35,603 nt of DNA from assembly GCA_027062035.1 (NCBI GenBank), contig JAMOUL010000219.1:1-35603 (forward strand), given 5' to 3'. Below are positions 1 to 35,603 of this stretch, piece by piece. The translations under genes and the position numbers were made by a program. The number at the start of each line of letters is the position of its first letter. Within the stretch, counting starts at the first letter, position 1. The DNA is from Candidatus Aminicenantes bacterium. Its GTDB lineage: Bacteria > Acidobacteriota > Aminicenantia > S016-38. Below the pieces are notes generated by a model. That model searched no databases. It worked only from the letters and a program-made list of their open reading frames with translations, and was not told the origin of the DNA.

Positions 1-146
1 GTCTCTTCGGAATTGCTCTTATAATTTTCAAGAGAAAAAGTTTCTCGAGCATGTTACCATACGGGGTATTTCTGGCTATAGCTGCCTGGACAATTTATGT
101 TTTTAAGATAGACCTTTTTAAAATTTATATGGGATTCTGGCGGTGA
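1..146 (+). CDS. pilD: Prepilin peptidase (A24/PilD-GspO family), C-terminal fragment; 5' end lies outside the window
   Basis: Frame 3 is open from the window edge to TGA 144-146. It translates to LFGIALIIFKRKSFSSMLPYGVFLAIAAWTIYVFKIDLFKIYMGFWR, hydrophobic helices whose 'LPYGVFLA' resembles the conserved C-terminal 'PFGPFLA' of prepilin peptidases. It is absent from the ORF track because it has no start codon. Its stop overlaps the GTG of the next gene (GTGA). Confidence 0.5.
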   Translation, partial: LFGIALIIFKRKSFSSMLPYGVFLAIAAWTIYVFKIDLFKIYMGFWR

Positions 147-1225
147 GGAGGGTATCTCTTTTATTTATTCTTCTGGTTGTTTTGCTCTGGATGCTCTACG
201 GTTTTTTCCTCATTGTTCAGATAACCCCGGGAATGGACCCTGTGAAACTTCAGGGGCTAAAGAGACTGTGGGGTATAGTTTCTCTAATCTCTTTAATTAT
301 GGTTACCATCCTTGCCCTTCTGGCTTCTCTCGAGAAAGAGAGAAAAAAAGAAGCCTCCATGGATGATATATTAAAACTCGTCTCAGACAGGGGAAGGCAA
401 ACTCGAAAAATAATGGAAGCGATAATTGATAGCCTTCAGAGTCCTGCCTTTGTGGTTGAGAACGGGAAAATTACCTTTGCAAACAGGAGGGCCCTGGATA
501 TTGAATGTGTGGGGAAAGGGATTCTGGATGAGGAGAGTTTGAGGGAAAACTTTTTCCTGGAAAAAATAGAGCTGGATATAAATGGGGGAAAAGCTCATTT
601 ATATTTGTTGCGGGATGTGGAAGAGGAAAGAAGGAAAATCAGGGAAGAGGAAGAGATAAAAAGATTAACCTCCCTGGGTGAAATTGCTTCCTTCCTGTCG
701 CATGAAATTAAAAACTCCCTATCTGTAATTGTGGCATTGATTAAAAGCGGTAAAACCGAGGGGATTCTGGAAGAGGTGGAGGATATCAGAAAGCTTGTGG
801 ACCAGTTTATAGAGGAGGCAAGGCCTCTAAATCCTGTTTTAAGAGAATTGCGCCTGGATAAAAACTTCTTTGGCAGATGGCCTGAAGCAGAGGTTAAGGG
901 TGAAGGTATGATTATGGCAGATCCATATATCCTTGAGCTGATCTTTGAAAACCTTGTGAGAAACTCAAGGGATGCAGGTGCTACCCGTATTGATGTTAAA
1001 ATAAAGGACAGGCATGATAGAGTGGAAGTTGAATATGAAGACAATGGGAAGGGAATAGAACCAGGAGATGAGGAGAGGATATTTTTGCCCTTTCATACAG
1101 GGAAAAAAGGGGGTACCGGACTCGGACTTTCCTTCGTTAAAAAAGCGCTTATCTCCATGGGTGGTAACATTAAAGCAATTTCAAAGAAGGGAGGTGCAAA
1201 ATTCCTGCTAAACCTGAAAAAATAA
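143..1225 (+). CDS. Sensor histidine kinase (2 N-terminal TM helices, PAS-like region, HisKA + HATPase_c); no response regulator adjacent
   Basis: H-box 'SHEIKNSL', N-box 'ENLVRNSRDA', G1 'YEDNGKGI' and G2 'GGTGLGLSFVKK' are present. The N-terminus is hydrophobic. The start is GTG. Confidence 0.9.
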   Translation: MRRVSLLFILLVVLLWMLYGFFLIVQITPGMDPVKLQGLKRLWGIVSLISLIMVTILALLASLEKERKKEASMDDILKLVSDRGRQTRKIMEAIIDSLQSPAFVVENGKITFANRRALDIECVGKGILDEESLRENFFLEKIELDINGGKAHLYLLRDVEEERRKIREEEEIKRLTSLGEIASFLSHEIKNSLSVIVALIKSGKTEGILEEVEDIRKLVDQFIEEARPLNPVLRELRLDKNFFGRWPEAEVKGEGMIMADPYILELIFENLVRNSRDAGATRIDVKIKDRHDRVEVEYEDNGKGIEPGDEERIFLPFHTGKKGGTGLGLSFVKKALISMGGNIKAISKKGGAKFLLNLKK

Positions 1226-1827
1226 TCATCTGCCTTTGCGGAGGAATGGCAACAGGAAAGACCACGGTTCTCAAAGAGTGGAAGAAATTGGGTGCAAAAA
1301 TAATAAGGGCCGATGAGGTGGGACATCAGATCCTTCTTGAGGAGGATGTTAAGGAAGCACTTGTGAGGAAGTTTGGAGAGCAAATCCTTTCCAACGGGAA
1401 GATCGATCGGGATAAACTGGGCAGGAGAGTTTTTGGAGATAGGGAAGCCCTCGATTTCCTGAATAAACTGACCCATCCCAGGATTAATAAAAGGATAGAG
1501 GAAATGTTACGAAAGATGGATGGTGTTATAGTTATTGAGGCGGCTATAGTGTTCGAAATGGGGTTGTATAAACTTTGTGACTATATCGTAGCAACCTACT
1601 GTCCCAGGGAAGAACAGATGACAAGGCTTCTGGAAAAGGGGTTTTCCAGGGAGGAAGCGGAGGCAAGGCTTGCTTCCCAGATGCCACCTGAATACTATGC
1701 AGGCAGATCCCATGTGATAATCTTTACAACGGAGAGTCCTGAGAAAACACTGAAGGATGCAAGGAAAATATATAGATTGTTGACAAAAAAAGGAGGAAGA
1801 GTTGGGTTCCCAAAGAAGCAAAGTTGA
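1201..1827 (+). CDS. coaE: Dephospho-CoA kinase; probable non-canonical ATT start at 1201 (the conservative ATG is at 1246)
   Basis: P-loop 'GGMATGKTT' is present. The frame is open from 1174 and encodes 'KKIIICLCGG' (the beta1 strand) upstream of the first ATG. GGAGGTG at 1190-1196 sits 4 nt before ATT 1201, the same spacing as at hutU. Confidence 0.8.
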   Translation: MPAKPEKIIICLCGGMATGKTTVLKEWKKLGAKIIRADEVGHQILLEEDVKEALVRKFGEQILSNGKIDRDKLGRRVFGDREALDFLNKLTHPRINKRIEEMLRKMDGVIVIEAAIVFEMGLYKLCDYIVATYCPREEQMTRLLEKGFSREEAEARLASQMPPEYYAGRSHVIIFTTESPEKTLKDARKIYRLLTKKGGRVGFPKKQS

Positions 1828-2443
1828 AGTAAAGGGCTTTGAAGCGAAGCACTATGATCTTCTGATGGGCCTTTTGACCCTGGGGCAGTATAACAGATGG
1901 ATAAGAAAGGCTGTGAGAGATACGGGTGCAGGGAAGGGATGGAACGTGGCTGAGCTGGGGAGTGGAACGGGCATCGCTGCCTGTGAGTTTTCCCGGTTGA
2001 TAGGAGAAGGTCGATACATAGGTCTGGATATTGGTGAGGAAATGATGATGAAGGCGGAGAAAAGATGCAGAAAAAGAAGTAATGTGGAGTTTATTAAGCA
2101 GAGGATAGAACAGCCCTTTAAACTTCCGTTTCAGGCGGATCTTTTCTTTATGTCCTTTGTGATGCATGGCCTTGAAAACCCTGATAAAGAAAAGGTACTC
2201 GAGAATGTAAGGAAAAATTTGCAGGAAGGAGGACTTTTCGGTGTTCTGGACTATTCCCAGATGAAGTATTCAGAGGCTTTCTGGCTCGCGAGGTGGATTA
2301 TCTGGAAACTGGAATGTCCTCTGGCCGGAGAGTTTGCTGAAATGGGATTTCCCGGGTTTGTAGAATCCAGAGGATTTAAACTTTTGAAGGTAAATAAGTA
2401 TTTTCGGGGAATGTTTTCCCTTTATCTTTTTAAGAAGGTGTAA
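1802..2443 (+). CDS. Class I SAM-dependent methyltransferase (UbiE/type-11-like)
   Basis: Motif I 'VAELGSGTGIAA' is present, and 'FEAKHYDLL...WIRKAV' is typical of UbiE-like N-termini. The start is TTG, 5 nt after AGGAGG (1791-1796). Confidence 0.8.
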   Translation: MGSQRSKVEVKGFEAKHYDLLMGLLTLGQYNRWIRKAVRDTGAGKGWNVAELGSGTGIAACEFSRLIGEGRYIGLDIGEEMMMKAEKRCRKRSNVEFIKQRIEQPFKLPFQADLFFMSFVMHGLENPDKEKVLENVRKNLQEGGLFGVLDYSQMKYSEAFWLARWIIWKLECPLAGEFAEMGFPGFVESRGFKLLKVNKYFRGMFSLYLFKKV

Positions 2444-2455
2444 TACTTTCTGTTT

Positions 2456-3142
2456 TTGAAGGACAAAAATCTCTGTGGTATACTTTTGCACGTGAGAAAA
2501 TTCGCCAAATATCTGGAGATAGCAGCGGATACGCTGTTTTTCGTTTTCTTTGTTCAGGCCTTTGTAGTACAGGCCTTTGTGGTACCCACATCCTCCATGG
2601 AAGATACCCTGCTCATTGGTGATCACCTTCTTGTAAATAAGCTGTATTACGCACCCTATTCCAGCAAAATAGAGAAGTTCATTTTACCCATTGGAGACGT
2701 TAAAAGAGGAGACATAGTGGTTTTCAGGTTCCCGAAGGACCCCAGATTTGACTACGTAAAAAGGGTTATCGGGCTACCAGGGGATGTTGTGGAAGTACTG
2801 GAAGGACATGCATATGTGAACGGAAAACTCATTGATGGTCCCTACGTGAGATTTAAACCCACCCCATACAAGCCTCCGGACTTTGGTCCAATAAAGGTGC
2901 CAGAAGGACACCTTTTCGTTATGGGGGATAATAGAAATAATTCCTATGATTCCAGGTTCTGGGGATTTCTTCCGATGAATCATCTGCGTGGAAGACCCTG
3001 GTTCATATACTGGAGTCTCAGAAAATCAACCAAGGAATATTCCTTCCCAACCATTTTCCACTGGATGTGGGGCATGGTCAAGTCTATAGTGGAAACTCCA
3101 TTCAGAACCAGATGGAAGAGAATTTTAACCATACCCCATTGA
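2456..3142 (+). CDS. lepB: Signal peptidase I
   Basis: The S26 motifs are present: 'PTSSMEDTL' (Ser nucleophile), 'VKRVIGLPGD' and 'GDNRNNSYDSRFWG'. The start is uncertain; TTG 2456 is taken, with GTG 2492 as an alternative. Confidence 0.88.
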   Translation: MKDKNLCGILLHVRKFAKYLEIAADTLFFVFFVQAFVVQAFVVPTSSMEDTLLIGDHLLVNKLYYAPYSSKIEKFILPIGDVKRGDIVVFRFPKDPRFDYVKRVIGLPGDVVEVLEGHAYVNGKLIDGPYVRFKPTPYKPPDFGPIKVPEGHLFVMGDNRNNSYDSRFWGFLPMNHLRGRPWFIYWSLRKSTKEYSFPTIFHWMWGMVKSIVETPFRTRWKRILTIPH

Positions 3143-3618
3143 TCCGCTTAAAACAAATTGGAAGGATAAGAACTCCATATAATAGAAAAGCTCCCTATCA
3201 ACCAATTGATGAAGAAGGAGTCTTTTACCTTGAACTTTTCCCCGAATACGTGGAGGGTCTTGAGAGTATTGAAACCTTTAAATACATATATGTTATTTTC
3301 TTTATGGATAGAGCAAAGCCCGCAGAACTTATAGTAGAACCACCATGGGCAGAGGGAAAGAAGGTGGGGGTTTTTGCCTCAAGGTCCCCATCAAGACCAA
3401 ATCCCATAGGGTTAAGCGTGGTGAGGCTTTTGAAGATAGAGGACAACAGAGTATACATATCAGCAATAGACGCTCTTGATGGTACTCCTCTCCTGGATAT
3501 CAAACCCTACGTGAAGCATCTCGATTCAAAGGAAGATGCAAATCTTGGATGGGCAGGAGATGTCCGGGATAAGGACCATCTTATTCTTCATTTGAAGGGA
3601 ATTCCCCACGATTTTTGA
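3112..3618 (+). CDS. trmO: tRNA (N6-threonylcarbamoyl-A37) methyltransferase TrmO/TsaA (YaeB family)
   Basis: 'IGRIRTPY', 'RSPSRPNPIGLSVVRLL' and 'DGTPLLDIKPY' are present. The ORF is open from 3067; ATG 3112 was chosen because it gives the usual short N-terminus before the 'IG.IR.P' motif. Confidence 0.8.
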   Translation: MEENFNHTPLIRLKQIGRIRTPYNRKAPYQPIDEEGVFYLELFPEYVEGLESIETFKYIYVIFFMDRAKPAELIVEPPWAEGKKVGVFASRSPSRPNPIGLSVVRLLKIEDNRVYISAIDALDGTPLLDIKPYVKHLDSKEDANLGWAGDVRDKDHLILHLKGIPHDF

Positions 3619-3642
3619 GTATAATATCAGTGGAGGTGAACT

Positions 3643-3990
3643 TTGAGAGTTATGAATTTGAGAAAAATTGATGTTTTGAAAGCAGGATTCGTTTCCGCCG
3701 TTCTTTATTTTATTATGGGCCTTTTAATTGTCCTGCTTTACGGCGCAATAGGTATGGCAATAATAAGGAGGGTAAACCCTGGACTTGCAGCTCTCGGGGT
3801 GGTTCTTATTATTTTAATTCCCTTAATTTATGCAGCTATAGGTTTTGTTATAGGTCTAATCTTTGCCTTGCTTTTGAACCTCTCCCTATCCATAATAAAG
3901 GGATTGCCTCTGTATTTTGAAGAAGAAACTCAGGTAGAAGGAAAGGAGGTGAGCAATGAAATACAGCCCAGTGAAAGCACCGAGGGGTAG
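3643..3990 (+). CDS. Small integral membrane protein, unknown function (about 3 TM helices, acidic C-terminal tail)
   Basis: The start is TTG, 4 nt after GGAGGTG (3632-3638). The protein is strongly hydrophobic. Its 3' end overlaps the hutU start by 35 nt. Confidence 0.6.
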
Positions 3991-5641
3991 CCAGCTTTCT
4001 GCAAAAAGCTGGCACCAGGAAGCAGCTATAAGGATGCTGCTCAATAATCTGGACCCGGAAGTTGGAGAAGACCCGGAAAACCTTATCGTTTATGGAGGAA
4101 CAGGGAAAGCAGCAAGAAGCTGGGAAGCAGTATGGGCAATAATTGACACCCTCAAAAACCTTGAGAACGATGAAACTCTTCTGGTTCAGTCAGGAAAACC
4201 TGTAGGGGTTTTCAAAACCCATGAATGGGCTCCCAGGGTGATAATTGCCAATTCGAACCTCGTTCCTAAATGGGCTACCTGGGAACATTTTCATCATCTC
4301 GAAAAACTGGGACTAATAATGTATGGACAGATGACCGCAGGTTCCTGGATTTATATTGGAACCCAGGGAATTCTTCAGGGAACCTATGAAACCTTTGCTG
4401 CAGCAGGAAGAATCCGGTTCGGGCTTAATGATCTAAGGGGAAAGCTTATTGTTTCAGGAGGATGTGGGGGAATGAGTGGAGCCCAGCCTCTTGCTGCCAC
4501 CATGAACAATGCCACGTACCTTGCAGCAGAGGTGGTTGAGGAAAGGGCCCGGAAGAGGATTAGAACAAAATATCTTGATGAAATAGAGCATAATCTTGAT
4601 GCTGCTATAGATAGGGCGCTGGAGTACAAAGAGAAGGGTATTGCAAAAAGTATAGTCTGGATAGGTAATGTGGTGGACCTTCTCCAGCGACTCGTTGATA
4701 GAGGCGTAACCCCTGATCTCCTTACGGATCAGACCTCTGCCCATGATCCGCTCAATGGATATATTCCCGAAGACCTTACCTATGAGGAGGCTCTGGAATT
4801 GAGAAGTAAGGATCCGGAAGAGTATCAGAAAAGGTCCTTTAAGACCATGGCAAAACATGTGAAGCTAATGATAGAACTGCAGAACCGCGGCGCAGAGACC
4901 TTTGACTACGGAAACAACCTTCGTGGAAATGCCCTTGCAGGAGGTTTTGTAAAGGAAGAAGAGGTCAAAAATCCTGATGGAACATGGAAGTATCCCGGTT
5001 TTGTTCCCGCTTATATAAGACCGCTGTTCTGTGAAGGCCAGGGCCCCTTCCGCTGGGCAGCCCTCTCCGGCGATCCTGAGGATATATACACCATAGATGA
5101 GGAACTTATGAAGCTTTTCCCTGAAAAGGAGCACCTTGTCCGCTGGCTTAAGCTCGCAAGGGAAAGAATAGCCTTTCAGGGTCTTCCCGCAAGGATTTGC
5201 TGGCTCGGTTATGGAGAGAGGGATAAGGCAGGGCTTCTCTTTAATAGACTCGTTAGAGAGGGTAAGGTTAAGGCTCCTATAGTGATAGGAAGGGATCATC
5301 TTGACACCGGTTCCGTGGCCTCTCCAAACAGGGAAACCGAAGCCATGAAGGATGGTTCCGATGCCATCGCCGATTGGCCTCTTCTTAATTTTGCCCTCAA
5401 TGCAGTGAGTGGAGCCTCATGGGTGAGTTTCCACCACGGAGGAGGAGTGGGAATAGGCTACTCCCTCCATGCAGGTCAGGTAATAGTGGCAGACGGAAGT
5501 GAGATGATGGATGTGAGGTTGAAGAGAGTTCTTACCAATGACCCTGGTATTGGAGTTGCCCGCCATGCAGATGCGGGGTATGAGGAGGCTATAGAATTTG
5601 CCAGGAAGGCAGGCATTAAGATTCCCATGCTCAAATCTTGA
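3956..5641 (+). CDS. hutU: Urocanate hydratase (urocanase)
   Basis: The 561-aa protein has '[27 protein letters not shown]', '[13 protein letters not shown]' and '[18 protein letters not shown]', a full-length urocanase pattern. GGAGGTG lies 4 nt before the ATG. Confidence 0.92.
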
Positions 5642-5697
5642 AGTCTGTGTAACAATTGGGATAAAATTTTATTGACTAAAAAAGTAAAGGGGGTAAT

Positions 5698-6450
5698 ATG
5701 TCAGGACACTCCAAATGGCATTCTATTAGGCACAAAAAAGCTGTAGTAGATGCTAAGAGAGGAAAACTCTTTACAAAGCTCATAAGGGAAATTATTATCG
5801 CTGCAAAGATGGGCGGCGGTGACCCCGATAAGAACCCAAGACTCAGAAAGGCCATCGAAGCTGCAAGGGATGCCAATATGCCCAAGGATAATATAGAGCG
5901 TGCCATAAAGAAGGGAACAGGGGAACTCGAAGGAGAAAAGTTTGAGGAAATTACCTATGAGGGTTATGGTCCCGGGGGCGTGGCTGTGTTCGTTGAGGCC
6001 ACGACAGATAATAGAAACAGAACCGCCTCTGAAATAAGGAGGATCTTTTCCAAACACGGTGGAAACCTTGGAGAAAGCGGTTGTGTTGCATGGATGTTTA
6101 AGAGGAAGGGATACATAGTTGTTGAGAAATCCAAGGCTCCATCTGAAGAGGAACTTTTTGATATTGCGGTAGAAGCAGGAGCCGATGATGTCAAGGATGA
6201 TGAAAGTAATTTCGTAATACTTACTGCACCTGAGGACCTTTTTGAAGTTGTAAAGGCCCTTGAAGAAAAGGGAATAGAGATTGCGACAAAGGAACTGGGT
6301 ATGATCCCCGATACCTATGTAAAGCTTGAAGGCAAAGAAGCACAACAGATGTTAAAACTTATGGAAGAACTGGAAGACCACGATGATGTCCAGCACGTAT
6401 GGGCGAATTTTGATATCCCCGAAGAGGAAATCGAGAAGTTTTCTGAATGA
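5698..6450 (+). CDS. YebC/PmpR family DNA-binding transcriptional regulator
   Basis: The N-terminus '[15 protein letters not shown]' and '[12 protein letters not shown]' are present. The gene has the classic position upstream of ruvC. Confidence 0.93.
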
Positions 6451-6911
6451 GGATTTTAGGGGTTGACCCCGGTTTGAGGATAACAGGTTATGCCCTGCTT
6501 GAAGATATGAAACTCGTTGAGTGGGGGAGAATATCCATGTCCGGAGACTGGAAGGAGTCCCTTCTGAGGATAACTGAAACGTTACAGAAGAAATTAAAGG
6601 AATTCAGGCCTGATGAGATTGCCATGGAATCTTCCTTTACTGGAATAAATCCATCTTCCTCCATAAAAATTGCTCATCTCAGGGGAGCAATAATTTACAT
6701 GGCCATGAAAAATGGGCTCAGGGTATTTGACTATTCTCCATCCCGTGTAAAAAAATCGATAACAGGGAGGGGCAATGCATCCAAGAGGGAGGTGAGAACC
6801 TTTATAGGCAGAATTTTCGGGGAAGTGGAGGGGTTCGACGAGGCGGATGCGGTTGCAGTAGCCTTTACCCATTATCTTGCGAGGCAACATGATAGAGAGA
6901 TTGAAGGGTAG
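6447..6911 (+). CDS. ruvC: Crossover junction endodeoxyribonuclease RuvC
   Basis: '[14 protein letters not shown]' and 'DEADAVAVA' are present. The start overlaps the yebC stop (ATGA). Confidence 0.92.
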
Positions 6912-7437
6912 AGTAATAGAGAAGGGGGCAGATTGGGCGATAATACAGGTTGGAGGTGTGGGTTTTCTTGTTAAGGCAACTTCTTCTGCGCTTCAACGAC
7001 TTTCTGTGGGTGAGGAGGGGGAAATTTTTACCCATTTTCTGATAAAGGATGATGAACCAATTTTGCTGGGTTTTTTTTCGAAGGAGGAGAGGGAAGTTTT
7101 TAAAAAATTGCTGAGCGTTTCTGGAATAGGTCCCAAAACCGCCATGGCTCTTCTTTCAACCATAGGAATAGAAGGATTTCTCGAAGCGGTTGAGAAGGAC
7201 GATGTTGGAGCCCTGAGCAGGGTTCCTGGAATAGGAAAGAAGGGGGCTTCAAGGATAATCGTTGAAATGAAAAACTTTCTTCCTTCCCGGGGCACGGAAA
7301 GCGAAAGGGAGATAATTTCAGCCCTTCTAAACCTGGGTTTCAAAAGATCGGAGGTGGAAGCAGTTGTCAGAGAAATTTCGGGTAAAGGACTTTCCGTTGA
7401 GGATGCCATAAAGGAAGCGCTGAGGAGGTTATCCTGA
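6889..7437 (+). CDS. ruvA: Holliday junction branch migration complex subunit RuvA
   Basis: The canonical N-terminus 'MIERLKGRV' is present, with HhH motifs '[13 protein letters not shown]' and '[12 protein letters not shown]'. The ORF track start at 6877 would add 4 residues. Confidence 0.9.
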
Positions 7438-8432
7438 TGGAAATCCTTTCTCCCAGAAGGCTCGAAGGAGAAGATGTATTTGAGCGTAGCCTGAGACCAA
7501 GAAGTTTTTCTGAATTTATAGGCCAGAAGAACGTTGTTTCCAATCTCAGGGTTTATGTTTTTGCTGCTGCAAAGAGGGGCGAACCTCTTGATCATGTTTT
7601 GCTTCATGGTCCTGCCGGTCTTGGAAAAACGACCCTTGCCATGATAATCGCGAGGGAAATGGGGGCAAGATTGAGGGTGACCTCAGGACCTGCCATAGAG
7701 CGTCCCGGAGACCTTGCTTCCATACTTTCCACCCTTGAGAAGGGTGATGTTCTCTTCATAGATGAAATACACAGGCTTCATCCCTCGGTGGAAGAGGTTT
7801 TGTATCCTGCCATGGAGGATTTTTCCCTGGATATAGTGGTGGGGAAGGGGGCTGGTGCCAGAGACATAAGAATAAAACTTTCACCCTTTACCCTTATTGG
7901 AGCCACGACGAGATTCGCCCGACTCACTTCTCCTTTGAGAAGCAGGTTTGGAATTATAGAGAGGATAGATTTTTATCCCGAAGATGAAATGAAGGAAATA
8001 ATAGAAAGGAGTTGTCGAATTCTGGGAATAGAAATAGAAAATGACGCAAGAGATGAAATAGCCGCCCGATCCCGCGGAACCCCGAGGATTGCCAACCGAC
8101 TTCTTCGGAGAATAAGGGACTTTGCAGAGGTTGAAGGGGATGGAAGGATCACCGGCGAGATAGCCAGAAATGCGCTTGAAAGGTTGAGAATAGACCAGTA
8201 CGGTCTGGATGAAACAGAGCGTAGAATACTGAGAATAATTATCGAAGACTTTGGCGGTGGACCTGTGGGACTTAAGACCCTTGCAGCTGCCATAAAGGAG
8301 GAGGGAGAAACTATCGAGGAGGTCCACGAACCTTATCTTATTCAAAAGGGTTTTCTTGCTCGTACCCCCAGAGGACGCGTGGCTACAGAAAAGGCCTTCA
8401 AATTGTTCTCCCCTGATAGCACCCTGTTTTAA
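7437..8432 (+). CDS. ruvB: Holliday junction branch migration DNA helicase RuvB
   Basis: Walker A '[11 protein letters not shown]', Walker B '[10 protein letters not shown]' and '[16 protein letters not shown]' are present. Confidence 0.95.
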
Positions 8433-8454
8433 GAGAGCAATTTTTATGATAATT

Positions 8455-8484
8455 TTGAACTTTTCACGCTTTGCTGTGTAAAAT
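8455..8484 (+). promoter_or_regulatory. Candidate sigma70-type promoter for the MscS-family gene (leaderless geometry)
   Basis: TTGAAC (8455-8460), then an 18-nt spacer, then TAAAAT (8479-8484), then 6 nt, then GTG 8491. There is no SD in between. Confidence 0.4.
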
Positions 8485-8490
8485 ATCACT

Positions 8491-9399
8491 GTGGATAAAT
8501 TAAAGGAACTGTTAGGATCCTCTATTTTTACTCAGGGGGAGTTTCAGATAAAGGTGGCCTTTTCCCTCCTGGTAATTCTTTCCTTTTTTATAATCCATAG
8601 AGTGATTCTTACCTTTCTGAAGCGGAGCAGGAGCGATCCAAGAACCAAGTACAGAATAAGAAAATTATCCGCATATATGTCGTCTTTCCTTGCGGTAGTG
8701 GTAATTCTGTTTCTTTGGGCAGAAAAATTCTCACAGTTTGCGACCATCATCGGATTGCTGTCAGCAGGTCTTGCTATTGCCATGAAGGACATAATAGTGG
8801 ACTGGATGGGCTGGCTGTTTATACTTCTCCGCAGACCCTTTTATCTTGGAGATAGAATCGAAATTGCAGGAACCAGGGGAGACGTTGTGGATATAAGGGT
8901 ATTTCAGTTTTCTCTACTTGAGGTTGGGAACTGGGTGGAGTCTGACCAGTCTACCGGAAGGATAATTCATATTCCGAATAGATATGTGTTTACCCATCAT
9001 CTGATAAACTATAATAACGGATTCGGGTTTATCTGGAATGAGATCCCGGTGCTGATCACCTTCGAAAGCAACTGGAAAAAGGCCAAGAAAATACTTTCCA
9101 CCATAGCGGAGAAACATTCCATTCATTTTTCAGAGGAAGCCAAGGAAGCCCTTAAGAAAAAAATGGCCAGATTTATGATTTATTACAAACATCTTAGCCC
9201 CAGGGTTTTCACATCGGTTAGAGATAGTGGAGTACTTCTTACCATAAGGTATCTTTGCAGACCAAAGAAGCGGAGAATAACAGAGGAGAATATGTGGGAG
9301 GATATCCTCTCCTCTTTCTCCAGGGAAGCCGACATAGATCTCGCCTATCCCACTTACAGGATTTATAGTCCTCAGGAAAAGGAAAAGAATGAACGCTGA
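8491..9399 (+). CDS. Mechanosensitive ion channel, MscS family
   Basis: There are three N-terminal TM helices. 'GDRIEIAGTRGDVVDIRVF' is the typical MscS beta-domain. Confidence 0.85.
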   Translation: MDKLKELLGSSIFTQGEFQIKVAFSLLVILSFFIIHRVILTFLKRSRSDPRTKYRIRKLSAYMSSFLAVVVILFLWAEKFSQFATIIGLLSAGLAIAMKDIIVDWMGWLFILLRRPFYLGDRIEIAGTRGDVVDIRVFQFSLLEVGNWVESDQSTGRIIHIPNRYVFTHHLINYNNGFGFIWNEIPVLITFESNWKKAKKILSTIAEKHSIHFSEEAKEALKKKMARFMIYYKHLSPRVFTSVRDSGVLLTIRYLCRPKKRRITEENMWEDILSSFSREADIDLAYPTYRIYSPQEKEKNER

Positions 9400-10822
9400 T
9401 TTTGAAGAACTCATAACAAAAATTGCAGGGGAGGAATGGGGCCTTTATAAAGGGGATAAGCTGATTCTTGGAAAGGAGGTAAGGGGAAAGAAGTACAGGG
9501 TATTAAAGGGGTTTTTAGTTACGGCCCGTTCTCTCTCAATGGAGCAGGTTGAAATCCTGCGTAAGATAGTGGAAATCTTTTACAGGACAAAAAAACTTCA
9601 AAGGGATTCGGTTGCCCTTGAAAGGGTTATGGAGGTAACAGGAAAGCTTTCAGCCTCCATAGGATGGAAGGAGACTCTCAATGAGGTTCTTCGCACTATA
9701 AAATCTCTTATTCCGGGTAAATACTTTTCAATCTACCTTCTGGATAGGGGGGAAAAGAAGATATTTTCCATTTCTTCCTATGGTTATAAAAAGGAAGAGC
9801 GAGAATTTCTTCACATGAAATACGGGCTGGGCCTCGTGGGATGGGTGATCAAACACGGAAAACCCCTGATAATAGAGGATGTAAGAAAGGAACATCGCTA
9901 TTATAAGGTTAAAGACGATACCCTTTCAGAGATGGTTGTTCCTATTAAGGCAGGGGACAGAATAATAGGTGCCATTAATGTGGAGGATGATAAAGTAAAC
10001 TCATTTACAGAGCGAGAAAGACGCCTTCTGGAAGCCTTTGCCTCCATAGCGGGGATAGTTATCGAAAGGGCAAGATTATATTCCAGCCTTGTTGAACACA
10101 AACTGACCCTTAAGGAACTTGAGGTTGCCAGAAGGATTCAGTTCCACTTTCTTCCGAGAAGGGCTCCCCGCCTCAAGGACTATATTGTCTATGGTAAAAC
10201 CATCCCTGCCAGGAAGGTTGGAGGTGACTATTTTAATTTCAGGGCAAAGGGCAGGAATACCCTGATAAGCGTTATTGCGGATGTGTCGGGAAAGGGTATC
10301 CCGGCGGCGCTGCTCATGTCCTTTTTTCATTCTGCCCTTTTAATATATCTTAACGAGAAGGAACTGAGGGACACCGTAGAGTCCCTTAACAGGTTATTTC
10401 TTTCCCAGACCGAGGAAAATCAATTTATAACGGGTATTATCGGGAAACTGAACAGGAAGGAAGGGATACTGGAATATGTGAATTTTGGGCACAATTATCC
10501 CATCGGGGTTAAAAAAGGAAAGGCAGAGGTAATAGAAGGGAGCGATATAGTCCTCGGTGTTATTAAAAATGCAGAATTTTCCGTAAGGACCTTTGATTTT
10601 AAAATATACGATGCTATATATTTCTATACCGACGGAGTTGTAGAGCAGTCCTGTGGAGAGGAAGAATTTGGCCTTGAAAAATTCAGGGAAATTGTTGAAA
10701 AAAACTGGAAGGATCCTCCTGCAGTTATGAGAGCACTTCTGGATGAAATGGAAGAAAAATGCGGCGACGAAAGGGATGATGACCTTACAATTTTAGGTAT
10801 AGTGAAAAATGCTGGGAGTTGA
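9389..10822 (+). CDS. GAF domain-containing PP2C/SpoIIE-family serine phosphatase (RsbU-like)
   Basis: A GAF-like region ('LGLVGWVIKHGKPLIIEDV', 'MVVPIKAGDRIIGAINV') is followed by PP2C motifs 'GGDYF', 'ADVSGKGIPAALLMS', 'YTDGVVE' and 'DDLTILG'. Confidence 0.88.
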   Translation: MNADFEELITKIAGEEWGLYKGDKLILGKEVRGKKYRVLKGFLVTARSLSMEQVEILRKIVEIFYRTKKLQRDSVALERVMEVTGKLSASIGWKETLNEVLRTIKSLIPGKYFSIYLLDRGEKKIFSISSYGYKKEEREFLHMKYGLGLVGWVIKHGKPLIIEDVRKEHRYYKVKDDTLSEMVVPIKAGDRIIGAINVEDDKVNSFTERERRLLEAFASIAGIVIERARLYSSLVEHKLTLKELEVARRIQFHFLPRRAPRLKDYIVYGKTIPARKVGGDYFNFRAKGRNTLISVIADVSGKGIPAALLMSFFHSALLIYLNEKELRDTVESLNRLFLSQTEENQFITGIIGKLNRKEGILEYVNFGHNYPIGVKKGKAEVIEGSDIVLGVIKNAEFSVRTFDFKIYDAIYFYTDGVVEQSCGEEEFGLEKFREIVEKNWKDPPAVMRALLDEMEEKCGDERDDDLTILGIVKNAGS

Positions 10823-11936
10823 CAGATTTCTCGAGGCAAAAAACAGGTTTATGGGGGTGAGTTTTGCTCTTCTCTCAAATCAGGCATCCTTTACCTCTTC
10901 CATGATTCCTTCGGAAGTGGCTCTTGCAGATGCCTTTAACCTTGTTGGGATAATTTCACCACAGCATGGTTTTTTCCACGAAGCCCAGGCAAATATGATA
11001 GAGACAGAGCCAGTGGAACACCCTTTGCTCGGAATTCCCATCCATCCCTTTTATTCCGCTTCCCCGGAATTACCCGATTTTATTGATGAAGTGGATATTG
11101 TGCTTGTTGATATCCAGGATGTTGGGGTGCGGGTTTATACCTATATATGGAGTCTGTATAAACTTATGGAGCTTTTAAGGGGTAAAGGAAAGGTTATTTT
11201 TATTCTGGATCGTCCAAATCCCCTGGGAGGTCAACTGGTTGAGGGAATTCCCCTTGACCCGGACTTCAGATCCTTTGTTGGATTATTTCCTCTCCCGATG
11301 ATTCACGGAATGACCATTGGAGAACTTGCCATTATGTTTAATGAAATGGAAGAATTTGGCCTTGAGGTTGAAGTGTTCAGGGCAGATTGGAAGCGATCCA
11401 TTACTTTCAAAGAACTTAATATGCCATGGAGAAATCCTTCTCCTAACCTTCCATCCTTTGAGAGTCTTCTGGCATATGGGGGAAATGTGATATTTGAGGG
11501 TACCAATATTTCAGAAGGCAGAGGTACCACTAAGCCCTTTCTTTATATTGGAGCCCCCTTTATAAATCCCTACAAATTGGTGGAAAACTTATCCTCTGTA
11601 GAGGGGGTAAAATTCCTGCCAGTGGGGTTTTCTCCCACCTTTGATAAGTTTAAAGATAAACTGTGTTTTGGAGTGGAGCTGTGCTGTTTTGAGGAGAATT
11701 TTAACCCCCTTAAAACCGGATTAATGATAGCAAAGACCATTTTTAAACTTTATGACGGGGCAAAATTTATTCCTCCTCCCTATGAGTACGAATACGAGAA
11801 GCTGCCCTTTGATATAATCACCGGAAGTCCTGTGTACAGAAAATGGATAAAAGAAGGAGAAATTGGAGACCTGGATGAACTTCTTGACCCCGGTTCGTAT
11901 CTTGAGTTAAGAAGGGAATTCCTTATATACAATTGA
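10809..11936 (+). CDS. DUF1343 family protein (NamZ-like exo-beta-N-acetylmuramidase family)
   Basis: 'LLSNQASF', 'PQHGF', 'DIQDVGVRVYTY', 'LDRPNPLGG' and 'EGTNISEGRGTTKPF' are present. Confidence 0.8.
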   Translation: MLGVDRFLEAKNRFMGVSFALLSNQASFTSSMIPSEVALADAFNLVGIISPQHGFFHEAQANMIETEPVEHPLLGIPIHPFYSASPELPDFIDEVDIVLVDIQDVGVRVYTYIWSLYKLMELLRGKGKVIFILDRPNPLGGQLVEGIPLDPDFRSFVGLFPLPMIHGMTIGELAIMFNEMEEFGLEVEVFRADWKRSITFKELNMPWRNPSPNLPSFESLLAYGGNVIFEGTNISEGRGTTKPFLYIGAPFINPYKLVENLSSVEGVKFLPVGFSPTFDKFKDKLCFGVELCCFEENFNPLKTGLMIAKTIFKLYDGAKFIPPPYEYEYEKLPFDIITGSPVYRKWIKEGEIGDLDELLDPGSYLELRREFLIYN

Positions 11937-11981
11937 ACAATATAAAAGGAGATTTCGTATAAAAGAAGGAGGGAGGTAAAA

Positions 11982-13520
11982 ATGAAAAAGATATTATTTC
12001 TTATAATAGCTATACCATTGATTGCTGGCAAACTACCACTGAAGGAAGTAGTTTTTCAGGCCATGCAGAAAAACCCGGAGATACTTGTCTACAAGTATAG
12101 TCCAATACAGGCAAAAAGCATGTTCGAAGCTTCTAAATCCTTATTTATTCCCAGACTGTCCCTTACCGCTTCAGCATCAAGGGATCAGAACAAACCCACA
12201 TCAATATTTGAAGGTAAAGGTGAAGAGGTTAAATCAGATAGGGAATCCGGAACTGTTTCCATTATTCAAAAATTGCCCACAGGGGGAGAAATTAATTTCG
12301 GGGTAACCCAGCTCAGAAATTACACCACCAACCTGTTTTATTCCCTTAATCCCAGCTTTACCAGCATGTTTCAACTGACAATATCCCATCCACTCCTGAA
12401 AAATATGGGATTCTCTGTGACCAGGCAGAACATAATAATAAGTCAGAAGAACTACGAGAAAAGCCTTTTCGATTTCAGAGCCAGGGCCGGAGATGTGGTT
12501 TTCAATGTGGTTCAGGCTTACTGGAATTATCTGTATTACCTGAAGGCTTACAGAGTAAAGGAGGAGTCGCTTAAACTCGCCCAGGACCTTTATCAACAGA
12601 ATAAAGAAATGGTTAAAGTGGGCACAAAGGCACCTCTGGATCTTGTGGAGGCCGAAGCAGAGGTGGAAAATAGAAGAGCAGAACTTATAGAAGCCAGGAA
12701 TCAGCTTGAGAACGCAAGGGAGCAGCTCATGCTCCAGAGTGGAATAGCTGATATACCCGACGATCCTGCTGCCTTTGAATTACCTACCCTCACCAGGGAA
12801 GAACTGGATTTGAGAACAATGTTGGACCTGGCGGTGAGGAACAATCCAGGGCTTCTCGTTGCAAAGAAGGAGCTTGAGTCCGCAGAATTTCAGGTGCAGG
12901 TAAAGAAAAACGCTTTAAAACCAGAACTTAATCTTCAGCTTGTTCTCCAGACACTGGGCAGGGCAGGAACAAAGAACCTGTATCTGAATGACAATCCATT
13001 CACAGGCGTAATAGTTGGAAAGGTAAAAGGAAATGTTTCTGACTCTATAAATGAAGCTCTCAAGGGAGCTTATAATTCTATTCAACTTCAGCTTGTTTAT
13101 ACAATGCCAATTAAGAGGAAGAAAGAGATAGGAGAATTTCAGGCAGCAGTTGCTGATTATTACAGGGCCAGGAAGAACTACGAGATGATCAAAGCCCAGG
13201 TGGAATCAGAGGTTCGTTCGGCCTGGAGGGATGCAATGGCAGCCTATCAGAGGATAAAGGCAACCACCAAAGCGAGACAACTGGCTGAAGAAAAGCTCAG
13301 GGCGGAACAGGAGAAATTTGCCCACGGAGCATCCACCAATTACATGGTACTTACCTATCAGAGGGATCTGGCCAATGCCAGAATTAATGAGCTAAAGGCC
13401 ATACTGGATTACAATATAGCACTCTATAAACTGAGGAAGGTTACAGGTTCCCTTATTTCCTATTTTGGGGTAAGAATAAAGGCAGATAGTGATTTTGGTG
13501 GTTATTCTCTTATAAAATAA
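11982..13520 (+). CDS. TolC-family outer membrane efflux protein
   Basis: It has a signal peptide 'MKKILFLIIAIPLIAG'. There are two repeats of coiled-coil/OEP pattern (e.g. 'LDLVEAEAEVENRRAELIEARNQLENA', 'DLANARINELKAILDYNIALYKL'). AGGAGGGAGG is the SD. Confidence 0.85.
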   Translation: MKKILFLIIAIPLIAGKLPLKEVVFQAMQKNPEILVYKYSPIQAKSMFEASKSLFIPRLSLTASASRDQNKPTSIFEGKGEEVKSDRESGTVSIIQKLPTGGEINFGVTQLRNYTTNLFYSLNPSFTSMFQLTISHPLLKNMGFSVTRQNIIISQKNYEKSLFDFRARAGDVVFNVVQAYWNYLYYLKAYRVKEESLKLAQDLYQQNKEMVKVGTKAPLDLVEAEAEVENRRAELIEARNQLENAREQLMLQSGIADIPDDPAAFELPTLTREELDLRTMLDLAVRNNPGLLVAKKELESAEFQVQVKKNALKPELNLQLVLQTLGRAGTKNLYLNDNPFTGVIVGKVKGNVSDSINEALKGAYNSIQLQLVYTMPIKRKKEIGEFQAAVADYYRARKNYEMIKAQVESEVRSAWRDAMAAYQRIKATTKARQLAEEKLRAEQEKFAHGASTNYMVLTYQRDLANARINELKAILDYNIALYKLRKVTGSLISYFGVRIKADSDFGGYSLIK

Positions 13521-13537
13521 ATAAAAACAATCAATAT

Positions 13538-13578
13538 GCCTGGCCGTTTTTGCGGCCAGGCGTTCCCCATTATTTTTT
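13538..13578 (+). terminator. Rho-independent terminator after the TolC-family gene
   Basis: The stem is GCCTGGCCG (13538-13546) paired with CGGCCAGGC (13553-13561), with a 6-nt loop. A T-run (ATTATTTTTTC) lies about 10 nt downstream. Confidence 0.65.
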
Positions 13579-13632
13579 CGGAAGCCCCTGTCACAAAGGC
13601 CCTGTTGCCGCTATTTGTCCTGATTTTTCAGG

Positions 13633-13661
13633 TTGAGGGATGATAACTTATATGGTAAAGT
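13633..13661 (+). promoter_or_regulatory. Candidate extended -10 promoter for the UDP-glucuronate decarboxylase gene (leaderless geometry)
   Basis: TTGAGG (13633-13638), then a 17-nt spacer, then TGgTAAAGT (13653-13661), then 7 nt, then ATG 13669. No SD is present. Confidence 0.4.
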
Positions 13662-13668
13662 GAAGTTG

Positions 13669-14616
13669 ATGAGAGTTTTAATTACAGGTGCGGCAGGGTT
13701 TATAGGTTCACATCTGGTAGAAAAATATTTGAAGGAAGGATGGGAGGTTATAGGACTGGATAATTTCCTTACTGGAAAGGTTGATAACATTGAGGAATTC
13801 TTTTCCCACCCCAATTTTACCTTCATAAAATACGATGTAACCAATTTTCTATATGTTAAAGGTAACCTGGATCTGATTCTTCATTTTGCCTGTCCTGCCT
13901 CTCCGATTCACTATATGAAACATAAAATCCACACAATGAAGGTTGATTCCATAGGGACCCTTCACGCGCTTGGTCTGGCAAAGGAAAAAAGGGCAAGATT
14001 TATTCTTGCATCCAGTTCTGAAGTGTATGGAGACCCCGAGGTAACTCCTCAAACCGAGGATTATAGAGGGAACGTGTCTCCTACCGGGCCCCGGTCTGTT
14101 TACGATGAGGCCAAAAGGTTCTCTGAAGCTTTATCCATGGCCTATTTCAGGGAGCATGGAGTGGATGTTAGAATTGCCAGAATTTTTAATACCTATGGTA
14201 CAAAGATGGATCTTAATGATGGAAGGGTTATTCCCAATTTTATGAAGCAGGCCATACAGGGTTTACCCATAACTGTTTTTGGAGATGGAACGCAAACCCG
14301 GTCTTTTTGTTATATAAAAGATATGGTTGAGGCGATTTACAGATTATCCACAAAGGATGGCATAGCCGGACAGGTGATTAACCTGGGAAATCCTGAAGAA
14401 CTTAAAATAATAGAGGTGGCTACCCTTATAAAGGAGCTTACCGGGTCTTCATCTCCCATAGAATTTAAACCGTTACCAGAGGATGACCCGAAACGCCGAA
14501 AACCTGATATTACAAGAGCAAAGGAGATATTGGGATGGACACCCAGATATAAATTAAAGGAAGGTCTTTCGGAGGTAATTCCATGGTTCAGAGAAAGGAT
14601 ATTGAAAAAAGAATAA
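13669..14616 (+). CDS. UDP-glucuronate decarboxylase (UDP-xylose synthase-like extended SDR)
   Basis: The canonical Rossmann N-terminus 'MRVLITGAAGFIGSHL' is present, with 'ASSSEVYGDP', catalytic 'YDEAKR' and 'RIFNTYG'. The TTG 13633 extension on the ORF track would add 12 non-conserved residues. Confidence 0.88.
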   Translation: MRVLITGAAGFIGSHLVEKYLKEGWEVIGLDNFLTGKVDNIEEFFSHPNFTFIKYDVTNFLYVKGNLDLILHFACPASPIHYMKHKIHTMKVDSIGTLHALGLAKEKRARFILASSSEVYGDPEVTPQTEDYRGNVSPTGPRSVYDEAKRFSEALSMAYFREHGVDVRIARIFNTYGTKMDLNDGRVIPNFMKQAIQGLPITVFGDGTQTRSFCYIKDMVEAIYRLSTKDGIAGQVINLGNPEELKIIEVATLIKELTGSSSPIEFKPLPEDDPKRRKPDITRAKEILGWTPRYKLKEGLSEVIPWFRERILKKE

Positions 14617-15713
14617 AGGGGCTGCAGGATAATATTATTGATGTCCTGAAGAAGGCAGTGGAGATGGAAAGTCCCACGGCGGATAGGGAGAGGGTCCATG
14701 CCGTTGGAGAGTGGTTTTCGGACCTCTTTTCAGAATTTTTCCCGGAGAAGAAGGTATATGGTGATGAGCACAGGGTATTTCTACTGAAAAGGGGAAAAGG
14801 GAAATCCCTGTTTCTGTCTCACGTGGATACAGTGCACCCCGTAGGCACCCTTGAACAGAACCCCTTCCGACAGGAAGATGGGAAAATTTACGGACCCGGT
14901 GTCCTGGATATGAAGGGTGGAATTGTTGCCCTTTACTTTGCTCTTAAGCTGGCAGATGAACTGGGGGAACTCCCGGAATTTTCCTTCCTGATGAACACAG
15001 AGGAGGAAACAGGGTCCAGACACACCAGAGATTATATGAAAAGGATAGCCTCACGCTATAAATACTGCTTCAGCCTGGAGCCTTCTGGCCCGGAGGGAAA
15101 GTTAAAAACTTCCAGAAAGGGGGTTATTTCCCTGAAACTTGAGACAAGAGGAAGAATGGCTCATGCCGGGCTTGCCCCGGAGAAGGGTATCAACGCAATA
15201 GATGAACTTATAGACCAGCTGGCAGAACTACGGGAATGGATATCAGTCAGGGAGGGGAGCTTTAATATAGGAGTTATAAGGGGTGGGGACAGACCCAACG
15301 TTGTTCCGGGATCTGCTTATGCCCTTGTGGACGTTCGTTTTGAAGAGGATGGGTTTTCCGAAAAACTGAGGGAGTACATGACAGGAGTTTCTCCCATAAG
15401 GAAGGGAGCCCTGGTTAACCTTACCTTTGAATCCTATGTGCCACCTCTATCTCCCACCCTTCCCCAGAGGAAACTTTATACGAGAATGAAAAAGTTCTTC
15501 TCCGAACTGGGAATTGAACTTGATGAAACCCACTCTGCAGGAGGAAGTGATGCCTCCTGGTTTTCAAAGTGGGGCCTTGTTGCCATAGATGGCCTCGGGC
15601 CTGAAGGGCAGGGCGCACACTCTGAAAATGAACACCTGTATTTTGATTCCCTAAAACAGAGGATATTGATGCTGACCTATCTGGTGCTCAACCTCAGGGA
15701 ATTAGCTCCTTAA
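14583..15713 (+). CDS. M20 family metallopeptidase (carboxypeptidase G2/ArgE-DapE-like)
   Basis: 'SHVDTVHP', 'GPGVLDMKGG', 'NTEEETGS' and 'AGGSDAS' are present. GGAGGT lies 6 nt before the ATG. Confidence 0.85.
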   Translation: MVQRKDIEKRIKGLQDNIIDVLKKAVEMESPTADRERVHAVGEWFSDLFSEFFPEKKVYGDEHRVFLLKRGKGKSLFLSHVDTVHPVGTLEQNPFRQEDGKIYGPGVLDMKGGIVALYFALKLADELGELPEFSFLMNTEEETGSRHTRDYMKRIASRYKYCFSLEPSGPEGKLKTSRKGVISLKLETRGRMAHAGLAPEKGINAIDELIDQLAELREWISVREGSFNIGVIRGGDRPNVVPGSAYALVDVRFEEDGFSEKLREYMTGVSPIRKGALVNLTFESYVPPLSPTLPQRKLYTRMKKFFSELGIELDETHSAGGSDASWFSKWGLVAIDGLGPEGQGAHSENEHLYFDSLKQRILMLTYLVLNLRELAP

Positions 15714-16830
15714 GAAGCTCTATATATGCATTTTCCATTTTCTCCACGGAGAAAATTTCTGCCCTCTTTCTTCCTTCCTTCCCCATTTTTTCCCTTAATT
15801 CCCTGTCCCTTAATAGTTGAACAACCCTTTCTGCAAAGGCACCGGGTTCTCCTGGTGGTACGAGAAATCCGGTGATTCCATCCAGGACAGCTTCCCTGTT
15901 TCCGTCCACTGCAGAGGCAACCACAGGTTTTCCCTCTGCCATGGCTTCGGGTATAACTCTGGGAAGGCCTTCCCAGAGGGAGGTTAAAACAAAAACATCG
16001 AAGGTAGCCACAACCTCTTCCACATCGTTTCTCCAGCCGAGGAAACGAATTTTGTCCCTGATTCCCAGTTTCTCTGCGAGCTCTTCTGCCTCTTTTTTCA
16101 GGGTTCCTTCTCCCACCACCATGAACTGAGCAGGAGTTTGCCTCAAAACCTCGGCGGCCATTTTTACAAAGTCCCGGGGCGCCTTCTGGGGTTTAAAACA
16201 CGCTACAGTACCTACCACTGGAAGGGAAGGATCTGCTCCCAATTCCTTCAGTTTCCTTTCCCGATCAATCTTTACAGAGAAAAATTTCTGGAGATCTATT
16301 CCTGAATAGACCACCCTGTAGTTTTTTCGCCTTATAATGCCCCATGACTGTCCCTTTTTAAGGGTTTCGTTTCCAACCGGAAGAAAATAAGTGGTGATCC
16401 TGGAAGTGAACTTTTCTGTTGCAAGAAGGATTGCCCTTGTAAATTTTCCCTGCAGAGGGGTTATTCCAAAACCGTGGACGGTGTGAATTCTGACAGGCAC
16501 TCCTGCCATCCATGCTGCCCATCTACCCAGGATCCCTGCTTTGGAACTGTGGGTGAGAACTGCGAGGGGCTTTTCCCTTTTAAGAATCCTCCATATTTTT
16601 ACAAGCGCTATAAGATCCTTTATAGGGTTTATCTCCCTCACCATGCTCAGTACATTTATATGGGTCGTATGGGGCAGTCTATCCGCTTCTTCATCCAGAT
16701 AATCCCTTACTCCTGAGATAAGTATGTTCTCATATCCTTCCCTTGCGAAGGCTCTGCAGAGCTGAATTGCATGGAGCTGGGCACCTCCAAATTCGAGCCT
16801 GGTTATAATTGTGGCAATTTTCCCCCTCAC
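15694..16830 (-). CDS. Glycosyltransferase family 4 (GT-B fold)
   Basis: The N-terminus is 'ITRLEFGGAQLH'. The E-x7-E region is 'EGLPRVIPEAMAEGKPVVAS'. The start is GTG. The 3' end overlaps the convergent M20 gene by 20 nt. Confidence 0.88.
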   Translation of the reverse strand: MRGKIATIITRLEFGGAQLHAIQLCRAFAREGYENILISGVRDYLDEEADRLPHTTHINVLSMVREINPIKDLIALVKIWRILKREKPLAVLTHSSKAGILGRWAAWMAGVPVRIHTVHGFGITPLQGKFTRAILLATEKFTSRITTYFLPVGNETLKKGQSWGIIRRKNYRVVYSGIDLQKFFSVKIDRERKLKELGADPSLPVVGTVACFKPQKAPRDFVKMAAEVLRQTPAQFMVVGEGTLKKEAEELAEKLGIRDKIRFLGWRNDVEEVVATFDVFVLTSLWEGLPRVIPEAMAEGKPVVASAVDGNREAVLDGITGFLVPPGEPGAFAERVVQLLRDRELREKMGKEGRKRAEIFSVEKMENAYIELLKELIP

Positions 16831-16850
16831 GATGATAATATTCTATCACT

Positions 16851-17606
16851 ATGGATTTAAGAGCGGAGATTACAAAAAGGAGCATCAAAAAGAAAAAGAA
16901 GTACTCACTTACCCGCGGGAAGATTATAGGGGACAGGGTCCTGGAGCTTGGATGCTCTGCAGCAGGGCTTTCGCGCTTGCTTCTTAAGGGGAAATGGGTG
17001 GGCCTTGACCTGGACGAAAAGGTGGTAAGAGAATATCACCGGTATCTCGGAACTCCTGCGGTTGTTGCGAGGGAAAAACTTCCCTTCAGGAATAATTCCT
17101 TTTCCACTGTACTCATGTTTGATTTTCTGGAACATGTGGAAGAGGACAGGGAACTTTTCAGTGAAGCAGTCAGGGTGTTGAGGTCTGATGGACGACTCAT
17201 AATAACCACCCCCAGGGCTGGTAAGCTTTTCATGATTAAGTTTCGAAATTTCATCGGTCTGAAGAAGGAGGCCTACGGACACAAAAGGGAAGGATATACT
17301 GTGGAGGAACTGAAAACCATGGCCGAAGGGGAAGGGTTAAAAATAGAAGAAGTGCGCCTTTATTCAGGTTTCTTTCTGGAGTTCCTTGAGGCTCTTCAAA
17401 ACTGGGTATATTTCAAAATGTCAAAGGTTAAAAGAGATAGAAGGTCTGGAAGCATAAGTCCTGTGGAGGAAGATGAATTTAAAAAGATGAAAAAACTCCT
17501 TTTCTTTTACAGGCTTGCCTACCCCTTTTTCCTTGCCGCTGACTTTCTGGACCGAATACTTGGAACAAAAAAACACGTAATATTTTTGATGGGAAGAAAA
17601 CCATGA
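16851..17606 (+). CDS. Class I SAM-dependent methyltransferase
   Basis: Motif I 'VLELGCSAAG', 'DFLEHV' and 'GRLIITTP' are present. Confidence 0.75.
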   Translation: MDLRAEITKRSIKKKKKYSLTRGKIIGDRVLELGCSAAGLSRLLLKGKWVGLDLDEKVVREYHRYLGTPAVVAREKLPFRNNSFSTVLMFDFLEHVEEDRELFSEAVRVLRSDGRLIITTPRAGKLFMIKFRNFIGLKKEAYGHKREGYTVEELKTMAEGEGLKIEEVRLYSGFFLEFLEALQNWVYFKMSKVKRDRRSGSISPVEEDEFKKMKKLLFFYRLAYPFFLAADFLDRILGTKKHVIFLMGRKP

Positions 17607-18169
17607 AGATATACCTGATAAATACGTATCACCGTGACAGAGAGAAGAAAATTAAAGGATATGTAGAGGTTCTGGAGGAGCTGGGAGCAACGGTAAAGGT
17701 GCTGCTGGAGGATCAGCTGCAAATGGTGGATGGTCCTTCCATAATAAGCGGATCCCACAGGATGGTAGGAGAGGGGGAGGTTTCTAAGGAACTCCTGGAT
17801 TTCATTATGAAAACAAAATATCCTGTTCTGGGAATATGCTATGGCCATCAGGCTATAGCCATGGCATACGGATGGGAAGTAATAAAATGCAAAAAACTTC
17901 ATAAGGGTGATGAAAGAATAAGTAGGGTGCGGGAGCATTTCCTTTTGGAAGGGCTCGAAGAAGAATTCATTATGAACGAATCCCATTACGAATGTGTGAG
18001 AAATACCAGCCATGAGTTTGAGATAATAGCTGTAAGCTTTGATGATGAGGATGGGGAAATTATCGAGGGAATAGTTCACAGGGACAGACCCCTCTTTGGG
18101 GTTCAGTTTCACCCCGAAAGAAGCGGAAATCCTGGAAAAACTCTCCTGAGGAATTTTTTAAAAGGATAA
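17603..18169 (+). CDS. Class I glutamine amidotransferase (GATase1) domain protein
   Basis: The nucleophile elbow 'VLGICYGHQAIA' and 'GVQFHPE' are present. The start overlaps the upstream gene's stop (ATGA). Confidence 0.8.
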   Translation: MKIYLINTYHRDREKKIKGYVEVLEELGATVKVLLEDQLQMVDGPSIISGSHRMVGEGEVSKELLDFIMKTKYPVLGICYGHQAIAMAYGWEVIKCKKLHKGDERISRVREHFLLEGLEEEFIMNESHYECVRNTSHEFEIIAVSFDDEDGEIIEGIVHRDRPLFGVQFHPERSGNPGKTLLRNFLKG

Positions 18170-18174
18170 AAAAA

Positions 18175-18206
18175 GGGAGAAGAAACCCATCAGGATTTCT
18201 TCTCCC
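18175..18206. terminator. Hairpin between convergent genes; intrinsic terminator for the minus-strand LKR-SDH operon (possibly bidirectional)
   Basis: A perfect 11-bp stem pairs GGGAGAAGAAA (18175-18185) with TTTCTTCTCCC (18196-18206), with a 10-nt loop. The A-run at 18168-18174 gives a U-run on the minus-strand transcript. Confidence 0.65.
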
Positions 18207-18224
18207 GGGTTATGTATGGAACCT

Positions 18225-19538
18225 TTAGACTGCTTCCACCTTTTCCTTAAAGGTAATGCCCAGTTCTTCCAGTTCCTTGAGGGCTGGTTCGTAAATTTCC
18301 TTTGCCACCGGAATCATAACTCCCCTGGCGCTTATCTTTCCATCAAAGATCATTTTTACACCAATTGCAGCCGGGAGAGAAACTGTCTGGGCAATGGATG
18401 TCTCCTGTCCGTAAATTCCGAAGTCCACGAGGAGGGAAGTGTGTTTTTCCTTTTTTCCACCTGGAAATTCCGCTTCTATCTTATGGAGGAGAATATCCAT
18501 ATCCCTTTCCCCTCTTTTATATTGCATTTTACTCCAGAGAAGGTCCACAAGGAGATCCAGTGGTGATATCCTGTCCTTTTCTACTTTTTTATCGGAGAGT
18601 AGGCCAATCCATTTAAGTTTTTCAATTTCCTCTTCTCCAGCATTATATTTGTCCATAAGGACCTTCTCTATTTCATCTTCATTGCAGCCAAGGATGCTGG
18701 CTGTGAATGCCCTATAGGTTCCCCCTGCCGATTTCTCTTCATCGCTGAGATATCCCATCCTTGAAATTACTGCCCATAGTCTGGACCATCCAGGATACCG
18801 GATTGTTCCCCTGAACATTGTTTTTGCATCTTCTATCCCATATAGTTTCATATAAGGGATGGAGTCCCTGTTGGGATAATACTCCATTTCACCCACTCCC
18901 TCGATTTCAAGGGGCCAGTGGTTGAGAAAAAGTTCTTCTCCCGGGACCTCGATTATTTTGCCATCCTCCATAAACCTTGCAGAGTTTCTTCCTGCCATGG
19001 CTACTCCCTTGGGTGACCAGCCGAATTTGTACCTCAAAGGATTGTCAGCTGCTTCTGGAGCAGGTAGGGCACCACAATAAGAACGGAAGGCAGTAACCTT
19101 TCCACCCCTTGCCTTTATATCGTCTATTATTTTCATGGCGGACATGTGGTCTATACCCGGGTCCAGACCGAGTTCGTTAAGGAAAATAAGGTCTTTTTTC
19201 TTTGCCTCTTCATCAAGTGCCTGCATTTCGGGTTTAACATAAGATGTGGTTACCAGATGTTTCCTGTGTTTGAGGCATGCCTTTGCTACCTTAAGATGGT
19301 AGGTATAAGGAAGAAGGCTTACCACCACGTCAGCCCATTGCACGAGCATGTCAAGGGCACCATCGTTATCCACGGTCCATGGAAATGCCCGTCCTTTTGA
19401 GTTGCCCTTGATTAGAGCTTCGGCCTTGGAAACCGTTCTTGAGGCTACCGTTACTTCTATCCCCTCATGTTCGAGGAGATACCTGACCATAGGCCTTGAT
19501 ACAAGGCCTGCTCCGAGGATCAATACTTTTTTCATCAT
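18225..19538 (-). CDS. Saccharopine dehydrogenase (SDH/saccharopine reductase-like, homologous to the C-terminal half of AASS)
   Basis: 'KKVLILGAGLVSRP', 'ELGLDPGIDHM', 'CGALPAPEAADNPLRYKFGWSPKGV' and 'YPNRDS' are present. Confidence 0.88.
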   Translation of the reverse strand: MMKKVLILGAGLVSRPMVRYLLEHEGIEVTVASRTVSKAEALIKGNSKGRAFPWTVDNDGALDMLVQWADVVVSLLPYTYHLKVAKACLKHRKHLVTTSYVKPEMQALDEEAKKKDLIFLNELGLDPGIDHMSAMKIIDDIKARGGKVTAFRSYCGALPAPEAADNPLRYKFGWSPKGVAMAGRNSARFMEDGKIIEVPGEELFLNHWPLEIEGVGEMEYYPNRDSIPYMKLYGIEDAKTMFRGTIRYPGWSRLWAVISRMGYLSDEEKSAGGTYRAFTASILGCNEDEIEKVLMDKYNAGEEEIEKLKWIGLLSDKKVEKDRISPLDLLVDLLWSKMQYKRGERDMDILLHKIEAEFPGGKKEKHTSLLVDFGIYGQETSIAQTVSLPAAIGVKMIFDGKISARGVMIPVAKEIYEPALKELEELGITFKEKVEAV

Positions 19539-20824
19539 TCCACTCCTTTTATAAATTTTTCTAAATATTTGTAGTCCGGTGTTAATTCACCCCTGTATAC
19601 AATTACAGCCCTTTTTAGCTCAGGGGGTAAACTGAGCTCTTCGAAGGGAACACTATAGTCAGCTGAAGCAACGTGGGGCAGGAATCCTTTGAGTACATGA
19701 CTGAAATAAATGGAAGCTTCCCTGGGAAGTTCCGATGGAAGTATATCAACCGCGAGAATAAGGGGACCCTTTCCTGTGAAGGCCGCAACCGGTGCGTCCT
19801 TTTCTACATCGTAAATAAATACCGGGTCCCCGGGTTCTGTGCACTTTACTGTAGCCTCCACAGCACCTTCTATATCGCAGCTAATATCTCCGATAACCTT
19901 GAGTTTTGGATTGTCGAGATAAAGTTCCTTTAAAGCTTTTTTTGTAACCAGTCGTGGGTATTTTTCTTCCCAGTATATCGCATTTATAAGGATGGTCAGG
20001 AAGGGAATATATTTGCCAAATATTCCCCTGTATTTGTGGGGATTATGGTAGTAATCCTGAAGATCGAATTTCCCCTCAATGGGTTCTACCATATGCCATT
20101 CCTTAAATACAACTTTATAAACGGTAGTGGGGTCAGGAGGAAGATGGAACACTTCCTCTGGTTCAACCTCCTTTACAGGAAGAAGATCAATTATTTCCTG
20201 GGCTCCTCTGGAAACATTTCCATAACCTGCGATTCCTATAACAAAGGGCTGGAGTTCGTCCGGTAAGCCCCTTTCCCTGATTTCTTCACTCACCCTTTTA
20301 ATTTCCTCCTTTGCTTCATCCAGAGAAGAATACTCGTGGGCCGGTTTAATTCTTTCGAATGGAGTTTCCATCCCCTCTTCCCTTAAGCGTTGCCCGAAAG
20401 CCCAGAGGGTGTCAATGGCACCTGCATATCCGGCAAAATTACCGAAGAAAATCAGTCTCCTTCCATTTTCATCTGTTATTTTTTCATAGTCTATAAGGGT
20501 GGTTTTTAGTTCAAGAAGTCTTTTCAGCATGGGCATATTATGGGGTTGTCCCTTTATAACATGAGCGAAGTACATATATACCTTTTCAGGAAGAAGCTTG
20601 GCAGGGGGAATTTCCTTAACTCCCAGAATTATATCCGCGCCTGAAAGGTCTTCATTTATTTCCGCCCCTGCTTTTTCATATTCCGAGTCAGGGAAAACCC
20701 TTATGGGAGATGGTTGGACTATAAATTTAAAACCCTTTTCTTTAAGTGCCTTTACATCTTCTGGAACAAGTGGGACCCTCTTTTCCCATATGCTTTTGTC
20801 CTCTCTTCTTATACCTATAACCAT
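19535..20824 (-). CDS. Lysine-ketoglutarate reductase-like protein (AlaDH/PNT fold, homologous to the N-terminal half of AASS)
   Basis: 'IGIRREDKSIWEKRVPLVPEDV', 'FAHVIKGQPHNMPML', 'LIDYEKITDENGRRL' and 'GYGNVSRGAQEI' are present. The stop overlaps the SDH start (ATGA, 19535-19538). AGGAGG lies 5 nt before the ATG. Confidence 0.85.
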   Translation of the reverse strand: MVIGIRREDKSIWEKRVPLVPEDVKALKEKGFKFIVQPSPIRVFPDSEYEKAGAEINEDLSGADIILGVKEIPPAKLLPEKVYMYFAHVIKGQPHNMPMLKRLLELKTTLIDYEKITDENGRRLIFFGNFAGYAGAIDTLWAFGQRLREEGMETPFERIKPAHEYSSLDEAKEEIKRVSEEIRERGLPDELQPFVIGIAGYGNVSRGAQEIIDLLPVKEVEPEEVFHLPPDPTTVYKVVFKEWHMVEPIEGKFDLQDYYHNPHKYRGIFGKYIPFLTILINAIYWEEKYPRLVTKKALKELYLDNPKLKVIGDISCDIEGAVEATVKCTEPGDPVFIYDVEKDAPVAAFTGKGPLILAVDILPSELPREASIYFSHVLKGFLPHVASADYSVPFEELSLPPELKRAVIVYRGELTPDYKYLEKFIKGVE

Positions 20825-20853
20825 GGGAGCCTCCTACCTTTTTTCGGATATTC

Positions 20854-20883
20854 AGATTACCAGAGGCACCCCGGAATAGTCAA
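20854..20883 (-). promoter_or_regulatory. Candidate promoter of the LKR-SDH operon
   Basis: On the minus strand: TTGACT (20878-20883), then an 18-nt spacer, then TAATCT (20854-20859), about 30 nt upstream of ATG 20824. Confidence 0.35.
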
Positions 20884-20893
20884 GTAAATGAAA

Positions 20894-20941
20894 TCACCCG
20901 GGGGTCTGTCCCTAAATTCACCCGGGGGTCTGTCCCTAAAT
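20894..20941. repeat. Perfect tandem direct repeat, 2 x 24 bp (TCACCCGGGGGTCTGTCCCTAAAT), carrying the dispersed core GGGTCTGTCCC
   Basis: The units are 20894-20917 and 20918-20941, and they are identical. The cores are at 20902-20912 and 20926-20936. Confidence 0.95.
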
Positions 20942-20946
20942 TGTCC

Positions 20947-21978
20947 TCAGTCTGTGCAAATAAGTTCTTTCACATGACGAAGCTCTTCCAGAATTCCCTG
21001 TGTTATATACTCTATGATCTCCCGAACACTCATTTCCCTGTCCACGAGACCAACGCTCTGGCCTGCCATAAGCGAACCCCGCTCTACATCTCCTTCCTGA
21101 ACAGCCCTTCTCAGTGCTCCCACCCAGAATTTTTCCACTTCGTACTGGGCTTCTATCTGGGAAATTTCTCCCTTCTTTATCTGTTCCAGAAGCTTTATCT
21201 GGAGTTCAGAGAACTCATCCATGCCCTTGTTTCTTATTGCCCTGACAGGAACAACACGCAGTGCCTGATGAAACTGTGGAGTGGCCACTGCTTCTCTTGC
21301 CTTGGCCTTTATATATCTCTTTTTGAACTCTGGATGTGCATTACTTTCCTTTGAAACCGCAAAGATAGTACCCATCTGGATTCCCGATGCTCCGGCGAGG
21401 AGGAGGTGGGCAGCCATCGCTCCCGTGGCTATACCTCCTGCCGTGAAAATGGGGACCCTATCTCTAAATTTAAAGAGAACCTGTTGAAGAAGTACTACAA
21501 GGGACACGTATCCCACGTGGCCTCCAGCTTCGTTTCCTTCCAGAATGAGAGCGTCTATACCGCGAGAAATTAACCTTCTTGCACTTCCCTCGTTAGAGGC
21601 GAAGGCTATGGTTTTTGCTCCGGTTTCCTTCACCGCTGCTATGTCTTTATCCATGGGGAAATTTCCGGCAAAAATCACAAAGTCCACCTTCTTCTCCTTT
21701 ACAACTTCCAGGTGCTTTTTATAATTGGGAGCTATAACTATAAGATTTACGCCAAATGGTTTATCTGTGATGGACCTTATTTTATCGATTTCGTTTGCCA
21801 GCCACTCCGCAGGACTATTTCCCCCTGCAAGCACTCCAAATCCTCCTGCCTCGCTTACTGCGGATACCAGGGTGTGGTCAGAAATCCAGGTCATAGCCCC
21901 GGAAATTATTGGATATTCCACCCCCAGGAAATCCTTACCCCTTTTCCATAGTTTTTCCAGTAATTCTTTCTCTTCCAT
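20947..21978 (-). CDS. NAD(P)H-dependent flavin oxidoreductase, nitronate monooxygenase/FabK-like
   Basis: 'YPIISGAMTWIS', 'GGFGVLAGG' and 'TAGGIATG' are present. Start ATG 21978 (MEEKELLE...) was chosen over 22035 because a consensus promoter sits immediately upstream of it. Confidence 0.82.
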   Translation of the reverse strand: MEEKELLEKLWKRGKDFLGVEYPIISGAMTWISDHTLVSAVSEAGGFGVLAGGNSPAEWLANEIDKIRSITDKPFGVNLIVIAPNYKKHLEVVKEKKVDFVIFAGNFPMDKDIAAVKETGAKTIAFASNEGSARRLISRGIDALILEGNEAGGHVGYVSLVVLLQQVLFKFRDRVPIFTAGGIATGAMAAHLLLAGASGIQMGTIFAVSKESNAHPEFKKRYIKAKAREAVATPQFHQALRVVPVRAIRNKGMDEFSELQIKLLEQIKKGEISQIEAQYEVEKFWVGALRRAVQEGDVERGSLMAGQSVGLVDREMSVREIIEYITQGILEELRHVKELICTD

Positions 21979-21985
21979 GGGAATT

Positions 21986-22014
21986 ATTTTAAGGCATGCT
22001 AAATAAAATGTCAA
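21986..22014 (-). promoter_or_regulatory. Consensus sigma70 promoter for the FabK-like gene (leaderless geometry)
   Basis: On the minus strand: TTGACA (22009-22014), then a 17-nt spacer, then TAAAAT (21986-21991), then 7 nt, then ATG 21978. Confidence 0.6.
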
Positions 22015-22035
22015 AGTTCTGAAAGTCTTCAACAA

Positions 22036-22044
22036 TGGTATGAT
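22036..22044 (+). promoter_or_regulatory. Extended -10 element for the ECF T/A operon (leaderless geometry)
   Basis: TGgTATGAT (22036-22044), then 6 nt, then GTG 22051. No SD is present. Confidence 0.4.
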
Positions 22045-22050
22045 ATTCTT

Positions 22051-22599
22051 GTGGCATTTAAGGAAAGACTGCTTTTTTTAATATACCTGGGCGTACTCAT
22101 TTTCCTTTCTATTACGAGAATGTGGGAACCCATTCTGGTGGTTTTTATTCTTTGTTTGCCATTAATCTCCATTAAAAAGCTGGGCCCTATAATCGGACTT
22201 CTTTTTGTTGTTTCTGTTCCGTATTTAGCCTGGGGGTACACCAGGGGAGAAATGCCACTTTACTGGTTTGGCCTCTTTAATCTGAGAGCTCTTGCCATGT
22301 TTTCTTTTACAATGGCCTTTTTTTCCATAATTAATCCTTTCAGGGCTCTTTCCTTTTCAAGAACCTTTTCAATGGTACTTTCTCTCTCCTACGCTCAATA
22401 TATGTCCTTTTCCAGAACCTTTAAATCCTTTTCCCAGGCACTTCGCTCAAGGACTGTTAAAAAACGACTTGGAAAAAGCTTTTCTTCCTATGCAGGTGCA
22501 GTGTTTAAATATTTTTTGGATCTCTCTGAGAGACGTTCTAATGAAGTAACACAGGCTTTAAAATCAAGGGGGTTTTATGTTCAAAATAGAGGAAGTTAA
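22051..22599 (+). CDS. ECF-transporter transmembrane (T) component, CbiQ-like, unusually short (182 aa)
   Basis: The protein has multiple TM helices and two Arg-containing coupling-helix motifs, 'ALRSRTV' and 'ALKSRGF'. It overlaps the downstream ATPase gene. Confidence 0.65.
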   Translation: MAFKERLLFLIYLGVLIFLSITRMWEPILVVFILCLPLISIKKLGPIIGLLFVVSVPYLAWGYTRGEMPLYWFGLFNLRALAMFSFTMAFFSIINPFRALSFSRTFSMVLSLSYAQYMSFSRTFKSFSQALRSRTVKKRLGKSFSSYAGAVFKYFLDLSERRSNEVTQALKSRGFYVQNRGS

Positions 22600-23347
22600 T
22601 TTTTCATATGGAAGGGACAGGACGGCTCTGGTAGATATTACCCTGGAGGTTAGCAGGGGTGAAAGGATAGTGCTTTTAGGGGGGAACGGTTGCGGAAAGA
22701 CAACCCTTTTGAAACTTATGGATGGATTGATATTTCCAGACAGAGGAAGGATTCTATGGAATGGTCATCCGCTTACCAGAAAGAATTTGAAACACATGGA
22801 GAAGGAATTTAGACAGAGGGTGGCGTTTCTTTTTCAGGATGTAGAGGCGATGCTTTTTAATCCAACAGTATGGGATGAACTGGCATTTGCCCCCAGACAG
22901 CTCGAGCTTTCAGATGTGGAAGATAGGGTGGAAAAATGGGGGAAGAGACTGGGAGTACATGAGATATTCAAAAGACATCCCGGAGAGTTAAGTATAGGAG
23001 AAAAGAAAAAGGTAGCCCTCGCCTCGTTGCTTGTTCTTGAGCCAGAGGTATTGCTTCTTGATGAGCCCCTTTCCAATCTGGATCCCCGTAGTACTGGGGA
23101 GGTGATAGATCTTTTGTGGGAACTGGGGGTAACCACGGTTACTGCCACACAAAACCTGAGTCTTGCACCTGAATTGGGTGATAGGGCTGTTCTTATTTCA
23201 GAGGGACACAGAATAATTTATCAGGGTGAATTTGACCCTCTTCTGGAGGATGAAAAACTTCTTCTTGAAGCTAATTTATTGCACATGCACCGTCACCGTC
23301 ATGACGGTAAAATTCACCGCCATTTTCATCCCCACGATTGGGAATAA
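22577..23347 (+). CDS. ECF/ABC transporter ATP-binding protein (CbiO/EcfA-like) with a His-rich C-terminal tail
   Basis: Walker A 'GGNGCGKTTLLK', signature 'LSIGEKKKVALA' and Walker B 'VLLLDEP' are present. The tail is 'HMHRHRHDGKIHRHFHPHDWE'. Confidence 0.88.
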   Translation: MFKIEEVNFSYGRDRTALVDITLEVSRGERIVLLGGNGCGKTTLLKLMDGLIFPDRGRILWNGHPLTRKNLKHMEKEFRQRVAFLFQDVEAMLFNPTVWDELAFAPRQLELSDVEDRVEKWGKRLGVHEIFKRHPGELSIGEKKKVALASLLVLEPEVLLLDEPLSNLDPRSTGEVIDLLWELGVTTVTATQNLSLAPELGDRAVLISEGHRIIYQGEFDPLLEDEKLLLEANLLHMHRHRHDGKIHRHFHPHDWE

Positions 23348-23354
23348 CCCGGAA

Positions 23355-23365
23355 GGGACAGACCC
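23355..23365. repeat. Copy of the dispersed core GGGACAGACCC (followed by CTGAT), 8 nt after the ABC ATPase stop
   Basis: This is an exact 11-mer match to the family at 20902, 20926, 25388, 25430 and 26432. Confidence 0.85.
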
Positions 23366-23382
23366 CTGATAGGTCTACAGGG

Positions 23383-23410
23383 TTGACTTTTAAGAATTCT
23401 CTGGTAAAAT
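23383..23410 (+). promoter_or_regulatory. Candidate promoter for the tRNA-Gln/tRNA-Glu pair
   Basis: TTGACT (23383-23388), then a 16-nt spacer, then TAAAAT (23405-23410). tRNA position 1 lies 13 nt downstream. Confidence 0.55.
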
Positions 23411-23422
23411 TAAATACTGCAC

Positions 23423-23497
23423 TGGGAAGTCGTCCAACTGGCAGGACAGCGGACTCTGGATCCGCGAATCGGGGTTCGAATCCCTGCTTCCCAGCCA
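23423..23497 (+). tRNA. tRNA-Gln (anticodon CTG), CCA encoded
   Basis: It was folded by hand. The acceptor is TGGGAAG/CTTCCCA (U1-A72, as in bacterial tRNA-Gln) and the D stem is GTCC/GGAC. The anticodon stem is GCGGA/TCCGC with loop CTCTGGA. The T arm is CGGGG-TTCGAAT-CCCTG, followed by G-CCA. Confidence 0.92.
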
Positions 23498-23502
23498 TAA
23501 GC

Positions 23503-23578
23503 GGGGCTATCGTCTAGGGGCCAAGGACAGATGGTTCTCAGCCATCAGACCCGGGTTCAAATCCCGGTAGCCCTGCCA
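23503..23578 (+). tRNA. tRNA-Glu (anticodon CTC), CCA encoded
   Basis: The acceptor is GGGGCTA/TAGCCCT (G1-U72 wobble). The D arm TCGTCTAGGGGCCAAGGAC is very similar to E. coli tRNA-Glu. The anticodon stem is GATGG/CCATC with loop TTCTCAG. The T arm is CCGGG-TTCAAAT-CCCGG. Confidence 0.9.
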
Positions 23579-24656
23579 TTTTCTTATAACAGGCTTCCCC
23601 CACTTTCAGGAGCATCGTGGCATAGGAACCTGGAGGCAACATAAAACTCAAAATTAGCGCTTTTTTTCCTGGAAATAGTTCGTCCTCCACCACATGCCCC
23701 TTGAAATCCTTAGCCTGAACAAAGGTTTTGCGTGGAATAGAACGAAATTTAAAATCCAGTTCCTTTATCCTGAGCTTTTCAATTCCCTTTTCCTGAAGGA
23801 TTCTGGAGTACAGTTGAAGTGAGTGATCATCATTTCCCATTGTTGGTAATTCTTCAGGAGAATATCCTATTTTGCATGCCAGTTTTTCACCTGCTACCTT
23901 TAAATAGAATTGAGCCTCCTTTTCCAGTTTGCGGCTCAATAGGAGGTTCCAGTAATATGACTGCACTGCAGTTAAAATAATAGTAAGAAGCCCCCTGGGG
24001 AAAGCTCCCCATGCTTCCAGAAAACTTCCTCCTTCCTTTAGCTTCCTGAATACAGGCTTAAACTGACCAGGGACTAAATTCTCCAGTTGTTCCCAGTTCC
24101 TCCAGTTCTCTTTTACGTATTTTTTAAGGTCCTTCATTGAGGCTGAATCGGTATTTCTAAGATTGGTCATGTAAAGAAAAAGGGCTTTTTCTGCTTCTCC
24201 TTTTAATATCATTTCTCCTATTAATCCTTCGTTTGTCCTCGACCCGAATCTCTGCTCGTCGAAATAATTAGGGAAACCCCTGGCGGCTTCTGCAATAGCT
24301 TCCAGAAGCGCCGGGTTGGATATGTCCCTGACCTTTATAAGAAAATGATTTCCTTCTATATCTGATGGTCCCAGTTCTCCCCACCAGTAACCGATTTTTT
24401 GGATGAGAAAACCATTACCCTTTATTACAGGGTAATCCTGAAGTGAAGTTCCATACTGAACGGACAGGGAATGTTTGTCTTTGAGACCGGCATGTTTAAT
24501 TTCTATGCCATACTTCATTCTCACATAGGAAAGAAGTTCAAGGGTAGACCATCCCCTTTTTTCTATCCTGTATAGAACATATTTTCCGCTTTTGGATGGT
24601 TGTAATTTAAGGATTTCCTTTACTATAAAGTCTTCTGGTTTTACTTTTATTTTCAC
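23538..24656 (-). CDS. truD: tRNA pseudouridine(13) synthase TruD
   Basis: 'MKIKVKPEDFIVKE' and 'AGLKDKHSLSVQ' (catalytic Asp region) are present. The length and pattern are typical of TruD. The last 41 nt of the CDS are antisense to tRNA-Glu. Confidence 0.85.
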   Translation of the reverse strand: MKIKVKPEDFIVKEILKLQPSKSGKYVLYRIEKRGWSTLELLSYVRMKYGIEIKHAGLKDKHSLSVQYGTSLQDYPVIKGNGFLIQKIGYWWGELGPSDIEGNHFLIKVRDISNPALLEAIAEAARGFPNYFDEQRFGSRTNEGLIGEMILKGEAEKALFLYMTNLRNTDSASMKDLKKYVKENWRNWEQLENLVPGQFKPVFRKLKEGGSFLEAWGAFPRGLLTIILTAVQSYYWNLLLSRKLEKEAQFYLKVAGEKLACKIGYSPEELPTMGNDDHSLQLYSRILQEKGIEKLRIKELDFKFRSIPRKTFVQAKDFKGHVVEDELFPGKKALILSFMLPPGSYATMLLKVGEACYKKMAGLPGFEPGSDG

Positions 24657-24674
24657 AATTAGATTATATACGCC

Positions 24675-25331
24675 TCATAGAAATTTTCTACTTTGCTGGA
24701 GAAACTCCAGCCATTTTTCGAACCCTTCCCCTGTTTTGGACGAAAGAGGGAATATTTTCATTTCGGGATTAACGTTTTTTATGTTTTCCTCCAGTTTTTC
24801 CAGGGAGATATCCAGGTGTGGAAGAAGGTCTGTTTTGGAAATTATAGTAACCTGAGATACCTTGAAGGCAAGTGGATACTTCAGGGGTTTGTCTTCTCCT
24901 TCTGTAACACTGAGAACTACCACATTGTAATGGGCCCCCACATCAAATTCGGCCGGACACACAAGATTGCCTATATTTTCAACAAAGAGAATATCTGTAT
25001 CTTCTATGCCCATTTCATGAATTGCCGTTGCTATCCATGGCGCTTCTAAATGGCAATCTCCTCCAAAGGGCCCTGTGTTGATCTGATAAGTTTTAACACC
25101 AAGGGCTGCCATCCTTTCTGCATCAAGGGTGGTTTGAATGTCGCCTTCTATGACAGCAATTTTATATTCAGGAAGTTCCCTGACAGTTCTTTCTATTATG
25201 GTGGTTTTTCCTGAGCCAGGAGAGCTCATGAGATTAATGTAAAGTACACCTTTTTCTTTCAAATTCATTTTGAGTTCTTCAGCTGCCTTTTCAGTGTGCT
25301 CGAGAATTTTTTTCATTACTTTTATTTCCAT
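24675..25331 (-). CDS. hypB: Hydrogenase nickel incorporation GTPase HypB
   Basis: P-loop 'SSPGSGKTT', metal site 'GGDCHLEA', 'ENIGNLVCPAEFD' and 'SKTDLL' are present. Start ATG 25331 lies 5 nt after GGAGG; the ORF track start at 25358 lacks an SD. Confidence 0.9.
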   Translation of the reverse strand: MEIKVMKKILEHTEKAAEELKMNLKEKGVLYINLMSSPGSGKTTIIERTVRELPEYKIAVIEGDIQTTLDAERMAALGVKTYQINTGPFGGDCHLEAPWIATAIHEMGIEDTDILFVENIGNLVCPAEFDVGAHYNVVVLSVTEGEDKPLKYPLAFKVSQVTIISKTDLLPHLDISLEKLEENIKNVNPEMKIFPLSSKTGEGFEKWLEFLQQSRKFL

Positions 25332-25386
25332 AATTGCCTCCAGAGGATTTATTGGCACATAAATTTTATCATGTTATTTCATTTCA

Positions 25387-25398
25387 GGGGACAGACCC
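25387..25398. repeat. Copy of the dispersed core (G)GGGACAGACCC
   Basis: Exact core at 25388-25398, in the context TCAGGGGACAGACCCT. Confidence 0.85.
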
Positions 25399-25424
25399 TT
25401 TTTGTCAACAGCATTTGGTTTAAT

Positions 25425-25441
25425 AATCAGGGACAGACCCT
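25425..25441. repeat. Left arm of a perfect 17-bp inverted repeat AATCAGGGACAGACCCT (contains the dispersed core)
   Basis: It is the exact reverse complement of 26431-26447. Confidence 0.9.
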
Positions 25442-25595
25442 ATTATGAAGCACAAAAGAAAAAAAAGATTTTTCAACAATTTTTTTTAACAGATCGATAA
25501 AAAATTATATTTTATTCTGCTATTTCCCCGGGGAAAAGGATTAGAATACTATTTTTTGTAGACTTTTCCCTTGCTTAAATTTTGTGTTTATCTCA

Positions 25596-26417
25596 CTATA
25601 CTATTGAAAGTTCTCCTATTATCTTTTTAAAATTTCTTTTCCATGGAATGATCTGAAGAAGTTTAAACAGAAATTCTTTTCCACCAAAAGCTATACCCAC
25701 TGTTTTATAGTTTAATATGTGTAAAACAATAGGTTCTTGATTTTCTTCTATTTTTCCTGCATTACTTTTGTCGAGTTTCCCCGCTTCTTCCAGAAGTTCT
25801 GCGTATTGTTTTAGTGTCAGGCCGTTGAAAATGTCCGCTATATTCATCAACCATTTTCCGGAAAGGGCTCGCCGTTCTGAGTATGAGGTGAATCTCCACC
25901 CGTCGATTCTTCTTGTTAACCCAGCTCTTACCGGGTTCAAATCAATGTAAGCTGCTACAGCAAGCAAAGCTTTTCCCTCTTCAATCCTTATGGATTTAAA
26001 TCTATCGCTCCACAGGTGGCCTTTTCTTCTGTGGGTTGTGTTATACCATTGGGCAAAGCGTTGTTTTAGATCTTTCATGAATGCGGAAACATCCGATAAT
26101 TTAGCTCTCCAGTAGTTTATGTCATGGGAAGAAACTATACCAGGAGGATATAGTTTCAGAGTTCGACTTAAAACTTCTTCCTCCGTGAGAAGAGAGCCTG
26201 GTCGTACTTTTACAAGTAGATGGAAATGATTGTCCATAATAGCATAGGAGATGACATCCACAAGATAAATTTGAGTCAGTCTTCTGAGGAGATGGAGAAA
26301 ATATTCCTTCTCAAAAGAGGAAAAGGGGCGATGGGCTTCCCAAACCGTGTGAGAAATTAGATGGAAAAAACTTACTTCGTCCCTGGGTTTGAGAAAATTT
26401 CGGGGGATTCGCGGCAT
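25596..26417 (-). CDS. IS200/IS605-family HUH-Y1 transposase homologue, REP-associated tyrosine transposase (RAYT)-like
   Basis: The HUH motif 'DNHFHLLV' and the catalytic Tyr region 'AAYIDLNPVRAGL' are present. Start ATG 26417 lies 4 nt after GGAGGT. The longer ORF to 26573 overlaps the upstream gene and reads through the repeats. Confidence 0.8.
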   Translation of the reverse strand: MPRIPRNFLKPRDEVSFFHLISHTVWEAHRPFSSFEKEYFLHLLRRLTQIYLVDVISYAIMDNHFHLLVKVRPGSLLTEEEVLSRTLKLYPPGIVSSHDINYWRAKLSDVSAFMKDLKQRFAQWYNTTHRRKGHLWSDRFKSIRIEEGKALLAVAAYIDLNPVRAGLTRRIDGWRFTSYSERRALSGKWLMNIADIFNGLTLKQYAELLEEAGKLDKSNAGKIEENQEPIVLHILNYKTVGIAFGGKEFLFKLLQIIPWKRNFKKIIGELSIV

Positions 26418-26430
26418 GGTTACCTCCGAG

Positions 26431-26447
26431 AGGGTCTGTCCCTGATT
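26431..26447. repeat. Right arm of the 17-bp inverted repeat (AGGGTCTGTCCCTGATT), followed by a degenerate second unit and a G5/C5 hairpin (26450-26464)
   Basis: It is the exact reverse complement of 25425-25441. GGGGGAGGTCCCCCCTGATTA follows and repeats the CCCTGATT end. Confidence 0.9.
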
Positions 26448-26467
26448 GAGGGGGAGGTCCCCCCTGA

Positions 26468-27169
26468 TTATCTGGGAAGGACCTCCAGGAGTAGTGCAGT
26501 TGAGTTGGTTGCTCCCTTGTTGTCCACTACTTCCAGAACTATAGAGTGATAACCAGATTGGGAAAATTTCCACAGGAGGGTAGCCGTGCCCAGTTTAACC
26601 CATTTTCCATCTATACGCCATTTGTAGTTCTTTATATAACCATCAGGGTCGTAGGATCCGCTGCCGTCAAATACAACATCGGCTCCTGTATGGACTGTTG
26701 CTGGAGAATAATATATAAGAGCCACAGGGAACCTGTTATCTTTCCTTTCAGGTTTCAGAATTTCAAGCTTTGCCTTTAGTTCTATGATACTTTCCGGACA
26801 ATCTACTGCCCGGGCAATTACTTCGTAGATACCCGTTTCTATTGCCTCGTAAAGTCCTTTAATGGTGAAACTCTTCTTTATAGCCTCTCTTACGTGGACC
26901 CGGGAAGGAGAAAACCAGAAGGGAATTTTACCCTGGCTGTCCCTGAGTATGATGTTGAATGTGTGTGGTAAGCCGGAAACCCTTCTTATAATGACATCGA
27001 ATTTAGCAAATTTACCCCGAGTCAAAATTACCGAGTTTGGCACTACTTCAATGGCGTAGGAATCAGTTTCAGGAAAAACCGGATCCGCTACCTTGCCAAG
27101 TCTATTTTCTCTGACACAGAATTGAAGGGTAATCGCAAAAACAAGTATGAACAATACCCTCTTTATCAT
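26468..27169 (-). CDS. Secreted PKD domain-containing protein
   Basis: It has a signal peptide 'MIKRVLFILVFAITLQFC'. The C-terminal PKD signature is 'VVFDGSGSYDPDGYIKNYKWRIDG...GYHSIVLEVVDNKGATN'. GGGAGG lies 5 nt before ATG 27169. Confidence 0.75.
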   Translation of the reverse strand: MIKRVLFILVFAITLQFCVRENRLGKVADPVFPETDSYAIEVVPNSVILTRGKFAKFDVIIRRVSGLPHTFNIILRDSQGKIPFWFSPSRVHVREAIKKSFTIKGLYEAIETGIYEVIARAVDCPESIIELKAKLEILKPERKDNRFPVALIYYSPATVHTGADVVFDGSGSYDPDGYIKNYKWRIDGKWVKLGTATLLWKFSQSGYHSIVLEVVDNKGATNSTALLLEVLPR

Positions 27170-27179
27170 GGTTGCCTCC

Positions 27180-27662
27180 CTATTCACTTATCCTTATCAC
27201 AGGTTTGTAGGTGAGTTCTTCCCTGTTTCCAAAGGTATCGCTGAAGTAATATTTGATAACTGCATATCCGATTATTGAATTAAAGTTTCCGAATCTTTTC
27301 AGGGTCTCTCTCAACTCTTCCTCTGTGAAGATCAGAGTAGAAATGTTAACCGAAGCCCCCTGTTTTATTACCACCCTTGCCGGAATTTTCTTTATGCTAA
27401 ATTGTTCATCGTTGATAAATATCGTAACTTCGTAATATTCAAGATAGGCAGTGGCAAGTTCTGATTCAAAAAGGGACGCGTCGGTGTAGTTTTCGATGGT
27501 TACGGTAACAAAGCTATCCCTTTCTACCTGAGGATTTATGGCTATAACATCGGGAGCGGATTCTATGCGCAGCATTATTGCAGCTTTTCCAAGGTTAGCC
27601 GGTCCTCTGCATCCAGAGCCAAAGAAGATTATTAATAATAAAACAGGAAATATTTTTTTCAT
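27180..27662 (-). CDS. Lipoprotein, unknown function (predicted beta-rich)
   Basis: It has a signal peptide plus lipobox, 'MKKIFPVLLLIIFFGSGC'. I recognise no family. Confidence 0.65.
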   Translation of the reverse strand: MKKIFPVLLLIIFFGSGCRGPANLGKAAIMLRIESAPDVIAINPQVERDSFVTVTIENYTDASLFESELATAYLEYYEVTIFINDEQFSIKKIPARVVIKQGASVNISTLIFTEEELRETLKRFGNFNSIIGYAVIKYYFSDTFGNREELTYKPVIRISE

Positions 27663-27674
27663 CTTTTCCTCCTT

Positions 27675-29507
27675 TTACATTAGCTGTATCTTTGGTCTTA
27701 TAAGAATGAGGAGTTCATAATTATCGCTTCTCCTGTCATTGTTTCTGAAAAGGTGTTTTATAAGAGGAATGGAGGAGAGGACTGGAACACCGTTCCTGCT
27801 CGAAGATGTTCTCTTCACCTTGAGCCCGCCAAGGATCTGAAATTCACCGTCCTTAATAACATTCACCACTTCCACGCCCTGCCTATCTATAGGTGGGAGT
27901 CCGTTTACAGGGTTGCCGAAGTCAGGGGTTGAAGACTCCACCTTGACCCGCAATTTGACTAATTTTCTTTGTATATCCACTATATAAGGAGTTACCTTCA
28001 GAATTAAGCCTGCCTGCCTGAATGAGACGTTGGCAAGCCAGTTATTTACATATGAATAAGGAATTTCCTTGGTTTGAAGGATCTGTCCTTCGGTCCCTTC
28101 TTCCAGGGTGACAGATGGTTCAGCTATTACCTTCGCCTTTCCTTTCTTTTCGAGGGCTGAGAGGGAGAGTTCCAGCGATGCAATGTTGTATGGGATGCCG
28201 ATTCTGAGGTTCTGACTGAAAACAGGTCTTTCGCTCAGAGCACGGATGGTGTCAGACGAGGACCCGTTTACAGGGGGAAGTCCGGGGGATGTTTTAATGG
28301 TGAATGGAGTTCCATTGGCACCGGCAGGAGAAACCCCTGCTGCCTTCCATCTTATTCCCAGGTTCCTGATCTCGTTTTCTGAAATTTCTATTACCTTTGC
28401 CTGTACAAGGATCTGGGAGCGTGGTCGGTCTATCTCCCTGATTATCTTTTCTGCACGGGTCACCAGTTTTTCCGGTCCCTTTATTACCATTACCCCGGAC
28501 TCTTTGATCGCGCTTATTTTTATTGTTTTACTGAATACTTCCCTTAACGTTTGTTTAATTTTGGAGATATTGGTGTTTTTTACCCGTATAACGCGTACAA
28601 TAGTCTCTCCAGCCTCAAGGGTGGATATCAAACTGCGATTTTTCTTCAGTTCTTCTATTTTCTTTATGGAACCTACAATGAGTATGTTTTCACTCTCAAC
28701 GAACATGGATAGACCTGTTTGCATCAGCACAATGTCGATAACCTTGAAAAGAGGAGTATCTTCAATAAAAAGGGTAAGTGGGCGACCCGGAAGATCTCCT
28801 ACAGGAACTATGGATAATCCTGTTTTCTGGCTGAGGAAGTCCAGAAAAGCTATTACAGGAACTCCTTTAAAAGCCACAGACACAGGCTGGATAAGTTCAT
28901 TTTTTGCCCTTTGGGAAAGGCCCATAAACCGTTCAGAAAGGGATAAAGTATTGTTATTGGGTCCTTCAGAAAGTTCTGATTTTGGTATCTTTCTGCTTCT
29001 GGTTTCTTTTATTTCTTTACGTAAAAATGCTGTTCGGATTTTTTTACCTGTTTTCTTTTTCTTCGGGAAATATGGGCGGGCACCCGGTTCCTTTTTCTTC
29101 CCCCTTTTGTATACGATGGTTAATTTTTCCTTATAATCTCTTTCCTTTTTGAGAGTTTCTATCAGTTTCGTTTCCCTTTCGGTTAAGTTTTTATTTTTTT
29201 CTTTTTTAACCGTGCTTGCATCGGATGGTTCTTTCGTTTTAAAGGTCAATACTATCTTCCATATTCCTTTTTTTACAGGAGTTGCTTCAGCCCTTTCAAA
29301 CCCTATTTCCCTGCGGTGGGAATAGATAGCCGGAATCTTTTCCGAAGGAATTTCCAGTTCAATTCCTTCCGGGGTAAAGGACAGCTTTTCGAAACCTAAA
29401 ATCCGTCGATTTTCCAGGATGTACTTTAAACCCTTCTGCGGCGTAATGGCCATAAGGATGGAGAACAGAAGGGGAAAGAGTGAACGCCTGATTGTAAGCT
29501 TATTCAT
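27675..29507 (-). CDS. pilQ: Type IV pilus secretin (PilQ-like)
   Basis: The C-terminal secretin signature is 'GVPVLSSIPLIKHLFRNN...YELLILIRPKI'. An N0/STN-like region 'FKGVPVIAFLDFLSQKTGLSIV' is present. Start ATG 29507 lies 5 nt after AGGAGG and overlaps the upstream stop (ATGA). Confidence 0.88.
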   Translation of the reverse strand: MNKLTIRRSLFPLLFSILMAITPQKGLKYILENRRILGFEKLSFTPEGIELEIPSEKIPAIYSHRREIGFERAEATPVKKGIWKIVLTFKTKEPSDASTVKKEKNKNLTERETKLIETLKKERDYKEKLTIVYKRGKKKEPGARPYFPKKKKTGKKIRTAFLRKEIKETRSRKIPKSELSEGPNNNTLSLSERFMGLSQRAKNELIQPVSVAFKGVPVIAFLDFLSQKTGLSIVPVGDLPGRPLTLFIEDTPLFKVIDIVLMQTGLSMFVESENILIVGSIKKIEELKKNRSLISTLEAGETIVRVIRVKNTNISKIKQTLREVFSKTIKISAIKESGVMVIKGPEKLVTRAEKIIREIDRPRSQILVQAKVIEISENEIRNLGIRWKAAGVSPAGANGTPFTIKTSPGLPPVNGSSSDTIRALSERPVFSQNLRIGIPYNIASLELSLSALEKKGKAKVIAEPSVTLEEGTEGQILQTKEIPYSYVNNWLANVSFRQAGLILKVTPYIVDIQRKLVKLRVKVESSTPDFGNPVNGLPPIDRQGVEVVNVIKDGEFQILGGLKVKRTSSSRNGVPVLSSIPLIKHLFRNNDRRSDNYELLILIRPKIQLM

Positions 29508-29839
29508 TTCTTCCTCCTTTTGCCGGGAATTGAAAGTTCTTTCTTCCTGCCCTTCCACAACACAATTACCTTTAAAGGTCCCTCAATTTTCAGAAGTTTC
29601 AACCCCCTTTTGCTACCCTGACCTTCCTTTAGAATGAGGTATTTCCCGCTTTCATGAAGGAAAAAAGCCATTTTTGTCCTGGATGAATAAATTACACCAG
29701 CAAGGGAATATTCCCTGTCTGTGGTTCTTAGTTCTGTTTTCCCTGTTTTTCCCCTGTTTGAGGGTACCGGCCCAAAAATGTCAGGTGCAGAAAAGAGGGA
29801 TATTGTGAGGAAAAATAAGAGGATCATCCTTTTTGCCAT
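29504..29839 (-). CDS. Small exported protein in the PilP position (PilP-like)
   Basis: It has a signal peptide 'MAKRMILLFFLTISLFSA'. 'YSLAGVIYSSRTKMAFFLHESGKYLILKEGQ' resembles the PilP beta-core. It lies between the PilO-like and secretin genes. Confidence 0.4.
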   Translation of the reverse strand: MAKRMILLFFLTISLFSAPDIFGPVPSNRGKTGKTELRTTDREYSLAGVIYSSRTKMAFFLHESGKYLILKEGQGSKRGLKLLKIEGPLKVIVLWKGRKKELSIPGKRRKK

Positions 29840-29841
29840 AT

Positions 29842-30372
29842 CTACCTCCTGATAAAGGTTCTGAATTTACCATTGATAAGCAGTCTGAATTCTCCACGTT
29901 TTTTCAACCAGATTCTGTTGAATTTGACTTCGAGGTTTACAGGCTCCAGGGCCCTTCCCATTTCTTTTATCCTTTTCAGGAAGGTGAGTACGCTTTTGAA
30001 GGTTTTAGTACCTCCTTTAACAGAGATTTCCCAGGAGAGATAAGGGTCGCCGGATGAAATTCTTCTCGACTTTGAGGAGGATATAAATATAAGTTTAACT
30101 CCGGAAATCGAGGCAAAATTGGAAAATTTCCTTACCAGAATCTCTATATCTGCTTCTGAGGGAAGAACCCTCTGGAGCTCAGGAAGTTTTGCTTCCAGAG
30201 TTTTTATCTCCTCCTCCAGCAGTTTTATCTGGGCCGCCGCACTTTTTAATGTAGCCAGCCTTTCCTGTGCTTTTTCAAGTTCTATCCTCTTTCCCTCAAT
30301 ATCCACTATTTTTATGGACAGCAACCAGATAGAAAGGCCTAAAAATAAAACAGCTGCTCCAATGTTTTTCAT
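29842..30372 (-). CDS. PilO-like pilus assembly protein
   Basis: A single N-terminal TM helix is followed by a coiled coil ('LEKAQERLATLKSAAAQIKLLEEEIKTLEAKLPELQRVLP') and an alpha/beta core. The operon position also fits PilO. Confidence 0.55.
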   Translation of the reverse strand: MKNIGAAVLFLGLSIWLLSIKIVDIEGKRIELEKAQERLATLKSAAAQIKLLEEEIKTLEAKLPELQRVLPSEADIEILVRKFSNFASISGVKLIFISSSKSRRISSGDPYLSWEISVKGGTKTFKSVLTFLKRIKEMGRALEPVNLEVKFNRIWLKKRGEFRLLINGKFRTFIRR

Positions 30373-30920
30373 TTTTTCCCCCTATCGAAGGTTCCAGCTA
30401 TAAAAAATTCCCCCCGGGAATTCCTTGTTTCCTCAATTTTTTCTCTGAAGAAACCGCTGAAATTTAATGCCTGAATAAAGCTGGAGTATACATTGGCGTC
30501 TGCGGCATATCCCTTTATGGTTATTCTGCTTTTTTCCTTTTTAACCGCTGAAATTACCAATCCATCGGGAACCAGTGTGTTCAGAGCTTCGTAAAACTCT
30601 ATCGTTCTCTTCTTGTTTTTCTGCAGAGTTTTGATTCTGGTTATCATGGAGCGTACAAGGGCTCGTTTTCTTTTTAACTCCACTAACTTCTTTTCTACGT
30701 CCTGGTATGATGCGCATTCCTCCCTGATTCTGTTAATTCTACTGGTAAGGGCGTAGTTTAGATAGAAATTTCTTAGTCCCACAAAGGTTATTGCCAGACC
30801 TATAAATAGGGTAAACAGAGTCCTTCCAGGGAAGGAACGGCTTCTCACGGACGAAACCTCGTTGTCATTTTCAAAAATCTCTTCCTCATCGAAAATTCCC
30901 ATTTCTTCAGCTCTGCTCAT
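30369..30920 (-). CDS. PilN-like pilus assembly protein
   Basis: A cytoplasmic N-terminus is followed by one TM helix ('LFTLFIGLAITFVGL'), a coiled coil and a periplasmic core. The stop overlaps the pilO-like start (ATGA). Confidence 0.55.
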   Translation of the reverse strand: MSRAEEMGIFDEEEIFENDNEVSSVRSRSFPGRTLFTLFIGLAITFVGLRNFYLNYALTSRINRIREECASYQDVEKKLVELKRKRALVRSMITRIKTLQKNKKRTIEFYEALNTLVPDGLVISAVKKEKSRITIKGYAADANVYSSFIQALNFSGFFREKIEETRNSRGEFFIAGTFDRGKK

Positions 30921-31788
30921 AGCTCCTCCTTTTGGTGGGGTTAAATTTCAGAAGATGGTTTTCGAGAACCCACAATCCGGCAAGAAGAAGCAGGTTCTGG
31001 TTGTCCTCGCCGGATTCCATTGCAGGGAATACTTCCCTGAATCTCAGGCTAAGAAGAACGTTTTTATATATATTGAAGGGAGAGAATTCATTAACTTTAA
31101 GGTCATGGTTCATGGTTACCCCGGAAAGATATAGCTCTGAGAAATCCCGGAGTTCTCTGACCTCTTCCTCCAGAGCCCGAAGCAACGAATCCTTTATAAT
31201 CGGGAGAAAAATTGGATCCCCATTTATCCATCTCCTTCTGGCCAGGGATAGGTCTATGTTTTCTACAATTGCCAGTTTGTCTATGGCGTGAAATACCCCG
31301 TAATTTTCAGTATGAATGATAAGTCTTCCGTCCCTTTCGATCATGAAAACTGTGTGGTCAAATCCCACATCTATAAGTGCAAAGTCTTGAGTTTTCCCTC
31401 TGATCCTTAGCGATTTCTTGAGGAAAAAATAAAGCACAAGAGGAGCAGGGATAATCCTCTGGATTTTTATCCCCGCTTTCTTCAGCGTTTTTCCGACGTT
31501 TAAAAGGAAAACTTCATTTGCCCCAAAAAAGAAATCTTCACCATTTATTGAAACCGGTCGCCTGGAAACCTTTATTCCTATGTTAGGGTGAGAAGTTTTT
31601 ATTCTCTTTAAAGCTCTGAGAATTATGTTAGCCTTTTTCCCTCTGTCCCTTTTTATCCTATTAATTTTCCATGATGTATGAGTCTTTAGGCCTCTATTGA
31701 GTCCCAGAAGTTTCCTTATTTTATCCGTTAAAAATGGGGGAGACTGCAGTCTCTGGATGCCGTGGGGTTCAAAGGAATAGATCAGCAT
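30907..31788 (-). CDS. Divergent PilM-like (actin/ASKHA-fold) pilus assembly protein
   Basis: 'FALIDVGFDHTVFMIERDG' resembles the PilM phosphate-2 motif. The operon position is upstream of the PilN-like gene. The canonical N-terminal 'GLDIG' motif was not seen. Confidence 0.5.
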   Translation of the reverse strand: MLIYSFEPHGIQRLQSPPFLTDKIRKLLGLNRGLKTHTSWKINRIKRDRGKKANIILRALKRIKTSHPNIGIKVSRRPVSINGEDFFFGANEVFLLNVGKTLKKAGIKIQRIIPAPLVLYFFLKKSLRIRGKTQDFALIDVGFDHTVFMIERDGRLIIHTENYGVFHAIDKLAIVENIDLSLARRRWINGDPIFLPIIKDSLLRALEEEVRELRDFSELYLSGVTMNHDLKVNEFSPFNIYKNVLLSLRFREVFPAMESGEDNQNLLLLAGLWVLENHLLKFNPTKRRSYEQS

Positions 31789-32768
31789 TATAACCTCGTT
31801 GCTATTCCCATGAGGGGAAGATATATGGAGATGAGCACCAGGAAAACAAGGGACCCAAGAACTATGGTTATAATGGGTACAACTGCATCGGATAATTTTT
31901 TAAGCCTTGAAAAAAGCTCATCCCTTGTCATTTCTGCAAGCCATGGTAGAACCTCATCCAGGCTACCCGTAGCTTCTCCGGCCTGAAGCATTGCTATTTC
32001 GTGTGGCATTAAATATGGAGCAAGGGCGTGGTGGAAACTTTCTCCGTTCATAATAGAATCCCTGACACTGGATAGATCGAAAAGATGTAAGTGTATGTTG
32101 GAGAAGGCCTGATGCAGATTAAATCCACTTGCATATGCAAAACCCAGGCTTTCGAAAAGAAGAACCTTTTCGTAGAGGAGGGAAATCCTTCTCATGAAAG
32201 GGAATAAACTTAACACATATTCCCAGTTTCTTGAAAGATACCAGCCAGATAAGAGCAGAAATATGATAATTAAGGGAAAGAAGTCCAGCAGGAATTTTCC
32301 TGCTGAGAAAACCGCCTTTGAAATTCCAGGGAGTTCTCCTCCGAAGGCTGTTACCAGCTCTGAAAACTTCGGCACCACGTACATCATTATGAAAATGAAA
32401 ATTCCAACAGCGAAGATTACTTCTATGGCCGGAAAGAAAATGCTCAGCAGAAATTCTTTCTTTGTTTTCCCCATTTTTTCAACGTGCTGATAGAGGTTTT
32501 TAAGGCCATCTTCCAGTTTTCCTGAGTCACGGGAGCTTTTCAGAAAGTGGTACTCTGCCTCCGGAATTTTTCCCCTGAGGTCCTCAAGCCAATCCCCTCT
32601 TCGTTTTATGCCGAAAAGGGGATAGACAACCTCTGCTGCCTGAACGATATTTACAACCCCGGCCTTTACATAGTAGAAGAGCATTTTGTAAAGGCGTTCT
32701 CTGTTGTTTACCTTTTTTCCCCTGCTTGAAAAGAATGAACCAGCTTTTCTTCGAAAGTGGTTTGCCAT
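31788..32768 (-). CDS. Type II secretion system F-family platform protein (PilC/GspF-like), short form (326 aa)
   Basis: There are two T2SSF-like repeats ('VVPKFSELVTAFGGELPGISK' and the C-terminal 'VPIITIVLGSLVFLVLISIYLPLMGIA'). GGAGGTG lies 2 nt before the ATG. The stop overlaps the pilM-like ATG (TAATG). Confidence 0.75.
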   Translation of the reverse strand: MANHFRRKAGSFFSSRGKKVNNRERLYKMLFYYVKAGVVNIVQAAEVVYPLFGIKRRGDWLEDLRGKIPEAEYHFLKSSRDSGKLEDGLKNLYQHVEKMGKTKKEFLLSIFFPAIEVIFAVGIFIFIMMYVVPKFSELVTAFGGELPGISKAVFSAGKFLLDFFPLIIIFLLLSGWYLSRNWEYVLSLFPFMRRISLLYEKVLLFESLGFAYASGFNLHQAFSNIHLHLFDLSSVRDSIMNGESFHHALAPYLMPHEIAMLQAGEATGSLDEVLPWLAEMTRDELFSRLKKLSDAVVPIITIVLGSLVFLVLISIYLPLMGIATRL

Positions 32769-32917
32769 TTCACCTCCTTTACAGAAAGTGGATGGTTATC
32801 CTTTTCAGGAAGAAAAAGGTGGGGCAATGTTATATGTGTTCTTTGAGGGTCGGTATCAATGAGCGGTGCAACCAAATAGATTAAGAATTTCTTAGTTGTA
32901 CCTTTCATTATTAAATA

Positions 32918-32945
32918 ATTTTATAAAAATTTTTGTGTTTGTCAA
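32918..32945 (-). promoter_or_regulatory. Near-consensus sigma70 promoter for the pilus-like operon
   Basis: On the minus strand: TTGACA (32940-32945), then a 16-nt spacer, then TAAAAT (32918-32923), in an AT-rich 320-bp intergenic region about 150 nt upstream of ATG 32768. Confidence 0.55.
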
Positions 32946-33090
32946 TAAGAAAAATAAAAATAATTAAACTAATTCGAATAATTTACACAAATTAAATAGA
33001 AGGGAGGAGATATAATTTCGAGAATTTTAACAAAAACTTATTGGAAATTTCCATAAAGCAGGGAAATTTTTCGGGGAGAAAATAAGGTCT

Positions 33091-34494
33091 TTAAATAAGC
33101 ACTCTTCTATGGGAGTTTTCCCTGTGGGTTATCCCCAGTGAATCGAGAAGTTCAAGGATTGGAATGGCATATTTTCTTGAGAGGGAGGTTAATTTCTTGA
33201 ATTCCTGAATTGTGAGGAGTCTCTTACCCTTTATCTTTTTCTTTATCTCTTCTATCAGATCATTGTGAACCAGGAAGCCTGAAGTGTAATATATTTTTCC
33301 CTCGGTAATTAGCTTGGTTATCAGTTGTTCAACCATCCTGCGATTTTTCAGGTCCCGCAGCAGTCGGTCCATATCCACTATTTCCATGCGTACCATTCCT
33401 TCTATTATCTCCTCCATTTCCATCAGCTTTTTCTCATCCTCTGGTACGAAGTCAGCAAGGCTTACAGCTTCTCCCCTCAGTTTTAATCTGCCCTCGGATA
33501 TGCCTGTAGAAAGGGCGACATTGAAAATTTCCTTTCTCAGGTCCAGCTTTTCCCTTAATTTTTCCTTCTCCATACCGAGAAGAGCTGGTTTTGCCCTGTG
33601 AAAGGGTTTCAGTTTATCTTCCATTTTCTTTACTATTTCCATGATTCCCTTACGACTGATAGCAGAAAGGGGTGAGAAGGAGAATATTCTAATTTTGCCT
33701 TCCTTCTGTTCCTGAAGCATGAGTTCTTCGAGATAAACGGGTCTCCATCCTGTCTGGGCTATTATTCCTCCTGCACTGGCAGGTCTCTGAAGAAAATACA
33801 GGAGGGTTTCCCGGTCATCCATAGGGGGTATGGGCTTTTCCTTTTCTGTTCTTCTTATTCTCAGAATTCTCCCGCAGAATTTTTTATTATCTCTTCGCAG
33901 AATGAATTTTTCGTCCCTGAATATGAGAAAGGGGTTTGATAGCTTCAGTATTTTTCCCCCCTTTTCCTCCTGAATTACAGCCTCTGTAGAAAAACCATTG
34001 CTGAGGAATCGGTATTTGCCTTCCCGGGCTTCGGTATCCACATCAAACATAAAGGATGGCTCCAGTTCTTCTCCCACCAGTATTTCCCCTCTTTTGAATT
34101 TAAGTGGTTCGTGGAACTCTAACTTCAATATCTGGAAAACTCCGAGACTTTCCATATCTATGTTCTGGAAGGTTATACGCCTGATCCTTACCCACTCTTT
34201 TTTCGTGGGGGAATAAAGCCGCTTCCCTCTCCTGATTCTACCCCATTTCTTCACGAAGAACCCATCGCCAAGGGAGATGAGGTAAGGCAGAAAATTGTTC
34301 CTCCACAGGGGTTCTGCTTCGTGGGTAAAGGGTACAAGACCGCATTTTTCCAGGAATTCGTCCTTGCCTTTAAGGAAAGGAGCAGTGTTAAACCACTGCA
34401 GGCGACCCCTTATTATGCCTATTCGGTCATCTTCTTCGATCTTCTGTTCTATGGAAAACCTTTCCGATGGTTCGTAAACGAGTATGTCTCTCAT
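33091..34494 (-). CDS. SelB-like protein: EF domain-III-like barrel plus C-terminal winged-helix domains, but no GTPase domain
   Basis: The C-terminus 'LTIQEFKKLTSLSRKYAIPILELLDSLGITHRENSHRRVL' matches the SelB winged-helix-4 signature. 'LKLSNPFLIFRDEKFILRRDNKKFCGRIL' resembles the end of SelB domain III. No GxxxxGK[ST] P-loop occurs anywhere. The ATG overlaps the pgi stop (ATGA). Confidence 0.7.
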   Translation of the reverse strand: MRDILVYEPSERFSIEQKIEEDDRIGIIRGRLQWFNTAPFLKGKDEFLEKCGLVPFTHEAEPLWRNNFLPYLISLGDGFFVKKWGRIRRGKRLYSPTKKEWVRIRRITFQNIDMESLGVFQILKLEFHEPLKFKRGEILVGEELEPSFMFDVDTEAREGKYRFLSNGFSTEAVIQEEKGGKILKLSNPFLIFRDEKFILRRDNKKFCGRILRIRRTEKEKPIPPMDDRETLLYFLQRPASAGGIIAQTGWRPVYLEELMLQEQKEGKIRIFSFSPLSAISRKGIMEIVKKMEDKLKPFHRAKPALLGMEKEKLREKLDLRKEIFNVALSTGISEGRLKLRGEAVSLADFVPEDEKKLMEMEEIIEGMVRMEIVDMDRLLRDLKNRRMVEQLITKLITEGKIYYTSGFLVHNDLIEEIKKKIKGKRLLTIQEFKKLTSLSRKYAIPILELLDSLGITHRENSHRRVLI

Positions 34495-35603
34495 GTAGTT
34501 CTTCTCTCACCTTTTTTCCTTTTGCCAAGGATCATTTCCATGGCCAGTTTTTTCATGCGTTCTACAGCTGGCTGGTCAAAGGGATTTATTCCCTTCATGC
34601 TGGATATGTACCATACCTGCGATTCCAGAAGGGTTATGAATTGTCCCAGAAATCTTTCGTTTATTTCAGGAATCTCGAAGGAAATGGTCCTTCTTCCTTC
34701 CTGCACCAGTGCTAATTCCGTAGAATCACCCATGAATGAGTATATTTCAGCCAGAGAGCGTCCGGAAAATTCTGTTTCAAGGTATGGATTTTCAGGAATC
34801 TCAATGTCGTGCCTGGCTTTTTTTAACTTCCAGAAGGTATAAACCTTATCGTCAGGCCCGTCAAGGTAAAGCTGGAGTTTCGAGTGCTGGTCCACCGATC
34901 CCATATCAAGAACAGGGGTCTGTCCCCAGCCGTTCTTTCCAAGGCTTTCGCTGTAGAGCTGCCTGTACCAGAGGCCAAGAGGATGGAGATGCTCGCTATA
35001 AACAAGGATTACCTGCATTGGCGAACCTGTTTCGCAGGCGTGATAAAGGAAATATGCTGAAATCAGAGCTGGATTTTTCCGGGGTTCAAGGGATGCAAGT
35101 TCAATTCCTTCCATTCCTCCTGCTATGAGGGCGTCTATATCCACTCCTGCAAGGTAGAGTGGTACAAGGCCCACCGATGAAAGAACAGAGTATCTTCCTC
35201 CCAGACTTTGTGGGATTGGAAAGGATATAAATCCCTCTCTGTCCGCCATTTCCCTCAACTTCCCCTTTTCGGGATCGGTTATAATTATGAACCTTTCCTT
35301 GTTTCTGCCAGCTGCATCAAACAGGAGAAGGAAGTTGATTATTGTTTCGGTGGTTCCGCCGGATTTGGACACAACAATAAAGGCAGTTTTTTCGGGTTCA
35401 AGCAGTTCCATGAGTTCATGCGTTCTTTCAGGGTCAATATTGTCAAAGAAGAAAATTCTCTTTCCCCGGGAATTGTAGGAGAAAGGAAGAAGGGCTCTCA
35501 ATACAGCTTCCGTTCCAAGAGAACTCCCGCCTATGCCGGCAATGACCATGTTTTCTATTTCCATCCCCTCAAGCTCTCCCCTTATCATTTCAGACCATGG
35601 TTC
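34491..35603 (-). CDS. pgi: Glucose-6-phosphate isomerase; 5' end outside the window (frame open to the edge)
   Basis: 'VIAGIGGSSLGTEAV', 'VVSKSGGTTETI', 'GGRYSVLSSVGL' and 'GINPFDQPAVE' are present. The reading frame continues upstream of the first in-window ATG (35588) to position 35603. Confidence 0.9.
   Translation of the reverse strand, partial: EPWSEMIRGELEGMEIENMVIAGIGGSSLGTEAVLRALLPFSYNSRGKRIFFFDNIDPERTHELMELLEPEKTAFIVVSKSGGTTETIINFLLLFDAAGRNKERFIIITDPEKGKLREMADREGFISFPIPQSLGGRYSVLSSVGLVPLYLAGVDIDALIAGGMEGIELASLEPRKNPALISAYFLYHACETGSPMQVILVYSEHLHPLGLWYRQLYSESLGKNGWGQTPVLDMGSVDQHSKLQLYLDGPDDKVYTFWKLKKARHDIEIPENPYLETEFSGRSLAEIYSFMGDSTELALVQEGRRTISFEIPEINERFLGQFITLLESQVWYISSMKGINPFDQPAVERMKKLAMEMILGKRKKGERRTT

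Follow-up and report, generated by a model that had tools for sequence, protein, structure and literature searches.

A probable TIRtron in an uncultured Aminicenantes lineage: a Y1 (HUH/tyrosine) gene between inverted copies of a dispersed 11-nt site

At the end of a pilus/secretin operon of a Candidatus Aminicenantes bacterium lies a gene for a Y1 (HUH/tyrosine) protein, co-directional with the operon as was predicted, and bracketed by two inverted copies of a short sequence that recurs nearby. The locus raises the question whether gene and repeat form a REP/RAYT system, as the original prediction proposed, a mobile element, or a pair of another kind. For this, we analysed a 35,603-nt stretch of DNA (contig JAMOUL010000219.1; the window) together with related loci. 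Our results point, with a probability of about 75%, to a TIRtron, that is, a Y1 gene of the TIRYT branch with two inverted 11-nt sites. As it stands, we regard the locus as a clear and unsurprising further example of a published architecture in an uncultured lineage, and not as a new kind.

The 17-nt arm AATCAGGGACAGACCCT at 25425–25441 (+) is the exact reverse complement of 26431–26447 (−), and the complementarity ends there, with not one further base on either side. The arms enclose a single coding sequence, that of the 273-AA HUH/Tyr protein (25596–26417, −; ATG at 26417–26415, TAG at 25598–25596); both the perfect 17-bp inverted repeat and its sole enclosed gene are as first described. The core of the upstream arm (26432–26442) reads GGGACAGACCC on the sense strand of the gene, and the arm is placed 14 nt before the ATG, against a GGAGG ribosome-binding site. 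The same placement recurs in L003 and at the paralogue locus L090. In the downstream arm the core (25430–25440) is inverted relative to the gene and lies 154 nt beyond the stop codon, and inverted downstream core copies were also seen in L003, L004, L087, L089, and L218.

Nine exact copies of GGGACAGACCC are present in the window (15286+, 18081+, 20902−, 20926−, 23355+, 25388+, 25430+, 26432−, and 34916−), six of them intergenic and three in frame within genes, and the core is the commonest 11-mer of the window. Sequences with at most one mismatch to the core numbered 0.71 on average, with a maximum of 4, in 100 dinucleotide-preserving shuffles. The four intergenic copies reported earlier besides the arms were exact, but the total is nine instead of six, the copies within the M20 peptidase, glutamine amidotransferase, and PGI genes having been missed. 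Three of the nine begin with GGGGACAG and six, both flanking arms among them, with AGGGACAG. The conserved unit is R-GGGACAGACCC-Y only (11–13 nt); its flanks are unrelated, and in 21 copies the only conserved flanking positions were −1 (purine) and +1 (pyrimidine). Over 54 kb we counted 10 exact copies, 7 of them in approximately 3.1 kb of intergenic DNA. Nine of these 10 lie within 10.5 kb of the Y1 gene, and their density drops with distance from it. As the DNA sampled from the lineage was nearly all picked for holding a Y1 gene, the dispersal is shown for the surroundings of Y1 genes; the proposal of a flanking and dispersed repeat thus holds for the inverted flanks and the further copies, within sampled DNA that is mostly near Y1 genes.

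The Y1 protein carries the HUH motif as N63-H64-F65-H66 and the tyrosine motif as Y157-I-D-L-N-P. Across 59 homologues the residues of both motifs, N161-P162 included, were either invariant or conserved to at least 90%, and the Pfam Y1_Tnp model was matched with 41.4 bits (cut-off 23), which agrees with the family and the conserved catalytic residues that had been proposed. The AF2 model (pLDDT 88.7) gave as its best PDB match 4ER8, the E. coli TnpA-REP (TM-score 0.76 normalised to the target, rmsd 2.7). The NCBIfam model REP_Tyr_transpos scored 57 bits (under its cut-off of 80) and transpos_IS200 18 bits (under its cut-off of 55); together with the structural match, these scores place the protein nearer to RAYTs than to IS200 TnpA, in line with its original description as RAYT-like. 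From its sequence we predict that this member of the RAYT superfamily is an intact nuclease-ligase of the HUH/tyrosine type acting on single-stranded DNA.

In blastp comparisons with reference sequences that we retyped from PMC3733652 (Additional file 5), eight longer-type TIRYTs gave 57–74 bits and the TIRYT entries rba 2408 and aba 3477 gave 45 and 32 bits; the RAYTs of P. fluorescens and E. coli gave 48 and 30 bits. The C-terminal extension (approximately 95 AA) contains T177-S178 and a conserved G..F motif that aligns with TIRYT tails, and a Pfam scan of this tail found no HTH, DnaA_C, or other DNA-binding model in any of the 59 family members. Two insertions set the protein apart from published TIRYTs: one of about 33 AA, with three helices, that follows the HUH strand, and one of about 8 AA close to the N-terminus. 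The former aligns with 325-AA subclass 2.3-type proteins of Alteromonadales.

Among RAYT-like proteins, TIRYTs form the largest branch; to our knowledge no biochemical study of them exists and no function or substrate has been demonstrated. The TIRtron/TIRYT class was introduced by Di Nocera, De Gregorio and Rocco (2013; PMC3733652) for Y1 genes with terminal inverted repeats, most of which share GGGGWSAS; some of these repeats are moderately abundant families found as dimers or clusters. The class is equivalent to TnpAY1 subclass 2.1 (Quentin et al. 2018; PMC6006769) and also to RAYT Group 1 (Bertels et al. 2017; PMC5581495). The window shows the same arrangement, with terminal inverted repeats that here read [A/G]GGGACAG and, as in some TIRtron genomes, form a family with dimers and clusters, and we regard R-GGGACAGACCC-Y as the version of the GGGGWSAS repeat used by this lineage. 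The protein shares with TIRYTs the NH[YF]H and Y..LNP motifs, the C-terminal extension, and a low copy number with divergent paralogues; TIRYT paralogues within a genome average about 1.9 copies with about 49% identity. It differs from them by the extra helical and N-terminal insertions and by its tail, which lacks a Bac_DnaA_C or HTH Pfam match; TIRYT extensions have a conserved serine pair and an HTH-like tail (Bac_DnaA_C / HTH_23 / HTH_28). Unlike in published TIRtrons, the upstream arm in the window lies against the ribosome-binding site and not at a promoter, and copies occur in genes too.

Subclass 2.1 is characterised by the motifs NH[YF]H or NHVH and Y[IV]xLNP (PMC6006769, Table 1). 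The Y---NP and NHFH motifs of the protein, its C-terminal extension with a conserved T/S-S, and its length of 273 AA match the 2.1/2.3 entries of that table. We consider subclass 2.1 the probable place of the protein, with a helical insertion that resembles the one typical of subclass 2.3. Members of subclass 2.3 are about 325 AA long, with insertions of about 10 AA (beta1/alphaA) and about 55 AA (beta3/alphaC), and are present as several fairly similar copies per genome in Alteromonadales and Chromatiales (PMC6006769). The beta3/alphaC and N-terminal insertions of the window protein are homologous to theirs, and it aligns over its full length with Shewanella and Pseudoalteromonas proteins (YIDLNP vs. 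YVDLNP, with a T-S motif in both). Yet, the identity is 26–33%, and both the insertions and the whole protein are shorter. For the taxa looked up, no entries were present in the PMC6006769 supplements.

The same site accompanies related genes in other surroundings. The core was found upstream in sense and/or downstream inverted at L003, L004, L087, L089, L090, and L218, which encode proteins 49–71% identical and represent five different chromosomal contexts, and divergent paralogues at four other loci bear the identical 11-mer. Of 69 loci of relatives, 43 have GGGACAG on the sense strand in the 300 nt before the gene (2.6 per kb, where the background per strand is 0.065 per kb), and 23 have it inverted downstream. 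These relatives span several phyla, and the class is not restricted mainly to gamma-proteobacteria as had been supposed. Pairs or arrays of the exact 11-mer were found on at least 120 metagenome contigs with a GC content of 36–77%; a TIRYT-like protein is encoded by 13 of the 120, contigs that were chosen solely for paired 11-mers. One such metagenome contig, L184, encodes a classical 229-AA TIRYT, 54% identical to a published one, with identical 11-mer flanks upstream (+) and downstream (−). In other organisms 66 of 73 core copies are intergenic, and bare head-to-tail arrays with a period of 12–13 exist. The identical site lies beside orthologues, paralogues that have diverged, and remote members of the family, and forms an extragenic repeat family with solo copies, 24-nt tandem copies, and, elsewhere, arrays. 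By contrast, a degenerate relative (QFH for HFH, LP for NP) had no flanking site, with 0 core copies in the 40 kb sampled around this gene and on a related contig. GGGACAG was likewise not found in 6.8 kb at the two 2.3-type loci examined. A search of the literature for the 11-mer itself yielded primers only.

These loci offer a candidate substrate, R-GGGACAGACCC-Y, which is very short, has sharp boundaries, contains an invariant GGGACAG, and is directly usable in binding and cleavage assays. We propose that the Y1 protein would recognise the site, with GGGACAG as the invariant determinant, possibly as a dimer by analogy with IS608 TnpA, and that it would nick and then rejoin a single strand of the DNA at this place. 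Copies could then be made, duplicated, or lost through slippage or exchange of strands between sites, while the Y1 gene itself would stay put. Expression would probably be self-limited via the upstream site, as this site adjoins a −10-like box in most relatives and the ribosome-binding site in the window. If the protein does make or maintain the sites, an 11-base sequence would have been spread through intergenic DNA and even genes, in a manner distinct from REP/REPIN mobility.

A broader view, which we put forward tentatively and hold to be doubtful, is that TIRYT and GGGACAGACCC constitute a pair of protein and site that is conserved in a large part of the bacterial domain, in which an active HUH enzyme writes or maintains its own site; that its reach might be comparable to that of ParB/parS or XerCD/dif is no less doubtful. 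This view is suggested by the GC range of the contigs, the arrays of period 12–13, the clustering near the gene, the codon-chosen in-frame copies described below, and the missing site where the catalytic motif has decayed. Quentin et al. reported no REP-like sequences in subclasses 2.1/2.3 (PMC6006769), which weighs against our main reading, as does the lack of a Pfam assignment for the C-terminal domain in this subfamily. A site of 11 nt would have escaped the published 16-mer and hairpin searches, which would account for the reported lack of a repeat family in Group 1/2.1.

Kept intergenic sites and codon enrichment within genes fit selection for a host function at least equally well as mobility. 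The 11-mer might be a host protein-binding or regulatory site, e.g., an operator or architectural site near promoters, which we consider unlikely; we assign the same low likelihood to the variants in which Y1 is a domesticated DNA-binding factor that no longer makes copies, or in which another protein binds. Several sites are indeed kept at corresponding intergenic places across species despite diverging flanks, and three sites lie 12–19 nt upstream of −35/−10 boxes (tRNA, AlaDH, and hypB). The solo copy at 23355–23365 (+) follows the ABC-ATPase stop codon by 8 nt and precedes the −35 box of the tRNA-Gln/tRNA-Glu promoter by 17 nt. The two-copy 24-nt tandem duplication at 20902–20936 (−) lies between the NMO-like and AlaDH-like genes, with a TTGACT box about 19 nt further downstream, and L004 has a single unit. 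The second downstream copy (25388–25398, +) lies directly upstream of the conserved TAAAAT box of the hypB-like gene, and its counterpart in L003 and L004 is the palindromic variant GGGACTGTCCC. The palindromic variant GGGACAGTCCC suggests dimer binding to duplex DNA. In relatives, moreover, a −10-like TAAT box comes after the upstream site.

The copies within genes also speak for a host site. All three are exact and in frame, encoding G-D-R-P in the M20 peptidase gene (15286–15296, +), R-D-R-P in the glutamine amidotransferase gene (18081–18091, +), and G-Q-T-P in the PGI gene (34916–34926, −), and a codon shuffle revealed enrichment of in-gene core copies at the codon level. The PGI copy is unchanged in L003 and L004 although nearby third codon positions differ; in the amidotransferase copy L004 has a synonymous C>T change. 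Against a host site, the HUH and Tyr residues are invariant across the family, from which retained catalysis may be predicted. Species and organisms differ in the number of copies, in their spacing, and in the tandems or arrays that they form, site number and position varying between species while flanks are unalignable, and the bare head-to-tail arrays are hard to reconcile with operators.

We found it quite improbable that the locus is a canonical REP/RAYT system, in which a single-copy RAYT would move the 11-mer, an atypical REP, in the form of REP doublets (REPINs). Such a system would agree with the superfamily of the protein, with the few copies of its gene, with the inverted repeats on either side, and with the label 'REP element-mobilizing transposase RayT' that JGI gives to many homologues, and the locus resembles REPtrons (RAYT/TnpA-REP with REP/BIME/REPIN; E. 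coli YafM, 4ER8) in fold, catalytic motifs, and an immobile, vertically inherited gene between inverted copies of an abundant extragenic repeat. However, REPs are hairpins of 20–40 nt whose foot bears a GT[AG]G guide, whereas the site in the window is 11–13 nt long and no GT[AG]G or CGTC tag is present in the repeat. Folding of the ssDNA in seven contexts gave z-scores from −1.80 to +0.39, i.e., no significant structure, and the best stem at the core has 3–4 bp at most; a REP-type hairpin model for the site, tried with its flanks included, was dropped on these results. The window has no close inverted doublets of the core, and the protein is about 100 AA longer than the REPtron enzyme, scores below the REP_Tyr_transpos cut-off, and is nearer to TIRYTs than to the E. 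coli or Pseudomonas RAYTs. The reading as an atypical REP therefore fails on the defining features of REPs, namely tag, stem-loop, and unit length. IS608 TnpA and E. coli TnpA-REP both require a hairpin, and the absence of a significant one at the site also weighs against the mechanism proposed above.

An ordinary or decaying IS200/IS605 insertion at the end of the pilus operon is highly improbable. The Pfam Y1_Tnp match would be compatible with it, and the protein shares with IS200/IS605 TnpA (IS608, ISDra2) the HUH/Tyr single-strand DNA chemistry and core fold; moreover, the Y1 gene is absent from that place in more distant genomes with the pilus operon. In a comparison of distant PKD-gene homologues no insertion boundary was definable at such empty sites, because the downstream context differs too. 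The elements themselves have Y---Q, about 150 AA, same-strand subterminal hairpins, identical copies, and often tnpB, none of which is seen in the window; here the motif is Y---NP, the protein has 273 AA and a low transpos_IS200 score, and the ends are inverted. The gene order PKD, Y1, hypB, truD is common to three species at about 70% protein identity, no near-identical copies of the gene were found (its exact-protein cluster has a single member), and 54 kb contained one copy. Motif, length, ends, and synteny contradict an insertion sequence, as the original prediction had held; the Y1 gene is fixed in the chromosome and vertically inherited. Its paralogues, 49–62% identical, are on contigs from the same samples with tetranucleotide correlations of 0.97–0.99 (0.95–0.97 for L218), which suggests that they and the window belong to one genome. 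Each genome of the lineage probably has 2–4 divergent paralogues; the single copy expected of a RAYT was thus confirmed as regards near-identical copies, but not as regards these paralogues.

The least probable reading is a DNA-uptake sequence serving natural transformation, for which the adjoining type IV pilus/secretin operon would speak, as would a short, over-represented, non-palindromic sequence in both orientations and also within genes. We rejected it on the distribution of the 11-mer, which flanks Y1 genes at pilus-free loci in organisms of GC 36–77%, is lacking from the related pilus operons of L214 and L216, and declines in density away from the Y1 gene.

Scans of the surroundings of the proposed TIRtron gave little further structure. 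Rfam returned two tRNAs only for the whole window, a consensus scan around the Y1 gene found no sigma-70-like site upstream of it, and a terminator scan of the same region gave a single terminator-like match, inside the gene, with no excess over shuffles. The G/C-rich hairpin predicted 5′ of the Y1 gene does fold, at 26450–26465, in the spacer that separates the Y1 gene from the PKD-domain gene, and is not followed by a T-run. It is probably a 3′ structure of the pilus operon transcript and not a repeat unit; its stem is maintained in L003 and L004, with differing loops.

As the original prediction held, a perfect 17-nt inverted repeat encloses a single Y1 transposase gene: the arms, AATCAGGGACAGACCCT at 25425-25441 and its exact reverse complement at 26431-26447, match no further at either side, and the sole gene between them (25596-26417, minus strand) encodes a 273-AA protein. 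Its HUH motif is H64-F65-H66, its catalytic tyrosine lies within YIDLNP, and it scores 41.4 bits against Pfam Y1_Tnp; no Pfam DNA-binding assignment was obtained for its tail. The protein retains intact, conserved catalytic residues, and the position of the gene is fixed. Orthologues of approximately 70% identity (P0002 and P0003) are exactly syntenic in two other genomes (loci L003 and L004), and the three species share the gene order PKD-domain gene, Y1, hypB-like gene and truD, a block located at the end of a T2SSF-PilN-PilO-secretin operon. RuvB of the window is 95% identical to that of one of these two genomes. Divergent family members were found in four other chromosomal contexts (P0005, 62%; P0006, 56%; P0009, 51%; P0008, 49% identity). 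As their contigs come from the same samples as the orthologue contigs, match them in GC content and show tetranucleotide correlations of 0.95-0.99 with them, each genome probably holds two to four old paralogues.

The 11-nt core of the arms, GGGACAGACCC, is the commonest 11-mer of the window. Its dispersed recurrence, already proposed, is real and highly non-random, but there are nine exact copies and not six (15286+, 18081+, 20902-, 20926-, 23355+, 25388+, 25430+, 26432- and 34916-), as three in coding genes had been overlooked. In shuffles of the window, with one mismatch allowed, 0.71 copies occurred on average and never more than 4. The three coding copies are in frame, within the genes for an M20 peptidase (copy at 15286-15296, plus strand), a glutamine amidotransferase (18081-18091, plus strand) and PGI (34916-34926, minus strand), the last copy being identical across all three species. 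Synonymous-codon shuffling of all ORFs in a 54-kb stretch yielded a mean of 0.32 copies, with P(≥3) = 0.0007; the motif is therefore favoured by codon choice itself. In this stretch (54.35 kb around the window, reconstructed from contigs L091 and L093), 7 of 10 copies fall in approximately 3.1 kb of intergenic DNA, and nine are no more than 10.5 kb away from the Y1 gene, with one 17 kb to the right and none found in the left 25 kb.

The 11-mer constitutes an extragenic repeat family, with 66 of 73 copies intergenic on the lower-GC metagenome contigs, and its copies turn over between species. Intergenic flanks of the three syntenic species are largely unalignable, while sites persist and vary in number and position. 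Upstream of the TTGACT box of an AlaDH-like gene the window carries a 24-nt tandem duplication (atttaGGGACAGACCCccgggtga twice, 20897-20944) vs. a single unit in L004. The tRNA-Gln and tRNA-Glu genes (23355-23578 region) have a TTGACT/TAAAAT promoter identical in the three species, with a motif copy 17 nt upstream of its -35 box; in L004 the corresponding copy has decayed and a fresh one lies approximately 30 nt further out. From one to three copies stand 3′ of the Y1 gene.

Across a wide phylogenetic range the gene is accompanied by a specific site. GGGACAGACCC lies just upstream of every paralogue, and downstream of all but the one at L090 there are inverted copies or GGGACTGTCCC, a perfect palindrome one mismatch from the core. 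The palindrome, absent from the window's lineage, stands downstream of sister-lineage Y1 genes at the orthologue loci (L003, 11220; L004, 11116) and paralogue loci (L087, 11009, 11190 and 11311; L089, 11111 and 11147; L218, 1206 and 1280). We surveyed 69 non-redundant loci from Thermodesulfobacteriota, Verrucomicrobiota, Acidobacteriota, Planctomycetota and other groups, encoding proteins with 30-71% identity to the Y1 protein. At 43 loci the heptamer GGGACAG stood in sense orientation no more than 300 nt upstream (2.6 per kb, compared with 0.065 per kb per strand across the rest of these loci), and at 23 it was inverted downstream. Most relatives with an upstream site read GGGACAGG[C/T]AAATAAT, that is, the site followed by a -10-like box, whereas in the window the upstream site abuts the ribosome-binding site. 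At least 120 contigs, with a GC content of 36-77%, emerged from a metagenome scan for two direct exact 11-mer copies within 31 nt, and the arrays among the matches listed had periods of 12, 13, 21, 24, 26, 45 and 71 nt. Thirteen of these contigs encode a protein resembling the TIRYTs (products of RAYT-related Y1 genes), several with the upstream-sense, downstream-inverted layout of the window; at L184 a classical 229-AA TIRYT is flanked by exactly the same 11-mer. The relative P0014 (40% identity; L217, 10001-10804), with QFH in place of HFH and LP in place of NP, is by its sequence probably inactive. Its gene lacks a flanking site, and no copy of the 11-mer was present in 40 kb sampled from L217 and the related contig L214; as a natural control it points the same way.

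In unrelated metagenomes the bare motif, repeated every 12 or 13 nt, forms head-to-tail arrays of 10 and 19 units (L192, 11552-11670; L195, 1475-1718), which extend into the contig ends. The verrucomicrobial relatives L020 and L033 have dense short-repeat families of their own built on GGGACAG, GGGACAGGTCAA and GGGACAGGCTC; 14 and 18 copies were counted in 20 kb, some of them arranged as an array with an 18-nt period.

We propose that the protein recognises GGGACAG(A/G)CCC and would nick and reseal a single strand, at the site itself or directly adjacent to it. The palindromic variant GGGACTGTCCC would fit binding of a dimer to duplex DNA; alternatively, the protein may bind a protein-stabilised mini-hairpin. 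Tandem units and arrays could arise by exchange or slippage between sites, and binding at the upstream site would limit the protein's own expression. We know of no Y1 mechanism that accounts for a solo 11-nt copy at a naive position. The 11-mer may instead be a purely regulatory or architectural site, as suggested by three sites located 12-19 nt upstream of promoter boxes, yet an enzymatic activity is favoured by the conservation of the catalytic residues and by the bare arrays.

The original prediction of a RAYT system with an atypical REP was correct at the superfamily level, but the repeat is not a REP, as none of seven ssDNA contexts folded significantly better than shuffles and no GT[AG]G or CGTC tag was found at the copies; a canonical REP/RAYT system was rejected on these tests. 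Across 21 aligned copies from six loci only R-GGGACAGACCC-Y is conserved and the flanks are unrelated, so the additional bases of the 17-nt arms are incidental. The AF2 model of the protein (pLDDT 88.7) is matched best by 4ER8, E. coli TnpA-REP with a REP hairpin (target-normalised TM-score 0.76), and next by IS200, IS608 and ISDra2 TnpA; it scores 57 bits with NCBIfam REP_Tyr_transpos (cut-off 80) and 18 bits with transpos_IS200 (cut-off 55).

Di Nocera et al. described RAYT-like genes with terminal inverted repeats (TIRs) instead of REPs, named TIRtrons and TIRYTs, where many TIRs share GGGGWSAS and some are moderately abundant families in dimers or clusters (PMC3733652). For Quentin et al. 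TIRYTs are TnpAY1 subclass 2.1, with NH[YF]H, Y[IV]xLNP, a C-terminal extension, 'no REP' and approximately 1.9 copies per genome at approximately 49% identity, and subclass 2.3 is a branch rooted in 2.1 with core insertions (PMC6006769). In Bertels et al. the group is Group 1, with flanking 16-mers of low frequency only (PMC5581495). The window protein has the subclass 2.1 motifs, and most of the retyped TIRYT references resemble it more closely than RAYTs do. The 33-AA helical insertion that follows its HUH strand aligns with that of 325-AA 2.3-type proteins from Shewanella and Pseudoalteromonas, which at the two loci examined lack GGGACAG flanks. Together with the TIRYT at L184, this files the locus as a TIRtron and the protein between subclasses 2.1 and 2.3. 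The architecture is thus already published and the locus adds a further example. To our knowledge, this architecture has never been biochemically characterised.

A 110.9-kb metagenome contig with 8 SNPs relative to the window over 12.5 kb encodes an identical Y1 protein. An ordinary insertion sequence, the alternative to be checked by copy count, is ruled out by synteny, size, motif and copy number: no near-identical copies of the protein were found, and the gene holds the same position in three species. The distribution of the 11-mer contradicts a role as a DNA-uptake sequence, a possibility raised by the pilus operon.

The pilus/secretin/160-AA/PKD operon is also kept in the more distant relatives L214 (3012-9360) and L216, with no Y1 gene after it, and in L214 it neighbours TraG/TrwB-, TrbI- and T2SSE-like genes. 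RuvB of the window (7437-8432) reaches at most approximately 65% identity to named organisms among the matches listed and 71-95% to metagenome relatives, which assigns the source, as judged from this protein, to a deep, uncultured lineage. L003 and L004 retain the G/C hairpin that lies 3′ of the PKD-domain gene (26450-26465), with other loop sequences and without a T-run; it may serve to stabilise the transcript of the pilus operon at its 3′ end.

Follow-up and report, generated by a model that had tools for sequence, protein, structure and literature searches.

The window analysed here, 35,603 nucleotides of contig JAMOUL010000219.1 from Candidatus Aminicenantes bacterium, carries near its end a gene whose 467-residue product is an intact, selected descendant of SelB, the textbook example of hairpin reading on mRNA by an elongation factor, without its GTPase domain. 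The features of the locus are collected in Table 1. The C-terminal sequence quoted in the original prediction lies in this open reading frame, and the proposed arrangement with pgi upstream and the ATG of the gene joined to the TGA stop of pgi is borne out by the ORF coordinates and by the PGI match (PF00342, E 7.7e-28). The same ...ACATGA junction recurs in 5/5 loci read there from the family to which the genome belongs (f1; loci L014, L016, L018, L024 and L080). The contig ends 1.1 kb upstream of the gene and the window stops inside pgi, but a longer contig (L024; 111 kb, 99.9% identical) contains the full 409-aa pgi with rnr before it and no ORF encoding a G domain.

Table 1. Features of the GTPase-less SelB gene and its overlap with pgi (positions within the window; aa, residues of the 467-aa protein)
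Feature	Position	Strand	Basis or description
pgi (glucose-6-phosphate isomerase), middle gene of rnr-pgi-X (X, the GTPase-less SelB gene), 5' end cut by contig end	34491..35603	-	Pfam PGI, NCBIfam G6P isomerase
ATGA start/stop overlap with pgi	34491..34494	-	Sequence; shared by the five f1 loci read
Whole gene, GTPase-less SelB derivative (long form), 467 aa	33091..34494	-	ORF, Pfam/NCBIfam, AF2, Foldseek
N-terminal extension, aa 1-68	34291..34494	-	Three-stranded beta-meander and loop with short helix; no relatives detectable
Degenerate EF-Tu/SelB domain II, aa ~69-143, with conserved basic loop GRIRRGK	34066..34290	-	hhalign from aa 84, MAFFT, Foldseek EF-Tu
SelB domain III beta-barrel, aa ~144-215	33850..34065	-	hhalign
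Short spacer joining domain III to WH1, aa 216-226	33817..33849	-	AF2 secondary structure, SelB alignment
WH1 (aa 227-280) and WH2 (aa 281-346)	33457..33816	-	1LVA profile match; SelB-wing_2 at aa 294-346
WH3 (aa 347-410) and WH4 (aa 411-467)	33094..33456	-	SelB-wing_3 at aa 423-464; 1WSU, 2PLY matches

The SelB winged-helix module proposed for the C-terminus is significant in Pfam, which matches both SelB-wing_3 (E 1.6e-13; 50 bits, with the cut-off at 23) and SelB-wing_2 (E 8.7e-8). The TIGR00475 model of selB aligns residues 86-463 with model positions 202-577 of 581, at a score of 34.3 bits that falls below the equivalog cut-off of 242.25, while hhalign pairs residues 84-467 with SelB 203-630 at a probability of 99.8. 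A family profile searched against the PDB retrieves the WH1-4 arm of SelB from M. thermoacetica (1LVA; E 5.9e-27, positions 220-459) and also matches 1WSU, 2PLY and 2UWM from the same arm. The AF2 model of the whole protein has a pLDDT of 89.6, and its best Foldseek matches are the full-length SelB structures 4ZU9 (A. aeolicus) and 5LZB (E. coli, on the ribosome), each at E ~1e-20, with EF-Tu following at ~1e-8. The SelB-like domain III that had been described from the sequence is recovered by hhalign, in which ...LKLSNPFLIFRDEKFILRR...CGRIL pairs with the SelB consensus LRLExPVvaxxGDRFILR...GGGxVL, and this barrel is followed by four winged helices that include the conserved SECIS-binding block of WH4. 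In SelB, WH3 and WH4 form the SECIS-binding pair, and WH4 grips the SECIS hairpin.

The N-terminal part of the protein departs from this pattern. GTP_EFTU has no Pfam match in the 467-aa protein even at E<=1, and a motif search for Walker A, DxxG-type and NKxD sequences in the context of a G domain finds none, in agreement with the claim that the GTPase domain is missing. The stretch GRIRRGKR (residues 85-92) is a near look-alike within domain II and not a P-loop; GRIRRGKT in the orthologue P0002 fits the Walker A expression by chance. The original prediction held the first ~110 residues to be unrelated to G domains, which stands in that no G domain is found, but the unexplained part is only ~68 residues long, as residues ~69-143 are a degenerate domain II according to hhalign and Foldseek. 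In the MAFFT alignment this domain has lost the GFGTVVTGTL strand. Pfam finds nothing in the N-terminal extension, which is modelled at a pLDDT of 74-94 within the full protein and at 59.6 when folded alone, and so, judging from model confidence, is probably not an autonomous domain. A resemblance by eye between its DDRIG and the DLRIGFVD of SelB might have marked the extension as a relic of the G domain, but a profile comparison of residues 1-100 with the G domain of SelB does not bear this out (hhalign probability 0.1).

Purifying selection acts on the gene. In comparison with an orthologue that shares 79% amino acid identity, the whole protein has a pN of 0.115 and a pS of 0.76 (pN/pS about 0.15), and the constraint extends to the N-terminal extension (pN 0.16, pS 0.71) and to domain II (pN 0.16), with WH4 the most constrained at a pN of 0.07. 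WH4 is also the best-conserved domain at greater distance, sharing 63% identity with the distant long form P0058, compared to 22-31% for the other domains, and 52% and 39% with the short forms introduced below and with true SelB, respectively. All eight WH4 residues that are invariant in a sample of 14 SelBs are kept (8/8), and the conserved block reads SRKYAIP.LE.LD..T.R. That the truncated architecture is no assembly artefact is shown by its presence in nine 90%-identity clusters (54-100% identity) and in all seven genomes of family f1, one of which has its copy interrupted by a contig end; the length is constant at 467-471 aa across the nine clusters and the six f1 genomes where the copy is complete.

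The phyletic distribution of this architecture (SelB-wing_2 and SelB-wing_3 without GTP_EFTU, at an intact and conserved length) is class-wide. The GTPase-less proteins span the class Aminicenantia, occurring both where a true selB persists and in genomes without the selenocysteine (Sec) system; genus g9 of family f3 gave no match in any of seven genomes. In trees rooted with true SelBs they form a supported clade (100/97-99), separated from those SelBs by a long, well-supported branch and divided into a long clade (98/96-97), in which the 467-aa protein falls, and a short clade (96/92). Only 27-31% identity remains between long and short forms across the whole protein. The long form is rare, being known from the seven genomes of family f1, where it falls into just one cluster at 50% identity in a set of 1.84 billion representatives, and from the outlier P0058, which yielded no loci in the genome and metagenome contig collections and whose genome context was recovered through a protein index. 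Other matches of 428-494 aa without a P-loop (P0094 and others) begin in a canonical GTP_EFTU_D2 and look like N-terminally cut true SelBs rather than long forms. The persistence of domain II in the long sister lineage suggests a stepwise reduction of SelB, with domain I lost before domain II.

The host of this gene has no recognisable Sec system. Its genome (a MAG of class Aminicenantia; 97.7% complete, 5.6% contamination, 434 contigs) contains no true selB, selA or selD above cut-offs and no tRNA-Sec, and the same genes were found in none of the seven f1 genomes, so that their absence rests on agreement among seven genomes and not on one closed genome. The original prediction called the protein a SelB paralogue, but there is no resident selB to which it could be paralogous. 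Nor was a further SelB-wing or SelB-type G domain found in the genome; the upstream gene is pgi and no split-off G domain was found, in line with the original prediction. The tRNA-Sec model RF01852 does produce matches, and those read are tRNA-Ser: the two best in the own genome are tRNA-Ser(GCT) and tRNA-Ser(TGA), and a 51.2-bit match slightly above the gathering score, identical in all four genomes of genus g2, is tRNA-Ser(TGA) in the one copy read; the best matches in G012 and G032 fall below the gathering score. The Sec-binding pocket of SelB lies in domains I and II and includes Asp185, Arg241 and a basic residue at 186 in A. aeolicus numbering (Itoh 2015, PMC4605307). Positions aligned to this pocket are occupied by F/Q/I and S/L, and the strand bearing part of the pocket is deleted. 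With neither a G domain nor a Sec pocket, and with no selA, selD, tRNA-Sec or true selB found in the genome, the protein would be unable to deliver Sec-tRNA.

With the GTPase gone, the arm almost unchanged and the host without a Sec system, the protein was most likely co-opted to bind RNA on its own. The reading preferred here, at a probability of roughly 0.6, is that of an intact SelB derivative without GTPase that likely binds a stem-loop RNA and acts post-transcriptionally, to which a link with RNase R is attached as a guess. On this reading, the G domain has been lost while domain III and the WH1-4 arm were retained behind a degenerate domain II and a novel 68-aa N-terminal cap, and WH4 most likely still holds a specific RNA stem-loop, since the part of SelB that grips SECIS is the most conserved part of the protein. 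Binding of an RNA hairpin without delivery of Sec-tRNA, as originally suggested, would be a plausible role, in keeping with how extremely WH4 is conserved. The leading, if unproven, guess for a biological role is RNase R-dependent RNA turnover, because the gene ends what is probably an ancestral rnr-pgi-X operon.

The gene order behind this guess is widespread. The gene lies downstream of rnr in the longer contig and in all family genomes, the order rnr-pgi-X being found in 7/7 f1 genomes, in the genome of P0058 and also in families f2, f5 and f9 (in the one f2 locus read, rnr would lie beyond the contig end), whereas 20/23 other, short-form loci have rnr directly before the gene without pgi between. 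The pgi context given originally is thus correct as to adjacency, but the conserved unit is rnr-pgi-X, or simply rnr-X in most of the class. Because rnr-pgi-X occurs both within the long clade and among the basal short lineages, the arrangement probably goes back to the ancestor of all GTPase-less forms of Aminicenantia. In family f3, the largest of the class, the gene sits away from rnr among neighbours unrelated to RNA metabolism, and thus the adjacency is possibly just inherited gene order. For the true selB genes of six Aminicenantia genomes, the 9.7-16 kb of sequence read contain no rnr, and Pfam scans of three of these loci place a selD-like gene before selB. Extant loci therefore do not support an origin of the rnr adjacency in the ancestral selB locus; where one genome holds both genes, the GTPase-less copy adjoins rnr and the true selB stands behind selD.

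A more specific version of the RNase R connection is that the protein serves as an adaptor, its arm binding structured RNA or, in the manner of SelB, a hairpin located where mRNA enters the ribosome, and passing it to the co-expressed exoribonuclease RNase R, or else that it regulates the rnr operon through a SECIS-like element. This is possible but doubtful. It would account for a linkage to rnr that has outlasted the deep divergence of long and short forms, for the sorting of the two genes in genomes that hold both, and for the retention of the entire rigid arm from domain III to WH4 rather than WH3-4 alone, and there is a precedent in E. coli, where SelB reportedly represses translation of selAB through a SECIS-like 5' element. 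Against it stand the separation of the gene from rnr in family f3, the usual OB/CSD2/RNB/S1 domain set of the RNase R encoded here, in which nothing is obviously missing, and the possibility that an operon kept within one class reflects simple descent. Nor was a target RNA found, which counts against the preferred reading too: the original prediction looked to SECIS-like hairpins in pgi or neighbouring mRNAs, but an Rfam scan of positions 30000-35603 at E<=1 gave no match, no conserved hairpin precedes rnr, where the upstream contexts differ among genera, and sliding-window folding of five orthologous operons revealed no recurrent stable hairpin beyond conserved glycine-rich motifs. The recurrent stable windows coincide with the GIGGSxLG motif of pgi and the RNB motif of rnr, and were rejected as RNA targets.

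Bolder, and unlikely as a complete proposal, is a GTP-independent hairpin-reading adaptor in which the remnant of domains II and III and the winged helices would dock either to ribosomes or to RNase R, reading specific mRNA stem-loops and directing RNase R-dependent decay or translational control. Such a protein would, if real, found a new class of elongation factor-derived regulators of RNA turnover or translation, and domain II, the part in contact with the ribosome, would survive in its long form.

A transcription regulator that merely derives from SelB might also be considered, as winged helices, which can bind protein as well as RNA, are typical DNA binders and Pfam returns weak helix-turn-helix matches (HTH_Crp_2 and FeoC in P0182; DsrD at E 0.35 in the 467-aa protein). 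The most conserved block is, however, the SelB-specific WH4 motif, WH4 contacts RNA in the SelB structures matched by the profile (1WSU, 2PLY, 2UWM), and no other DNA-binding family is significant in Pfam, all of which makes this reading improbable. A selB relic decaying after loss of the Sec trait, or one half of a selB gene that has been split or wrongly assembled, might be suspected from the degenerate domain II, the Sec-less host and the nearby contig end, but is very improbable and largely refuted by the constant length, by constraint that reaches the N-terminal extension and domain II, by a class-wide clade on its own long branch that occurs even beside true selB, by the rnr-pgi sequence upstream on the 111-kb contig, and by the lack of any other SelB-wing or SelB-type G domain in the genome.

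RNA-hairpin binding thus remains the preferred activity, and no description of these bacterial proteins was found in the literature searched. Across a whole class, strong selection has preserved a hairpin-reading arm after loss of the GTPase and, in many genomes, of the whole Sec trait, and its retention points to an uncharacterised RNA-binding function. Identification of the target RNA and of any connection to RNase R would reveal how a translation-factor module came to be re-used for post-transcriptional control.

Among known systems, the closest is bacterial SelB itself, whose domains II (degenerate here), III and WH1-4 have homologues in the same order and whose WH4 block is kept. The 467-aa protein differs in its novel N-terminus in place of the G domain, in a domain II without one strand and the Asp and Arg of the Sec pocket, and in its rnr-pgi operon, whereas in this class true selB lies behind selD. 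In eukaryotes and archaea, SECIS is read by a separate factor and not by the elongation factor, and archaeal SelB is without the bacterial-type winged-helix arm (Itoh 2015, PMC4605307). A stand-alone SECIS-arm protein apart from a GTPase follows a formally similar logic, but no partner GTPase, tRNA-Sec or selenoprotein machinery was found in the host genome, and the protein is therefore not part of a split recoding system. Another re-use of SelB in organisms without selenocysteine is reported by Atkinson et al. 2011 (PMC3037878), who describe the archaeal aSelBL proteins as SelB elongation factor-like homologues, once proposed to be a tRNA-specific elongation factor; on that description, the present protein is the reverse case, with the GTPase gone and the arm kept.

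The nearest relatives are the short forms (~350-365 aa; annotated as SelB C-terminal domain-containing protein, e.g. MBN2245832.1), which belong to the same clade and share the domain III and WH1-4 arm, the WH4 motif, the rnr linkage and the occurrence in Sec-less genomes. The long form is ~105 aa longer, through its domain II remnant and N-terminal extension, and represents a separate and rare sister lineage; as the least reduced member of the clade, it points to the order of domain loss and marks the rnr-pgi-X arrangement as probably old.

The original prediction of a 467-residue SelB-type protein bearing SelB wings and no G domain is borne out by the ORF and by its Pfam and TIGR00475 matches. 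Pfam SelB-wing_3 matches residues 423-464 (E 1.6e-13) and SelB-wing_2 residues 294-346 (E 8.7e-8), while the selB equivalog model TIGR00475 (581 positions) aligns with residues 86-463 over its positions 202-577, scoring 34 bits versus a cut-off of 242. GTP_EFTU has no Pfam match in the protein, even at E<=1, and neither a Walker A nor an NKxD motif is found. The ORF is a real gene under selection, present as one copy in each of the seven genomes of its family (one copy is interrupted by a contig end). Compared with an orthologue of 79% amino-acid identity, its pS is 0.76 (saturated) versus a pN of 0.115, and pN by domain is 0.16 in the N-terminal extension and domain II, 0.08 in winged helices (WH) 1-3 and 0.07 in WH4. 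The overlap with the upstream pgi (glucose-6-phosphate isomerase) gene also stands as an ATGA tetranucleotide, with the ATG at 34494-34492 and the TGA stop at 34493-34491.

Coordinates of the SelB-like gene, its neighbours and the true selB loci of selenocysteine-using Aminicenantia
Feature	Location	Strand	Remarks
SelB-like gene	33091-34494	minus	467-aa ORF; C-terminus ...SLSRKYAIPILELLDSLGITHRENSHRRVLI
GRIRRGKR loop	34219-34242		residues 85-92 of the SelB-like protein
pgi	ends 34491; truncated by contig end 35603		upstream of SelB-like gene; PF00342 E 7.7e-28 and several NCBIfam G6P-isomerase models
Predicted near-consensus sigma-70-type promoter	32945-32918	minus	TTGACA-16-TAAAAT, 11/12; inside 182-nt spacer
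66-aa ORF	32708-32908	minus	overlaps PilC-like gene start; called as gene on L024 (contig of another assembly), 9587-9787
True selB	L059:9780-11093
True selB	L061:206-1831
True selB	L064:5292-6497

In Moorella thermoacetica SelB, the fragment spanning all four winged helices (1LVA) is matched by the family profile (E 5.9e-27, positions 220-459), as are the RNA complexes 2PLY, 2UWM and 1WSU. An AlphaFold2 model based on an alignment of 14 relatives has high confidence (mean pLDDT 89.6) and, with domain boundaries taken from this prediction, displays an all-β region in residues 1-215 and the four winged helices in residues 227-467. Its top PDB matches are full-length SelB (4ZU9, 5LZB; E ~1e-20), and many EF-Tu and EF1A structures follow (E ~1e-8). 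Profile-profile alignment with 14 true SelBs pairs residues 84-467 with SelB 203-630 (probability 99.8, E 5.7e-29), and the entire rigid arm of domain III and WH1-4 is kept. Some 110 N-terminal residues had been considered unrelated; this holds for about 68 of them and not beyond, where a MAFFT block places the onset of domain II near residue 69, missing its GFGTVVTGTL strand. Residues 1-68 have no Pfam match and show no profile similarity to the SelB G domain. This segment folds poorly alone (pLDDT 59.6) and confidently within the full model; it is unlikely to be an autonomous domain and could instead form a cap packed on the barrels. A strongly basic GRIRRGKR loop, which could be an added nucleic-acid contact, lies where SelB domain II carries an acidic SGxIxxGEEL; GRIR+G is kept in all long forms, P0058 included, and GRIRRGKT in one orthologue (P0002) is a chance match to the Walker A expression.

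WH4, which in SelB holds on to the SECIS loop, is under the strongest constraint. It is 63% identical to its counterpart in P0058, a very distant long form (22-31% for the other domains), with corresponding values of 52% for short forms and 39% for true SelBs. Of the WH4 residues invariant across 14 compared SelBs, the protein keeps all eight (R440, K441, P445, L447, E448, D451, T456 and R463). The Sec pocket described in A. aeolicus SelB, composed of an Asp185-Arg241 salt bridge and a basic residue 186 (Itoh et al. 2015; PMC4605307), is not conserved.

The host genome (2.35 Mb; 97.7% complete, 5.6% contamination) is a fragmented MAG of 434 contigs. Within it, the N-terminal half of TIGR00475 is matched by EF-Tu-like factors only, SelB-wing_3 by the SelB-like gene only, selA by nothing and selD by matches all far under cut-off, and ARAGORN reports no tRNA-Sec among 43 tRNAs. 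The selenocysteine system is likewise missing from all seven genomes of the family, across its two genera. The tRNA-Sec (RF01852) candidates that were read, namely the top match in the second genus and the two best in the host, are tRNA-Ser; other matches in the host and the family score at or below the gathering score. Lacking both a GTPase and a Sec pocket, and encoded in a genome devoid of a Sec-tRNA system, the protein cannot act as SelB.

A 111-kb contig of another assembly (L024; ENA ERZ27262658), which matches 9.6 kb of the window at 99.9% identity, extends the operon upstream: rnr is followed after 19 nt by pgi, which overlaps the SelB-like gene by 4 nt, and rnr encodes an RNase R with OB_RNB, CSD2, RNB and S1 domains; an NtrY/NtrX-like two-component pair also lies beyond the window's contig end. 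This gene order recurs in all genomes of the family and in that of P0058 (516 aa), the sole other long form; the P0058 genome also has the divergent signal-peptidase gene in common, ahead of rnr. On the 3' side, an AT-rich 182-nt spacer precedes a PilC/PilMNOPQ-like type IV pilus operon, and its predicted promoter would serve these genes, so that the SelB-like gene is the last of its own operon. The 66-aa ORF has no family match and may be spurious. In the second genus (L014/L016, 7448-9163), a PEGA-domain Ser/Thr protein kinase is encoded after the SelB-like gene in place of the pilus operon.

Relatives occur in 136 of 151 Aminicenantia genomes surveyed. A full-length profile match (positions 1-459) is confined to the window's family; elsewhere the match begins around position 190 and lies in ORFs of ~350-400 aa, the short form, comprising domain III and WH1-4. 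Only one cluster of the long form, together with P0058, turns up in 1.84 billion 50%-identity representatives, and its nine 90%-identity clusters (467-471 aa) share 54-100% identity. The short form lies directly behind rnr at 20 of 23 loci examined. Families f5 and f9 have the rnr-pgi-SelB-like order of the window's family, and the one locus read in f2 has pgi before the SelB-like gene, on a contig ending before the rnr position. In f3, the largest family of the class, a very divergent 347-351-aa form lies away from rnr among unrelated neighbours. Its branch is long, at ~1.7 substitutions per site, and most often a TPR protein is encoded convergently beside it (L066-L071, L076-L079); genus g9 of this family gave no match in any of its seven genomes. 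About ten genomes of the class additionally carry a true selB, which directly follows a selD-like gene (AIRS and AIRS_C) in all three Pfam-scanned loci; no rnr lies within 9.7-16 kb of it in six loci read. The selD-like gene of L061 (541 aa) bears a fused C-terminal carboxymuconolactone-decarboxylase domain.

Orthologues are named 'SelB C-terminal domain-containing protein [Candidatus Aminicenantes bacterium]' at NCBI, and the GTPase-less kind is thus already recognised, by domain label, but uncharacterised. Full-text searches return no publication that treats GTPase-less SelB proteins of bacteria; the nearest item concerns the SelB-like GTPases of archaea (PMC3037878), which are a different matter.

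The constraint on WH4 makes it likely that the protein binds a specific RNA stem-loop. RNase R is an exoribonuclease specialised for structured RNA, and persistent predicted co-transcription with it points to a possible role in RNA turnover or post-transcriptional control; the f3 form, unlinked to rnr, cautions against an obligate partnership. Rfam has no match at 30000-35603, no conserved hairpin precedes rnr, and no convincing hairpin recurs within five orthologous operons.

Maximum-likelihood trees (LG+C20, about 360 shared columns), rooted with true SelBs and with a root position that depends on this outgroup, recover a single GTPase-less clade (support 100/97-99). The long clade of the window's family and P0058 has support of 98/96-97, and the short clade 94/64 in one tree and 96/92 after thinning. 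Basal in the latter are the pgi-containing lineages and f3, with the rnr-direct group forming one derived clade (100/99). The true SelBs of present-day Aminicenantia do not group as the specific sister of the GTPase-less clade, which may stem from an old duplication or transfer. On the simplest reading of these trees, the G domain would have been lost once, the long lineage retaining a domain II remnant and gaining or keeping its N-terminal cap; the short lineage would then have lost domain II, and rnr-pgi-SelB-like would be the older arrangement, from which pgi was later lost. The long form in the window is the least reduced member of the GTPase-less kind.
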